From an uncultured Gammaproteobacteria bacterium (GTDB lineage Bacteria > Pseudomonadota > Gammaproteobacteria > UBA6002): a DNA stretch of 64,000 bases. Positions 1 through 64,000 of the stretch are shown in pieces. Made by a program: the position numbers and the translations under genes. Numbering within the stretch: the first letter of the stretch is position 1; each line of letters starts with the position of its first letter. The notes under the pieces were generated by a model, which saw only the letters and a program-made list of their open reading frames with translations, was not told the origin of the DNA and ran no database searches. The stretch is taken from NCBI GenBank assembly GCA_963705725.1, contig CAVPKM010000017.1, positions 1 to 64,000 of the forward strand. The letters run 5' to 3'.

Positions 1-7
1 AGGGATA

Positions 8-1895
8 ATGCAGCTCATAAGCGGAATTTTTCGACTGGGTCGGTTGAGTCGTTTTGTTCCTTTGCCGGTGATTGCCGCTTTTACTTCAGGGATTCGCGTG
101 ATTATTATTATCGGCCAATTGCCGCGTGCGTTGGGTCTGCCGCAACCGCCTACTGCGCATATTTTCGATGTTGCCGGACATTTATGGCAATACTTAAATA
201 CCATGAATCTTATTGCGCTTGTCATCGTGGTGATGACGATTATCATTATTCGACTATTACCTCGATTCAATCCCAAAATCCCAGCTGCCATCATTGCTGT
301 GATATTGGCAACTTTAATTGCACAAGCTTTTTTCTATAGGTAGCGTTCCATTGATCAGGGGAGATTCCAAGAACCTTACCTGCGCCTCATTTGCCAGTAT
401 TCATGATTTCTTCTTTAAGCGAGTTAGCCTTAACAACATTCACTATCTATATGTTAGCTTGTCTTGAAACCTTACTTTCTTCTAGTGCTATCGACAAATT
501 ATTAAAAACTGACAAGCACGACCCTGACCAAGAATTGATTGGGCAGGGACTGGGAAATATCGTCACTTCTTTATTTGGTGGAATACCGATTACTGGAGTG
601 ATTGCGCGCTCGGCAGTCAATGTGCGCTCGGGTGCAAAAACGCGACGTGCCAGCATCATTCATTCATTAGTGATTCTTATCATCGTATTCTTTGCTGCGC
701 CACTTATTGCAAAAATACCTGTTGCCGCCTTGGCAGCGGTATTAATTTCAGTTGCATTTTCTATGATCAATTACCAGGAATTTCGTAATTTATTGCAAAG
801 TTCTCGAAGCGAGGCGGCAATTTATTTAGTCACTTTTCTCATGATTATCTTTGTTGATCTGACCGCTGGAATTCAAGTCGGGATACTTGCTGCTTGCTTA
901 ATTGTTTTAGTGCGTGCTTCAAGGGCGAGCATGCATATTACCCATGAAGCGAAAGATGCGATTCGTTTATCGCTTAGCGGACCGCTTAATTTTCTGTCAT
1001 TAAGTCAAGTCGCAGATCTTGAAAAAAATTTACAAAATGTATCTTCGACTAAACCCATTATTTTAGATCTCTCTCATGTCAGTGATCTTGATAGCACAGG
1101 TGCATCTGCTATCACTGATTTTATCCAAAATTTTCAAAATCGGGATTTCAATATTTTTCTGAAAGGATTACCACGACGTTTTGAGTCGATTTTTAAGTAT
1201 GTGAAAGGCATGATACTTTGAAAAATGCTATTTATCATCAGAAAGCGAGCTAAAAGATAAACTTTCGATGAAATCTTTTCATGGGCGATTACTGATGGCG
1301 TTAAAAAATTTCATGCAGATCGTGATGAAAATGACAAACGATTATTTGAATTCATTGCTAATCAGCAAGACCCACATACGCTTTTTATTACTTGTTCAGA
1401 TAGTCGAATCTTAACTTCAATGATCACTCAGACTGATCCTGGGGAGCTATTTATCGTGCGTAATGTAGGAAATGTCATTCCATCTTCTTCTACTATTCGC
1501 AGCATAGCGAAATTGCTGCCTTAGAGTTTGCGTTATTACAACTGGACATTCGTGAAATAGTGATTTGTGGTCATAGTAATTGTGGAGCGATTAAAGCCTG
1601 CCGCGAACCAAAGATCAGCGAGTTGCCATCAGGGCTTGGCAGTTGGATACAAAATATCAAAAATCAATTAAATCCAACAATCCCAGATCTTGGGGAGCTT
1701 TCTAGGGAGAATGTATTAAATCAAATTGAAAATCTAAAGCAATATGCCATTGTGCAGGAGCGCTTAGCTAAAGGGACGTTAAGTATTCATGCCTGGTTTA
1801 TCGATCTTGAGCAACACACCATTTTTGAATGGAATGCAAAAAATAAAAAATTTCAACCGATCGCCTCGGAAGAGACCATCGCTTGCAATCTGTAA
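8..1895 (+). CDS. SulP-family anion transporter / STAS / beta-carbonic anhydrase fusion (5'-partial, several frameshifts)
   Basis: ORFs 8-343 and 391-1221 have SulP motifs (AAFTSG, DQELIGQGLGN, TGVIARS) and a STAS motif (LDLSHVSDLDSTG). 1360-1480 encodes QDPHTLFITCSDSRI...PGELFIVRNVGN and 1560-1895 has CGHSNCGA, both beta-CA motifs. Confidence 0.85.
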
Positions 1896-1922
1896 CTATC
1901 CGACCCTCTGCTGAATAGTTAT
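1892..1922. mobile_element. Minimal MITE remnant (GTAAC family): two TIRs with almost no interior
   Basis: GTAACTATCCG...CTGAATAGTTAT. Its TAA (1893-1895) is the stop codon of the carbonic anhydrase frame. No clean target duplication. Confidence 0.6.
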
Positions 1923-1946
1923 GCTAAAATGGTCTTGACCCAGACT

Positions 1947-3984
1947 TTAGTCTTCTACGTCTAAAAAGCTGCGTAACTTTTCAGAGCGGCTGGGATGTCG
2001 AAGCTTGCGTAATGCTTTTGCTTCAATCTGTCTGATGCGCTCTCGAGTCACGTCAAATTGTTTGCCCACTTCTTCTAAGGTGTGATCAGTATTCATATCA
2101 ATACCAAAACGCATTCGCAAAACTTTAGCTTCCCTCGGGGTAAGAGAGGAAAGCACGGACTTAGTTGCTTCGCGCAAACTTTCAATCGTGGCAGAATAAA
2201 TACGTAATAACATCATGGTATCTTCGATGAAATCGCCTAGATGAGAATCTTCATCGTCTCCAATTGGCGTTTCAAGCGAAACAGGCTCTTTAAGTTTTAA
2301 CACCTTTCTTATTTTGTCCTCGCTCATATCCATATACTTGCCGAGTTCTTCTGGGCTTGGTTCAATACCCGTTTCTTGAAAAATGATTCTAGAAAAACGG
2401 TTCATTTTATTAATGGTTTCAATCATATGAACTGGAATGCGGATAGTTCTCGCCTGATCTGCAATAGAGCGCGTGATTGCTTGACGGATCCACCAAGTCG
2501 CGTAGGTTGAAAATTTGTAACCACGTCGGTATTCAAACTTATCTACCGCCTTCATTAAGCCGATGTTACCTTCTTGAATCAAATCTAAAAATTGTAATCC
2601 ACGATTTGTGTATTTTTTAGCAATAGAAATGACTAAGCGCAGATTAGCTTCAATCATTTCCCTTTTTGGCTAATCGTGTTCTCGATTCGCCGCTAGACAT
2701 ACGTCGATTGATTTCTTTTATATCATGAATGCTTAATTTATTTTCTTTCTCGATTATGATGAGCTTTTTTTGTACGCGCAGAATTTCTGCTTCATATTGT
2801 TTGAGGTGGGTTGCTTTGTCTGAATGATCTGCACTGTATTGACCAAGCCAATCTAAATTAGTTTCATTATTGACAAAAGATTTAATAAAACTTGATTTCG
2901 GTGTTTTTGCCTTATCTACGCAAAGCTTAAGAATGATTCTCTCTTGTTCTTGAACTTCTTCTTGCATTTCCTTTAAACGACGCGAAAACTTATTAAATTG
3001 TTTCGGTGCTAATTTGAAATGAATAAATATGTCTGTCAGTCCTTTTTGCGCTTTGATGGCATGCGCATCAGTTTTGCCATATGTGGATGCTGCTTGTAAA
3101 TACTGATCATAAGCGCTACGAAGCTCTTCAAATCTTGCCCTGGCAAGGATGGGATCCGGTCCTGAATCCATGATATCTCCACTGTCCCCACTGTCTCCGC
3201 TTTCTCCTTCTTCATCATCGGTTTTTGATTTTCCACCAAATTCATCTTCACTCGTTTCAGCTTCTTTATCTTGTTCACTATTTTCTTCATCAACTGATTC
3301 GGCTTCTTCAGCCAGCTGATTTTCTGCCTCTTCATCGATATTTGTAGGGACACTAGCAGGGACAAATTCGATATCTCCTTCTCCTTCTCCTTCATCTTCT
3401 ACATCTGTGAGATCACTATCGAGGGAAATTTCACCTGCTCCTTCCTCTCCAATTTGTGATTCATCCATTTCTTCATCAATGAAGCCAGTAATAATGTCAT
3501 TCAGTCTTTTTTCGCCTGTTTCAACCAGGCTGTACTGATGTAAAATATTGGAGATAAATTCAGGATATTGTGAAAGTGCTGTTAAGACGAGTTTCAGACC
3601 TTCTTCGATTCGTTTAGCAATGGCAATTTCGCCTTGACGGGTAAGTAATTCAACACTGCCCATTTCACGCATATACATACGCACAGGATCAGTCGTTCTG
3701 CCAAATTCACTATCCATAGAGGCTAAGGCTGCAACCGCCTCTTCTGCTGCCTCTTCGTCCACAGTTGCTGTGTTTTCTACGAGAAGTAAATCTTCATCGG
3801 GTGCAGTTTCATAAACAACGATACCCATCTCGTTAAAGCGGCTATAGATGTTTTCAACTTGATCAGGATCAATAATGCCTTCTGGTAAAGCATCATTAAT
3901 TTCATCTATAGTAAGAAAGCCTTGTTGCTTACCTTTCTCAAGTAATTCTTTGAAATCATCAGATTTATCTTGCTCAACTGGCAT
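1947..3984 (-). CDS. rpoD: RNA polymerase sigma-70 factor RpoD (split by a frameshift near 2660)
   Basis: [41 protein letters not shown] and [13 protein letters not shown]. One extra G in AAAAAGGGAAATG breaks AKKEMIEAN. Confidence 0.97.
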
Positions 3985-4230
3985 AATGTCTCCGTTAGTA
4001 GCGCGACCTTAAATAAGTTAGGACAGGATTGAAATCCGTTTAAACCAAAATTTATTGCTGGTTTCAGCTTTGCTGAAGATGTGGCAATTGCCATCACTCG
4101 ACTGAGGTCATACCTGGAAAAAACTAAAACGTTGTAGTTTAGCAGTAAATAAAGATTATTCCAGATAATTATCCAGCATAAAGTTGAAACATTTAATTCT
4201 TTATTATCTTTTACCTATTTTATTAAAAAA

Positions 4231-5952
4231 TTACTCATTCTTATCTAATAATAGCTTTTGTAGAGACTGTTTTTCTTCTTCTGTGAATCCTGCTTTTTTC
4301 CCTTTTTGCATTAATATAAAAATTTTATGTTCCTTTTCTAGTTCGGAAATACGTTTGATTGCACCTTGCAGCTCCTCTGCCCAAGATTCTTCCGGTATCA
4401 GTAGTTCTTGTGTTGCTAGTTCTTGAAATAAAAATTTATCTTGTTCCTCGTCTACATGCTCAAATAAGGCACCGGTTGTGAGGAGAGGATTTTGCTTGGC
4501 GAGTAATAAAATTTTAATTAAAAAGTCCATTCCCTTCATTTGTATCATATAAAAATTTTCAGGGGGCGTGAAGTCAGAGATCAAATTTGGTTTTTGGATG
4601 AGTAAGCACAGTGCTAGCCGAAGGGTAGGCTCGATGTTAATTTTAAAAGTATTGGGCGCTTTAGTTACTGTGGACAGAGAGGTGGAGGGTAATATTTCTT
4701 GAATTCTCGCTAGGTTCATTCCAATTGCATCTGCAAGCGCTTCATACATTAATGTTTGAAAGATTCCTTTAGGGATTTTTCGGAGATATTTTTCTGCTAT
4801 ATGTGCCAAACGGGTTTTACCCGTAATAGATTCAATTTCATTTTTAGCAAGCAGTCTTTTGTAAAAGAAATCGGGGAGGGTTAAGCTGTCCGCCAATTTA
4901 GTTAGGAAAGCTTCGCCACCTTGTATACGAACAAAGCTATCAGGATCCATTTTTTCCCCTAGCAGCAAAAAATTTATCTTGTAACCCGTATTCATTAAGG
5001 GAAGAATCATTTCCAAAGCACGCCAAGCAGCCGTTTCACCCGCTTGATCGCCATCAAAACAAAAATATAAAGTGTCTGTATAGCGTAGCAAGGTATGAAT
5101 ATGTTGTAGACTAATGGCTGTCCCAAGCGTAGCCACCGCTTCTGTTATTCCATATTGATGTAGGGCAATGACATCTAAATACCCTTCAACAATAATAAAT
5201 TTAGTAATATTTTTAGTTGCTTGGAGTGATTCATACAGTCCATAAAGTTCCTGGCTTTTATGAAAATAAGCCGTTTCAGGCGAGTTCAAATATTTAGGCA
5301 TTTGGTTGTCAATACTTCGTCCACCAAAGGCGATAATCTGTCCTCGCTTATTTTTAATCGGGAAGATGAGACGACTGCGAAATCGATCGTAATATTGATT
5401 AGGCTTGTTTTCTACCAGCAAACCAATTTCTACCAGAGCCTGTTGTTTGCTTAAGGTTCCGCCTAAGGCGGTTTTCAAATTATTCCAACCACTTTGTACA
5501 AAACCCAACTCAAATCGTTTAATCATTTCATTTGTTAAACCACGTTTTTGCAGATAGCTTTGTGCAGAACTTTCTTTAAGTTGAGCCTGAAAAAAATTTG
5601 CAGCGTTTTTAAGTAAAGCTAAGTGAGAGGGGAGAATTGCAGTTTCTTTATTATTCTCATCGGGCATGTTGAGATTAGCTTTTAAGGCGAGTACTTCGAC
5701 TGCTTCGATAAAAGAAAGCTTATCATAGGTCCTAAGAAAATCGATTGCATTGCCGCTTGCCTTGCATCCAAAGCAATAATAAAATTGTTTGCCTTGACTG
5801 ACAGCAAATGAGGGGGTTTTTTCTTGATGAAACGGGCATAAACCCGTGTAGTTACCTTTCCCGGTCTTTTTAAGAGAAATGCGCTTTTCGATAGTATCAA
5901 CAATGTCAATGCGCGACAAAACTTCGTCAATAAAAGATTGGAGTAATTTCAC
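4231..5952 (-). CDS. dnaG: DNA primase
   Basis: CPFH..CFGC zinc finger, PKYLNSPET, EGYLDV and FDGD Toprim motifs; position in the rpsU-dnaG-rpoD operon. Confidence 0.97.
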   Translation of the reverse strand: MKLLQSFIDEVLSRIDIVDTIEKRISLKKTGKGNYTGLCPFHQEKTPSFAVSQGKQFYYCFGCKASGNAIDFLRTYDKLSFIEAVEVLALKANLNMPDENNKETAILPSHLALLKNAANFFQAQLKESSAQSYLQKRGLTNEMIKRFELGFVQSGWNNLKTALGGTLSKQQALVEIGLLVENKPNQYYDRFRSRLIFPIKNKRGQIIAFGGRSIDNQMPKYLNSPETAYFHKSQELYGLYESLQATKNITKFIIVEGYLDVIALHQYGITEAVATLGTAISLQHIHTLLRYTDTLYFCFDGDQAGETAAWRALEMILPLMNTGYKINFLLLGEKMDPDSFVRIQGGEAFLTKLADSLTLPDFFYKRLLAKNEIESITGKTRLAHIAEKYLRKIPKGIFQTLMYEALADAIGMNLARIQEILPSTSLSTVTKAPNTFKINIEPTLRLALCLLIQKPNLISDFTPPENFYMIQMKGMDFLIKILLLAKQNPLLTTGALFEHVDEEQDKFLFQELATQELLIPEESWAEELQGAIKRISELEKEHKIFILMQKGKKAGFTEEEKQSLQKLLLDKNE

Positions 5953-5992
5953 TTCACACCTGAAGAGTCTAGTTCGAGGTATTAGAGGACGG

Positions 5993-6442
5993 TTATGCTT
6001 GAGGTTCCAAAGCGTTTTTTATCATTTTACTGACTTCTGCCATGTCAGCGCGGCCTTGAATTTTTGGCTTAAGAAGCGCCATGACCTTACCCATATCTTT
6101 CATGGATGCTGCTTGGGTTTCCTGAAGAGCATTCGCGACTAACTGATGAATCTCTTGATTGCTAAGTTGTTCGGGTAAATAGTTTTCGAGTAGATTAATT
6201 TCATAGGATTCCTGGTCGGCTAAATCTTGCCGACCAACATTTTGGTATTGAGCTTGGGAATCGCGACGTTGTTTCAGCATTTTATCAATGACAGTCAAAA
6301 TTTGATTGTCATCTAAAGTGATGCGTTCATCCACTTCTCTCTGTTTAATTGCTGCAAGCAACAGCCGTATGACTCCAAGTCGGCGCTTATCTTGCGCTCG
6401 CATGGTATTTTTCATATCTTGTTGGATCTGCTCTCTCAGCAT
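5993..6442 (-). CDS. GatB/YqeY domain protein
   Basis: AAIKQREVD, KQRRDS and DMGKVM motifs; usual position between rpsU and dnaG. Confidence 0.92.
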   Translation of the reverse strand: MLREQIQQDMKNTMRAQDKRRLGVIRLLLAAIKQREVDERITLDDNQILTVIDKMLKQRRDSQAQYQNVGRQDLADQESYEINLLENYLPEQLSNQEIHQLVANALQETQAASMKDMGKVMALLKPKIQGRADMAEVSKMIKNALEPQA

Positions 6443-6708
6443 TAAGCTTGTTCTTCTGTATATTCTTTTTTTGCTTCTTTGAATTTTACGCGTCTTGCAT
6501 TGCGTTGGTACATTTCACGTTCCTTCGCAAGCTTCTTTAGATGCCTTTTGACTGCAGCAGCAAGTTTTCTTTTGCGTTTTGAAGTTGGCTTTTCATAGAA
6601 TTCAATCTGCCGCAATTTAGTGGGAATTCCAGCTTTTTCACATGCTCGTTTGAAGCGCCGTAGCGCAACATCAAAAGAATCACATTCTTTTACGTTGACA
6701 TGGGGCAT
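6442..6708 (-). CDS. rpsU: 30S ribosomal protein S21
   Basis: [16 protein letters not shown]...FYEKPT; true start is MPHV at 6708 after a GAGGTG Shine-Dalgarno. Confidence 0.97.
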
Positions 6709-6738
6709 TAAAAAATCACCTCGAACTTTAAAAATTAA

Positions 6739-6760
6739 TATACCCTTCGTGAAGGATATA
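6739..6760. repeat. Collapsed palindrome of the TATACCCTTCG repeat family in the rpsU leader
   Basis: TATACCCTTC-GT-GAAGGATATA; same 15-mer as at 28493 and 57671. Confidence 0.6.
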
Positions 6761-6846
6761 GATAAAACACTTATTTTCATAAGTGACAAAGACATGTATC
6801 TTAAAGAGATTATAGAGTAGTGTAAAGATCTAGATGAGATAAATTT

Positions 6847-7878
6847 ATGATAGTGTTAGGTATTGAAACCTCTTGTGATGATACGGGCGTAGCTGTTTAT
6901 GACTCGAATCGAGGCTTAAGGAGTAATCAGTTATATAGTCAAACCCAACTTCATGCTAAATATGGCGGGGTGGTGCCGGAATTGGCTTCGCGAGATCATA
7001 TTAAAAGAATGACAGGCTTAACAGAGCAAGCTTTAAGTGAGGCTAAAATAAACTTATGCGAAATTAATGCGATTGCTTATACCGCGGGGCCAGGATTGAG
7101 TGGTTCACTCATGGTGGGTGCCTGCTTTGCAAAAAGTTTGGGTTTTAGTTTGCAGGTGTCAACACTCGGCGTGCACCATCTTGAAGCACATTTGTTAGCA
7201 GCTATGCTTGAGGAAACCGCTCCTGCTTTTCCTTTTGTTGGGCTGCTGGCTTCAGGCGGTCACACCCTGTTGGTTGAAGCAAAAGATTTGGGTTGCTATT
7301 CATTATTGGGAGAAACACTTGATGATGCAGTAGGCGAAGCGTTTGATAAGACTGCAAAATTATTAGGCTTATCGTATCCTGGCGGTGCGGCATTATCTCA
7401 ACTTGCCTTAGAGGGTAAGTCAACTTTTACCTTGTCAAGGCCGATGGCGGATAAACCGGGATTGGATTTTAGTTTTAGTGGTTTAAAAACGCAGGTTGCA
7501 AAATTAATTTTGAGTGTGGGTGACGATGTACACGCCTATCCTGATATCGCTTATGCCTTCCAGGAGGCAGCGGTTGACGCGCTGGTTCTTAAAGCCAAGC
7601 GGGCTTTAGTGCAGACAAAACATCAAACCTTGGTGGTGGCAGGAGGAGTGGGGGCAAATCAATTGCTTAGGCTGAGTTTAAAAGAAATGGCGGAGGCTTT
7701 GGGAGTAGAGGTTTTTTATCCGCGACCTGCCTATTGTACGGATAATGGCGCAATGGTAGCTTACGCGGGTTGCCAGCGTTTATTAAAAGGAGAGCAAGAT
7801 GAAACGCTGGCGATTAAGGTTAAATCTAGGTGGTCGTTGGATGAGTTATTGCCACCCAAGCGAATAATTACAGAGTAA
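6847..7878 (+). CDS. tsaD: tRNA t6A37 threonylcarbamoyltransferase TsaD
   Basis: [33 protein letters not shown] and TDNGAM motifs. Confidence 0.97.
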
Positions 7879-8446
7879 TTTTATTTTCTGTGCCGGCACG
7901 TAAACGTTCAATATTTTCCCAATGTCGCCAGATTAGAATGATAGTCATAATAAGGACAGGAAAGAAGTAAGCGGCATGACTGAAAATAAGAACATAGAGT
8001 GGCATCAGGAGGGCCGTGACAATTGCGCCGAGAGAAGAGTATTTTGTGAAGTAAACCACTATTCCCCAAGTAATAATAGCGAGTAGGCCGGCAACTAGGC
8101 TCAATCCGAAAAGGGTGCCAAGCGCTGTAGCAAAACCCTTGCCGCCTTTAAACTTATAATATAATGGGAAAATATGGCCAAGTAATGCAGCCAGTGCAAT
8201 TAGACCTAAAGCAAATCCTGAAACGCCAACCAATCGAGCTAAAATGACAGGGATAAAGCCTTTTAATCCATCAACAATTAAGACTAGGGATGCGGCCTGC
8301 TTACCCGCAAGTCGCAGCACATTGGTTGCTCCTGGATTACCAGAACCTTCAGTTCTTGGATCAGGTAGCCCCATAAATTTGCAGACGGGGATGGCGGAAC
8401 AGACTGAGCCGAGAAGGTAAGCAATAATGATAAATAAGAGAAACAT
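7868..8446 (-). CDS. plsY: Glycerol-3-phosphate acyltransferase PlsY
   Basis: [21 protein letters not shown] and RHWENIERL motifs. Confidence 0.96.
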
Positions 8447-8587
8447 AAGGCAACTCCATGCTTGATTTCTGCTAATACTAATACTAGTTTATTCGACCTG
8501 GCTTGAAAAGTCCTATCTGTGATTGTAAGAATAAATCTTGTGTGCTTCAATGAAGGCAAGGCGGTAATTATAAATATTAGGAATTAC

Positions 8588-9148
8588 ATGACAAATAAAC
8601 TCAATAATTTAGTTTGGTTAGATCTTGAAATGACGGGTTTGAATCCAGATCAAGATAAAATAATCGAGATTGCAACGGTTGTTTCAGATGCAAACCTGAA
8701 TGTTATTGCAGAAGGCCCAGTTATTGCAATTCACCAAGCGGATGAGCTTTTAGACAACATGGATGCTTGGAATACCAATCAGCATAATAAATCAGGCTTA
8801 GTTAGCCGAGTGAAAGCCAGCAAATATAATGAAGAACAAGCAGAAAAAGAAACCTTGGCCTTCTTGGCCCAATATGTGTTGCCGGGAAAATCTCCTATGT
8901 GTGGTAACAGCATTTGCCAAGATCGAAGATTTATTTACAAGTGGATGCCTAAATTAGCGCTATTTTTTCATTACCGAAACTTAGATGTGAGCACAATTAA
9001 AATACTTGCCAGTTGCTGGGCGCCTGAAATCTTAAGGGGTTTTTCAAAAGAATCGAGCCACCGTGCTTTATATGATATTTATGACTCGATCGCAGAATTG
9101 CGCCACTATCGTGAACACTTTTTTATCCCGAGCGCAGGTTCAAATTAG
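8588..9148 (+). CDS. orn: Oligoribonuclease
   Basis: [30 protein letters not shown] and HRALYDI motifs; start chosen at MTNK. Confidence 0.96.
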
Positions 9149-9158
9149 TATTTTTTAT

Positions 9159-9323
9159 GTCACCACTCAGCACAGGGTTGAACGTCGCCATCTTCGAACA
9201 AAAAATTTAATTAAAACTGTTCACATACTTGAGTATGCTCCGCTTTTTTATTAAATTTGTTTGTCCGAATCTGGCTAAAATCTGAACGTTTAGCGGCTTC
9301 TAGCATTTGTGCTGAATCGTTAC
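9159..9323 (+). mobile_element. GTAAC-family MITE with 8-bp target duplication
   Basis: Ends GTCACCACTCAGCACA / TGTGCTGAATCGTTAC, flanked on both sides by TTTTTTAT (9151-9158, 9324-9331). Supplies the pncB stop codon. Confidence 0.92.
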
Positions 9324-10693
9324 TTTTTTATTTTTCTCATTATCGCTTCCGTGTTTTTTTGCATGTTGTCTCCGAGTGTGACCGAATAGGGCTTGGGTGA
9401 TTGTTCAATATAAAGTTTCAGTCTATGTAGCAGATCTTCTCTGATTTTATTTAAAGAGGGGAGTGCATAAACCAATTGACCCTGCCGAAAGATTGGTTGG
9501 AGCAGATCTTCCCCGGCTTTTTTTAATTCTGGTTCAGGAATGTTCAGATCATAGATCAAGTCTTTCACAGCGATGGTATCTTGATAGAACCTTCGCACTT
9601 GTAACCTGCCAGGTAGTGTCATTTTTTGGGGGTCATTAGACAGTTTCATTTTATATTCCCAGTCGCCCTGTTCATTCTTGAGGGCAGTGAGCTTATAGAT
9701 GGCATTGAATGCAGGTTGATCATAGGAAGTGACCAGTTTTGTGCCCACTCCCCAAGCATCAATGGGAGCGCCACTCACAATCAGGCGGCTAATAATGTTT
9801 TCATCAAGATCACCGCTTGCAATAATTTCGGTGGTTGCTAGGCCGGCTTGATCCAATAATCTACGCGTATTTTTACTCAGATCTAACAAGTTTCCGGAAT
9901 CTAAGCGAACGGCAGCAAGTTGTTTTCCTTCTTTTTTTAATTGCAAACCAACCTCAATCGCATGTTTAACGCCTTGAAGCGTGCTGTAAGTATCCACTAG
10001 TAAGGTTGTTGAACTTTGCATAATGCTGGCAAATTTATCGAAAGCTTCTTTTTCGGATTGAAACGCCATTATCCAGCTATGCGCCTGCGTGCCTTGCGTT
10101 GGTATGCCGTATTGTTTGCCTGCCAGGAGGTTTGAAGTACTGCTGCAACCACCAATGTAGGCGCTTCGGCTGGCAGTGAGGGCCCCGTCGGGGCCTTGGG
10201 CTCGCCTTAAGCCAAATTCGACTACGGGTTTACTGCCAGCAGCAGAGCAAATTAATGAGGATTTAGTTGCAATTAATGAAGAAAAATTAATAAAATTTAG
10301 CAATGGGCTTTCGAGCAACTGGCATTGCAGGATGGGGCCTTGTATGCGAATAAGCGGTTCTAATGCATAAACCAATGTGCCTTCAGGGATAGCATCTAAA
10401 TCACAAGAAAAACGAAGTTGACTTAAATAATCCAAAAATTCTTCAGGAAAAATGGGATCTTGGTTATGTTTCAAGCTTTTTAGGTAATCCCTATCTGAGT
10501 CAGTAAAAGAAAAATTTTTAAGTAATTCAATTACCTTTTCAAGACCTGCTGCGACAATGTAGGAGGTGCGATTAGGCAATTTTCGAAAACTTAAATGAAA
10601 AACGGCTTCTCGTTCTGCCATGCCGAGTTTCCAATAGCCATAAGCCATCATGATTTGATAATAGTCAGTAAATAATGGGGAATAAGTGGACAT
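9320..10693 (-). CDS. pncB: Nicotinate phosphoribosyltransferase
   Basis: LFTDYYQ, EFGLRRAQG, GTQAHSW, LVDTY, VRLDSG and GVGTKL motifs. Confidence 0.94.
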   Translation of the reverse strand: MSTYSPLFTDYYQIMMAYGYWKLGMAEREAVFHLSFRKLPNRTSYIVAAGLEKVIELLKNFSFTDSDRDYLKSLKHNQDPIFPEEFLDYLSQLRFSCDLDAIPEGTLVYALEPLIRIQGPILQCQLLESPLLNFINFSSLIATKSSLICSAAGSKPVVEFGLRRAQGPDGALTASRSAYIGGCSSTSNLLAGKQYGIPTQGTQAHSWIMAFQSEKEAFDKFASIMQSSTTLLVDTYSTLQGVKHAIEVGLQLKKEGKQLAAVRLDSGNLLDLSKNTRRLLDQAGLATTEIIASGDLDENIISRLIVSGAPIDAWGVGTKLVTSYDQPAFNAIYKLTALKNEQGDWEYKMKLSNDPQKMTLPGRLQVRRFYQDTIAVKDLIYDLNIPEPELKKAGEDLLQPIFRQGQLVYALPSLNKIREDLLHRLKLYIEQSPKPYSVTLGDNMQKNTEAIMRKIKK

Positions 10694-10710
10694 ATTTTTT
10701 CCTGCTGAAT

Positions 10711-11538
10711 TTACGAGCACATTTCAATTCGAAAACTGCCGCTTTTTTTTACATCCAAGGTATTTAATAACCAAGGAAGAATACTTCGCAAACCTTCTGT
10801 TAATTGCCAAGGAGGATTGATAATGGCTAGGCCGCTGCCGTTAAGTGCGATGGGGGAATCATCTGGATATAAACTGAGCTCTGTCATTAGCAAATGTTTG
10901 GTTATTTTTTTTAAATGTTGTTCGAAAAGTTGAATGCGGCGTCTATCCTTAATGGGATACCAAATGACATAAATACCTTGCGGCCAGCGTTGTAATGCGA
11001 TGGTCACATTTTTTATGATTAATGAGAATTCCTTTATGTCCTCATACGGAGGATCAATTAAAACCATTCCTCTACGAGGTGTGGGGGGAAGCAATGCCTT
11101 GAGTAGGGGGTAGCCATCTTGGCAATGAACAGCAACTTGATTGTCTTTTTTAAATAAAATTTTCAGTGATTCTGCATAATTTTTATTTAATTCACAAAGA
11201 ATAAGCCGATCTTTTTGTCTAATTATGCTTCTTGCAATCAAGGGCGAACCTGGGTAATACTGACCCTCTTTAGCGTTTAAACGGTTGACGATTTGAAGAT
11301 AGCGTTTAATAATTTTCGGTGGATTAGGGGCGCCGAATAGTAATTGAATACCCGCTTCATATTCTTTCGTTTTTTGAGAGCGGGAAGCGGACAAGAGGTA
11401 TTGTCCTTCGCCAGCATGAGTATCTAAATAACAAAAGGGTGTGTCTTTTTTTTGTAAGGAATCGAGTATCATGCAGACGACAACATGTTTAAAAACATCT
11501 GCAAAACTTCCTGCATGGTAGGCGTGACTATAGTTCAT
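10711..11538 (-). CDS. rlmJ: 23S rRNA m6A2030 methyltransferase
   Basis: MNYSHAYHAGSFADVFKH, YLDTHAG, YPGSP and LIDPPYE motifs. Confidence 0.95.
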   Translation of the reverse strand: MNYSHAYHAGSFADVFKHVVVCMILDSLQKKDTPFCYLDTHAGEGQYLLSASRSQKTKEYEAGIQLLFGAPNPPKIIKRYLQIVNRLNAKEGQYYPGSPLIARSIIRQKDRLILCELNKNYAESLKILFKKDNQVAVHCQDGYPLLKALLPPTPRRGMVLIDPPYEDIKEFSLIIKNVTIALQRWPQGIYVIWYPIKDRRRIQLFEQHLKKITKHLLMTELSLYPDDSPIALNGSGLAIINPPWQLTEGLRSILPWLLNTLDVKKSGSFRIEMCS

Positions 11539-11630
11539 GCTGCAAGTATTTATCTGATCTTTGGGATTTGTCAACTACAGGCACAGGTTTTTTTGTCAGG
11601 TTGAAAATTTATTTTGCCACACTTTTTACC

Positions 11631-11663
11631 GTTAATAATAATTTAATAATTAATATGTAAACT
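11631..11663 (+). promoter_or_regulatory. PmrA-type tandem box with -10 element
   Basis: gTTAATAAT-aa-tTTAATAAT-N7-TAAACT fits the Legionella/Coxiella PmrA consensus cTTAATatT-N2-cTTAATatT followed by a -10. Confidence 0.65.
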
Positions 11664-11693
11664 GAAAATTATATAGCTGCTAAGAGGTGTTGA

Positions 11694-14600
11694 ATGATGG
11701 AAAATGCTATCGAATATAGATCGGGGTTGAATAATGAGGATGTTCAATATGTGATGAATTTACTATCCGATCAAGGACAGATCGATTCCCTACGTAAACG
11801 AGGAAGTCTCGTAGATTTAATTCTCGATCCGGATCTAAGAGCCCATATACTAATAAACCATAAAAATCTATTGCTTAATGCTGATGAAAAAGAGCGGTTG
11901 GTGACTTTTTTTTACATACAAAACAGTGATCACTTTCATCGTTTTAAAGATACTAATCAGGCGCTCTCTCTTGAATTGTTAACAGAAAATTCTCGTTTGC
12001 TACTTCTTAGCATTCAAAGGTTATGTGATGGAGAGACTTATGGCTTTACAGAGGTAGAGCTGGCCGATGCTTTAAAAGCTGAAATTGAGCGCAGTGGTAT
12101 GGGCATCGTGATTCGAAATTTTTCGCTATTTCGTGCGGTTTTGATGAGCAAGAGGCTGGAATTCGGTCCTCTACAACAAATATTGTTGACGAACCCGAAG
12201 ATAACCGCAAGGATCCTCAATGAGTATTTTGAACCAAATAATTTAATCTTTCTTGACGGGAATGATGTTGAGAATTTAATTAACTTACATTATAAGGATG
12301 AAAATTTTCTAAGTGAGCTCGCTCTATCCTTTATTATAAAATGGTATAACCTTCATGGCTCGCAAAAAACAAAGTCAGGCGAAATTCTTGCGAAATTTAT
12401 GCATCATGTTAGGTTTAGAAATAAAATTTTAGATGTAAATGGCGAGTTACCCGCTTTAAAACTATTCTTAGCAAGTCAAGAAACGCTTGGCGTCATTTTT
12501 GCAATACGAACGCCACTTGAAATTTTACAACTTTGTAAAACGTTTGTTGCTGATCTTTTCCAGCCTGATTATTTTTCGCTTATTGGCCACTGGCTTGCAA
12601 ATAATGCGGCGATTGAGGAATTACGTCTAAACCATAAGTTATCAGATTTAATTAAGGATGCTGAATTACGATTGGCAGTATTGCTTGATCAAGATTTATT
12701 ACTCACCCAAGCAGAACAAAATACCTTATTTAATCAGCTAAAGAATGAAAACTATGAAAAGTTTAAGGAGTTAAGAAAGACCGACCCCGCGCTTTTTTTA
12801 AAATACTTAGCCTATGATCAAAAAATGTCTTTGGATTATCTTAATGCTTATTTTTCAGGGAAGGGGGTGTTATTGAATGAAGACGAGCTCTTATTCCTGC
12901 TTGATAAGCGAATTAATGAAAAAGGTTTTCTTAACCACATTCCACTTAAAAAAATCGTGGCAGATGTTGACAAGGGAGTCATTTCTCTTGATCCTCAGTA
13001 TTCTCATCTCTATTTGCGATTGACCCAGAATGGTAAAGCTGCCGCTCACCTCTTAAATGAATTTGCGAATCAAGCTTCGTTTAATGAGTTAAAGGGACAT
13101 GTCGAAGCGGTGGCTTTCTCCCATAGCAAGGACGAAAAATTTCAAAAACGCCTTTCAGTAGACTTTTTTCGTAAATGGTTTGCCGCCACTGAAAATGATG
13201 AGGATAAGGCTAAAATACTTAAAGCCTTCTGTGCTGCACCCGCTTTGAAAACTTTGTTGACTCCTCCTGCTTGTTTACCAGAAATGCGATCTCTGCTGGA
13301 GAACTCAAAGGCATTGGGAATTCTGAAGGGATCAAATGCAATTGATTTTGTTTTATCATTATTTAAAGGTGATGCCACTTTTGTTCGCGAAGTATTAACT
13401 AATGAACAACATATTGCAGCCTTTAAGAAAGGCGGAGCAGGCAGAAAGAATTGGTCTGCCGATTACAGTGCTATCGTGAGTCTGATTAGCGCAAGTCGAA
13501 CGCTGATTGGCCCGGACATTAAGCGCCATGAAGTCTACCGTAATCTGATTATTTCTTTGTTGAATTTGAGAGGCAATACCTTACTTGATTTATTCAAGGG
13601 TAAGGCTAATGATTTATTATTTCCACTTGATCCGAAAGACCCGAAAAAGCATTGTTTTGATCATGATGAAGCGTTTTGTTCAGCGCTATTATTTTCTGGT
13701 GATGGAAAATATAAATTTTATTCAGAATCCTCTCGATTTGAATTGTTAGATTATTTTATTGGCAAGGAAATAGTACGGGATAAATGGTCAATTTTTTCCC
13801 AAAAAATACCACCAGAACAAAGTTTTGGCTACTTGGTGTTGACCGATGAACAAAAAATTGCTGCCTTATCAGCTGGCGAATGTTTTCATATTTTAGCGCA
13901 CTATATTAAACAGCCAGATTTTTTAAAAACGTTAGATGAAAATGCGGTATTTAAAATAGCATTAGACAAGATGATGAATGATCCGGTGGTAGCGGCGCAA
14001 GTTCTCAGTACAAACTTGGTGGATCCCAGTTATAACTTTTTTGATGCCAAGTATATCGAAGAAAGCTTGAATTTTTATATTGATATCAGAATAACTGAAG
14101 ACTTTAAAGATGAAATTGCTGAGTATGTTCGAGTTAATCTCGCTAAATTTTATGAAAATGTAGAGGAGTTAATTGAAATAAAACAAGCGGGTGCAGCAAA
14201 CGATTCTGAAGCAAAAATACGAGAAAATGCTGAAAATCAAGAAATGGAGAGCCTTGTTGATCAGCTTATTCAGCTAAAAGTGAGTCAAGATGAATCGGAT
14301 GATTCTGAAGAAGATAAATTGGCAAGAGCAGAGAGCCACACTCAAGCGCTATCCATAGATGCGCTTTGTGTAGAGATTGCGCACTGTGAAATTAAGAAAT
14401 CGTTACTCGCCGATAAAAAACAATTTGTCACCGCCTTGAAACTTCCTTTTTATCAAGCGAATCATCCTGTTGCAAGCATTCTAAGAAAGGTAGATAGATC
14501 GCTTTATAAAGAAAAGCTTTATCAAGCTGCGATGAATGATAGTCATTTAGCTAGAAGGGTAGTGCGACAACATGTCATGCGAGGTTTGGCAGAGGCGAAG

Positions 14601-16124
14601 CATTTGCAGTTAGGACAAATTAGAACTCAGCCGATTAATGGACCTATCCTCTACAAAGGAAAACAACATCGTTTTGCGGCGATTATCAATCTTCATAATA
14701 AAGCCGACGCGCGAGTGAAACGCTTAGAAAAAGAAGAAAAGGATACCCTCAGTAGCTTACAGGCGGCGAACTTATTAGTTTGGCATGGTAATGAATTGTT
14801 AAAACGCCTTGGCAATTTTGCGGTCAATGCCTGTGTTAAGTTGATCTATGGCGACAGCGATCCGAAAAGTGGACAAGCTTTAGAAAAGCTGAAAACCATT
14901 CCGGCCTTGACGGTTGATCTTGAATCAAGCACAAAGCAAACAGTATTTGCACCAGATAACATGCGAAACATGAAACATTGTGCAAAAATCGCCTTGTCAA
15001 GTTATGAAGGACAACCTTTAACTTATGAAAAATTAAAGCAGGTGCCAGAAATTTGGCGAGCGATGCACAGTAAATGGAATACGCTTTTTACCAAAGAAAG
15101 GTGGTTTAACTCTGAAGGGATGCCAGAGACAATGCTGCAGCTTAAAAAAGTTATTGCGCGTTTGCCAAAGAATATCAATCCTCATGAACGCGTGTCTGCT
15201 GATATTATCAAAACCCTGGAAGTCATCTTTGACGATCGCAATAGAAGAAATTCTGATTCCACGCGAGATAAAACCAGTCATACCTCAAGGCTGGTTGCGG
15301 CATTAAAATCAACCAGTACTTTAGCCGAACCAGAACCTAGCGATAAAAAAGATCAAGTTGAGCTGGCATTGCCTAAGCTAGAAGAGGTGACACTTGAATG
15401 GTTAGAAGAACAAATTAAACAAATAGATATGGTTCGCAAGGAGTTAAGTGATAAAGGGATATTGAGTGCATACACCAGCAGAGAAAGTCATTCAATCCTT
15501 AATACCTTTTATCAACTTTTGCGGTCTTTTCAAAACAAGTCTTGTCACTCTAATTTTAAGGAATGGACAATGCAGCATGGAATGACTACTTATTTTAATA
15601 GTAATAAATGCTGCGCTATTCATTTTGAAAACTTCCCATCTTGGGAAATTTGCCAATCGCATATGACAAAGCTGATTTATCAGTTCATTACTAGCCGCTA
15701 TGTTTTTAAATCTACAGGGCATGAAAAGATTTTTTTTGATAGTTGCACAAGAAACATGAATCATTGTATTGAAGGAAAAACAGCCAGTGTTTGTTACCAA
15801 GCTGGATTGCGAAGCAGCCAATCAACTATTCAAAGCTTTATTGAACTGATTCAATCTTGCTTGGAAAAGGCATTGGCTTACATGGAAACCATGGGATTAG
15901 ATGCCAACCGTCAATCCCTCGCTGATTTTATTTCTAAGCGCTATGCGGGAAAACTATTTTCAATAGGTGAAAGCGCGGTAGGGGAAATTAAGTCAACTTA
16001 TAAGGTAAAAGTTCTGCCTGACTCAATTTTGACTGCAAGCTTGAACCGGGACAACATTGGATGGTATCTAGAAAGAAATGGTTACCCAGAGATAGAGAAC
16101 ACGCTAGACTATATTCCAAAATAG
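11694..16124 (+). CDS. Large orphan helical protein (1476 aa), candidate Dot/Icm-type effector
   Basis: Long open ORF after a GAGGT SD; no recognisable domain; PmrA-like box upstream. Confidence 0.75.
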   Translation: MMENAIEYRSGLNNEDVQYVMNLLSDQGQIDSLRKRGSLVDLILDPDLRAHILINHKNLLLNADEKERLVTFFYIQNSDHFHRFKDTNQALSLELLTENSRLLLLSIQRLCDGETYGFTEVELADALKAEIERSGMGIVIRNFSLFRAVLMSKRLEFGPLQQILLTNPKITARILNEYFEPNNLIFLDGNDVENLINLHYKDENFLSELALSFIIKWYNLHGSQKTKSGEILAKFMHHVRFRNKILDVNGELPALKLFLASQETLGVIFAIRTPLEILQLCKTFVADLFQPDYFSLIGHWLANNAAIEELRLNHKLSDLIKDAELRLAVLLDQDLLLTQAEQNTLFNQLKNENYEKFKELRKTDPALFLKYLAYDQKMSLDYLNAYFSGKGVLLNEDELLFLLDKRINEKGFLNHIPLKKIVADVDKGVISLDPQYSHLYLRLTQNGKAAAHLLNEFANQASFNELKGHVEAVAFSHSKDEKFQKRLSVDFFRKWFAATENDEDKAKILKAFCAAPALKTLLTPPACLPEMRSLLENSKALGILKGSNAIDFVLSLFKGDATFVREVLTNEQHIAAFKKGGAGRKNWSADYSAIVSLISASRTLIGPDIKRHEVYRNLIISLLNLRGNTLLDLFKGKANDLLFPLDPKDPKKHCFDHDEAFCSALLFSGDGKYKFYSESSRFELLDYFIGKEIVRDKWSIFSQKIPPEQSFGYLVLTDEQKIAALSAGECFHILAHYIKQPDFLKTLDENAVFKIALDKMMNDPVVAAQVLSTNLVDPSYNFFDAKYIEESLNFYIDIRITEDFKDEIAEYVRVNLAKFYENVEELIEIKQAGAANDSEAKIRENAENQEMESLVDQLIQLKVSQDESDDSEEDKLARAESHTQALSIDALCVEIAHCEIKKSLLADKKQFVTALKLPFYQANHPVASILRKVDRSLYKEKLYQAAMNDSHLARRVVRQHVMRGLAEAKHLQLGQIRTQPINGPILYKGKQHRFAAIINLHNKADARVKRLEKEEKDTLSSLQAANLLVWHGNELLKRLGNFAVNACVKLIYGDSDPKSGQALEKLKTIPALTVDLESSTKQTVFAPDNMRNMKHCAKIALSSYEGQPLTYEKLKQVPEIWRAMHSKWNTLFTKERWFNSEGMPETMLQLKKVIARLPKNINPHERVSADIIKTLEVIFDDRNRRNSDSTRDKTSHTSRLVAALKSTSTLAEPEPSDKKDQVELALPKLEEVTLEWLEEQIKQIDMVRKELSDKGILSAYTSRESHSILNTFYQLLRSFQNKSCHSNFKEWTMQHGMTTYFNSNKCCAIHFENFPSWEICQSHMTKLIYQFITSRYVFKSTGHEKIFFDSCTRNMNHCIEGKTASVCYQAGLRSSQSTIQSFIELIQSCLEKALAYMETMGLDANRQSLADFISKRYAGKLFSIGESAVGEIKSTYKVKVLPDSILTASLNRDNIGWYLERNGYPEIENTLDYIPK

Positions 16125-16157
16125 CGACAAGTTGTGGCCTATTAATAAGGGACAGGG

Positions 16158-18101
16158 ATGTTAAACAAACTTTATCAATTGCTGATTGGTAAACCCTTTA
16201 ATCCACTCGATCAAAGGGTCAGAAAAAAAATCGCATTGAGTGCCTTTTTAGCTTGGATTGGGTTGGGTGCAGATGGCTTATCCTCGGCTTGTTACGGTCC
16301 TGAACAAGCTTATTTGAGTTTAGGGGATCACACTAATCTGGCTTTTTATCTGGCTACAGCGATTGCGCTGACCGTATTTATTATTTCATTTGCTTATAAT
16401 CAAGTCATTGAGCTTTTTCCAAGTGGAGGGGGTGGCTACAAAGTCGCTACCAAGTTGCTAGGGACTTATTCTGGGCTGTTTGCAGGTTCAGCGTTATTAG
16501 TTGACTACATTTTGACCATTGTTATTTCCATAGCAAGTGGTGTAGATGCTGGCTTCAGCTTGCTGCCTTATGGATTTCAAGATTATAAATTATTTGTGAG
16601 TGCCTTCCTTATTCTTCTGTTGATATTTCTCAATTTAAGGGGAATGAAAGAGTCCATCCGTTTTTTATTACCAATTTTTATAGGGTTTCTGGTTACTCAC
16701 CTAGCGCTGATTCTCTATGGCTTTGGTCAACGAGGGACACATGTGCCGCATATCTATCACGCGGCGAATCATGAAGCACAAAGCATTCTCGTCACAGGAG
16801 GATTGATTTTCCTGCTCGCCACACTGATTCGAGCTTATTCGGTAGGAGGTGCGACTTATACCGGACTCGAAGCCGTCTCAAATAATGTGCATACCCTGAC
16901 AGAACCCAAGGTCACAACAGGTAAATGGACGATGTTTTACATGGCCGTTTCTCTAAGTTTGACAGCGGGAGGAATTTTATTTTTATATATGTTGTGGAAT
17001 GTTTATCCGCATCATGGCATGACACTTAACGCAGTGGTGTTTGATCAGATATTAGGGGAAGGTCGTTTTACGCATTCCATATTAATGATTACCCTACTTT
17101 CAGAAGCCGGTCTCCTTTTTGTGAGTGCAAATACCGGATTTTTAGGCGGTCCTGCCGTGCTTGCCAATATGGCAATTGATGGTTGGGTGCCAAGACGTTT
17201 TCGTAATTTATCCAATCGGTTAGTGACACAAAACGGCGTGCTCTTGATGGGCGTAGCTGCATTAATTATTTTATTTGCAACAGATGGCTACGTTAGATAT
17301 ATCTTGGTGCTGTACAGTGTCAATGTTTTTATTGCATTTTCCGTCTCCCTTGTTGGTCTTTGTAAGCACTGGTGGCAAACACGAAAAGTACGACGATCAA
17401 ATCGAGTGCGTTTGTTGCTGGCAGCTTCAGCTGCGGTAATTTGTGTTTGTATTTTAACCATGTTGATTATTACGCGTTTCAATAGTGGTGGGCTAGTTGC
17501 CTTATTAATTACAGGTACGGTTGTTGCGCTTTGCTGGCGAACACGCAAATATTATCAAGCGGTTAATAAGAAATTTAAAGAAGCAGACAAGTTGCTTATT
17601 CCAAAATCTATTCCAGAGCCAGAGAAGATTCCTATTTTTAATTCCAATGCGCCTACCGCTGTCCTATTTATTGGTAAAAGCGTAGGAGTCGGTATGCATA
17701 CCTTGTTATGGATCCATCGACTCTTTCCCCATTATTTTAAAAATTTTATTTTTGTTTCTGTCGGTATTATTGATGTGCAAAGTTATGGAGCGGAAAAACA
17801 ATTTCAGTATTTAAAACGGGTAGTAAAAAGACATTTGGATAATTTTGTTAAGTATGTTCACACCAAAGGCCATGCGGCTTATGCAATAGTTGATTATGGG
17901 ATTGATCCTGTAGAGAAATTAACACAGATTGCAGAAAGACTTTTTCATGAGAATCCTAATTGTATATTTTTTGCCAGCAATTTAGTTTTTGCAACTGACC
18001 ACTGGTTGGTGCGATTTCTGCATAATGATACCGCTTTTGCCGTGCAGCGACGATTACACTTAGAAGGGATCATGATGATGATTCTGCCCATAAATATTTA
18101 G
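16158..18101 (+). CDS. APC-superfamily transporter, KimA/YdaO-like
   Basis: DGLSSACYGPEQ, YNQVIELFPSGGGGY and TYTGLEAVSN motifs; about 12 TM segments plus a cytoplasmic C-domain. Confidence 0.75.
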   Translation: MLNKLYQLLIGKPFNPLDQRVRKKIALSAFLAWIGLGADGLSSACYGPEQAYLSLGDHTNLAFYLATAIALTVFIISFAYNQVIELFPSGGGGYKVATKLLGTYSGLFAGSALLVDYILTIVISIASGVDAGFSLLPYGFQDYKLFVSAFLILLLIFLNLRGMKESIRFLLPIFIGFLVTHLALILYGFGQRGTHVPHIYHAANHEAQSILVTGGLIFLLATLIRAYSVGGATYTGLEAVSNNVHTLTEPKVTTGKWTMFYMAVSLSLTAGGILFLYMLWNVYPHHGMTLNAVVFDQILGEGRFTHSILMITLLSEAGLLFVSANTGFLGGPAVLANMAIDGWVPRRFRNLSNRLVTQNGVLLMGVAALIILFATDGYVRYILVLYSVNVFIAFSVSLVGLCKHWWQTRKVRRSNRVRLLLAASAAVICVCILTMLIITRFNSGGLVALLITGTVVALCWRTRKYYQAVNKKFKEADKLLIPKSIPEPEKIPIFNSNAPTAVLFIGKSVGVGMHTLLWIHRLFPHYFKNFIFVSVGIIDVQSYGAEKQFQYLKRVVKRHLDNFVKYVHTKGHAAYAIVDYGIDPVEKLTQIAERLFHENPNCIFFASNLVFATDHWLVRFLHNDTAFAVQRRLHLEGIMMMILPINI

Positions 18102-18110
18102 GACTTTCTC

Positions 18111-19609
18111 ATGCAAACCCCGCTTTTTAGTGTTTCAGAAATCAGATTGTTAGAGCAAGCAGCAGTAAGCCAGCAATTATCTGAATCCAGCTTAATGAAA
18201 CGAGCGGGAAACGCAGCATGCTCTGTTTTATTAGCAAAATGGCCGAATGCTAAAAAAATTTTAGTGGTATGTGGTGTGGGAAATAATGGTGGTGATGGGT
18301 TTGTGTTGGCATCTGAAGCGAAGCGGCTTGGATTGACAGTTGAAATTTGTTGGTTTGGAAAAAAAAATTCCGCCCTAGAGGCGGTAGAAAAAGCATTTCA
18401 ATCCTGCCAATCGCTTAATATTCCTTTTTTTTATTTCCACAGCAAGAATTATATCCTGTCATTGCCAATGAATGGCAAAATCAAGGCTATCAGGTGATTG
18501 TTGATGCGATTTTTGGCATTGGATTAACTCGACAAGTAGAAGGGATTTACCGAGAGGCGATTCAAGCCATTAATCTAACAAAAATTCCTGTTTTAGCGAT
18601 TGACGTTCCTTCGGGTGTCGAGGCAGACACAGGAGGAATTTTGGGAGAAGCTATTCGTGCTAATTATACGGTTACATTTATTGGTTATAAGAGAGGATTA
18701 TTTACCTCTAGCGCACTAGATTATTCGGGAGAAGTCATACTCGAGCAGCTCGGTATTAAAGTTGCAAATGATTTAAATGAGATGACCTACCTGATGAATA
18801 AAAAAATGCTAAGGGATGCGCTGCCAAAAAGACAACGAAATTTACATAAAGGTGAAAATGGCCATGTTTTGATTGTGGGTGGAAATGATGGAATGGCAGG
18901 TGCAGCGAGTTTAGTGGCCGGTGCAGCATTGCGTGTGGGTGCGGGATTAGTAACTGTAGTCACCACCCCAGGAAACCGAGTGGTGATCAATGCGCATTTT
19001 CCAGAAATCATGTGCCATGCCTTGACAGAATCTGATTCCTTGCAGCCATTCTTAACAAAAGCCTCAGTGATGGTGTTAGGTCCTGGATTAGGACAGGATG
19101 CTTGGGCTAAGCGGTTGTTTTCCCAAGCATTATGTTTTACCGGTCCTCTGGTAATCGATGCGGATGGATTGAATTTGTTAGGTGGAAATCCGCGTTGCCG
19201 AGATAATTGGGTTCTCACTCCTCATCCTGGGGAGGCCGCTCGTCTTCTCTGTCTTGAGCATGCAAAAGCAATACAAGCTAATCGGTTTTTGGCAATTCAG
19301 CGCCTTGCGCTGCTTGGCGGCAACTGGGTGTTGAAAGGTGCGGGTACCTTGATTAATCGTCAAGAGACACCCATTTATCTTTGCCCATTTGGTAATCCTG
19401 GCATGGCAAGTGGTGGAATGGGGGATGCGTTAAGTGGTGTCATTGCAGGGTTAATTGCCCAAAAAATTGAGCCCTTGGTCGCTACAAAAATAGGTGTTAT
19501 CGCTCATGCGCTAGCAGGGGATCAAGCAGCTAGCTTCGGTGAAAGAGGTTTGCTTGCTTCTGATTTAATTGATCAATTAAGAGCCATAGTCAATGCATCA
19601 ACTATTTAA
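18111..19609 (+). CDS. nnr: Bifunctional NAD(P)H-hydrate epimerase/dehydratase (frameshifted ~18430-18495)
   Basis: GVGNNGGDG, VDAIFGIG and IDVPSG (YjeF-N); HKGENG, LTPHPGEAARL and GGMGDALSG (carbohydrate kinase domain). Confidence 0.92.
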
Positions 19610-20042
19610 AACTGAACAAGCTATGATGACTTTTGCGAAGCAATTGGCTAATTTTTGCCATCCTCCTTGCGTAATATTTTTGTCGGGAGGGCTTGGGGTT
19701 GGCAAGACAACCTTTTCAAGAGGTTTTATTCAAGGAAAAGGCTATACGGGAAAAGTAAAAAGTCCGACTTATACCTTAGTCGAACCTTATTGTTTTGCAG
19801 ATTATAAAATTTTTCATTTTGATTTTTATCGCATTCATGATCCAGAAGAATTAGAATCGATGGGAATTCGCGATTATTTTTATGAAAATTCATTGAGTTT
19901 GATCGAATGGCCAGAGCAAGCAGGAGAAATTCTACCAATACCCGATATTGCCTGTTATTTTACGCTGGTAGAAACGGATAGAAAAATTGAAATTATAACA
20001 AAAACTCAGAAAGGCAAAGAAATTATTGCCAAATTGATCTGA
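19593..20042 (+). CDS. tsaE: tRNA t6A biosynthesis ATPase TsaE
   Basis: LSGGLGVGKTT, VKSPTYTLVEPY and HFDFYR motifs. Confidence 0.96.
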   Translation: MHQLFKTEQAMMTFAKQLANFCHPPCVIFLSGGLGVGKTTFSRGFIQGKGYTGKVKSPTYTLVEPYCFADYKIFHFDFYRIHDPEELESMGIRDYFYENSLSLIEWPEQAGEILPIPDIACYFTLVETDRKIEIITKTQKGKEIIAKLI

Positions 20043-20110
20043 GGTCTTTCCTCGACGTTCCATGTGATAACGTAAAATACCAAGCCGCCACAAAAAGGAA
20101 ATAAAAAGAA

Positions 20111-21298
20111 ATGAAAGAGGGGAGGATTATTTGGCTATTATTTAGCCTTTTTTTTATTTCCCTTACCTTTGCGAAGCAAAAAATCTCTCTTAAAAATTGT
20201 CGTTTTGATAAAAGTATGGAGCAGCTTACCGTTCAATTATCTTTCAGTGAACGTGCTGTTTATCATGCTATGCTATTAAAAAATCCGGATCGGCTAGTTG
20301 TGGATTGTAAAGAAACAGAATTAACACAAAAATATGTTCCACCAGAAAATGATTTTTTAAAAAGCTTGCGGGTCAGCGATCATGACAATCAATTTTTACG
20401 TCTTGTATTTGATTTAAAACAAAAAATCAATTATACGGCGCGATATATGGATGAGCAAAATATTCTTACCTTGACCTTGTCGGTAGCGAAGAAAAAGGAA
20501 GCGCTGCCATTGCTAGATGTAAAGTTGGCAGAACCTGTTAAGCAAGTCGCAAAAGCCCCCCCACCATCCAAAAAAATAATGAATATGCGAAAAAAAATTG
20601 TGGTGGTCATTGACCCTGGGCATGGGGGCAAGGATCCAGGAGCAATTGGGCCAAGTGGTATGATGGAAAAAATTGTGGTATTAAAAATTGCCAAGCAGCT
20701 GCAAAAAATGCTGAGTGAAGAACCCAATTTTCATGCTATTCTGACGCGTGCAACAGATCGCTACTTGCCGCTTCGCAAAAGATTATTGATTGCGCGTAAA
20801 AAACGGGCAGATATGTTTATCGCTATTCATGCTGATGCTTATCATCATAGTCATGCAACGGGCGCTTCGGTTTATGCCTTATCTGAGCGGGGTGCAACCA
20901 GTGAGGCAGCTCGGTGGTTGGCAGAAAAAGAAAATGAATCAGAGTTAGGGGGATTAAGTTTAGAATTAGCAGATAAAGATGCCATTTTGCGTTCTGTATT
21001 AATTGATTTATCGCAAACCCACACCATCGAATCCAGTTTAACGATTGGCAATACGGTATTAGAAAATCTTGGAAAATTTTCCACCTTGCATCATCTCAAA
21101 GTTGAACAAGCGGCGTTTGTCGTGTTGAAATCCCCAGATATTCCTTCTATCTTAGTTGAAACCGGCTTTTTATCTAACCCGCAAGAAGAAGAGAAATTAA
21201 TCGATCCCGCTTATCAAAAGCAAACCGCCTTTGCGATTAAAGAAGGAATTAAACACTACTTTTTAACCCATACTCCATCACCAGAAGATAAGAAATAA
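20111..21298 (+). CDS. amiB: N-acetylmuramoyl-L-alanine amidase (AMIN + Amidase_3)
   Basis: Signal peptide, NPDRLVVD, IDPGHGGKDPGA, IHADA and PSILVETGF; lies between tsaE and mutL. Confidence 0.9.
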   Translation: MKEGRIIWLLFSLFFISLTFAKQKISLKNCRFDKSMEQLTVQLSFSERAVYHAMLLKNPDRLVVDCKETELTQKYVPPENDFLKSLRVSDHDNQFLRLVFDLKQKINYTARYMDEQNILTLTLSVAKKKEALPLLDVKLAEPVKQVAKAPPPSKKIMNMRKKIVVVIDPGHGGKDPGAIGPSGMMEKIVVLKIAKQLQKMLSEEPNFHAILTRATDRYLPLRKRLLIARKKRADMFIAIHADAYHHSHATGASVYALSERGATSEAARWLAEKENESELGGLSLELADKDAILRSVLIDLSQTHTIESSLTIGNTVLENLGKFSTLHHLKVEQAAFVVLKSPDIPSILVETGFLSNPQEEEKLIDPAYQKQTAFAIKEGIKHYFLTHTPSPEDKK

Positions 21299-21302
21299 AA
21301 AG

Positions 21303-21467
21303 GTAACTATTGAGCACAGGGTTGAAACGTCCATATTTTGCTATCTTCGAACAAAAAATTTAATTAAAACGGCCTGTGTATACTCCGCTTTTTAATTAAA
21401 TTTTTTGTCCGAATCTGGCTAAAATCTGAACGTTTAGCGACTTCTAGCATTTGTGCTGAATAGTTAC
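21303..21467 (+). mobile_element. GTAAC-family MITE with 8-bp target duplication
   Basis: GTAACTATTGAGCACA...TGTGCTGAATAGTTAC flanked by ATAAAAAG at 21295-21302 and 21468-21475. Confidence 0.94.
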
Positions 21468-21485
21468 ATAAAAAGAGGTCAAGTC

Positions 21486-23246
21486 ATGTCTATTAAAATT
21501 TTAGATCCATTATTAGCCAATCAGATTGCCGCAGGGGAAGTGGTAGAAAGACCTGCTTCGGTATTAAAAGAATTGCTTGAAAATAGCATCGATGCAGGCG
21601 CAAAGTTAATTAAAGTTGAACTCGAAAATGGCGGAATAAAATGCATCAAGGTAACAGATGATGGCCTTGGTATGGCTAAAGAAGATTTACCGCTGGCAGT
21701 GAGTCGTCATGCCACCAGCAAAATCGTGACATTCGAAGATTTGGTCAAGGTTGACAGTCTTGGTTTTAGAGGGGAGGCGCTTGCCAGTATTAGTTCGGTA
21801 GCTCGAGTAAAAATTGCCTCAGCTATCCATGATACCGGAGGGTTTCAAATCAAGGTAGAAGGCAGGGTTGAAAATTATCAAATTCAGCCTTGTGCTCATC
21901 CGCGAGGGACAACGGTAGAAGTTCAAGATTTGTTTTTTAATACCCCAGCCAGAAGGAAGTTTTTAAGAGCAGAACGTACCGAACTTTCACATTTGGAAGA
22001 AGTCATCAAGCGCATTCTTTTTAATCGTTTTGATTTGCAATTCTTAGTTAAGCATCAAGGTAAAATACTATTTAATATTCCTAAAGCCGAACATCAGGCG
22101 CAGCAAGCAGAGCGAATTGCCACTATTTTTGGAGAAGAGTTTGTTTCGCAAGCGCTCTACATAGAATCAGCCACTCATGAGTTATCAATTTCAGGTTGGA
22201 TTTCTTTGCCTCAATTTTCTCGTAGTCAACCCGATATGCAATATTTCTATGTGAATGGACGAATTGTTCGTGATAGGTTAATTAATCATGCCATGAAACA
22301 AGCTTATCAAGATGTTTTATATAATCATCGTCACCCCGGATATGTCTTATTTTTTACTTTGCCACCTGAAATGGTTGATGTGAATGTCCATCCCACCAAG
22401 CAGGAAGTGCGTTTTCGCGATAGTCAATTGGTGCATGATTTTATTGCTCGTACCTTGCAAGATAGTCTTAAGCAGATTACGCCTCTAGAAGTCATTTCAA
22501 AAACATTTAGCAGGGTAGCGGAAAGAGAGGTGGTACAACCTAGGCTTTCCTTCAGTGAGCAAGGTGCGGAATATCAAAAAATGCAAACTTTTGCTGAAAA
22601 AGTCGTCCAAGAATTGCCTGTTACTACCAATCAAAATCCTATCACACCCACCTTTTTACCGAGGACAAGTTTGGGTTATACGCTTGGACAGTTACATGGC
22701 TTGTACATTATTGCAGAAAATGATCAAGGATTAGTGATTGTCGATATGCATGCAGCACATGAAAGAGTCCTTTATGAAAAATTGAAGCGGCAATATCGGG
22801 AAGGGAATATTCCCACCCAACAGTTGCTTGTCCCCATTGATATTAATTTGACTCCAGCTGAGGCAAATCGGGTGGAAGAAATGAATGAACAATTTCGTCA
22901 TATGGGATTTTCATTAGACCGTGTTGGTCCCACAAAGGCATTAGTTCGTGAAGTCCCCGTTTTGTTACAAAAAGGACCCATCGCAGAACTAATAAAAGAT
23001 AGTCTTATTGAGCAAACATTTTATTCGCCAAGTCGGTTGAAGGAAGAGAAAGAAAATGAAATCCTTGCCACCTTTGCCTGTCGCAGTGCAATTCGAGCGA
23101 ATACGGTTTTATGCCGTGAAGAAATGGATCAATTATTGCGCGATATGGAAGAAACAGAAAATAGCGGTGTATGTAATCATGGTCGCCCGACTTGGCGTCA
23201 GCTGACCATACCCGAACTTGATCGTTTGTTTTTGCGTGGTCGTTAA
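21486..23246 (+). CDS. mutL: DNA mismatch repair endonuclease MutL
   Basis: NQIAAGEVVERPAS, GFRGEAL, DMHAAHER and CNHGRP (endonuclease-type); start at MSIK after AGAGG. Confidence 0.97.
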   Translation: MSIKILDPLLANQIAAGEVVERPASVLKELLENSIDAGAKLIKVELENGGIKCIKVTDDGLGMAKEDLPLAVSRHATSKIVTFEDLVKVDSLGFRGEALASISSVARVKIASAIHDTGGFQIKVEGRVENYQIQPCAHPRGTTVEVQDLFFNTPARRKFLRAERTELSHLEEVIKRILFNRFDLQFLVKHQGKILFNIPKAEHQAQQAERIATIFGEEFVSQALYIESATHELSISGWISLPQFSRSQPDMQYFYVNGRIVRDRLINHAMKQAYQDVLYNHRHPGYVLFFTLPPEMVDVNVHPTKQEVRFRDSQLVHDFIARTLQDSLKQITPLEVISKTFSRVAEREVVQPRLSFSEQGAEYQKMQTFAEKVVQELPVTTNQNPITPTFLPRTSLGYTLGQLHGLYIIAENDQGLVIVDMHAAHERVLYEKLKRQYREGNIPTQQLLVPIDINLTPAEANRVEEMNEQFRHMGFSLDRVGPTKALVREVPVLLQKGPIAELIKDSLIEQTFYSPSRLKEEKENEILATFACRSAIRANTVLCREEMDQLLRDMEETENSGVCNHGRPTWRQLTIPELDRLFLRGR

Positions 23247-23307
23247 CAAACTTTCCATTTCAAAAGCATCCGCAAGTGTTACCTTTTGTTATTAAAATTA
23301 AAATATA

Positions 23308-23332
23308 TTATACTAGTTTTTAACTAGTATAA
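23308..23332. promoter_or_regulatory. Perfect 11-bp inverted repeat, likely TA-operon operator
   Basis: TTATACTAGTT-ttt-AACTAGTATAA immediately upstream of the antitoxin start. Confidence 0.7.
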
Positions 23333-23336
23333 AGAG

Positions 23337-23582
23337 ATGGTTATGTCTACAGTAGGCGCATTTGATGCAAAGACTCATTTTTCAGATCTGCTAAAAGAAG
23401 TTGAAAAAGGCGGGAAAGTGGTGATAACCAAACACGGGCGCCCAGTGGCTAAGCTAGTGCCTGTAAAGAGCATTACCCAAGAGGATGTATGCTCTGCTAT
23501 TGAAAAACTCTTGAATTTTTCCAAGACGCATACGCTAGGGGATCTTGATTGGAAAGAATTGAGAGATGAAGGAAGAAAATAA
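23337..23582 (+). CDS. Phd/YefM-family antitoxin
   Basis: VGAFDAKTHFSDLL...VVITKHGRPVAKLVP. Confidence 0.92.
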   Translation: MVMSTVGAFDAKTHFSDLLKEVEKGGKVVITKHGRPVAKLVPVKSITQEDVCSAIEKLLNFSKTHTLGDLDWKELRDEGRK

Positions 23583-24006
23583 TGATACAAAATACAGGAT
23601 TTGTTCTAGATGCTTCTATTGCATTAGCTTGGTGTTTTGCTGATGAGCAAACAGAACATACCTGCAGATTACTCCAACGCTTAAAAAACGAAAGCGCATT
23701 TGTGCCAGCATTATGGACGCTAAAAGTGGGTAATATTTTAATTTCAGCAGAGAGGGCAAACGCATAACATTTGCCGATATAAATCAATACTTAGCACTAT
23801 TAGGGCAGCTAAATATAAAAGTTGATAATGAAACGGCGAATAAAGGGTTTCATGAAATTCTGGCCTATGCTTATTCAGAAAAACTCACTACTTATGGCGC
23901 GGCCTATTTAGAGCTTGCTATGCGAATGGGATTGCCATTAGCAAGTAAAGATAAACAATTGTGTCAAGTTGCAAGCCGTCTTGGTACAACAATACTGCCT
24001 GCCTAA
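23582..24006 (+). pseudogene. VapC/PIN toxin, frameshifted and active-site degenerate
   Basis: FVLDASIALAW N-terminus; frameshift near 23755; second frame LTTYGAAYLELA...LASKD ends at TAA 24006. Confidence 0.85.
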
Positions 24007-24021
24007 TTTTTTCGGTTGGTA

Positions 24022-24609
24022 TCAGGGTGAAAGTAGTTGCTGGCGCCATTCCTTTTCTTCTAAGAAATAATGGATATTTTCTGAAAAAGCGTGATTAGTC
24101 CCTAAGGTATAAAAATAAAAAGTCTGGGGCACCAAACGAAAGCCGCAATAGTATCTACTCATTGTGATAGGTTGATTATTAAATTTTTCAGCGATTTCTT
24201 TATATTTATCATCTAATTCTTTTGAAGAGTGAATGAGTTGATCGGAGGAGGAAGAGTAAACACTAAAAAGAATTTGCCTCTCACCAGGTAGCGTATTCCA
24301 ATAATTTTCATTAGCGGCTTGAGCCAGTACTTCTATATCTCCATCGATTATCACTTCTCTACCTTGCAAGGGTAGCCATAATGTTGCGGAGGCTCTGGGA
24401 TTTTCTTTTATTTCTTTTGCCTTTCTTTTTTCGCTTTGAGTAAAAAATAAAAGACCTTCAGTAGTGATTTCACGAATTGCTACAATGCGACTATGCGGTA
24501 TTCCATTTTTTGTTGCTGTGGCAAGAACAATACTATCAGGGTTAAGGGAGCCCAGTAATTTTTCTTGCTCTATCCAATTGAGCATTTTTTTAAAAGGAGT
24601 AGTTAACAT
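24022..24609 (-). CDS. Pyridoxamine 5'-phosphate oxidase-family protein (PdxH-like)
   Basis: LATATKNGIPHSRIV, FFT..KRKAKEIKENP, GFRLVP and C-terminal LLSP. Confidence 0.8.
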   Translation of the reverse strand: MLTTPFKKMLNWIEQEKLLGSLNPDSIVLATATKNGIPHSRIVAIREITTEGLLFFTQSEKRKAKEIKENPRASATLWLPLQGREVIIDGDIEVLAQAANENYWNTLPGERQILFSVYSSSSDQLIHSSKELDDKYKEIAEKFNNQPITMSRYYCGFRLVPQTFYFYTLGTNHAFSENIHYFLEEKEWRQQLLSP

Positions 24610-24613
24610 AATT

Positions 24614-25183
24614 TTATCCCTTATGAAGATCCACGCCTGCGGCTTGCATCTTAGCTAACGCTAATTGCCCCGATTCTTCAGTAATAGACTTTGTCCCCTC
24701 TAAAATCAACTTAACCTCATAACCAAACTTTCTTGCGTCCAAAGCAGTTTCAAGCACGCAAAAGTCTTGAGCAAGACCGCAAAGCCAAATCCTTTTAATA
24801 CTATGCTGATTTAAAATAAAATCTAAAGTAACACCCTGCTTGGTTTTAGCTTTAAAGGCCGAATAAGCATCTTTATCGGGTTCTTCTCCTTTATTAACTA
24901 AAATGCTTGCAGCTGGAAAATAAATTTCAGGATGAATTTCAGCGCCCTGGGAATTTTGTACGCAATGACTTGGCCAAGAACCGCCTTGAGCTTGAAAGCT
25001 GCAGTGATTTTTGGGATGCCAATCTCGAGAAAAAATTATCGGTAATTGATTTTTTTCAGCAGTTTTTATCCAATTATTAATAACAGGTACGATCTTGTCT
25101 CCTTCTGGTACCGGTAAGGCGCCCCCTGGAAAAAAATCATTTTGTGCATCTACAATCAGTAATGCATCTCCTGATTTAAACAT
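24614..25183 (-). CDS. pncA: Nicotinamidase
   Basis: VDAQNDFFPGGAL, DWHP, WPSHCV and GLAQDFCV motifs. Confidence 0.92.
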   Translation of the reverse strand: MFKSGDALLIVDAQNDFFPGGALPVPEGDKIVPVINNWIKTAEKNQLPIIFSRDWHPKNHCSFQAQGGSWPSHCVQNSQGAEIHPEIYFPAASILVNKGEEPDKDAYSAFKAKTKQGVTLDFILNQHSIKRIWLCGLAQDFCVLETALDARKFGYEVKLILEGTKSITEESGQLALAKMQAAGVDLHKG

Positions 25184-25230
25184 AAATATTTCCTTGGCGA
25201 ATAAAAATTTTAATAGTTTAGTGTCGGTCG

Positions 25231-25797
25231 TTAATAATAGGCAATAGCAATGCTTACTGGGGTAAGGGTTTTGGTATCAAAATCATAGAATAAAGCTTTC
25301 CAAGTGGATTTGGAACGATCTAATTCTCCAAGAATATGATATCGGTAGCTTCCGCAAGTATAATTAACTCGAAGTCTATTGATCACGGAACTGGCGCCAG
25401 TTAAAAAAGTACAGTGTTGGCCGTTAGCGAGTTCTATGGCCCATGGATGTGAGGCCGTTAATTGATTAGCGGCAGATGCGATTGGTGGTAAAGCAGATCT
25501 AGGTTCTAACAGCGCAATTTTGGATGACCAAGGGGAGGTGCTGCAGGCAAGATTATCGTGATCTTGAAAACAAGGGTCGAGAATCACATTGCTTGCTATG
25601 CATCGCCAAGCATTTTTTCTACCCGGGGAGGCAAGGGAATGGGTTAGGCAAACTCCCGCGTAGCGTTGGGCTACAATCAGATTTTCATTTAATGTATTTT
25701 CTTGCGTGTAGGGGTTGATAATTAAAACACGGGTAGGAGATTCGGCAATCGCGGTAGTTAAATAAAATAAAAGAAAAATGATTACCCAAATAGCCAT
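25231..25797 (-). CDS. Secreted cysteine-containing hypothetical protein
   Basis: Signal peptide from MAIWV; AWRC...DPCF and PWAIELANGQHC motifs; start uncertain. Confidence 0.65.
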   Translation of the reverse strand: MAIWVIIFLLFYLTTAIAESPTRVLIINPYTQENTLNENLIVAQRYAGVCLTHSLASPGRKNAWRCIASNVILDPCFQDHDNLACSTSPWSSKIALLEPRSALPPIASAANQLTASHPWAIELANGQHCTFLTGASSVINRLRVNYTCGSYRYHILGELDRSKSTWKALFYDFDTKTLTPVSIAIAYY

Positions 25798-25901
25798 GAC
25801 CTTCTCGTGGTAGTTAGCTTGCAAAAAGTATAGCATTTTAGCGAGCAATTCTTTTAAATCAGGTAGAAAACATATAAAATCTATGCATTTTTAGTTGAGA
25901 T

Positions 25902-26849
25902 GTGATGCAAACCGTAATTTGTTTAATGGGCCCAACGGCCTCTGGGAAAACGGATTTAGCTTTGTCTTTGGCGAAGGACTTTCCGATTGAAATCGTAAGC
26001 GTCGATTCCGTCATGATTTATCAGTCAATGGATATTGGTACAGCTAAGCCTAGTCAGTCTGAACAACAACAGGTGCCGCATCATTTAATTGATATATTGG
26101 ATCCCAGCCAACCTTATTCCGCAGCTAAGTTCACTCAAGATGCAAAAACAGCTATTAAATCAATACTAGCGAGAGGTCATCTTCCCTTGCTAGTGGGTGG
26201 CACCATGCTTTATTTTAATGCGCTTCAAAAGGGATTGTCGCCACTGCCTCCGGCTGATTCAAGATTGAGAGAATGTCTCTTAAAGCAGGCTGAGCAAGTA
26301 GGTTGGCAGGCTATGCATAATCGTTTGCGGGCAGTAGATCCTCAATCTGCAGATCGTATTAATATTAATGATACGCAAAGAATCCAGCGTGCGCTTGAGG
26401 TTTGGGAACTGACTCATCGGCCTATGTCAGAATGTTGGCAGAACGCTGAAACAGATATTTTACCGCTTAAGTTTATTAATATTGCGTTAATGCCGGAGAA
26501 CCGTTCGTTATTGCATGAAAAAATTGAAGTGCGATTTCACAAAATGTTGCAATTGGGTTTTATAGAAGAAGTGGTTAGGTTATTTAAGAGAAAAGATTTA
26601 CATGTTAATCTTCCTGCTATGCGTGCGGTAGGATATCGACAAATTTGGGAATATTTGTTGAGTGAAGGGAGTTTCGAAGAAGCTGTGCAACGAGGAATTG
26701 CAGCGACTCGTCAATTAGCTAAAAGGCAGATGACATGGTTAAGAAGTTGGCAAGATATCACTTACTTTACTAATGGACAGCAATCTGCACTGGATTATCT
26801 GAAATTTCTTATAGCAAATCTCGCTGAAAATAGTATTACACAGTTGTAA
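25902..26849 (+). CDS. miaA: tRNA dimethylallyltransferase
   Basis: GPTASGKT, SVDSVMIY..MDIGTAKP, VGGTMLY and AKRQMTW motifs. Confidence 0.97.
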   Translation: MMQTVICLMGPTASGKTDLALSLAKDFPIEIVSVDSVMIYQSMDIGTAKPSQSEQQQVPHHLIDILDPSQPYSAAKFTQDAKTAIKSILARGHLPLLVGGTMLYFNALQKGLSPLPPADSRLRECLLKQAEQVGWQAMHNRLRAVDPQSADRININDTQRIQRALEVWELTHRPMSECWQNAETDILPLKFINIALMPENRSLLHEKIEVRFHKMLQLGFIEEVVRLFKRKDLHVNLPAMRAVGYRQIWEYLLSEGSFEEAVQRGIAATRQLAKRQMTWLRSWQDITYFTNGQQSALDYLKFLIANLAENSITQL

Positions 26850-26978
26850 AGATTTAAGGTATATTGCTTCGCTTATCAAACTATTCAGCATCAGTAACTG
26901 AAAATGACTCACGCGCTAAATAGTTGAATTTGTTCAATTATTGAACAAAATAAAACAAGAATAACAAGGAGAGTAATA

Positions 26979-27245
26979 ATGACAACAAAAGGGCAGTCGC
27001 TACAAGAACCGTTCCTAGAGGCACTACGTCGTGAGCAGGTGCCCATTTCGGTTTACCTTGTGAATGGGATAAAGCTACAAGGAAAAATTGAAGCTTATGA
27101 CCAGTTCGTCATCTATCTAAAAAACAGTTTTAGCCAAATTGTTTATAAGCATGCAATTTCAACCATCGTTCCAATGAGAAAAATTGTGCTCGAAGGTTTT
27201 GATACCCTTGAGGTAACGACTTCTGAAGAAACCGATAACAAGTAA
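26979..27245 (+). CDS. hfq: RNA chaperone Hfq
   Basis: [18 protein letters not shown] and [11 protein letters not shown] motifs. Confidence 0.98.
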
Positions 27246-27249
27246 TCTA

Positions 27250-28506
27250 TTTGAAAGACCTGAAGGCGGAGAACGCGCGGTATTGGTGCATCTTCACCTT
27301 CAACGTGTTCATGAAGAAGATTTAGCCGAATTCCGAGAGCTGGTTATATCAGCTGGTGCAGTGCCTGTAGAAATTGTGACAGGTTCGCGTCAGATCCCAG
27401 AATCTAAATATTTCGTTGGCAGTGGCAAAGCTTTAGAAATTAAGGCGGCGGTTATTGCTCATCAAGCTGAAATTGTACTTTTTAACCACCCTTTAACTCC
27501 TTCTCAAGAAAGAAACCTAGAGGCATTGTTAAAATGCCGAGTGCTTGACCGTACGGGCCTAATTTTAGATATTTTTGCTCAACGCGCACGAACTTTCGAG
27601 GGTAAGCTTCAAGTTGAATTAGCTCAGTTGCAGCACATTTCTACACGTTTGACTAGAGGCTGGACGCATCTGGAAAGACAAAAAGGAGGAATTGGACTAC
27701 GCGGTCCAGGCGAAACACAGCTAGAAACCGATAGACGATTGATTCGTGATCGAATTAAAAATATTACTAAGCGCTTGGAAAAAGTCAGAACTCAGCGCAG
27801 CCAAAGTCGTCTTGCCAGATCGAAGGCTGAAATCTCAACGGTTTCGATTGTCGGATATACCAATGCGGGGAAATCAAGTTTATTTAATACTTTAACCCAG
27901 TCATCAATTTATACAGCAAATCAATTGTTTGCTACGCTTGATCCTCTGCTTCGTCGTATTCAATTACCTGCTATCGGGAGTGTGATTTTCGCTGACACGG
28001 TTGGTTTTATAAAGCATCTGCCCCATGATCTGATTGATGCATTTCGTGCAACACTTGAGGAAACAGAGCAAGCAGATTTATTATTACACGTGGTGGATGC
28101 CAGTCATCCTTATCGCCAAGATCAGATTGATGAAGTAGACAAAGTGTTGGCAGAGATAGGAGCGAAATCTGTACCTTCGCTCTTGGTCATGAATAAAATT
28201 GATTTAGTAGAGGGAGCCGTGCCACGCATTGATGTTGATTCAAGCCGCAGGCCTCGAGTAATTTGGGTTTCAGCGACAACAGGCGCTGGCATCGATAAAC
28301 TTTTAAAAGCAATTGCAGAGCTGTTAGCCGATGAAATTATTATGCCAATCATCCAGCTAAACCAAGCACAGGGAAAGTTACGCTCGAGATTATATTCGGA
28401 ACAAAAAGTGGTTAATGAAAAAGTGATGGCAGAGGGTTGGAAGCTTACCTTACGAATAGCGCGTAGTGATTTTGAACGTTTATTGGCAGAAATATACCCT
28501 TCGTGA
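27250..28506 (+). CDS. hflX: Ribosome-splitting GTPase HflX (start codon unclear)
   Basis: FERPEGGERAVLV begins at 27250; GPGETQLETDRR, GYTNAGKS, DTVGF and NKID motifs. Confidence 0.96.
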   Translation, partial: FERPEGGERAVLVHLHLQRVHEEDLAEFRELVISAGAVPVEIVTGSRQIPESKYFVGSGKALEIKAAVIAHQAEIVLFNHPLTPSQERNLEALLKCRVLDRTGLILDIFAQRARTFEGKLQVELAQLQHISTRLTRGWTHLERQKGGIGLRGPGETQLETDRRLIRDRIKNITKRLEKVRTQRSQSRLARSKAEISTVSIVGYTNAGKSSLFNTLTQSSIYTANQLFATLDPLLRRIQLPAIGSVIFADTVGFIKHLPHDLIDAFRATLEETEQADLLLHVVDASHPYRQDQIDEVDKVLAEIGAKSVPSLLVMNKIDLVEGAVPRIDVDSSRRPRVIWVSATTGAGIDKLLKAIAELLADEIIMPIIQLNQAQGKLRSRLYSEQKVVNEKVMAEGWKLTLRIARSDFERLLAEIYPS

Positions 28507-28567
28507 ATGAATTTTAGGCTAGCGATTCTAAGCTTGCAACAACGCATAAAATTCATTCACGAAGCGG
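28493..28567. repeat. Palindromic TATACCCTTCG-family (ERIC-like end) element
   Basis: CTTCGTGAATGAATTTTA...TAAAATTCATTCACGAAG inverted repeat; contains the hflX stop; homologous to 57671-57707. Confidence 0.8.
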
Positions 28568-28591
28568 CAGTGAATTGATACTAATAGGTGA

Positions 28592-29887
<1,296 letters not shown>

Positions 29888-29913
29888 ATCAAGGATCTGT
29901 GCCATGGGAGGCA

Positions 29914-30780
29914 ATGATGAGGAAATTGATTGTTTTGGGAATGATATGCTTTGCGGTACCTGTATTTTCACAATTCAGTGATGAGAATGCAACACATGAT
30001 GACTTTCAGCAACGCAGTCATTGTAACCGTGAGACAGCGTATTCAACAGGGGTGAGTGATGCCAGAAAGGGTCTGGCGCGCATGGAAAATTATGCCAGAA
30101 TTTGTCAGGATAATCGTGATGGCATTAATGCCTCGTACAATACTGGTTATAATTTTGGGCTAACCAATCAATCAGGTCTGGTAGTAAATGAACCTTCACC
30201 TGGTCATCCCGAAACCTATGAGCAATTACCTTCTTCGTACGTTCAGCCTTATACTCGCCCGCCCTTGGCGGTGACAACAGCACCCTCCGCATCGGGTGCT
30301 GTTTCTGTGGTTTCCCCTTCAGGTGTGGTTGTGACAGAAAGTGTGCCAGGGATTGCTACCAGTCGTGGCAATAGCGTGACTTCTCGTGCTTATTCCTACC
30401 CAAGTGAAGAGGGTGTGGTATCCGGAGAATTTTCAAGACCAGAACCCTTGCATGGATTAAGATCATTTCAAGAGATTTCACCCAGTGCGCATCCTAAATG
30501 TATAGAAACAGTCACCGGCCAGGCTTGTGGCTTCAACTGCGTTAATTCTTTGAACAATGTCAGATGCGCAGCGAGCCCCGATCAACTTTGTCGTAGTAAT
30601 CTCACCGGCGAAATTGCGTGTGGCTATAATTGCATATCAACCGCAAAAACGGTGAGATGCGCCTTGATACCGTCTGATAATTGTGTTTCAGACAATAATG
30701 GAAATGTCTTTTGTGGCGTGAACTGTCGCATCGATCGCAATGCAATTGGCTTTTGTGATCTAGAGAGATATGCTCCTTAA
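29914..30780 (+). CDS. Secreted protein with DUF2799-like N-domain, P/S/T linker and Cys-rich repeats
   Basis: Signal peptide; AYSTGVSDA...C...YNTGY; three CGxNC units. Confidence 0.65.
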   Translation: MMRKLIVLGMICFAVPVFSQFSDENATHDDFQQRSHCNRETAYSTGVSDARKGLARMENYARICQDNRDGINASYNTGYNFGLTNQSGLVVNEPSPGHPETYEQLPSSYVQPYTRPPLAVTTAPSASGAVSVVSPSGVVVTESVPGIATSRGNSVTSRAYSYPSEEGVVSGEFSRPEPLHGLRSFQEISPSAHPKCIETVTGQACGFNCVNSLNNVRCAASPDQLCRSNLTGEIACGYNCISTAKTVRCALIPSDNCVSDNNGNVFCGVNCRIDRNAIGFCDLERYAP

Positions 30781-30805
30781 AAAATACCCTTAGCAGGGTA
30801 GGGTA

Positions 30806-30889
30806 TGCCGAGAAGAGGACTCGAACCTCCACGGAGTTTCCTCCACAAGTACCTGAAACTTGCGTGTCTACCAATTTCACCACCTCGGC
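30806..30889 (-). tRNA. tRNA-Leu(CAG), CCA not encoded
   Basis: GCCGAGGTGGTGAAATTGGTAGACAC...CAAGT-TTCAGGT-ACTTG, long variable arm, GTTCGAGTCC, acceptor end CTCGGCA. Confidence 0.95.
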
Positions 30890-30951
30890 TTAGGGCTGTA
30901 GAATTTTAGACTAAGTTGGGTGTAGAACTGTAATTAGTGTAAAAAAGATTG

Positions 30952-31284
30952 TCAATGGGAATGACAAGACTGTGCACATTTTCCAGGGAGCAGCAGACTG
31001 CCTTGGGAATGAATTGCACAAGGGACACATTCTCCTAGCACTTGATTACATCGAAACTCATTATATTTGCGAAGTAGCAAGGCCAGTCTAGTTGGAGGTG
31101 TCCAAGTTGCAGCCATGTATTGATAAGGATATAAGGTTGGATCATTATTATTAAGAAAAATAAGTTGTCTGCGTATGTCTTGACAAATTTGAATGCGATT
31201 GACAGGTGGAACTTTGCAGGGTTTTGGTGCACATGCCACGAGGAAAGCGGTTAAAATTAGCAAAAAAAAGAAACGAAAATGCAT
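30952..31284 (-). CDS. Small Cys-rich lipoprotein
   Basis: MHFRFFFLLILTAFLVAC lipobox. Confidence 0.65.
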   Translation of the reverse strand: MHFRFFFLLILTAFLVACAPKPCKVPPVNRIQICQDIRRQLIFLNNNDPTLYPYQYMAATWTPPTRLALLLRKYNEFRCNQVLGECVPCAIHSQGSLLLPGKCAQSCHSH

Positions 31285-31350
31285 TTTCAACTTCACTCCA
31301 TTTAAGTCATAATGCATTATAAGTCAAAACAGTACTAAGTAAAGAAAGCG

Positions 31351-33609
31351 GTGGGTAACTATTTGAATTTGACTCAAACGATTGAGGGGAAGGGATTGAT
31401 TAACCGATATAAAAAAACTGATCCATTTATTGAAAGGGAAAGGAATAATTATGCAAAACCTATTCCCAGTCGTGAATTTCTTATCGAATATTTTGATGAG
31501 GCAGGATGCGCTGTTAGTAAGAAACATCTCATACAAGCGATGGGTTTAAAAGACGAAGAGCAAATAGAAGCACTTCGCAGACGACTAAAAGCGATGGAGC
31601 GAGATGGTCAAATCATGAGCAATCGGCGTGGGCAGTATGCGTTGGTTAAAGACTTAGAGTTGGTTCGTGGCAATATCATTGGCAGACCGGAAGGCTATGG
31701 GTTTTTATCACCTGATGATGGCAGTGAGGATTTGTATTTATCCTCATATCAAATGCGTCGAGTTTTTCCTCATGATGTGGTATTAGCGCGTATTTCAAAT
31801 ATTGATTATCGTGGTCGAAAAGAAGGAACAATTGTTGAAATACTCGAAAGAAACACCAAGCATGTCGTTGGCCACTATCGTGAAGAAGGTGGGGTTTGTT
31901 TTGTTGAGCCGGAGAAAAAAGAAATTCAACAAGTTGTGATTATTCCGAGAGAAGCAACGATGAATGCAGAGGAAGGGGAAATTGTTGTTACAGAAATTAT
32001 TGCCCAACCCACATTTAAACGTCAAGCGACAGGTAAAATCATAGAAATTCTAGGCAAACACATGGCCCCAGGCCTTGAGATAGAAGTGGCCATACGCTCT
32101 TATGAACTTCCTTATCTTTGGTCTGAAAATATTTTACAAGAAACAGCGACCATTCCTCAAACCGTCACCCATGAAGAAGCCAGCAAGCGTCGAGATATGC
32201 GGGCCTTATCCTTCGTGACCATTGATGGCGATGATGCTAAGGATTTTGATGATGCTGTTTATTGCGAAAAGCAAGGATCAGGTTGGAAGTTGTATGTGGC
32301 GATTGCTGATGTGAGTCATTACATCAACACTCAAATGCAATTAAATCGAGAAGCATTCAATCGTGGTAATTCAGTTTATTTTCCAGATAGGGTAATTCCT
32401 ATGTTACCAGAGGCGTTATCGAATGGCATTTGTTCCCTTAAGCCCAATGTCGATCGACTCTGCATGATGTGTGAAATGAATGTGAGTTCAGCGGGCTTGT
32501 TGCAAGATTACCAATTTTATGAAGCCACCATTCGATCACAGGCGAGACTCACTTATACGCAAGTGGCTGGTATGATTCTAGAAGAACAATCCATGCATAA
32601 AGCCTTGTTTCCACTGATCAAGAACCTATATCAACTTTATAAAAAACTTGCCAAACAGCGTTTATCACGCGGCGCATTAGAATTTGAAACAATAGAAACG
32701 CAGATCATTTTTGGAAAAAATCGGAAAATTAAAAAGATCATTCCGATCGAACGTAACGAAGCGCATAAGCTAATTGAAGAATGCATGTTGCTTGCAAATG
32801 TGGCCGCTGCCGAGTTTTTAAAAACTCATCAAATTCCTTTGTTATATCGAATACACAAAATTCCTGACGCAGAAAAATTAGATAATTTACGTATTTTTTT
32901 GCATAGCGTGGGCTTGCGTTTAACGGGTAAGGCTTCTCCTAAACCAATTGATTATGCTAAATTAATTAATAAAATTAAAGATCGTCCAGACCGGCAGATT
33001 ATTCAAACTACCTTGTTAAGATCGCTTCGCCAAGCAATTTATTCTCCGCTTAATGAAGGACATTTTGGGCTTGCTTATGACCATTATTGTCACTTTACTT
33101 CTCCCATTAGACGCTTCCCAGATATTTTAGTGCATCGTGGCATTAAGCATATTTTAACGGGTAAGGCACCTGAAGAATTTGGCTATTCTGAAGAAGAGCT
33201 CTTTTTATTTGCCGAGCATTGTTCCATGACAGAGCGAAGAGCCGATGATGCAACGAGAAATGTGATTGATTGGTTAAAATGTGAATACATGCTAGATAAA
33301 GTCGGCGCGATTTATGAGGGGGTGATTTCGGAGGTCACAGGTTTTGGTATTTTTGTTGCACTTAAAGATGTTTATGTAGAAGGGTTGGTGCATGTCACCG
33401 CGCTTAAGAATGATTATTATCATTTTGATCCGATTAGCCGCTCCTTGCTAGGCAAAAAAACACGAACCACATACCATTTAGGAGATGCCGTCGTAATTAA
33501 AGTGGCTCGCGTTGATTTAGATCAAAAACAAATGGATTTTGATTTGGTTGAAACCAATGCACCGCATAAAAAAAAGAAAGCTAAGAGTTATCATAAGAAA
33601 AAATCCTAA
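31351..33609 (+). CDS. rnr: Ribonuclease R
   Basis: PIPSREF, FVTIDGDDAKDFDDAV, HFTSPIRR, S1 domain and basic tail; start may be slightly downstream. Confidence 0.97.
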   Translation: MGNYLNLTQTIEGKGLINRYKKTDPFIERERNNYAKPIPSREFLIEYFDEAGCAVSKKHLIQAMGLKDEEQIEALRRRLKAMERDGQIMSNRRGQYALVKDLELVRGNIIGRPEGYGFLSPDDGSEDLYLSSYQMRRVFPHDVVLARISNIDYRGRKEGTIVEILERNTKHVVGHYREEGGVCFVEPEKKEIQQVVIIPREATMNAEEGEIVVTEIIAQPTFKRQATGKIIEILGKHMAPGLEIEVAIRSYELPYLWSENILQETATIPQTVTHEEASKRRDMRALSFVTIDGDDAKDFDDAVYCEKQGSGWKLYVAIADVSHYINTQMQLNREAFNRGNSVYFPDRVIPMLPEALSNGICSLKPNVDRLCMMCEMNVSSAGLLQDYQFYEATIRSQARLTYTQVAGMILEEQSMHKALFPLIKNLYQLYKKLAKQRLSRGALEFETIETQIIFGKNRKIKKIIPIERNEAHKLIEECMLLANVAAAEFLKTHQIPLLYRIHKIPDAEKLDNLRIFLHSVGLRLTGKASPKPIDYAKLINKIKDRPDRQIIQTTLLRSLRQAIYSPLNEGHFGLAYDHYCHFTSPIRRFPDILVHRGIKHILTGKAPEEFGYSEEELFLFAEHCSMTERRADDATRNVIDWLKCEYMLDKVGAIYEGVISEVTGFGIFVALKDVYVEGLVHVTALKNDYYHFDPISRSLLGKKTRTTYHLGDAVVIKVARVDLDQKQMDFDLVETNAPHKKKKAKSYHKKKS

Positions 33610-33631
33610 AGAGCTAGAAGATTAATTAATA

Positions 33632-33844
33632 ATGGAAGGTTTTATGCTGAATTGCTTCAATGAGGAAGATTTCCATCTCTCATCTGCATGCACCCATTGT
33701 TCGCATTGTGTTGCTGTTGCATGTAAAAACGATATCATTGCAATTAGGAATACGAAAGATGCCACTAAACAAACATTATTGTTCACAAAAGATGAGTGGC
33801 AGGCCTTTGTTGTCGGAGTAAAAAAAGGCGAATTTGATTATTAA
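33632..33844 (+). CDS. DUF397 (BldB-like) small protein
   Basis: F.LSS.C...CVAVA.....IRNTKD....LLFTKDEWQAFVVGVKKGEF matches the DUF397 pattern. Confidence 0.8.
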   Translation: MEGFMLNCFNEEDFHLSSACTHCSHCVAVACKNDIIAIRNTKDATKQTLLFTKDEWQAFVVGVKKGEFDY

Positions 33845-33847
33845 TTG

Positions 33848-33873
33848 GTACTACAGCACAGGATTGAAGTGAC
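33848..33873 (+). repeat. Degenerate GTAAC-family MITE remnant
   Basis: GTACTACAGCACAGGATTGAA resembles the MITE left end GTAACTATTCAGCACAGGGTTGAA. Confidence 0.45.
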
Positions 33874-33950
33874 TAATTATTAATGCTGCATTGCAATTTA
33901 ATTTCTACCCTGAAGTCAATATTTTCTAAAATAATCCTTGGTATAAGTAA

Positions 33951-36455
33951 ATGTTAAAAGATAACGTAGAAACCTTGCAACTTGCTATCAATACTGGAAT
34001 TACCTATCTTCAAAATAAAAACTATGAGACAGCGATTGCCACATTTAATCTGATTCTAGCTGAAGATCAGCATTCCGCCTTGGTTTTTTATTGTCGTGCT
34101 GAAGCCTATTATCATATAGGAAAGCATGCCGAAGCGATTCAAGATTTCCGTCAAGCTGAAAAGCTTGGGTATAAAATAACTAATTATCTATGCAGCGAAT
34201 CTTATGCGCAGCTAGGTAATTATAGCGGTGCAATCAAAAAAGCTATCGCTGTGATGATTAGTAGCGATGAAGAGCAACGCTGCCCTAATGTTGCAGAAAT
34301 TTGTTTGTCAAAAATAAAAAGAGGAGAATTAGATTCAATCTCTCGCAATCATCTTTTAAGATTTATTATTTCCATGCTACCTCAGGATAGATCACTTTAT
34401 TTTTTAAAAAAAATTATTGCTATGGGTCCTGGATCAGCATTAGGCGCTCGCTTTTGGAAACCTGAAAAATTTAGCTCCCCGAATATAGAAGAAGGGATAT
34501 TAAAAAAAATTTGTGAGCATCTGCAACTAGCAGATGGTACATTTGTTAAACCTTCAATTGATGAACTTCACTTATTTGATAAGCTTGCCAACATACCAGA
34601 CCCTATTCAACAACTTCGTTACTACATTTGTTATAAAAAAAATACACAGCAAGATTATAGCGAGGCCGAACAAGAATTATTGAATTACTATTCATCCATC
34701 CCAGAAGAGGGGGGATTTGCTTATCGATTCGATCACATCACGAGATATATCCAAGATTTTCTTTATCTTCATATCCCTATTGCTGAAAATTTTGTTGAGC
34801 TTGCTATTGAAGAAATACTAAGGAACTCAGAAAATTTAACTCATCCAGAATTTGATCCAATGCACCTTACCAATCTCGCATGGATTTTATTTCGACAGAC
34901 AAGTTATTTTTCAAAAGCTTATAGAATTCATGTCAGTATTAATGCTAACAATAAAGCAGCTTATTCTAAAATTTGGAATAAATGTAAGGAGAGGGAAAAA
35001 AGGTATCGTAATGTTACTAACTATAAATTTGAAAGTGAAGATCCAATAGAACAACTACGTTATTTACTTTGCCTTAAAAAAAATAACGAAGAAAATTATG
35101 ATGAAGAGCTACTAAAATTATCTGATTATTATCGAACAGCAGGTGTTATTTATGAACCTGAGTATGTCGATAGATATGCAGAAGATTTTCTTTATCTCGG
35201 CGTTTCTGCTGCAGAGAACTTTATTAAACTCGCGATAGAAAAAACTTTATCAATCTCAGAAGATTTATGTACTGTACAATATCCTATTCCTATCATTCCT
35301 CAGAGGTGGATTAAATTTCAAAGAACCAGTTTATTGTCAAGGGATTGCAAAATATTGATCTCAATTGACCAAAATAATGTTGTCATCTATGAGAATATTT
35401 GGAGTGAGTGTTACGCAAACAAAGATAAACATCGTAATGTTACTCATTATCAATTTAAAGCCAGTGACGAGAGAGAGCAGCTTCGGTTTTCTCTTTGTCT
35501 GAAAAAATATAATCAAGAGAACTATGAAGAAGAGGTTAGAAAGTTATCTGATTATTACACAAGAGAAGATTTTATTTATCAACCTGAACATGCCGATAAA
35601 TATTTAGAAGATTTTCTCTATCTTGATATTTGCGCTGCAGAAAATGCAACTCGATTGGCTACTGAAAAAAAAGTAAAGAATATAAAAAATCTCAAATATG
35701 ACGATTTTCATTCTCATGCATTCTATGAGCGATGGATTGAATTTCAAACCGATTTTTTTGCTGATGATTGCAAAATTTTTACCACTGCTCACGCAGAAAA
35801 TTATCAGGTTTATCAAAAAATTTTTGATGAATGCAAAGAAAAGGAATTGCAACGGCGTAATGTTAGTAATCGTAACTTTTATGCTAAAGATCCAATGGAT
35901 CAACTTCGTTATTCTCTTGGTGTGAAAAAAAATGATCAAAAAGATTATCAAGCAGAAATTGAAGAATTATCTCTATACTACTTACTGTCACCGGAAGAAG
36001 GAGGCTTTGCTTATCAATCTCAACATAAGGATAAATATGTGACAGACTTTCTTTATCTCGATATTTCTGCTGCAGAAAGCTTCGTCCGGCTAGCTCTCGA
36101 AAATGATTTTAATCACCCATTTGTTTCATCGACACCCTATCCATACTCGTCGGATTATATAATTGAGTTACGGGGCGGAATTTTTTCAGATGATTGTAAA
36201 ATATATAACCTCCCTTTTCATAAAAATAATCACCAAACTTTCAATGAAATCTGGCGAGAATGCTTAGAAAATAAAAAGTTGCTTGATAAAAAAGATGAAA
36301 CAGCAGCTCATTCGTCGGCTCCATTTTCTAGAGAAAATCATTCATCTGTGGCTTATGCAAGTCAATCTTTAACGGAACTTTTTAAGGAGCAAAATACTAT
36401 TCAACCTCGAAATGAAGAAAATCAGGGTTTTTTTCAAAATTTTTTTAATATCTAA
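33951..36455 (+). CDS. TPR protein with four tandem ~143-aa repeats, candidate effector
   Basis: N-terminal TPRs; repeats begin DP..QLRY..C.KK at 34599, 35040, 35466 and 35889. Confidence 0.8.
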   Translation: MLKDNVETLQLAINTGITYLQNKNYETAIATFNLILAEDQHSALVFYCRAEAYYHIGKHAEAIQDFRQAEKLGYKITNYLCSESYAQLGNYSGAIKKAIAVMISSDEEQRCPNVAEICLSKIKRGELDSISRNHLLRFIISMLPQDRSLYFLKKIIAMGPGSALGARFWKPEKFSSPNIEEGILKKICEHLQLADGTFVKPSIDELHLFDKLANIPDPIQQLRYYICYKKNTQQDYSEAEQELLNYYSSIPEEGGFAYRFDHITRYIQDFLYLHIPIAENFVELAIEEILRNSENLTHPEFDPMHLTNLAWILFRQTSYFSKAYRIHVSINANNKAAYSKIWNKCKEREKRYRNVTNYKFESEDPIEQLRYLLCLKKNNEENYDEELLKLSDYYRTAGVIYEPEYVDRYAEDFLYLGVSAAENFIKLAIEKTLSISEDLCTVQYPIPIIPQRWIKFQRTSLLSRDCKILISIDQNNVVIYENIWSECYANKDKHRNVTHYQFKASDEREQLRFSLCLKKYNQENYEEEVRKLSDYYTREDFIYQPEHADKYLEDFLYLDICAAENATRLATEKKVKNIKNLKYDDFHSHAFYERWIEFQTDFFADDCKIFTTAHAENYQVYQKIFDECKEKELQRRNVSNRNFYAKDPMDQLRYSLGVKKNDQKDYQAEIEELSLYYLLSPEEGGFAYQSQHKDKYVTDFLYLDISAAESFVRLALENDFNHPFVSSTPYPYSSDYIIELRGGIFSDDCKIYNLPFHKNNHQTFNEIWRECLENKKLLDKKDETAAHSSAPFSRENHSSVAYASQSLTELFKEQNTIQPRNEENQGFFQNFFNI

Positions 36456-36504
36456 AATTGCCTCTTGCTAAAGAATAAAGGTGAGTGCTTTAAAAAACAC
36501 GGTG

Positions 36505-36532
36505 TTGCTTACCATATAAGTGGAGGTACAAT
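36505..36532 (+). promoter_or_regulatory. Sigma70-like promoter of the rpn unit (repeated at 38060 and 39614)
   Basis: TTGCTT-N16-TACAAT. Confidence 0.55.
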
Positions 36533-36580
36533 AATAAGTTCAATTACCTATTTGTTATAAGAAGAAATAAAATGTCAGTC

Positions 36581-36751
36581 GTACTATTCAGCACAATGCT
36601 AGAAGTCGCTAAACGTTCAGATTTTAGCCAGATTCGGACAAACAATTTAATTAAAAAGCGGAGCATACTGAAGTATGTGAGCAGTTTTAATTAAATTTTT
36701 TGTTCGAAGATGGCAAAATATGGACGTCTCAACCCTGTGCTGAATAGCTAA
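36581..36751 (-). mobile_element. GTAAC-family MITE (reverse) in the rpn1 leader
   Basis: Reverse complement of the 21303 element; ends TGTGCTGAATAGCTAA, overlapping the rpn ATG. Confidence 0.92.
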
Positions 36752-37719
36752 TGGCAATTAAGGATGCAATTGAACTTAACCCTACCTCAAAAATTAATCA
36801 ACCACATGATAAACTACTCAAGCGACTCCTCTCCAATATTGTCACAACTCGTGAAATTCTTGAAGCTTACTTACCTCAAGAGGTAAAAAATCTCGTTGAC
36901 TTGAAGCACTTAGAGCGACAATCAGATTCTTTCGTTGATGCCGAACATCGCTTCCTAGAAGTCGACATTTTGTTTAAAACCCGTTGTAAATTAACGCAGG
37001 AAGATTGTCATATCTGGGTCCTCATCGAGCAGCAAAGACAGCCCGATGCCTGGATGCCGCTTCGTTTATTTTGTTACCTGGGGGTGATCTGGGATCATGT
37101 ACGAAAAGCTTCAAAAACTCGGGGCAAATCTGCCAAAATTCCTTTTGTTTATCCCTTGGTGATTTCTAATGCCTCGAGGCCATATCGGCATTCGTTAACC
37201 CTTCGAGATATGGTAGAGCCTGAAGCTGCCAAGCCATTGTTTGATAAATTATTTAATTCTCCGACCCAGCTGATTGATTTAGCTGCGCTACCTGATGAAG
37301 CGCTAAGGGTTCAGCTTCAGGGAGGCATCCAAGCGCTAGTATTATTACTAAGCTTGAAACATATTTATGACAAAAACTTATCAGATTATTTAGAATCCGA
37401 CTTAGTTGTCTTGCTTCAAGCATTAGAAGAACAGGGTTATAGAGATGAGGTAGTAGATTTGTTATATTACCTCTATTCTGAGGGAAATTTAAGCCATTCA
37501 TCTAAGTTTTGGCCATTTTTACACCGAAAGTTTTCAAAAGAAGTAGAGGAGGAAGTCATGACTTTGAGGCAACAAGATATACAGCAAGGCGCGCAAAAAG
37601 CCTTACAAGAAACCGCATTACGAATGCTGCAAAGTAAACAGTTTGAAATAGAAACTATCGCTAAAATAACTCAATTATCAATAGCTGAAATTGAGTCTCT
37701 GGCGAAGAAAGAAAATTAA
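36751..37719 (+). CDS. Rpn-family recombination-promoting nuclease (YhgA-like / Transposase_31), copy 1
   Basis: PHDKLLK, SFVD, VDILFK, VLIEQQ..PD.WMPLRL..Y, and EVMTL...IAKITQLSIAEI tail. Confidence 0.92.
   Translation: MAIKDAIELNPTSKINQPHDKLLKRLLSNIVTTREILEAYLPQEVKNLVDLKHLERQSDSFVDAEHRFLEVDILFKTRCKLTQEDCHIWVLIEQQRQPDAWMPLRLFCYLGVIWDHVRKASKTRGKSAKIPFVYPLVISNASRPYRHSLTLRDMVEPEAAKPLFDKLFNSPTQLIDLAALPDEALRVQLQGGIQALVLLLSLKHIYDKNLSDYLESDLVVLLQALEEQGYRDEVVDLLYYLYSEGNLSHSSKFWPFLHRKFSKEVEEEVMTLRQQDIQQGAQKALQETALRMLQSKQFEIETIAKITQLSIAEIESLAKKEN
37558..37719 (+). CDS. Internal in-frame RpnS-type small protein (53 aa); also 39112-39273 and 40666-40947
   Basis: Strong SD GAGGAGG followed by aagtc-ATG at the conserved internal Met, as in RpnL/RpnS systems. 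Confidence 0.7.
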   Translation: MTLRQQDIQQGAQKALQETALRMLQSKQFEIETIAKITQLSIAEIESLAKKEN

Positions 37720-37755
37720 TTGCTATTGATGGCACAAACTCTCGAAATGGATATC

Positions 37756-37927
37756 GTAACTATTCAGCACAGGGTTGAAACGTCCATATTTTGCCATCTT
37801 CGAACAAAAAATTTAATTAAAACTGCTTACATACTTCAGTATTGCTCCGCTATTAATTAAATTTTTTGTCCGAATCTAGCTAAAATCTGAACGTTTAGCA
37901 ACTTCAAGCATTTGTGCTGAACAGTAC
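37756..37927 (+). mobile_element. GTAAC-family MITE with 8-bp target duplication
   Basis: Flanked by TGGATATC at 37748-37755 and 37928-37935. Confidence 0.94.
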
Positions 37928-38134
37928 TGGATATCTTCTTAGCCATTGAAATTAGTTGAAGAATGCAAAGCCATTTTTCGACATTTAAATGGGGTTAACG
38001 TAGATACTATTTTAAATATGAACAAAGCTAAAAATATATCGATCTACAAAAACACGGGGTTGCTTACCATATAAGTGGAGGTACAATAATAAGTTCAATT
38101 ACCTATTTGTTATAAGAAGAAATAAATGTCAGTC

Positions 38135-38305
38135 ATACTATTCAGCACAATGCTAGAAGTCGCTAAACGTTCAGATTTTAGCCAGATTCGGACAAACAAT
38201 TTAATTAAAAAGCGGAGCATACTGAAGTATGTGAGCAGTTTTAATTAAATTTTTTGTTCGAAGATGGCAAAATATGGACGTCTCAACCCTGTGCTGAATA
38301 GCTAA
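38135..38305 (-). mobile_element. GTAAC-family MITE (reverse) in the rpn2 leader
   Basis: Copy of 36581-36751. Confidence 0.92.
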
Positions 38306-39273
38306 TGGCAATTAAGGATGCAATTGAACTTAACCCTACCTCAAAAATTAATCAACCACATGATAAACTACTCAAGCGACTCCTCTCCAATATTGTCACA
38401 ACTCGTGAAATTCTTGAAGCTTACTTACCTCAAGAGGTAAAAAATCTCGTTGACTTGAAGCACTTAGAGCGACAATCAGATTCTTTCGTTGATGCCGAAC
38501 ATCGCTTCCTAGAAGTCGACATTTTGTTTAAAACCCGTTGTAAATTAACGCAGGAAGATTGTCATATCTGGGTCCTCATCGAGCAGCAAAGACAGCCCGA
38601 TGCCTGGATGCCGCTTCGTTTATTTTGTTACCTGGGGGTGATCTGGGATCATGTACGAAAAGCTTCAAAAACTCGGGGCAAATCTGCCAAAATTCCTTTT
38701 GTTTATCCCTTGGTGATTTCTAATGCCTCGAGGCCATATCGGCATTCGTTAACCCTTCGAGATATGGTAGAGCCTGAAGCTGCCAAGCCATTGTTTGATA
38801 AATTATTCAATTCTCCAACCCAGCTGATTGATTTAGCTGCGCTACCTGATGAAGCGCTAAGGGTTCAGCTTCAGGGAGGCATCCAAGCGCTAGTATTATT
38901 ACTAAGCTTGAAACATATTTATGACAAAAACTTATCAGATTATTTAGAATCCGACTTAGTTGTCTTGCTTCAAGCATTAGAAGAACAGGGTTATAGAGAT
39001 GAGGTAGTAGATTTGTTATATTACCTCTATTCTGAGGGAAATTTAAGCCATTCATCTAAGTTTTGGCCATTTTTACACCGAAAGTTTTCAAAAGAAGTAG
39101 AGGAGGAAGTCATGACTTTGAGGCAACAAGATATACAGCAAGGCGCGCAAAAAGCCTTACAAGAAACCGCATTACGAATGCTGCAAAGTAAACAGTTTGA
39201 AATAGAAACTATCGCTAAAATAACTCAATTATCAATAGCTGAAATTGAGTCTCTGGCGAAGAAAGAAAATTAA
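38305..39273 (+). CDS. Rpn-family nuclease, copy 2
   Basis: Protein identical to copy 1; two synonymous differences seen (TTC/TTT and CCA/CCG, ~38808-38817). Confidence 0.92.
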   Translation: MAIKDAIELNPTSKINQPHDKLLKRLLSNIVTTREILEAYLPQEVKNLVDLKHLERQSDSFVDAEHRFLEVDILFKTRCKLTQEDCHIWVLIEQQRQPDAWMPLRLFCYLGVIWDHVRKASKTRGKSAKIPFVYPLVISNASRPYRHSLTLRDMVEPEAAKPLFDKLFNSPTQLIDLAALPDEALRVQLQGGIQALVLLLSLKHIYDKNLSDYLESDLVVLLQALEEQGYRDEVVDLLYYLYSEGNLSHSSKFWPFLHRKFSKEVEEEVMTLRQQDIQQGAQKALQETALRMLQSKQFEIETIAKITQLSIAEIESLAKKEN

Positions 39274-39309
39274 TTGCTATTGATGGCACAAACTCTCGAA
39301 ATGGATATC

Positions 39310-39481
39310 GTAACTATTCAGCACAGGGTTGAAACGTCCATATTTTGCCATCTTCGAACAAAAAATTTAATTAAAACTGCTTACATACTTCAGTATTGCT
39401 CCGCTATTAATTAAATTTTTTGTCCGAATCTAGCTAAAATCTGAACGTTTAGCAACTTCAAGCATTTGTGCTGAACAGTAC
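39310..39481 (+). mobile_element. GTAAC-family MITE (duplicated with the unit)
   Basis: Same sequence and TGGATATC flanks as 37756-37927. Confidence 0.94.
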
Positions 39482-39688
39482 TGGATATCTTCTTAGCCAT
39501 TGAAATTAGTTGAAGAATGCAAAGCCATTTTTCGACATTTAAATGGGGTTAACGTAGATACTATTTTAAATATGAACAAAGCTAAAAATATATCGATCTA
39601 CAAAAACACGGGGTTGCTTACCATATAAGTGGAGGTACAATAATAAGTTCAATTACCTATTTGTTATAAGAAGAAATAAATGTCAGTC

Positions 39689-39859
39689 ATACTATTCAGC
39701 ACAATGCTAGAAGTCGCTAAACGTTCAGATTTTAGCCAGATTCGGACAAACAATTTAATTAAAAAGCGGAGCATGCTGAAGTATGTGAGCAGTTTTAATT
39801 AAATTTTTTGTTCGAAGATGGCAAAATATGGACGTCTCAACCCTGTGCTGAATAGCTAA
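39689..39859 (-). mobile_element. GTAAC-family MITE (reverse) in the rpn3 leader
   Basis: Copy of 36581-36751. Confidence 0.92.
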
Positions 39860-40947
39860 TGGCAATTAAGGATGCAATTGAACTTAACCCTACCTCAAAA
39901 ATTAATCAACCGCATGATAAACTACTCAAGCGACTCCTCTCCAATATTGTCACAACTCGTGAAATTCTTGAAGCTTACTTACCTGAAGAGGTAAAAAATT
40001 TCGTTGACTTGAATCACTTAGAGCGACAATCAGATTCTTTTGTCGATGCCGAACATCGCTTCCTAGAAGTCGACATTTTGTTTAAAACCCGTTGTAAATT
40101 AACGCAGGAAGATTGTCATATCTGGGTCCTCATCGAGCAGCAAAGACAGCCCGATGCCTGGATGCCGCTTCGTTTATTTTGTTACCTGGGGGTGATCTGG
40201 GATCATGTACGAAAAGCTTCAAAAACTCGGGGCAAATCTGCCAAAATTCCTTTTGTTTATCCCTTGGTGATTTCTAATGCCTCGAGGCCATATCGGCATT
40301 CGTTAACCCTTCGAGATATGGTAGAGCCTGAAGCTGCCAAGCCATTGTTTGATAAATTATTTAATTCTCCGACCCAGCTGATTGATTTAGCTGCCTTACC
40401 TGATGAAGCGCTAAGGGTTCAGCTTCAGGGAGGCATTCAAGCGCTAGTGTTACTACTAAGCTTGAAGCATATTTATGACAAAAACTTATCAGATTATTTA
40501 GAATCCGACTTGGTTGTCTTGCTTCAAGCATTAGAAAAACAGGGTTATAGAGATGAGGTAGTAGATTTGTTATATTATCTCTATTCTGAGGGAAATTTAA
40601 GCCATTCATCTAAATTTTGGCCATTTTTACACCGAAAGTTTTCAAAAGAAGTAGAGGAGGAAGTCATGACTTTGAGGCAACAAGATATACAGCAAGGGGA
40701 ACAGCGAGGGTGGGAACAAGGGCTACAGCAAGGGCTGGAACAAGGAGAACAGAAGGGGTTAACACGAGGGTTAGAACAAGGGGAACAGAAGGGGTTAACA
40801 CGAGGGTTACAGCAAGGCACGCAAAAAGCCTTACAAGAAACCGCATTACGAATGCTGCAAAGTAAACAGTTTGAAATAGAAACTATCGCTAAAATAACTC
40901 AATTATCAATAGCTGAAATTGAGTCTCTGGCGAAGAAAGAAAATTAA
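39859..40947 (+). CDS. Rpn-family nuclease, copy 3, with expanded tail
   Basis: A few substitutions versus copies 1-2 plus 40 extra aa of Gxxx tetrad repeats. Confidence 0.92.
   Translation: MAIKDAIELNPTSKINQPHDKLLKRLLSNIVTTREILEAYLPEEVKNFVDLNHLERQSDSFVDAEHRFLEVDILFKTRCKLTQEDCHIWVLIEQQRQPDAWMPLRLFCYLGVIWDHVRKASKTRGKSAKIPFVYPLVISNASRPYRHSLTLRDMVEPEAAKPLFDKLFNSPTQLIDLAALPDEALRVQLQGGIQALVLLLSLKHIYDKNLSDYLESDLVVLLQALEKQGYRDEVVDLLYYLYSEGNLSHSSKFWPFLHRKFSKEVEEEVMTLRQQDIQQGEQRGWEQGLQQGLEQGEQKGLTRGLEQGEQKGLTRGLQQGTQKALQETALRMLQSKQFEIETIAKITQLSIAEIESLAKKEN
40690..40817 (+). repeat. 12-nt coding tandem repeat (GEQR/GWEQ/GLQQ/GLEQ/GEQK/GLTR)
   Basis: Includes a near-exact 36-nt duplication GAACAAGGrGAACAGAAGGGGTTAACACGAGGGTTA. 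Confidence 0.9.
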
Positions 40948-40953
40948 TCTATT

Positions 40954-41049
40954 GCAACTTTAGCAGGGTCCATATATGAGCAGTTTTCAGCGGGTTTTTC
41001 GCTAAAAATGGCCAAATATGGACGTTTCCTTCCTGGGGCGAGTAGTTAC
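40954..41049 (-). mobile_element. Half-length sister-subfamily MITE remnant
   Basis: GAGCAGTTTTCAGCGGGTTTTTCGCTAAAAATGGCCAAATATGGACGTTTC...GAGTAGTTAC aligns to the reverse of the MITE left arm. Confidence 0.65.
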
Positions 41050-41073
41050 CTCTTATCCCTAGTCTAAAATTCC

Positions 41074-43735
41074 TCACCAGGAGGATGTCAAATTATTATT
41101 TTCAGCTTGAGGATCAAATGTAGTGGTTTTTGATCTTTTAGGAGGCGGTGTGTCTGTGTTATCTCCGTCTCTAGGGTGAAATTTTTTAAAAAAGTTACTT
41201 TCTGTAGAAACAGCTTTCTCATCATTAAGTAACTGACGGACTGAATTAAATCTTTCCTGGTTAAGTTGAGGAATATATTTTATACAATCCTCAGTTTGTT
41301 TTTTATAAACGACACTTGGAATAATTTTCTTACAGCGACGAATAATAGTTTTTGCCTTAATAATATCATCATCATTATTGGATTGAACAAGTGTTGAGAT
41401 TGCAAAAAATAAAAAACTAGAGCGAGTACATAGGGATGGCCTCCCTGGAAGCGGGCTCGAAAGTTGCTGAGAATAAAAGCAACGTTTTTATCATATAATG
41501 AAATAATTACGTTATCCCAATTATTATGTTGGGCGTTTTTAAATAAATCATTTGTTAATTTCCGTGACTTATCAACAAAGTCAAATTGATTAATTTTAAT
41601 CGAAGGTGAGATAGAGTGGCCATACAATAATAATAGTTTCACGATCTCTCTCTGTTCTAACACAACCGCATAACAAAGAGCATCCATATAGATATCATCA
41701 ACTTGAAAAGGTTTATTTGGTGCATTGCATCCAGTATCAAGTAAAAATTTGCAAGCCTCATAGGACTTGGCTTTGATAGTCGTCATGATAAGATGGGGGG
41801 ATAAAGTTCTAGGATTTGCCCTCATTTTTAATAATAATTGCGCTAAATCAAGATTACCATTTATTACAGCGAGAGCTAAAGGAGAGAGTTGATTATTATT
41901 ATGCTGATTAATATCTAATTTAGCGTCAAGTAGTAAGTGAATGAAATCTGAGCTTGTGTTATTTGGAAGCGCATGAAATAAGTTGCCTCCATGAGGAAGT
42001 GGTAGAGTAACATTGGCGCCTTCATTTATTAGTAATGCTGAAATTTCAAAACAGCCACTTGCTACTAAAATTGATAGTAGCGTTTTGCCACGCGAGATTT
42101 GAGGCGCAGTAAAGGAGGGAAAAATAGTCTGCCCATCGAAAGTGTAATTGGGATTAATCAAATTATTTTGGATTAATCTTTTTGCGAGAGTTAAAAATTT
42201 ATTCGTCACTAGAAAATCGATACATTGCTGATGAAGAGCTTCTGGGTCCTCCTGCAAACAACTTAAATCCGCTCCCAATTCAATAAATTTTTCAGCTAAA
42301 TCAAGGCGCCTCCTGAAAAAAGCATGACTCAATGGCGTTCGGCCGTCCCAGATTGTCTCCTCATCGTTCTCGTTGATATTTAATCCTTTGTCTAAAAGAT
42401 ATTCGATAAAATCCTGAGATTGATGATTGGACAAAAGAAAAAGTACATTGTTGGAACCCGTACCCAAATCAGCGCCATTTTCAATCAATAATTTACAAAG
42501 GTCGTTATATTCTACATTAGAGATAGCATTTGATAAGGGGGTTTCATTATTATCGTCTATTTGATTAATATTCAAACTCTGCCCAACAAGATATTGGATA
42601 AATGAATTGGGGTGTTTGGGGGCAGTATATGAAATAAGTTTTGACCGCTAGGAAGTGCTGAAAAAATATCAGCCCCTTGATAAATTAATAATAGGGCAAT
42701 CTCGAAGCAGCCTTTTTCTATTGAAATTGAGAGTAAGGTTTGCTGAAAATATTCGTGCGTAGCATTATCATTGCAAATATAATTAGGATTAATTAGGTCG
42801 TTTTCAACTAATATTTTTGGGAGACGATAGAATTTTCTATCCAAACAATCGATGAAATGTCTAAAAATTTGTTCTTTAGGAAATTGGTCCAAGCAAGTTA
42901 AATCTGCTGCTAAATCAATAAATTTTTCAGCCAAACTATATTGATGATTGTTAAGAGCTGTTATTAACGGCGTTTGATTATCGTTGTTTTTCTGATTAAG
43001 ATTTAAACCTTTATCTAAAAGATATTTTATAAAATCTAAAGACGTATCATCTTTCAATGAGTGAAATAGATTATTATTTTCACGGAGAATAGTGAGATCT
43101 GCGCCATTTTCGATCAATAATTTTTTTAAATTTTCATTACCATAATATAAAGGAGTAAAGCCTTGCTTATCCTCATGATTAATAGTTAAGCCGTGCTCAT
43201 TGAGATATTTAATAAATGAATCAGGTGTATTAGCTGGCAATACGTGAAATAGGTTTTGATCAAATTTTTTCCTATTATAACAATTCGCTCCATTTTTAAT
43301 TAGCAATTTTGCCAAATCGAATTTACTTCTTCTAACAGCGTGAAATAAAGGGGTTTTGCCTGAAGAATTCTCATTTTCGATCCAGAGGCCCAGCCTCAGT
43401 AGAAATTGAATAAATTCATTTGATGTTTCATTTGGTAACAGGTGGAGCAAGGTGTTGCCTTTTGGCGTAGGTTTTAAAATATTTGCACCGTTTTCTATTA
43501 AGATTTTTGCAGCGGTGAAGTAACCATTTCTAATGGCAAATACTAAACGCGGTAATTTGCCCACGCGATTCTAGCACGCTAATTAAATTAGATGGCGTAT
43601 TGTCAGGTAAGAGATGAAATATATTTTCACCATTGGGATAGAGGGGGAAAACTGCTTTGTTCTTAGTAATTAACTTTATGGCCAATTCAAAATCTCAAGA
43701 GCCGTGACTAAGGTATTTTTTGTATCGCCAAGCAT
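41074..43735 (-). CDS. Ankyrin-repeat protein, candidate effector (multiple frameshifts; pseudogene or assembly errors)
   Basis: Many TPL..A/LIENGAD ankyrin repeats in ORFs 42572-43564 and 41280-42575; ATG 43735 after GAGG; C-terminal pieces continue in other frames to TGA 41074. Confidence 0.8.
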
Positions 43736-43825
43736 TTTTTCCTCTATATAAATTTAAAAAAACAAAAATTTATCAGATATTTATATTTTTTTCAAGATTA
43801 GCTGTCAACAGAAATTGATAATCTG

Positions 43826-44506
43826 TTAAACATAAAGCGTAGGATCTGCTATTTCGGCTTCTCTAAACCCTTTTTTTCTCAAAGTGCAAGCGTCGCAATT
43901 GCCGCAGGCGCGACCTGTCTTTGAAGCTTGATAGCAGGTAATGGTTTGACTGTAGTCTACACCCAAGGCAAGACCTTGCTTAATTGTTTCAGCCTTACTG
44001 AGATGAATAATAGGCGCATGGATAGTAAAAGTTTGACCTTCAACACCTGCCTTTGTTGCGATTCTGGCAAGTTTTTGAAATTGTTTGATGAACTCTGGGC
44101 GGCAATCTGGGTAGTGAGAATAATCTACTGCGCTTACGCCAATAAAAATATCAAAAGCTTGAATAATTTCTGCAAAGCTGAGTGCAATAGATAAGAGAAC
44201 TGTATTGCGTGCTGGCACGTAGGTGGGAGGGATGGCTGAAGAATCGGAGACCGCTGGGATAGCAATATTTTGATCAGTCAAAGCTGAACCACCAAATTCT
44301 CCGATTGGGAGATGGAATTCTTTGTGATTTTTGGCGCCAAGGAGCTTAGAAATATGTGCTGCTGCAGAGAGTTCGCTGCAATGTTTTTGTCCATAATTAA
44401 TCGTGAGTGTTGAGCAGATAAATCCTTGGTTCAATGCAATTGCAAGACAAGTTGTCGAGTCCAGACCACCAGAGGCGAGCACAACAGCTTTTTTTAATTC
44501 AGTCAT
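43826..44506 (-). CDS. queC: 7-cyano-7-deazaguanine synthase
   Basis: [19 protein letters not shown] and CGNCDAC motifs. Confidence 0.96.
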
Positions 44507-46196
44507 TAGATTTTCTCAAAATAAATAAATAGCCTATTACGGGTTCATTTCGCTGAACACGCAATGTCACTTCATCTTCCTTCAAAATTTGCAAATTAAA
44601 TTGATTACTCAGTGCTTGAATATATTGCTTTGAATGCACATAGCGAGTTGATCTTTCTAACTGAAAAGTTCCGCTACTTAATTTTTCGACGGTGAAGGCA
44701 AAATTTCCTCCTGATTTTAACGCAGAATGCACAGCGTTGAAAATGGCCTCAAGATCGCCAAGATAACCAAACACATCTGCGGCAAGGATGAGATCAACTT
44801 GTTTAATTTTACTAAGATAAGTGGTTAAATCCTCTACGATAAGTGTATTATAAATGGCCTTGGTCTTGGCAATTTCAATCATCTTCGGTGCAATATCCAC
44901 ACCAACAAGCGTTGCGGCATAAGGTTTGAATAAAGCGCCGCATAGCCCGGTCCCGCATCCCAAATCAACAATAAAAAGCTTCCCTTTTTTATCCGCAATA
45001 AAAGGTTCAGTATATTCAACAAGTAAGCGGTGAGCTTGGTAGTGTAATTTTTCTGTTAAATGTTTTTCAAAATAAGGGGCATATTGATTAAATAAATTTT
45101 TAACAAAGGGAAGCGGGGCTTGTTTTGGAATTTGTTTTTGCTCTGTAAGTGCGCTGAGCAGGTAGGGTATTTCTAAATTATCAGGCTGTAGTGCTAGCGC
45201 TAGGCGATAATGTTTAATGGCTGCTTGGTATTTTTCTATTTTTAAGTATGTGGTGGCAAGGTTGACATGCGCATCAAATAATTCCGGCATCATTTCAAGC
45301 GCAGAGCAAAAATAATCAATCGCTTCGTAATAACGATCTTGGTAAGCATAAATGACACCAATATTAAAATAAAGGTCAGCATCAGGACGAGTTTTTAGGC
45401 TTTGTAGATAATGGGAGAGGGCTTCCTCAATTTGATTGAGACTCATGTAGGTAGAGCCAAGATTATAATGCGCTTCATGATGATTAGGATCAACGTCGAG
45501 CGCTTTTTTAAAATACTCAATCGCTTCTAGCAATTTCCCTTTTTTTACTAGAATACTGCCGTAATTAATATAAGGAGCCGGTTCTTTTGGTGCTAAAGCG
45601 ATAAGCTCGGCATAATGAAATAACGCTGTTTCTAGTTGGTTAGTTTCTTGTAGCAATTGCCCAATTTGACTGTGCGCTTCTTTGTAATTTGGCTCGAGTG
45701 AAAGTGTAATTTTTAGATTTATTATCGCTTCTTCAAGCTTTTCCTGTTTAATCAGCGCTAATGCGAAGTTGTAATAAGCATCTGCATAATCAGGCTTAAA
45801 GCTGATGGCACTTTGATAATGCGAGATGGCTTCTTCTAAGCGGTTTTGTTTGAGATAAACATTAGCCAGGTTGCTATGCGCAGTTGCAGGATTGGGGGAA
45901 AGCGCAATCGCTTTTTCGTAGTATTGTAATGCTTCCTCATACTTGCCAAGGTACCATAGGACATTCCCCATACTATTTAGGTAAGTATAAGTGTAAGGGG
46001 CGATTTCAAGTGCGCGTTCGAGAAAATGTTGAGCCTGTTCATAATGACCTTGTTGGGCGCATAAAATGCCATATAGATGCAGTAAATCAGCATCATCGGG
46101 GCTTTCAGCAAGCAATTCCTCGTAAATTTTTTGTGCAAGTGCTAATTGTCCTTCTTGATGATAAGAAACCGCAAGTTGCAACAAATCACTGATCAT
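44499..46196 (-). CDS. TPR-repeat protein with C-terminal SAM methyltransferase
   Basis: About 10 TPRs, then [17 protein letters not shown] and [11 protein letters not shown]. Confidence 0.9.
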
Positions 46197-47186
46197 TTAT
46201 AAAGTATGGTGATTTTCACGTAACTTTTCTGCCAAAAGATTGACAGCCATGATATAAAAATCACTATTGTTATAAGTGGAAATTACCTGGAAATTTTTAA
46301 ATCCCAGCCAGTATTCATTGGCTGTCTCGTTTTTTAGTGAGATGAATGAAACTTTGCCATCAAATGGTTTTCTTGGTTGAACGCCATCTTGGAGAAGATC
46401 AGCTGCTGTATAATAAGGTTTAAAGTTTTTTCTTACTAAATAACTGCAGTCTTTATTTTCACAGGTGGCACGTATGGCAACAGCTTCGCCAGTTTTCCAA
46501 CCATGTTTATTTAAATAATTACCTACGCTACTGATCGCATCCTCATCGTTGTTAAATAAATCAGCATAGCCTTTTTGGTTAGCGTCAACAGCATAATGCC
46601 GGTAGCTGCTTGGCATAAATTGAGGTAGTCCAACAGCGCCTGCATAAGAGCCTTTAAGTAACAGGGTAGGGAGTTGGTTTTCTCTAGCGAGGAGGAGGTA
46701 TTCTGTTAATTCAGAGCGGAAAAATTTTTCTCGTTTACCATGACTAAAGGCAAGGGTTGCTAACGTATTGAAAACAGGAAAATTCCCTTTATTGGCGCCG
46801 TATTTAGTTTCAACACCAATGATGGCGAGGATAATGCTGGGTGGAACGCCATACTGTTTTTCGATGTTATCTAAAAATTTTTCATGTGTTTTCCAATAAG
46901 CCAGGCCTTTCTCAATTCGCGCTGGCGTGATCATCAGGGCTTTATATTGATCCCAAGTCATGACTGATTCTGTTGGCTTTGTTACCTTTGCCAAGACTTC
47001 TTCATTAATCGTGACCGTGCTGAACATCTTTTCTAATGTTGCTTTGTCGAAATGGTGCTTAACGACTAAATGCTCAATATATTCTTGCACTGCAGGATCG
47101 CTGGTGGCACAGTAATTTGCAAACAGGGGGAAGGAGGCGAGTATGAGCCAGGTACTAAAAAGTCCGATTATCAGTTTTTTCATCAT
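46197..47186 (-). CDS. mltB: Lytic murein transglycosylase B
   Basis: IIGVETKYG, GSYAGAVGLPQFMPSSY and YNNS motifs. Confidence 0.93.
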   Translation of the reverse strand: MMKKLIIGLFSTWLILASFPLFANYCATSDPAVQEYIEHLVVKHHFDKATLEKMFSTVTINEEVLAKVTKPTESVMTWDQYKALMITPARIEKGLAYWKTHEKFLDNIEKQYGVPPSIILAIIGVETKYGANKGNFPVFNTLATLAFSHGKREKFFRSELTEYLLLARENQLPTLLLKGSYAGAVGLPQFMPSSYRHYAVDANQKGYADLFNNDEDAISSVGNYLNKHGWKTGEAVAIRATCENKDCSYLVRKNFKPYYTAADLLQDGVQPRKPFDGKVSFISLKNETANEYWLGFKNFQVISTYNNSDFYIMAVNLLAEKLRENHHTL

Positions 47187-47195
47187 TTTCTACCT

Positions 47196-48329
47196 TTAGC
47201 GGCCGAGCAATTTACGATGGGTATAAATGGACATAATAATACCAAAGCCAGCTAAAATTGTCACCATAGAGGTCCCGCCGTAGCTAACTAAGGGTAGGGG
47301 AAGACCCACTACCGGCAAGATTCCGCTGACCATGCCAATGTTCACGAAGAACGAGATAAAAAACATTAAGCTAATGCTACCGGCAAGGAGCCTGGAAAAA
47401 GTATCTTGGGCCATGATGCTAATTCGGAGTCCTCTTAGCACAATAATTAAAAATAACGTAATTAAGGTAATCCCTCCGATTAGACCGAATTCTTCACCGC
47501 AGACCCCGAAGATAAAATCGGTTGAATGTTCAGGTAAAAATTGCAAGTGCGATTGAGTGCCATTTAACCAGCCTTTGCCGAAAACTCCTCCTGATCCAAT
47601 TGCGATTTTTGATTGGATGATGTGATAGCCACTGCCAAGCGGATCTCTTTCTGGGTTTAAAAAAGTGAGTACTCTCTCTCGTTGATAATCATGCATAAAG
47701 AAATTCCAAAGGATAGGAAAACTGCAGCAAGCAAGAAATCCCAAGGCTAAAATGATGCGCCAACTTAATCCAGCTAAAATCAGTACCGCAGCGCCACAGG
47801 AGGCAAGAATAATAGCGGTTCCAAGGTCGGGTTGAATTGCAGTTAAGCCAACGGGTATCACCAGCATCAGGCTTGCCAGGAGGAGTTTGCCGAAAGAAGG
47901 AGGGAGTTGTTTATCATGAAAATACCAGGCTAGCATCATTGGAACGGCTAATTTCATGATTTCAGAGGGTTGAAATTTAATGGCGCCAAGGCCTAGCCAA
48001 CGCTGTGCGCCTTTGCCAGTGTGCCCAATGACCAATGTTGCAATCAAAAGCAACGTTCCTGCGGTAAAGACATAGGGAGCCCATTGGTAATATCTACGAG
48101 GCGGAATTTGAGCAAAAATTAACATTAATAACCAGGCAGCACCCAGTCGGATTCCTTGTCGAAAGAGAACGCTTAAATTCGCCCCATCTGCGCTATATAA
48201 AATAATGATGCCGACCGCAATTAATATGCTGACGCAGCTTAGCAGGAAAGGATCGAGATGAAGCTTTTCCCATAAGGGTCTTCTTAAATTATTACTGGGC
48301 TGATGATAGGAATAAATATCTCGATGCAT
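47196..48329 (-). CDS. rodA: Rod shape-determining protein RodA
   Basis: GAQRWL, FQPSE, QPDLGT and LPEHSTDFIF motifs. Confidence 0.96.
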   Translation of the reverse strand: MHRDIYSYHQPSNNLRRPLWEKLHLDPFLLSCVSILIAVGIIILYSADGANLSVLFRQGIRLGAAWLLMLIFAQIPPRRYYQWAPYVFTAGTLLLIATLVIGHTGKGAQRWLGLGAIKFQPSEIMKLAVPMMLAWYFHDKQLPPSFGKLLLASLMLVIPVGLTAIQPDLGTAIILASCGAAVLILAGLSWRIILALGFLACCSFPILWNFFMHDYQRERVLTFLNPERDPLGSGYHIIQSKIAIGSGGVFGKGWLNGTQSHLQFLPEHSTDFIFGVCGEEFGLIGGITLITLFLIIVLRGLRISIMAQDTFSRLLAGSISLMFFISFFVNIGMVSGILPVVGLPLPLVSYGGTSMVTILAGFGIIMSIYTHRKLLGR

Positions 48330-48349
48330 ATGCTACCTTCTTATAAATC

Positions 48350-50275
48350 TTAATCTGCGCCATGCTCTTCTTGTGCATTTTCAGTTCCTGCTTGATCACT
48401 GCCGTCTACTGCGACTGGTTGAACTTCTGGCATGCCAAATTGATGGGTTGATCCAAAATAGTAATCATAAATTGCACGTGCTATTTTCGGAGCTAGGGTG
48501 CTGTTCTCGACTAATACTGCCATGGCGATTTGTGGTTTATCAATAGGTGCAAAGGAAATAAAAAGTTTGTGATTGCGTAAATTTTTAGGCAGGGCAGCAT
48601 CACTACCATGCGTATTTGCTCCGATAATCCGGGTCAATTGCGCGGTTCCTGTTTTGGCTGCAATCGTGTAAGGGACTTTAGCAAAGGCAATAGCAGCGGT
48701 ACCTTGTGGTGTAGAAGTCACTTTCCCCATTGCCTCAATGACGATATCCCAGTACCTGGGGTTTCTTAAAATAACACCAGGTTGTTGAATTGGTTTTAGC
48801 TCCACCATGGTGCCATCGGGCTTTTCAGCCTTGTAAAATAAACGTGGCTGATATCGCTTTCCATGGTTGGCTAAGACCGCCGCGCCGTTAGCAAGTTGTA
48901 AGGGGGTAGTGAGCATATACCCTTGACCGATTCCTGCAGCAATGGTATCGCCAATCCACCACTTAGCATGCAATTTTTTGCGTTTCCACTCGACGGAAGG
49001 GACAAGGCCTGCTAATTCTTCATCCACATCTAGCCCGGTCAGTTGACCAAAACCAAATTTTCGTAAATAGTCATACATGCGATCGACACCTAGTTTAACG
49101 GAAAGACCATAAAAATAAATGTCGCAGGAAACGGTAATGGCCTTGGGCAGATTGACTATGCCATGTCCTTCTTTCTTCCAATCTCGATAAACATGGCGTA
49201 CTCCTGCCATCGAAAAAATACCTGGATCTCGAATGCTATAACCGACTGTAGTAGCCCCGGTATCAAGACCTGCGATGGCTAAAAATGGTTTAATGGTGGA
49301 AGCAAAAGGATAAATACCACGGATCGCTCGGTTATAAAGTGGCTTGTCGGTTGAATTTCGTAGCGCTTTGTAATGTTTTGGGTCAATGCCGATCACAAAG
49401 GGATTGGGGTCATATCCAGGGTTACTGACTAGGGTTAACACTTCTCCTGTTTGCGGTTTAATGATAACTACAGCGCCTTTCTCATGCCCCATGATTTTTT
49501 CAACAGCTAACTGCAGGCGGCTATCCAGTGTTAGGTAAATGTTATCACCGCGAATAGGCGGGTATTCATTGAGGGTTCGGACATAGCGACCATTTGCATC
49601 GACCTCTACCTGCTGATAACCAACCTTGCCATGAAGGGCTTTTTCATAATACTTTTCTACTCCTAATTTTCCGATTGAACTTGAGCCGGCATAATTAGTT
49701 TCATCAATTTCTTTAGCTTCTTGCTCATTAATGCGTGCAACATAGCCTAGGGCGCTAACAAACTGTTCGCCGTAAGGATAATGACGAAACATTCCTGCAG
49801 TAACGGCAACACCAGGAAAGCGATATTGGTTTACATAAAATCGTGCCACTTCTTCTTCAGTCAGCTTTACCTTGATTGGAACAGGCTGGTAAGGTCGATG
49901 TTCTCGCATTTCTTTATTAAATCGTTTTAGATCTTCGGGAGTGAGTTCAAAAAATTCGCCTAGCCGCATAATCAACCCATTTAAATCTGCAACATGATCG
50001 GGAGTGATCACGAGGTTGTAGATAGGAACATTTTCCGCCAAAACAATCCCATTGCGGTCCATAATCAGTCCGCGATTGGGCTCAATTGGAATCAAGCTCA
50101 GCTGATTTTGGTTAGAAAGCGTAATATAAAGCGCGTGTTCTTTGACTTGTAAAAAATATAGTCTGCCCATTAGTGAGGCGGAAGCAAGAATGATCAGGCT
50201 GACTAATACAATAATTCGACGAGAAAACAGGTGCATTTCTCGGTGATTATTTTTAATAGTCGTTTTCTTAGCCAT
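48350..50275 (-). CDS. mrdA: Penicillin-binding protein 2
   Basis: RGLIMDRNG, STIK, SCD and KTGTAQ motifs. Confidence 0.96.
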   Translation of the reverse strand: MAKKTTIKNNHREMHLFSRRIIVLVSLIILASASLMGRLYFLQVKEHALYITLSNQNQLSLIPIEPNRGLIMDRNGIVLAENVPIYNLVITPDHVADLNGLIMRLGEFFELTPEDLKRFNKEMREHRPYQPVPIKVKLTEEEVARFYVNQYRFPGVAVTAGMFRHYPYGEQFVSALGYVARINEQEAKEIDETNYAGSSSIGKLGVEKYYEKALHGKVGYQQVEVDANGRYVRTLNEYPPIRGDNIYLTLDSRLQLAVEKIMGHEKGAVVIIKPQTGEVLTLVSNPGYDPNPFVIGIDPKHYKALRNSTDKPLYNRAIRGIYPFASTIKPFLAIAGLDTGATTVGYSIRDPGIFSMAGVRHVYRDWKKEGHGIVNLPKAITVSCDIYFYGLSVKLGVDRMYDYLRKFGFGQLTGLDVDEELAGLVPSVEWKRKKLHAKWWIGDTIAAGIGQGYMLTTPLQLANGAAVLANHGKRYQPRLFYKAEKPDGTMVELKPIQQPGVILRNPRYWDIVIEAMGKVTSTPQGTAAIAFAKVPYTIAAKTGTAQLTRIIGANTHGSDAALPKNLRNHKLFISFAPIDKPQIAMAVLVENSTLAPKIARAIYDYYFGSTHQFGMPEVQPVAVDGSDQAGTENAQEEHGAD

Positions 50276-50278
50276 GTT

Positions 50279-50740
50279 TTAATTTCTATGGTAAGGATGA
50301 TGATTAATAATACTCCATGAGCGATAAAGTTGCTCGGCCACGATGATTCTTACGAGGGGATGGGGAAAGGTAAGGGAAGAAAGTGACCATTTTTTATCCG
50401 CTTGTGCTAAACATTCCATTGTCAATCCTTCTGGGCCACCAATTAATAAGCTAAGTGCTTGAGCGGTGTCTTGCCATTTTTGTAAATGGGCTGCGAGCGT
50501 TTCTGTGCTCCACTGTTCACCTTGGACATCCAAGGCAATGACGAAATTATCCTTGGGAATGGCGGCCAGCATCAGTTTTCCTTCTTGCTTGATTTGGCGA
50601 GTGCAATCACTGCTAGGGCGCTTGATAAGGGGAATTTCAACTAAGCGGATAAAGTTCGATGGCAAACGTTTCGCATATTCCTGATAACCTGCTTCTACCC
50701 AGGATGGCATGCGTTTTCCAATTGCAATCAAGTTAATCAC
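50279..50740 (-). CDS. rlmH: 23S rRNA m3Psi1915 methyltransferase
   Basis: IGGPEG, TFPHPLVR, EQLYR and HPYHR motifs. Confidence 0.96.
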   Translation of the reverse strand: MINLIAIGKRMPSWVEAGYQEYAKRLPSNFIRLVEIPLIKRPSSDCTRQIKQEGKLMLAAIPKDNFVIALDVQGEQWSTETLAAHLQKWQDTAQALSLLIGGPEGLTMECLAQADKKWSLSSLTFPHPLVRIIVAEQLYRSWSIINHHPYHRN

Positions 50741-51080
50741 TGTCTTCCCTGGCTTTTAACGTCACACTCCAAAGTTTTTCTAGGCTATAGAATTTGCGGA
50801 TTTCTGGCAACATGATATGGGCAACGACACTCCCAAGGTCAACGAGCAGCCACTCATTTTGCATGTCTCCTTCCACTCCAAGTGGCTGAATTCCTTGTGC
50901 CTTGAGGGTGCTGACGACATGGTCGCCAAGTGCATGAGCATGTCGCTTCGAGGTGGCGCTACAGATGACCATCCAGTCTGTCACGCTGGTGAGCTCTCGC
51001 ACCTCTAAGGTGACGATATCTTCTGCTTTGTGGTCATCTAGTATTTTTACGACAAGATCGAGTAATGTAGTTGTTTCCAT
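50733..51080 (-). CDS. rsfS: Ribosome silencing factor
   Basis: KAEDIV, WLLVDLG..VAHIM and FYSLEKLW motifs. Confidence 0.95.
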   Translation of the reverse strand: METTTLLDLVVKILDDHKAEDIVTLEVRELTSVTDWMVICSATSKRHAHALGDHVVSTLKAQGIQPLGVEGDMQNEWLLVDLGSVVAHIMLPEIRKFYSLEKLWSVTLKAREDSD

Positions 51081-51157
51081 AAGATCCCTGTTATATCTTT
51101 TTATTTCTCGATCTTAACGCGTATTGTTAACTACCGCAAAAAAATTGTGGCGATTGT

Positions 51158-53452
51158 TTACTGATTTTTGGGACCTGTTGATGGTTTTGACGAAGATTCA
51201 TCCGCATCGACTTTTATATCGCCCATTTGTTTTCTTTTATGACGAAAAAGTGTCAGGCCTTCTCCGACCTTATGTTCTGAAACAACACCTAGCGTTCCTT
51301 TGATATCGCGAGAGTTGAGCATTTTAGCCGCGTAAAAACCGGCCATTATGCCTAGAGAAGCTATAATAGAAACTATTTTCATGAAGCCTGTTACCACATC
51401 CGTCACTATTCGTGATTTTTTGCCGGTTTCTTTAATACCATCGATAACTTTGACCTTTGTGCCCCCTGGAGTGATTGTTTCTTTCTCTAGATTTCTTACC
51501 GTTTCATGTATCTTAGCTTTCACAGTTAAAAATTCATCGTCTTGATTTGTCGCTTGGTTTTCGAGTTTTTTTACATAGGCAAGAGGATAATGAATCATAT
51601 TAATTTGAAAAATAATGCCTTTGATTCTATCGTAGTTAGATGCTCCCATTGAACAATAAAGAGAATTATTATAATAATCTTCTATCTTTAGGAATTTTGG
51701 GTTTGGAGCTGGTTTAGCTAGTTCTAGAGCTAGATTATCTTTCAAGTTTTTTGCATCATCCAGGAGTAACTCTTTTGCGTCTCTAAAAGATTGTTTTGTG
51801 AGAGCATTGGATGTCCAAAGATAGCCGGGCGTACATGCCTTCTCTAGCTGCTCAATTAATTCTGCTAAATATTGCTCTTGAGGATTTTTTAGCGCAGTGT
51901 CGTATAATCGTCGAGAAATCACAGAAATTTCTTTGTATAATTGAGGACTAGTTTGCTTTACTGCATTGGCTAACTTCTCGCCTTCGTCAGCTAATAAAAT
52001 TTCCGTCATGTGATAGGCGATTGGCTTTTTTTTGTTTTCATCTTCATTTCGAAGCGAATTATATTGCTCTGCCAATTTCATTACTTTTTGTACTTTAGGA
52101 TTAGAGAGGTCCGTAATATATTCACTTTCTTCTGTTGACAGTGCAGCTGTTTGTTCCAGGTTGTTTGAATCATCAAGCTCACTGAATGCCTGTTTCAGCT
52201 TATCAATGGATTTATCTTTAGTAAGACCGGAGAGTAAGTGAATCTTACGATAGTCTTTTTGAGTTAGGGATAAGGGTAATTTTTTTTCCACTTCCGTAAG
52301 GGCATATTTGCAAATTGCAGTTGAATTGACTGGATCAATTGAAGTTAATTGCTTGATAGTTGCAATTAACTCTTCAAGCACAAAGAATTCATTGTTTCGT
52401 AGCTTAGTTAATAGAGAGGCTAGATTGTTTATGGTGTCATCTTTAATTTTGTACGCATTTTTTGTGAGCGTTTGGATGGTGCGGCTACTTATTGTGCTTG
52501 CAGGAAGAAATCGAGTTAATATAGCCTCGAGTGCTTTTTGCTCAGGGTCATCAATAACCCCTAAAATATGACTTTTGACAAGAAGCGTTGCTAGCTTCGC
52601 TCTAAATTGAGAATCTTGAACTGAATAGTCATTTAGCGCTCCCCATTCCTCATTGCTGAACATGTTTAGCAGAGTAATGCTGCGAGTCAAATCATTAATA
52701 TCGCTTAGATTGGCATTTGAAAGGATTTTTATTGGTACCCAATATTTTAAATCTCCTCCATATTCTGGAATATCTTCTCGATCTAGAATTGAATGTATGT
52801 TAGAGCAATTTGTATGCAAAGAGATATCTAAAACTTGCAGGTGATAATTTCCTTGAGAACCTGCAAGTTTGAGCTTGCTTGAATAAGTACAGAGTGGAAC
52901 GGGTTCTGAAACTTCGTCTTGTAGTATTCCTTCATTATTTAAATAAAAATTTTTGTTGTTTATGACTACCGCCATGACCTCAAACTTCACTTTGAACTCA
53001 ATCTCACCATCTTGATTTTTATAACAAGTAATTGTTGCCTCATTAATACTTGGAGAAAAAGTGGCTTCTGATAAATTAATTTCACTCAATTTTCCATTGT
53101 CATCCTGCACTAAAGTTGTGCCAGAAAGATAGAGAGTGGATTGTGCTTCTTGTTTCAGAAAGTTGTTAGGCAATGACTGATTAATATAGTCGGAAATGAA
53201 ATCAGCTTTTGATCCAGGATCACTAATTTTATCTCCGGTAAAAGATTCAATTAAACTTTTTGCTTCAGATTTTTTTTGATCAATAAATTGAATAGATTTA
53301 CGCTCAATATCTCCATATGTCACATCTTTAGCAGCTGGAAAAAGCTTGGATTGTTCCAATTTTTTTACAGTTAAACTCGCTGCTAAAAGACTTTCTGAAT
53401 AGCTAAACTTATATAAAGAGGATGGCTCTTCGTTTTCAAAATATTCTTTCAT
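51158..53452 (-). CDS. Orphan protein (764 aa) with C-terminal hydrophobic segment, candidate effector; paralog of 53526-56891
   Basis: Shares IESFTGDKIS, KADFI..INQSL, PLCTY, LDR.DIP and KQMG.IKVD with the neighbouring gene. Confidence 0.8.
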   Translation of the reverse strand: MKEYFENEEPSSLYKFSYSESLLAASLTVKKLEQSKLFPAAKDVTYGDIERKSIQFIDQKKSEAKSLIESFTGDKISDPGSKADFISDYINQSLPNNFLKQEAQSTLYLSGTTLVQDDNGKLSEINLSEATFSPSINEATITCYKNQDGEIEFKVKFEVMAVVINNKNFYLNNEGILQDEVSEPVPLCTYSSKLKLAGSQGNYHLQVLDISLHTNCSNIHSILDREDIPEYGGDLKYWVPIKILSNANLSDINDLTRSITLLNMFSNEEWGALNDYSVQDSQFRAKLATLLVKSHILGVIDDPEQKALEAILTRFLPASTISSRTIQTLTKNAYKIKDDTINNLASLLTKLRNNEFFVLEELIATIKQLTSIDPVNSTAICKYALTEVEKKLPLSLTQKDYRKIHLLSGLTKDKSIDKLKQAFSELDDSNNLEQTAALSTEESEYITDLSNPKVQKVMKLAEQYNSLRNEDENKKKPIAYHMTEILLADEGEKLANAVKQTSPQLYKEISVISRRLYDTALKNPQEQYLAELIEQLEKACTPGYLWTSNALTKQSFRDAKELLLDDAKNLKDNLALELAKPAPNPKFLKIEDYYNNSLYCSMGASNYDRIKGIIFQINMIHYPLAYVKKLENQATNQDDEFLTVKAKIHETVRNLEKETITPGGTKVKVIDGIKETGKKSRIVTDVVTGFMKIVSIIASLGIMAGFYAAKMLNSRDIKGTLGVVSEHKVGEGLTLFRHKRKQMGDIKVDADESSSKPSTGPKNQ

Positions 53453-53480
53453 ATGACTTTCTCTCTGGTACTTTTCTACT

Positions 53481-53513
53481 ATTTAAGCATATTAAGATTA
53501 ATAAACTATGAAC
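53481..53513 (-). promoter_or_regulatory. PmrA-like box (paralogous copy at 56922-56954)
   Basis: gTTCATAGT-tt-aTTAATCTT and cTTCATATT-at-aTTAATTTT, each followed by N7 and TTAAATAGTAGAAAAG. Confidence 0.45.
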
Positions 53514-53525
53514 AGCTTCATTTTT

Positions 53526-56500
53526 TTAACTATTTCGAGCACTTTTTCGGTTTGTTGGTGGTTCAGGGGTATCGACTTTTATAGCACCCATTTGTTTTTT
53601 CTTTTTATCGAAAAATGTTAGCCCTTGTTGCACTTTATGTCCGGTTTGAGTGGCTGCAGGCTTTTTATAACTGAGAGACATCAGGGCTCGATACACATAA
53701 TAACCAGTCGCCAGACCTGCAGTGAGCACCATGATGCCGACCGTCTTAAGAAAACCGGTTACTATTCGTGATGTGTTTTTAAATTGTTTAATTTTGTCAA
53801 TAACTTTTATGTTGTTATTTATATAAGGCTTAGCTTCTAGGCCACTTATAGATGCTTGTATTTTTCCTTTCACGGAGATGAAATCAACTGCTTGTCCAGC
53901 TTGTTGCTGATTTTGTTGTTGTGTTTCCTGTTGTTTTACTCTAGCAAGAGGAAAATGGATCATATTAACCTGCTCAATCAAGCCTTCAATTTTATGGTAG
54001 TTGTCATCACCCATGATTTCATAGTAGACGTCGTTATTGTAATATTGATTTATTTTTAAGAGCTTTTGGTCAGGATTGTTGGCATGGTTTAATATTAGAT
54101 TTTTTATTTTTTCAAAGTCTTCACCATAAGCCCAAAAAATACCCGGTGTGCAGGCTTCATTTAGCTGTTCGATTAATTCCTGTAGATATTTTTCTTGAGG
54201 ATCTTTTAATGCAGCTTGATATAAAGTTTGAGAAATTTCAGAAACGCGTTGGTATAAATCAGGGCAGGTTAGCTTTATCGCATTGGCTAGCTTATTGCCA
54301 TCTTTTTCAGATAATAAAATTTCTGTCATTTTATAAGCAATGGCCTTCTTTGTCTTTTCGTCTGGAAGCTCATTGTATTGTTCTGCCCATTTCATTTTTT
54401 CTTTAGAGGTGGTGAGGAAGTGAATATAAGATTTATAATCTTGAGTTGTTCGGTTAACTGCTAGACCCTGCAGATTATTAGTCCTCTTAAGATATTGAAA
54501 TGCTTCCAGTAGGTTACCAAGAGAAGAGTCAACCTTATACAGTTGATTAATTTTATCGAAATCATCATGAGTGAGAAGTAATTGTTTATTTACCTGTTGA
54601 ATAACATGCTTACGAATATCAGGCGCCCTAGATTTATCAGCATTTTTGGTCAATTCATTCATAATTGAAGTCAATTCTTCAATATCAAAAAACTCATTTT
54701 CTTGTAGCTTAGTTAATAGAGGAATTAATTTGTTAACGGTTTCTTCTACTCCATACTTTTCCTCTTCTTGCCTTAAAATACTCGAATCGAGAAATAGATT
54801 AAATTTACTACTAAGCGTTTGTTTTTCACTATCAGGAATTACCCCAAAAAGATGGCTGTTGACCAGCAGTGCAGCGAGTTTGAATTTAAAGTTATTATTT
54901 TGAGAATAATTGTTTAACACCGTCCATTCTTCATCGCTCAGTGTTCGTAAAACGGTCATACTGCGACGCAGATCATTGTAATCAGTTGGATTAACCTTGT
55001 TAAGTGTTTTAATTGGAGCCCAATCTTCCAGGTTTAGTGAAATGCTGTCTTGACCCTGATAAGTAATAAGTCGATCAATGTAAGGTTTGACTTTACCAAT
55101 ATAGTCTTGAGAAGGTTTATCTACTGATTCTAAACCTTCATAATCTTTCAGATAATAATTATCATTAAGATGCCTAAATGCTCCTCGAAGACTCCCAAGA
55201 GATTTGTTTTTCATCTCAGAATCAGCGAGCTTATTTATTTTATAAAAATCGTCCTTGGTTAGAGGTAATTTTTCATGTACTTTTTTAATAACATGCTTAA
55301 AAATTTCGGGTTGAATAGAAGGATGAAATTTTTGGAATGACTCATCAATAATTCCACTTAACTGATTGATGTCAAAAGGCTCATTCTTTTGCAGCTTAGT
55401 TAATAAATCAATTAAATTGGTAACGGTTTCTTCTATTTTATACGCTTTCTCTTCGCTCTTTAAAATATTCTCTTTGAAATCAAGAAAAGCTATAAATTTT
55501 TTCTCAAGTTCATTTTTTTCAGTGTCATCAATGACATTTAAAAGATGGCTGTTAATAAGAAGCACGACGGCCTTGTTTTTTTGGGGATAATTACTTAACG
55601 TCCTCCATTCTTGAGGATTAAATGTGATTAAAATGCTCATGCAACGACGTAGGTCATCTATATTTAACGGATCAGCTTTTTCAAAAATTTTAATGGGTAT
55701 CCAATTTTCCAAATTTTTTGGGATTTCGTCTCGGTCTAGGACGGAATGTAAATTAGAACAATTTGAATACCAAGATTTACTTAAATATTCCAAGTGATAG
55801 TGTCCTGGATTCCCAGAAAGCTTTACCGTGCTCACATAGGTGCAGAGAGGAATTGTTTGTTTGGTTTTAAACCTATCCGCAGCATCTTTCCCAAAAATTG
55901 TAGCATGTTCGGATGTTTGTTCTTGTAATTTTCCCTCTGCATTCAAAGAAAATGATTTTTCCTTTATCAATGCAGCAGTAAAACTTGTCACTACTTCAAA
56001 TTCAATCTCACCCTCCTCATTTTTGAAACAAGTAACTTTACCCCTACTCATAGCAGGAATAAAAATTTCCTCTGATAAATCCTGCTCGCTTAATTGCCCA
56101 TTGCTTTCTCTCACTAAAATTTTTCCGGTAAGAGAGAGTGTATTCTTTGCTTCTTCAAGATCAGTGGCGAATAAAGATTGATTGATAAAAGCATTAATGA
56201 AATCAGCTTTTGTTTCTGATCCGCTTTCACTTATTTTATCGCCGGTAAAGGATTCAATTAATCTTATTTCAGGAGAAAAATCGGTATCTAATTTTGGTTC
56301 GATTTGATATTGACTAACCTTGTCATCTATTCCATCAAATTTAATACCATGACGACGAATATCGGTAGGAGCCGTAGCTTTGTCCGATAAAGCAGAGCGT
56401 TGAGATCCTTTCTCTGCTTTTTGTGTACTAAAACTTTTTTTTAAAAAATTTTCGGGATATTTAAAGGTGGGATTTGGAAAAGATTCCAGGCTATTCGCCT

Positions 56501-56891
56501 TGATTAGGCTATTTTCTATTTGATTGATCAAATATTGATGAAAATCGAATAATTTACTTACAAAATCACCGCTATCTTTCGGAGACAAAGAAAATTCTGG
56601 TAAGTTAAGAGCGTCAGCATTTTGAATTGAAAGATTGGCCAACCCTTCTAGAGGATATTTTGCATGGCTCGCTTCGCTGAAAATCTTTAATCCTTTTGCG
56701 TACTCTCCGATGATTGAAGCGAAAGTCTCCCCATCAATCTTTACTCCCTCAATTACCTCAGCCAGCGTCGTCATATCAGTCACCATCATCATGGGATCTA
56801 ATTTAGTCAAAATATAACTGGCCAAGGCTTGTTCGGATGGATTACCATCTTTGTTTATTATTTCTTGAAAATATTCTATATAGCTTTGCAT
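53526..56891 (-). CDS. Orphan protein (~1121 aa) with duplicated internal domain, candidate effector
   Basis: Start MQSY chosen from the leader shared with its paralog; two W.PIK...DLRR.M..L modules. Confidence 0.8.
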   Translation of the reverse strand: MQSYIEYFQEIINKDGNPSEQALASYILTKLDPMMMVTDMTTLAEVIEGVKIDGETFASIIGEYAKGLKIFSEASHAKYPLEGLANLSIQNADALNLPEFSLSPKDSGDFVSKLFDFHQYLINQIENSLIKANSLESFPNPTFKYPENFLKKSFSTQKAEKGSQRSALSDKATAPTDIRRHGIKFDGIDDKVSQYQIEPKLDTDFSPEIRLIESFTGDKISESGSETKADFINAFINQSLFATDLEEAKNTLSLTGKILVRESNGQLSEQDLSEEIFIPAMSRGKVTCFKNEEGEIEFEVVTSFTAALIKEKSFSLNAEGKLQEQTSEHATIFGKDAADRFKTKQTIPLCTYVSTVKLSGNPGHYHLEYLSKSWYSNCSNLHSVLDRDEIPKNLENWIPIKIFEKADPLNIDDLRRCMSILITFNPQEWRTLSNYPQKNKAVVLLINSHLLNVIDDTEKNELEKKFIAFLDFKENILKSEEKAYKIEETVTNLIDLLTKLQKNEPFDINQLSGIIDESFQKFHPSIQPEIFKHVIKKVHEKLPLTKDDFYKINKLADSEMKNKSLGSLRGAFRHLNDNYYLKDYEGLESVDKPSQDYIGKVKPYIDRLITYQGQDSISLNLEDWAPIKTLNKVNPTDYNDLRRSMTVLRTLSDEEWTVLNNYSQNNNFKFKLAALLVNSHLFGVIPDSEKQTLSSKFNLFLDSSILRQEEEKYGVEETVNKLIPLLTKLQENEFFDIEELTSIMNELTKNADKSRAPDIRKHVIQQVNKQLLLTHDDFDKINQLYKVDSSLGNLLEAFQYLKRTNNLQGLAVNRTTQDYKSYIHFLTTSKEKMKWAEQYNELPDEKTKKAIAYKMTEILLSEKDGNKLANAIKLTCPDLYQRVSEISQTLYQAALKDPQEKYLQELIEQLNEACTPGIFWAYGEDFEKIKNLILNHANNPDQKLLKINQYYNNDVYYEIMGDDNYHKIEGLIEQVNMIHFPLARVKQQETQQQNQQQAGQAVDFISVKGKIQASISGLEAKPYINNNIKVIDKIKQFKNTSRIVTGFLKTVGIMVLTAGLATGYYVYRALMSLSYKKPAATQTGHKVQQGLTFFDKKKKQMGAIKVDTPEPPTNRKSARNS

Positions 56892-57045
56892 AATGACTTT
56901 TCTCTCTAGTGCTTTTCTACTATTTAAGCACACTAAAATTAATATAATATGAAGAACTTTATTTATTATTATTATTTTTTTTCGATAAAAACAATTTTTT
57001 AGTATAGCTAATTTTAACTATTTTTCAATATATTATAGTATAAAA

Positions 57046-57684
57046 ATGAAAATCATTAGTGAGCCAGTGGGTATTTTAGGTGGGACATTTGATCCAATTC
57101 ACCATGGTCACCTTCATATTGCCAAATGTGTGGTAGAGCAGACCCCAATTAAATGCATTAAACTTTTGCCTTGCTATCAACCTGTGCATCGACCGCCCCC
57201 TATTGCTTCTGTTGAAGATCGCGTTGAGATGATTCGTCAAGCAATAGAAAACGTGCCCTATCTTGAGCTAGATACCACAGAGCTTGAAAGAAAATCGCCT
57301 TCTTATATGATTGATACTTTGAAAATATTAAGAAGTCACTATCCTAACGTCCCTTTCAGCTTAATCTTGGGAACAGATGTTTATCAGCGTATTAATACCT
57401 GGAGGGATTGGCAGAAGCTTCTCGATTACACACATTTTCTTGTATTGAATCGTCCAAAGTCTTTATTTTTTCATGTGGATACTTGGCTAAAGAACCATGA
57501 AACTCAGGAAATATTGGATCTAAAAACCCAACTAGCCGGAAAAATTTATTTTGCGCATATTGTAGAAAGTCCCATCTCTTCGACAGAAATTAGAAATCAA
57601 GTGAGAGGAGGTCAGGTGATTGATGAGGTTGTGCCAAGAGGGGTAGTTGCCTATATTAAACAAAAAAATTTATACCCTTCGTGA
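57046..57684 (+). CDS. nadD: Nicotinate-nucleotide adenylyltransferase
   Basis: GGTFDPIHHGH, SYMIDTL and ISSTEIR motifs. Confidence 0.95.
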   Translation: MKIISEPVGILGGTFDPIHHGHLHIAKCVVEQTPIKCIKLLPCYQPVHRPPPIASVEDRVEMIRQAIENVPYLELDTTELERKSPSYMIDTLKILRSHYPNVPFSLILGTDVYQRINTWRDWQKLLDYTHFLVLNRPKSLFFHVDTWLKNHETQEILDLKTQLAGKIYFAHIVESPISSTEIRNQVRGGQVIDEVVPRGVVAYIKQKNLYPS

Positions 57685-57707
57685 ATGATTTTATGCGTTG
57701 TTGCAAG
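57671..57707. repeat. Half copy of the TATACCCTTCG-family element
   Basis: TATACCCTTCGTGAATGATTTTATGCGTTGTTGCAAG is the near reverse complement of 28533-28564; contains the nadD stop. Confidence 0.8.
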
Positions 57708-57709
57708 TG

Positions 57710-58720
57710 TTACAGGCAAAAAGGTCCGCAAAAGCGAAGGACAATGGTTTGCAGCGCTTGCCAGCTGTTTCCTTGAGCCATGCCCTTGATGATTCGATCG
57801 ACCTTTCCACCTTCTAATAGTTGCTGGTTTAAATCTTCTATCGTCAGCCTGTTAATGGCTTTATTGACCAAAGGCTTTTTTTTATCCCAAATTTGATGAT
57901 TTCGACAAATGGTTTCAAAATCGCTTGGCTGGGATTTGAGTTTGGATTTAACGGTCAACAGCAGTCGAACTTCACGCATTAATGCCCAAAGAATTAAGAT
58001 CGGGTCAGTAGCTTGTTCTTGTAACTTAGTAAGAATCCGAAGTCCTTTTTTCGCATTACCTTCCAAAAGGACATCGGTTAGTTGAAAGAGATCAAAGCAT
58101 GCGCTATCACCGATGACTTCCCTCATCTCCTCTAAAGAAATGCATCCTTTAAATAGCAAGGCCAGCTTATTAATTTCTTGCGCGCAAGCAAGTAAATTAC
58201 CTTCAGTTTGGGCATCTAAAAATTGGATAGCGGCTTCTTGGCACTGTAATTGGTGATCAGCAAGGCGCTTTTTTATCCAAGCCTGTCGCTTTGCAAGATC
58301 AAGGGGCCAGATTGCTAGGTGGGCACCTTTTTTAGTCAATGCTAGATACCAGTTGGATTTTTGTGCACTAGCATCAAGTTTTTCACTAATGATAACAACC
58401 AGTTGGTCTTGATCAATTTTCTCAAGAAATTGAAGAAATAATTTTGCTGCAGAAGCAGTAGGACTTTGTATTAATTTGATTTCTATATAGGTTTTTTCAC
58501 TGAAAAGTGAGAGAGATTGGGTTGCTTCAAGCGGTAGATTCCAGTCAAAATCTTTTTGTGTCTCAAAACGCTCAATATCAGTAAAGCCTTGCGCCTTAGC
58601 ATGATGACGAATCAGGTCTCTGGATTCTTGAATAAGTAGGTATTCATCTCCCGAAATCAAGTAAACCGACAGTAAATTTTTTTTTAAATGTAATGGTAGC
58701 TGGGAGTAATTAAGCTTCAT
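57710..58720 (-). CDS. holA: DNA polymerase III delta subunit
   Basis: YLISGDE.LL, SLSLFS and EGNLLACAQEI.KL motifs; downstream of lptE. Confidence 0.93.
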   Translation of the reverse strand: MKLNYSQLPLHLKKNLLSVYLISGDEYLLIQESRDLIRHHAKAQGFTDIERFETQKDFDWNLPLEATQSLSLFSEKTYIEIKLIQSPTASAAKLFLQFLEKIDQDQLVVIISEKLDASAQKSNWYLALTKKGAHLAIWPLDLAKRQAWIKKRLADHQLQCQEAAIQFLDAQTEGNLLACAQEINKLALLFKGCISLEEMREVIGDSACFDLFQLTDVLLEGNAKKGLRILTKLQEQATDPILILWALMREVRLLLTVKSKLKSQPSDFETICRNHQIWDKKKPLVNKAINRLTIEDLNQQLLEGGKVDRIIKGMAQGNSWQALQTIVLRFCGPFCL

Positions 58721-58722
58721 AT

Positions 58723-59199
58723 TTAAATAGTGAGTAGGCTATTTACAATCATATGGGCAATCTCTTCATGTAGTTGCATTCTTAATAGTTCCAATTGTGC
58801 TGTCGATTCGAGAGCCGTGCCTGCATTAATTATTAAAGATTCACTGGTTTTTGCTTTTTGCGGAGCAACGAGGGCATGGCCGCTTCCATCAAATACCCCA
58901 AAGGTGACTTCAAAATAGTAAACAAAAACTCTAGCTTGATTGCTACCGCCAATTGTTGGAACATCTTGATACAGAGCGGAATGATAGATATGAATCACAT
59001 AAGGCGCATTCCCTCCGCTTCTTCGAATTACTCTAACATTCATCTGTTCTAACGTTCTTCTTAAGGCAGATTCTACATCATAGGGAGCGCCGGTTATTTT
59101 GATGCAATGAATGCTAGCTGGCAGCACATGCTGATTTCGTAGATGAAAACCGCAGGCGCTAAGTAGGATCACCAATAAAAGTGACCAGAGGATTTTCAT
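58723..59199 (-). CDS. lptE: LPS assembly lipoprotein LptE
   Basis: LSACGFHLR lipobox; position between leuS and holA. Confidence 0.85.
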   Translation of the reverse strand: MKILWSLLLVILLSACGFHLRNQHVLPASIHCIKITGAPYDVESALRRTLEQMNVRVIRRSGGNAPYVIHIYHSALYQDVPTIGGSNQARVFVYYFEVTFGVFDGSGHALVAPQKAKTSESLIINAGTALESTAQLELLRMQLHEEIAHMIVNSLLTI

Positions 59200-61655
59200 A
59201 GGACAATATTAATTAATTTATGAGGCACAATCACGACTCGCTTCAGCGCCTTGTCTAAAATAAATTTTTGTACTTGAGAATCGGCAAGCGCAGTTTGTTT
59301 AATCCATTCCTCATCTGCATCAATCGGTATCGTGATTTCACCGCGTAGTTTCCCGTTGACTTGTACCCGCATTTTAACCGTGTCAGATTTTAGCGCGCGA
59401 TTATCGGCTTTTGGCCAGCTGGCTTTTGCAATATCGGATCCATAACCCAGTTTCTGCCAAAGGTAATGGGCAAAATGTGGCGTGATCGGATTTAATAAAC
59501 GCAATAAAATTCCAAGGCCTTCATGAATTAGGGTGAGCGAGGCTTCTTCTGCTGTGATGCTTTGAAGTAAATTAAATAGTTTCATGCAAGCAGAGACCAC
59601 TGTATTAAATTGCATGCGATCCATGTCTTGATTTGCTTGTTTTAAAATCGCATGAATTTCTCTGCGCGTTTCTTTTAATGAGAGAGGAAGTGTCACAACT
59701 TGCTCTTCATTATAGCTATGATACTTGAGAGACAGCTTGATATTTTCAGCGAAGTGATAGACGCGACGCAAGAAGCGATATGCGCCTTCTACGCCACTAT
59801 CTGACCATTCTAATGCTTGTTCGGGAGGAGCCGCAAAAATAATAAAGAGTCGGATGGTGTCGGCGCCAAATTTTTCAATTAAATTTCTGGGAGAAACCAC
59901 GTTGCCTTTAGATTTAGACATTTTAGCGCCATCTTTTAGTACCATGCCTTGTGTGAGTAGATGAGTAAAGGGTTCATCAGAATTTAAGATGCCTTCATCG
60001 CGCAGTAATTTATGAACGAATCTTGCATAGAGTAAGTGAAGGATCGCGTGTTCAATGCCGCCGATATATTGGTCAACCGGTGTCCAATATCTGGCGCGAT
60101 CATCTAACATGGCTTGATGCTGATTATAAGAGCAATAACGCGCGTAGTACCAAGAAGATTCCATAAAGGTATCGAAAGTATCTGTCTCTCTTTTAGCCGA
60201 TTCACCGCATTGAGGGCAGGTTGTTTGATAAAAGCTTTCAAGTCTTGCTAGAGGCGAACCCGTTCCTTCCGGAATAATATCTTCGGGTAGAACAACTGGT
60301 AACTCTTGCTCTGCGACAGGGACTGTTCCGCAATGCTCGCAATAGATAATGGGTATTGGCGCTCCCCAATATCGCTGTCTGGAAATACCCCAATCTCTTA
60401 ATCGATAATGGACGGTTCGTTTGCCAGTATGAGAAGCTTCAAGGTATTCTGTAATCGATTGTTTTGCCTCATTAGCATGTTGGCCAGTAAATTGTAAAGA
60501 ATGAATGAGCAGGCCTTCTTCAGTAAAGGGCGCAACTTGGTAATCCCAATCATCTCGATTTTCTGGCTGAATAACCGGGACGATGGGTAAATCGTATTTT
60601 TGAGCGAATGCATGATCGCGCTCATCATGTGCCGGAACTGCCATAACGGCGCCAGAGCCATACTCCATGAGTACAAAGTTGGCAATCCAAATCGGAAGGG
60701 ACTGCTTGGTAATGGGATGTATTGCTAAATATTCTGTTTGTATGCCTTTTTTATCCAGCGTGGCCAGTTCTGCCTCAGCAACTTTAATATTTTTACAAGC
60801 TTTTGCAAACGCGGCAATTTCAGGTTGATGTTTTGCTGCCTCAATTGCGAGCGGATGTTCGGGAGCAATAGCAAGATAGGTCACGCCCATCAATGTATCA
60901 GGCCTCGTGGTAAAAACCTGGAGTGCATTAGCAGCTTGATCAATAACAGAAAAAGTCACTTCCACCCCTTCGGATTTTCCAATCCAATTGCGCTGCATGG
61001 TGCGCACTTGCTCTGGCCAACCTTCGAGTGTCGCTAATCCCTTGAGAAGTTCATCTGCATAGTCAGTAATTTTTAAAAACCATTGGGAAATTTCACGCCT
61101 TTCTACTAAAGCACCTGAGCGCCAACCTCGGCCATCAACGACTTGCTCATTGGCAAGAACGGTGTGATCAACGGGATCCCAATTGACAATCGCATTTTTC
61201 TTATAAGCCAGACCTTTTTTATATAATTTAACAAACAGCCATTGTTCCCATTGATAATAATCCTTGGTACAGGTGGCAATTTCACGCTTCCAATCAATTG
61301 CATAGCCAAGTTGTTTCAGCTGCTCACGCATCTGTGCGATATTTTGATAAGTCCATTTCGAAGGAGGAAGTTTGTTCTTCATTGCTGCATTTTCAGCTGG
61401 TAAGCCAAAGGCATCCCAACCCATGGGTTGTAGTACATTTTTTCCCTGCATGCGCTGATATCTGGCGATAACATCCGCGAGGGTATAGTTACGAACATGT
61501 CCCATGTGTAATTCGCCGCTGGGGTAGGGGAGCATGGCTAGACAATAGTACTTGGCTTTATTAAAATCTTCTTTTACTTCGAAACTGCGATTGGCTTCCC
61601 AATATGCTTGGGCTTCTTTCTCGATTAAATCAGGTTGATATTCGCTTTGTGGCAT
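59196..61655 (-). CDS. leuS: Leucine--tRNA ligase
   Basis: PYPSGELHMGH, FTTRPDT, DWGISRQRYWG and KMSKS motifs. Confidence 0.98.
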   Translation of the reverse strand: MPQSEYQPDLIEKEAQAYWEANRSFEVKEDFNKAKYYCLAMLPYPSGELHMGHVRNYTLADVIARYQRMQGKNVLQPMGWDAFGLPAENAAMKNKLPPSKWTYQNIAQMREQLKQLGYAIDWKREIATCTKDYYQWEQWLFVKLYKKGLAYKKNAIVNWDPVDHTVLANEQVVDGRGWRSGALVERREISQWFLKITDYADELLKGLATLEGWPEQVRTMQRNWIGKSEGVEVTFSVIDQAANALQVFTTRPDTLMGVTYLAIAPEHPLAIEAAKHQPEIAAFAKACKNIKVAEAELATLDKKGIQTEYLAIHPITKQSLPIWIANFVLMEYGSGAVMAVPAHDERDHAFAQKYDLPIVPVIQPENRDDWDYQVAPFTEEGLLIHSLQFTGQHANEAKQSITEYLEASHTGKRTVHYRLRDWGISRQRYWGAPIPIIYCEHCGTVPVAEQELPVVLPEDIIPEGTGSPLARLESFYQTTCPQCGESAKRETDTFDTFMESSWYYARYCSYNQHQAMLDDRARYWTPVDQYIGGIEHAILHLLYARFVHKLLRDEGILNSDEPFTHLLTQGMVLKDGAKMSKSKGNVVSPRNLIEKFGADTIRLFIIFAAPPEQALEWSDSGVEGAYRFLRRVYHFAENIKLSLKYHSYNEEQVVTLPLSLKETRREIHAILKQANQDMDRMQFNTVVSACMKLFNLLQSITAEEASLTLIHEGLGILLRLLNPITPHFAHYLWQKLGYGSDIAKASWPKADNRALKSDTVKMRVQVNGKLRGEITIPIDADEEWIKQTALADSQVQKFILDKALKRVVIVPHKLINIVL

Positions 61656-61815
61656 AGTGATCTTCTAGTATTAGGAACCATTAGCATACCTGACTAATAA
61701 AAATTCTCAACTTGAGTTTTCTTAGCCGGCGAGTTCTAATAGGCTTCCTTTTGGCTGTCGCGAAGGGTATAACTTTCCTCCTAACCATTAATAAAGGGAT
61801 TTAAAAGGTAAAGGC

Positions 61816-63090
61816 ATGGTAAGAATTTTTTCACAAACAAATGTACAAAAATCTCAAGGTGCAAAGGCTTATACTGAAGCAACGCTATTTCCTATCCTCA
61901 CAGTAGATAAACTATTTCCAGAAATTGAAAAAGACCATTATTTAAGTCGAATACAGGGGCTGGTTACTCTTCCTGAGGATTATTTTGCGCTAACCTACTC
62001 AAGCTTAATCGATAATTTTGCGTATTTTGTCCAAGTGTTGCCAGAGCAATACGGGGATGAACTGGGCGGTTTGTTTCATGATGGTTTGAGACGAGCCTTG
62101 TTAGCCAGCCAATTGGTGAAAGATGCACAAGTCAATCCTCATCCACTTTTTCAATTTGCCATTTTTAGCATTGCACTTCTTGCAGATGTAGGACAGATAT
62201 TAAAATATTGTGTGATGATTTCAGATGATAAAGGAATTTATATCGATGATTGGTCCCCTTATTTAGGTTACATGTCAGAATATGGACATTATTATAAATT
62301 ACGTCCTTATGAAGACACCCCGACCTCACTGATTCGAAATGCCACTCCCTTGCTTGCTCGGCAGCTCTTAAGTGATACTGCTCTCAGCTGGCTTTCCATG
62401 AACAATCAAATTTTTGATATGTGGCTAGCATTTTTAAATAAAGGAGAGGACTGGGCAGGAGGCTTGGCAAAGATTTTAAAAATTGAACGCAATCAATTTA
62501 TTAATCGACGAGATGAATCTGGACTCGTTCCAATTGATATAAAAACTTTTGAGCCGATGTCAACTGACCTTGCAGAAAAGTTTTTAGCCTGGCTAAAAAA
62601 TGGTTTAGAAGCAGGCGAAATTAGCTATAATGCCTCCGATTCCTTGGTTCATGTGATACAAATGAACGAATATCAGCTTAGTGTCTTCTTGCAGGCTCCT
62701 GAATTATTCCAGAAATTTGTGGGTGCGTATCCCAAAGCTCGTGACTGGGTAGTCGTGTGCAAACAATTCAACCACCTGGGTTTGACTAAGCTAAGTGGTG
62801 GAGATCTAAAATTTGATCAGTTTTTCGCAGAAAGTGCCGACAGTAAAGCATCGAGTTTAGGCTTTTTAAAGGATAAAAAAGGTTCAAGCCTGCGTTCAAA
62901 AGATTTGCTTGCTTCCGCAAATAATTTCAAAGAGGGCATGGTGGTAAAAGACGCTAAGATGCTCTTTGGATCTAAAAAACCTTTAGCTTCGAGTCAGTAT
63001 TTACAGGGCGTTGAGCGACGCTGGGGTTTGGACAACGTGCTGCCAAAAACAATCCGGTCGCACAATGCACCTGCTGTTACATATAAATAA
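61816..63090 (+). CDS. TraI_2/MobH relaxase-like protein with degenerate HD site
   Basis: FVQVLP.....GGLF, ALLADVGQ, and C-terminal FLAWLKNGL..G.ISYN..DSLVH...VFLQAPELF. Confidence 0.7.
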   Translation: MVRIFSQTNVQKSQGAKAYTEATLFPILTVDKLFPEIEKDHYLSRIQGLVTLPEDYFALTYSSLIDNFAYFVQVLPEQYGDELGGLFHDGLRRALLASQLVKDAQVNPHPLFQFAIFSIALLADVGQILKYCVMISDDKGIYIDDWSPYLGYMSEYGHYYKLRPYEDTPTSLIRNATPLLARQLLSDTALSWLSMNNQIFDMWLAFLNKGEDWAGGLAKILKIERNQFINRRDESGLVPIDIKTFEPMSTDLAEKFLAWLKNGLEAGEISYNASDSLVHVIQMNEYQLSVFLQAPELFQKFVGAYPKARDWVVVCKQFNHLGLTKLSGGDLKFDQFFAESADSKASSLGFLKDKKGSSLRSKDLLASANNFKEGMVVKDAKMLFGSKKPLASSQYLQGVERRWGLDNVLPKTIRSHNAPAVTYK

Positions 63091-63093
63091 TTT

Positions 63094-63189
63094 GTAACTA
63101 CTCCGCTTTTTCAGCGAATTTTTCGTTCCAATATAGCTCAAATATGAACGTTTGTGCGTTGAACAGGCTCTTACCCCGTGAGCAGTTAC
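63094..63189 (+). mobile_element. 96-bp sister-subfamily MITE with 8-bp target duplication
   Basis: GTAACTACTC...GAGCAGTTAC flanked by AATAATTT at 63086-63093 and 63190-63197. Confidence 0.85.
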
Positions 63190-63201
63190 AATAATTTAAT
63201 G

Positions 63202-64000
63202 CTATCGATTAATGCTATGTCGTGATTCAGCATCATAATCGTAATCCTCTTTTTGCTTGTCTTGAGAGGTAGCCGTCGGCTTGGAGTTAAAAAATGTGCC
63301 ATATTGTTGCGTAATACGGTGTGCTTTTTTATAAGTGTCTGTTTTAAAATCACTTTTCGTGCCTGTGACTGCGCTCTTAAACTTGTGCCATGCCGATTTA
63401 ATAAAATTGGGAATAACAAAGAAGCCGGTCCCTCTAGATTGGTACTGTTTATCAAGATAGTTGGTCGCCATTAATAGCTCATCCCAGGAAGCGGCCTCCT
63501 TGAATTGTTGCTTGCTTGCTGTTAATGCGTCTTTATTTTTCGCTGTTTGGGAAAAGGTTTTTTCTTGTTGAGTGTAATCCATGAGAAGCGATAATTTCTC
63601 TTTGGCTTCTTCCAGCTTATGTTGACTCTGTTGACCCTGACTATATAGCTGTTTTTCAGCGGGTTGCCACTTAGCAGTGTTTGGCTGGTAGGAACAATTT
63701 ATGTCTAGTTTATAAAGGTGATGACTAAATTCAGTAACCAACTGTTTACTATAATTTATATTACTTTTTTTAAAAAAAGACTGAGTAAGTCGATCTAATA
63801 CTTGCTTATAAGAGTAATTTTGACCTTCTTTGATATAAATCGGGTCATCGAGTTTTACCTGGTTTGTTGTCAACAACACCGTGATTGCCTTCAAAATTTC
63901 TACTAAGCGGAAGTCTTCATAAAAATTAGGCGGATCAGTTTTTTCTTCAATTGTCGATATTCCAATTTTATCAGATACATAATAAGCGAGATTTCGTAGT
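63202..64000 (-). CDS. Hypothetical protein, 5'-partial, effector-like C-terminus
   Basis: Frame stays open from the window end to the stop at 63202; GFF/TFF motifs and a charged tail. Confidence 0.7.
   Translation of the reverse strand, partial: LRNLAYYVSDKIGISTIEEKTDPPNFYEDFRLVEILKAITVLLTTNQVKLDDPIYIKEGQNYSYKQVLDRLTQSFFKKSNINYSKQLVTEFSHHLYKLDINCSYQPNTAKWQPAEKQLYSQGQQSQHKLEEAKEKLSLLMDYTQQEKTFSQTAKNKDALTASKQQFKEAASWDELLMATNYLDKQYQSRGTGFFVIPNFIKSAWHKFKSAVTGTKSDFKTDTYKKAHRITQQYGTFFNSKPTATSQDKQKEDYDYDAESRHSINR

Follow-up and report, generated by a model that had tools for sequence, protein, structure and literature searches.

The rpn locus in the window (the whole 64,000-nt stretch of DNA that was analysed) is in all likelihood a tandem array of RpnL/RpnS-type genes that recombined in the ordinary way, and in which two independent MITE insertions were copied along with the gene. 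Three tandem units start at 36493, 38048 and 39602 (spacing 1555 and 1554 nt; repeat identity 99-100%), and a second direct-repeat family lies at 36570, 38124 and 39678 (spacing 1554 and 1554 nt; 99-100% identity). In each unit a leader is followed by a MITE of 168-172 bp and an rpn gene, and the three rpn units with a 1554-bp period described in the initial annotation are thereby borne out by both the direct repeats and the open reading frames. Because the homology of unit 3 stops ~10 nt past its stop codon, the array was counted as 2.7 units. Three further rpn copies lie outside the 64-kb window, and all three loci are surrounded by housekeeping genes and are not part of a defence island.

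All features are on the + strand unless marked (-). In unit 1, the leader (36493-36571), which lies within the direct repeats and is kept in 5/5 full-length rpn copies, dispersed ones included, is followed by an upstream MITE (36581-36750; family A, 168-bp core 36583-36750) that ends at the A of the rpn ATG, and then by a 322-aa ORF with a PF04754 match (36751-37719), the putative RpnL. A second MITE (37756-37927 (-), 172 bp including its termini) lies downstream, and a spacer (37928-38047) leads to the junction with unit 2 at 38047/38048. Unit 2 (38048-39601) has the same order of leader, MITE (38135-38304), rpn (38305-39273), MITE (39310-39481 (-)) and spacer, and its gene encodes a 322-aa protein identical to that of copy 1. 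The truncated unit 3 (39602-40957) comprises a leader, a MITE (39689-39858) and an rpn gene encoding 362 aa (39859-40947). No downstream MITE of the main family (family A) is present at rpn copy 3; what lies there, 25 nt past the stop codon, is half of a sister-family MITE (the right half; 40972-41049 (-)), truncated at the palindrome centre. This remnant had already been recognised, while the "different tail" ascribed to copy 3 turned out to be a 120-nt in-frame repeat insertion (40688-40807). Copies 1 and 2 are indeed bracketed by inverted MITEs of ~170 bp: the arms 36595-36750/37757-37912 and 38149-38304/39311-39466 span 156 nt with 90% ungapped complementarity, extend to 172 nt at 93% in a gapped alignment, and contain a 48-bp perfect run. 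Each of the MITEs flanking rpn also forms a hairpin by itself, with calculated RNA folds of -66.5 (upstream) and -47.3 kcal/mol.

Profile searches placed the encoded proteins in PF04754 (Transposase_31) with 125.8 and 124.9 bits vs a cut-off of 21 (E 2e-36) and in the TIGR01784 subfamily with 52.3 and 59.9 vs 52.1. BLASTP to E. coli RpnA (E 3e-23, 27% identical) aligned D20, D72, E93, Q95 and R105 with RpnA D11, D63, E82, Q84 and R94, and mutants of RpnA D11, D63, E82 and Q84 are described as having lost function (Kingston 2017); R94 and M244 are also among the RpnA positions that have been probed functionally. In 24 homologs compared, D72, E93, Q95 and R105 never vary, and the conservation of D20 is at least 90%. 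Against the RpnA equivalog profile NCBIfam NF007361 the score was 76.6 bits, far under the cut-off of 583, and on these matches the array proteins are Rpn family members and not RpnA orthologs; the nearest named Rpn homolog comes from a Legionella sp. MAG. Over codons 1-269, nonsynonymous and synonymous differences number 4:12 between units 1 and 3, 3:11 between unit 1 and the dispersed paralog c5, and 1:11 between unit 3 and c5 (omega 0.03-0.09), ratios that show purifying selection on the putative nuclease domain. The claim that selection acted after MITE insertion is weakened, as some of the synonymous differences may have been imported from MITE-less copies by conversion.

The 3' part of the gene contains a candidate RpnS of 53 aa (37546-37719), in which GAGGAGG at 37546-37552 and a 5-nt spacer precede an ATG at 37558, corresponding to M270. 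BLASTP aligned M270 with RpnA M244, the proven internal start yielding RpnS (Zhong et al., 2023; PMC10400941), and the methionine is at least 90% conserved in the 24 homologs. A Shine-Dalgarno-like context at the internal start was found in 3/6 metagenomic relatives and in none of the other three. An internal promoter-like site, ATGACA-18-TAGAAT (37367-37396, 10/12 matches), the best-scoring site of the region, lies 162 nt 5' of the internal ATG and recurs in all three copies (38921 and 40475), while the number of promoter-like sites in the region, 20 vs 13.3 (sd 4.0) in shuffles, is not clearly above expectation. An alignment-based structure model predicts C-terminal helices at residues 263-294, 300-307 and 311-321, and RpnA-S (7TH0, chain 7th0_A) superimposes on model residues 270-316 with Z 5.6 and rmsd 1.5 A over 46/46 residues at 30% identity; the Z value is modest (7th0_A ranks 50 in the list) because the domain is small. 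A single-sequence model, which gave one long helix, was discarded.

In the candidate RpnS, four-residue repeats follow residue 11. The copy 3 insertion adds ten 12-nt repeats there, encoding EQRG WEQG LQQG LEQG EQKG LTRG LEQG EQKG LTRG LQQG, and the last 42 residues of this copy match those of copies 1 and 2 except for one A-to-T change. Extra repeats number 0 in units 1 and 2, 2 in c5, 9 in c4 and 10 in unit 3, and homologs vary at this position too. Variable four-residue repeats 8-20 residues past the RpnS methionine are described as a specificity-tuning feature of Rpn proteins (PMC10400941), and the paralogs with 0, 2 and 10 repeats probably represent separate RpnL:RpnS specificity classes. 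The PF04754 domain with its catalytic residues, the M270 start and the 7TH0 match support the assignment, already proposed in the initial annotation, to the Rpn/YhgA toxin and intragenic-antitoxin type, of which the genes carry every sequence-level mark. We regard each gene as encoding a putative nuclease toxin of the PD-(D/E)XK type, with a C-terminal domain that is probably also translated on its own as the antitoxin.

Comparison of the three units revealed that unit 2 is a mosaic. Its leader alleles are those of unit 3, and the two have derived states in common at 36569 and 36581 (as well as 36503); from the 36667-equivalent onward unit 2 follows unit 1, being identical to it at 18/20 single-base sites and without the 120-nt insertion. 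Overall, no more than 5 positions in 1554 bp distinguish unit 2 from unit 1. The exchange point falls in a shared stretch of 86 bp (36581-36667) within the upstream MITE. Because unit 2 combines a unit 3 leader with a unit 1 ORF, copy number must have changed by homologous recombination at least once, which agrees with the copy-number variability that had been suspected. A two-copy array of a unit-1 type and a unit-3 type would have become three through unequal crossover or conversion inside the upstream MITE, and array growth would require only ordinary homologous recombination. Tandem rpn arrays arising by direct duplication have been reported before (Zhong et al., 2023; PMC10400941).

The MITE family has GTAAC...GTTAC termini and 44 dispersed loci, 26 of them full length (160-172 bp), and the loci number 62 with the sister family included. 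A perfect 8/8 target duplication flanks 10/18 full-length copies, and 7/8 is found in 2 more; among mismatched-flank controls, 8/8 occurred in 0/306 pairs and 7/8 in 14/306, while 6/8 was reached by 71/306. An empty site of a sister-family MITE was located at 148948-149274. With terminal inverted repeats, small size, many dispersed copies, a target duplication and an empty site, the elements qualify as bacterial MITEs, judged by these features. No pair of termini enclosing a transposase-like ORF, i.e. no autonomous parent IS, was found in the 92%-complete assembly. Family members lie mostly 0-80 nt from gene ends, in 5/21 copies away from rpn a predicted start codon is no more than 30 nt distant, and an inverted MITE pair also encloses a class I aldolase gene.

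The junctions at rpn show that its two flanking MITEs entered as independent insertions. The downstream MITE is bordered by a perfect 8-bp duplication of its own, TGGATATC, at 37748-37755 and 37928-37935, and paralog c6 resembles an empty site for it. In paralog c4, whose leader is 96% identical to the array leader, the leader is joined directly to ATGGCAATT, representing an empty site for the upstream MITE. Since the flanking 8-mers of the upstream MITE match at 6/8 only, a level also common among the controls, it is solely this empty site that argues for the upstream insertion. Paralog c5 is intact and carries the upstream MITE only. The idea that gene and MITEs form one package finds no support, in view of the c4 empty site, the separate duplication of the downstream MITE and c5, and the same MITE flanks, expected to recur at rpn genes of related genomes, were not encountered: MITE or inverted-repeat flanks were present at 0/19 rpn loci in relatives and 0/6 metagenomic loci. 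The first MITE, common to units 1-3 and c5, would have inserted at the start codon prior to the dispersal of the copies; the second, confined to the array lineage, would have inserted 37 nt past the stop codon, after which both would have been duplicated together with the gene. Two insertions give an inverted pair in one case out of two.

The expectation that MITE density near rpn exceeds the genome level did hold, MITE-like insertions being ~10 times as frequent in rpn flanks as expected (4 independent events vs 0.41 in 1465 bp). The Poisson p of 8e-4 comes from a post hoc test against other non-coding DNA of this genome, with a crude coding mask and an arguable count of "independent" events; pure chance nevertheless explains the enrichment poorly. 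The MITE differs at 1/168 positions between paralogs with 6-7% synonymous divergence, a near-identity compatible with gene conversion, since the differences are clustered, or with constraint on the MITE. In addition, c4, the sole full-length rpn copy without a MITE, is frameshifted, which also fits a protective role of the MITE.

These observations bear on the alternative that the MITEs are RNA-level toxin regulators, in which a 5'-UTR hairpin plus upstream ORF, or a duplex of ~165 bp between the 5' and 3' MITEs of a single transcript, attenuates RpnL or exposes the mRNA to RNase III, while RpnS, served by its own internal promoter and ribosome-binding site, stays unaffected, a bias that would make a toxic gene tolerable and amplifiable. 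The upstream MITE would lengthen the 5' UTR by ~177 nt and would turn the native start into a 40-codon upstream ORF (36572-36694, recurring from 38126 and 39680), which runs from the duplicated native ATG and native leader into the MITE in a frame different from that of rpn. The rpn ATG itself would then sit at the base of a hairpin of -66 kcal/mol and have no Shine-Dalgarno sequence. On the favoured reading of copied insertions, too, the MITE may through this longer 5' UTR, the upstream ORF and the position of the ATG lower RpnL translation relative to RpnS. Regulation at the RNA level is favoured further by the two hairpin energies and a predicted inter-MITE duplex of -246.7 kcal/mol, by the enrichment of MITEs in rpn flanks, by their near invariance among paralogs, by the frameshift in c4, and by the precedent of Correia elements, described as able to bind RNase III and to control adjacent genes (PMC2649163). 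On the other hand, MITEs lie just as near the starts of housekeeping genes (5/21 copies), the arrangement is missing from 25 other rpn loci, c5 is intact with the upstream MITE alone, the native start also lacks a strong Shine-Dalgarno sequence, the consensus scan found no promoter-like site facing rpn inside the MITE, and the frameshift of c4 comes down to one base in a single assembly. The promoter predicted outside the MITEs is present in the leader as a candidate, TTGCTT-16-TACAAT (36505-36532; 8/12 consensus matches), read by eye; it is absent from the list of the consensus promoter scan. We consider such regulation possible but rather unlikely, and the MITEs look like hitchhikers of a recombining array, not a dedicated control device.

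An invertible switch, in which recombination between the inverted MITEs flips rpn relative to its promoter and turns the toxin off or on, appears very improbable. The arms are 156-172 nt long and 90-93% identical, and their 48-bp perfect run is long enough for homologous recombination given the requirements of RecA. Nevertheless, the orientation relative to the leader is the same in 4/4 MITE-bearing copies, no site-specific recombinase was found among 16 neighbouring ORFs scanned at 25.9-53.5 kb (a scan that omitted six ORFs of at least 110 aa in 24-52 kb), the arms stem from independent insertions, and the aldolase gene is bracketed in a like manner. A flip would cut RpnS off from read-through and not from its candidate internal promoter, leaving the benefit doubtful.

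There is similarly little chance that the three-copy array is an assembly artefact of a repeated region, a suspicion nourished by the few differences between units 1 and 2 (5 positions per 1554 bp) and by the lack of a public contig across a unit junction, the only public run yielding 7 short low-depth contigs. The three units show distinct, phylogenetically coherent allele combinations, unit 3 has the 120-nt insertion and a different right flank, and the contig extends tens of kb to either side. Least probable of all is that Rpn acts as a mobilising enzyme, either with MITE-rpn-MITE as an autonomous element or by moving MITEs in a RAYT/REP-like manner, as a "putative transposase" gene between inverted repeats and the failure to find an autonomous IS with MITE termini in the 92%-complete genome might suggest. 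Terminal inverted repeats with an 8-bp duplication are the hallmark of DDE transposases, which speaks against Rpn; moreover, each MITE is complete with its own flanks, the sequences outside the pair are not alike (ATGTCAGT... to its left, TGGATATC to its right), the duplicated rpn unit ends at different points in copies c1-c6, genome G004 (97% complete) holds 13 MITE matches and no PF04754 match, and genome G002 holds 17 PF04754 matches and no MITE of family A. Zhong et al. (2023; PMC10400941) likewise report no evidence of transposition by Rpn proteins. An IS or composite transposon with Rpn as transposase was rejected, there being no single target duplication around the whole and no common ends.

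Several known systems come close to the tandem array with its copied MITE insertions. Gene amplification by unequal crossing-over between direct repeats belongs to general bacterial genetics, and unit 2, as a recombinant of units 3 and 1, conforms to it with nothing unusual, the MITE simply forming part of the homologous tract. The MITEs resemble QMITE2 of Coxiella burnetii, described as a hairpin MITE 150-190 bp long that has terminal inverted repeats, 7-11-nt variable direct repeats and ~50 copies per genome, and that is placed in intergenic regions or 3' UTRs, where it often touches or overlaps the end of a gene (Wachter et al., 2018; PMC5896051); the likeness is one of description, and family A is not known to have a GTAG REP core or IS1111 targeting. 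Correia repeat-enclosed elements of Neisseria, the model for an RNA-level role, are likewise small inverted-repeat elements beside genes and open to co-transcription; they are described as able to bind RNase III and to change the expression of their neighbours (PMC2649163). They belong to another family, and the MITEs here have an 8-bp target duplication and no outward promoter-like site that could be found. The closest parallel is offered by the RpnL/RpnS systems (E. coli RpnA-E and RpnP2; PMC10400941), with which the array shares a putative PF04754 nuclease with RpnA catalytic residues, an internal ribosome-binding site and methionine at the RpnA M244 position, a three-helix C-terminal domain matching 7TH0, four-residue repeats 11 residues past the methionine that vary among copies (0, 2, 9, 10), and tandem growth by direct duplication of a gene that has no inverted terminal repeats or target duplication of its own and whose unit ends are variable. 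The array differs in its 27% identity to RpnA, in its housekeeping surroundings, and in carrying a MITE between the native leader and the start codon.

Three head-to-tail rpn units lie between positions 36493 and ~40957 of the window, which is C17:1-64000 of a 1.58-Mb genome (39% G+C, 20 contigs), and are delimited by direct repeats at 36493, 38048, and 39602 (spacing 1555 and 1554) and at 36570, 38124, and 39678, with 99-100% identity. Every unit begins with a 79-bp leader and a 168-bp hairpin element that stops one base short of the rpn start codon. The ORFs of unit 1 (36751-37719) and unit 2 (38305-39273) encode identical products of 322 aa, and that of unit 3 (39859-40947) encodes 362 aa. 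ORFs 1 and 2 are followed, 37 nt beyond the stop codon, by a second, oppositely oriented copy of the element, and the arms of this inverted pair are 90% complementary over 156 nt without gaps, or 93% over 172 nt with gaps. Repeat and ORF coordinates therefore agree with the initial annotation, which described three units with inverted MITEs around copies 1 and 2. Unit 3 ceases to match the other units ~10 nt past its stop codon (40948-40972), and half an element of a related sister family (40972-41049) follows, starting at the palindrome centre, 15 nt beyond the end of homology; the rearrangement breakpoint at 40948-40972 thus coincides with a hairpin tip. In the single public read run (X1, a soil metagenome), 0.29 of the sampled words were present, and none of the seven contigs that it yielded (151-308 nt, depth 2-4.7) spans a unit or a MITE-gene junction.

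The genes had been read as encoding a nuclease toxin (RpnL) together with a C-terminal antitoxin (RpnS) made from an internal start, and this assignment is upheld by sequence and predicted fold. Both protein forms match PF04754 (E 2e-36 and 4e-36) and reach the NCBIfam Rpn subfamily model, while the RpnA equivalog cut-off lies far above their score. BLASTP against E. coli K-12 RpnA (E 3e-23, 27% identity) pairs D20, D72, E93, Q95, and R105 with RpnA D11, D63, E82, Q84, and R94, residues whose mutation is described to alter or destroy activity (Kingston et al., 2017); in an alignment with 22 database homologs D72, E93, Q95, and R105 never vary, and conservation of D20 is at least 90%. Met270, likewise at least 90% conserved and preceded by GAGGAGG with a 5-nt spacer, pairs with RpnA M244, the internal start of RpnA-S as located by mutation (Zhong et al., 2023, PMC10400941). 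In an alignment-based AlphaFold model (pLDDT 76.5), the C-terminus forms three helices (263-294, 300-307, and 311-321), and all 46 residues of the RpnA-S crystal structure (7TH0) can be superposed on its residues 270-316 (1.5 A, Z 5.6, 30% identity); modelled from its single sequence, the 53-aa product is one unbroken helix. A Foldseek search of the PDB gave nothing at E <= 0.001, the best matches being MspJI and Cap4-type PD-(D/E)XK nucleases (E 0.018-0.1), and a phmmer search of PDB sequences with the window protein returned a TetR chain only (E 0.8). PADLOC had no matching model for the Rpn proteins; its 2023 library may simply lack the family. The related-locus search of the genome contig collection recovered only three remote Clostridia loci (29-36% identity), which were left out of the comparisons. 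The top promoter-like site of the region, ATGACA-18-TAGAAT (10/12), is located 162 nt 5' of the internal start in all three copies, although the number of such sites in the region is not clearly above that of shuffled sequence. Copy 3 does differ in its tail, as first noticed, and the difference proved to be 120 extra nt, inserted in frame after residue 11 of the putative RpnS and made up of ten 12-nt repeats.

The hairpin elements at rpn are MITEs of a genome-wide family. BLAST detects 44 loci of this family A in the genome, 26 of them full length with the termini GTAAC...GTTAC, and 62 loci together with the sister family. A perfect 8-bp target-site duplication flanks 10 of the 18 full-length copies with both ends defined, and two more match at 7/8; control pairs, in which the left flank of one copy was combined with the right flank of another, gave 8/8 in 0/306 and 7/8 in 14/306. 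Related elements occur in two genomes of the same genus, G004 (13 matches at 70-77% identity) and G001 (fragments only); the consensus pattern had no match in the genome contig collection, nor the MITE-ATG junction in the metagenome contig collection. No autonomous IS with MITE termini was found in the genome, where the longer terminus pairs contain housekeeping genes. The only Rfam matches of the MITEs, all below threshold, are to the plant miRNA hairpin family MIR6274 (31-42 bits versus a gathering score of 80) and were read as generic long hairpins. By crude ORF calls, a predicted start codon is no more than 30 nt away from 5 of the 21 full-length copies outside rpn loci, and for most copies the distance to a gene end is 0-80 nt. 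Inverted family-A MITEs at 206937-207105 (-) and 208249-208418 (+) enclose a class I fructose-bisphosphate aldolase gene (C13:207152-208165), the whole spanning C13:206937-208418, and a methionine-aminopeptidase-like gene has one full and one partial copy on either side. Since the aldolase gene possesses an inverted pair and MITEs adjoin the ends of other genes, bracketing by inverted MITEs is not special to rpn. The repeat on the flanks of the left aldolase MITE, GATAATAATTTTTT, measures at least 14 bp, versus the usual 8 bp.

Three further rpn copies were retrieved by tblastn: c4 (C17:147842-148917), full length with a frameshift near codon 52; c5 (C13:143945-142953), intact with 330 aa and two repeats; and the 5'-truncated c6 (C13:140040-139402). 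In c4 the same leader joins ATGGCAATT directly without a MITE, and in units 1-3 and c5 the order is leader, ATGTCAGTC, MITE, ATGGCAATT. This comparison of empty and filled sites places the insertion of the upstream MITE at the start codon, with a target duplication that covers the ATG. It is the empty site that provides real evidence for this insertion, because the flanking 8-mers match at 6/8, inside the control range. A separate, perfect duplication, TGGATATC, flanks the downstream MITE (37756-37927), which is absent from c5, and c6 reads across the equivalent point like an empty site. Judging from these junctions, the two rpn MITEs are independent insertions, for which an inverted orientation is expected half the time. 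The view of rpn as a package between inverted MITEs thus gives way to separate insertion, and neither it nor the inversion and MITE-control readings found support in any test possible. A likely order is that a MITE-less, c4-like ancestral gene would have acquired the upstream MITE, its copies would then have dispersed, and the downstream MITE would have inserted in the array lineage only, before the array amplified. A MITE exactly at the start codon of a toxin gene, with the empty site kept in a paralog, is a modest curiosity.

The growth of the array has left its own record. Unit 2 shares the alleles of unit 3 at 36503, 36569, and 36581, and those at the latter two sites are shared derived, because the outgroups c5 and c4 side with unit 1. 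From 36667 onward, unit 2 equals unit 1 at 18 of 20 single-base sites and the 120-nt insertion is absent; the remaining two sites (37254 and 37263) are unit 2-private and synonymous. Such a pattern, unit 3 on the left and unit 1 on the right, shows that unit 2 is a recombinant, with the exchange point within 36581-36667, inside the upstream MITE. Pairing of the unit 3 leader with the unit 1 leader on the sister chromosome would be expected to yield a unit 2-type product. Past recombination is directly recorded in this mosaic, as the proposed accordion amplification anticipated, and array expansion is ordinary homologous recombination.

All three rpn loci are set among housekeeping genes, and no defence genes were recognised around them. 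The neighbours of the array are hflX, purA, rnr, and a TPR protein to one side and, to the other, ankyrin proteins and queC; ffh and corC are close to c5 and c6, and a TENA-family gene and mfd enclose c4. For the ankyrin neighbours, PADLOC matched repeat-containing models only. Three successive ankyrin-repeat ORFs of 431, 330, and 51 aa (41280-43685, minus strand) overlap by 4 and 35 nt; they may represent one larger gene split by frameshifts, or several paralogs in a cluster that contains internal direct repeats. The upstream neighbour (33951-36455; 834 aa) combines an N-terminal TPR with, by eye, about four internal repeats of ~140 aa, for which no family was found; in its gene, 35048-35244 and 35474-35670 share 73% DNA identity. 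Between c6 and c5, a tandem repeat of ~146-bp period (C13:142018-142744, or 8019-8745 of the extracted locus L042; five copies, 83-92% identical) sits within an ORF of 285 aa whose match to Cor1 is weak and below the cut-off. Copy c4 is flanked by a ~330-bp direct repeat (C17:147223-147728 and 148948-149274, in the 4224-6275 region of locus L043; 92-97% identical), which by ORF coordinates comprises the duplicated convergent 3' ends of the TENA-family ORF (end 147333) and mfd (end 149067) plus the spacer. The left repeat holds a sister-family MITE (147392-147568) with the 8-bp duplication TTTTATTT, and the right repeat is its empty site. This arrangement resembles a long target duplication, or else the outcome of a partial tandem or Campbell-type event that took place around an rpn unit; direct repeats were not found around c5/c6 or the main array.

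PF04754 genes are present in 7 of the 41 related genomes, within the genus in G002 only. None of the 19 rpn loci of these relatives has a match to family A or the sister family, an inverted repeat that brackets the gene (with the window as positive control), or a MITE-size hairpin within 300 bp, where just two hairpins of 22-26 nt were detected. Six metagenomic loci of the same Rpn clade also lack these MITEs, the sole hairpin within 300 bp being 20 nt long and 77 nt downstream of one gene. None of these 19 and six rpn loci has the MITE flanks of the array. The one exception, of a different kind, is in G002, where a 180-nt palindromic MITE of a different, abundant family (105 BLAST matches, many of them 80-nt half elements) splits an rpn ORF near codon 52-56 (L033:10221-10398, i.e., G002:C43 ~120501-120678). 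MITEs at rpn genes were the subject of none of the literature matches listed, in which "mite" mostly denotes the arthropod.

We further considered what the MITEs may do to expression. The upstream insertion puts 179 nt between the native leader and the rpn ATG; the duplicated native ATG (36572) starts a 40-codon uORF in another frame with its stop inside the MITE, and the rpn ATG, without a Shine-Dalgarno sequence, stands at the foot of a -66.5 kcal/mol hairpin. If both MITEs are in one transcript, the duplex between them (-246.7 kcal/mol) is far more stable than the two hairpins summed, although the local hairpins would presumably fold first during transcription. Across codons 1-269 of three MITE-bearing lineages, nonsynonymous:synonymous differences of 4:12, 3:11, and 1:11 (omega 0.03-0.09 in the nuclease domain) count against silencing by the MITE, with the proviso that the differences are clustered and some may be conversion imports. 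The sole MITE-less full-length copy, c4, is a pseudogene, which fits a protective role of the MITE but rests on one base in one assembly.

Four independent MITE-like insertions (the upstream and downstream MITEs, the sister-family half element that follows copy 3, and the sister-family MITE 5' of c4) fall in 1465 bp of unique rpn-flanking non-coding DNA, against 0.41 expected from all other non-coding DNA of the genome (Poisson p = 8e-4), a post hoc comparison with a crude coding mask and small numbers. The objection that MITEs are no denser near rpn than genome-wide, which would have weakened the initial proposal, fails against this ~10-fold excess. With 87% of the genome coding, the most economical reading is that the DNA around a non-essential gene, recently duplicated and dispensable, can absorb insertions that are purged from tight housekeeping intergenic DNA, and the MITE inside the rpn ORF of G002 fits this reading. 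A mechanistic link, in which rpn genes and MITEs would have a real affinity beyond neighbourhood, seems unlikely to us, even though copy 3 terminates at the centre of a half MITE, the unit 2 crossover falls in a MITE, the flanks are enriched, and a sister species carries a MITE within an rpn ORF. In such a reading, either the 5'-UTR MITE would be a selected attenuator, holding RpnL below RpnS by its hairpin and uORF and possibly by pairing with the 3' MITE, and so would allow a toxic nuclease gene to be retained and amplified, or rpn duplications would be seeded by breaks at MITE hairpins, which Rpn itself might make or exploit. Evidence against Rpn as the mobilising enzyme of the MITEs comes from G004, which has MITEs and no rpn, and from G002, which has 17 rpn matches and none of these MITEs.

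The locus provides a small natural experiment: in one genome, the toxin gene occurs both in a form with a MITE between leader and start codon and in a form that lacks it. Three intact repeat-number variants in this genome (0, 2, and 10) are directly usable for the study of RpnL:RpnS orthogonality. If the MITE did damp RpnL translation, this would be a simple route to tolerating and amplifying a toxic defence gene, and a toxin-antitoxin case would join the few bacterial MITEs for which a regulatory effect has been demonstrated. Should other genomes show the MITE-rpn enrichment too, it would be relevant to the duplication and movement of rpn genes.

Family A fits the published description of Coxiella QMITE2, an element of 150-190 bp with terminal repeats and 7-11-nt direct repeats that abuts gene ends (PMC5896051). 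Arrays of rpn that arose by tandem direct duplication, with variable unit ends, are reported by Zhong et al. (2023, PMC10400941), and unit ends differ among copies c1-c6 here too, so that a tandem duplication array of rpn is an already known kind of thing. The same report describes strain-variable four-residue repeats, 8-20 residues past the RpnS methionine, which decide which RpnS neutralises which RpnL, and the repeats of copy 3 match this description exactly. Sequence and structural model thus support the locus as a further example of the known RpnL/RpnS gene with its known four-residue repeat variation.
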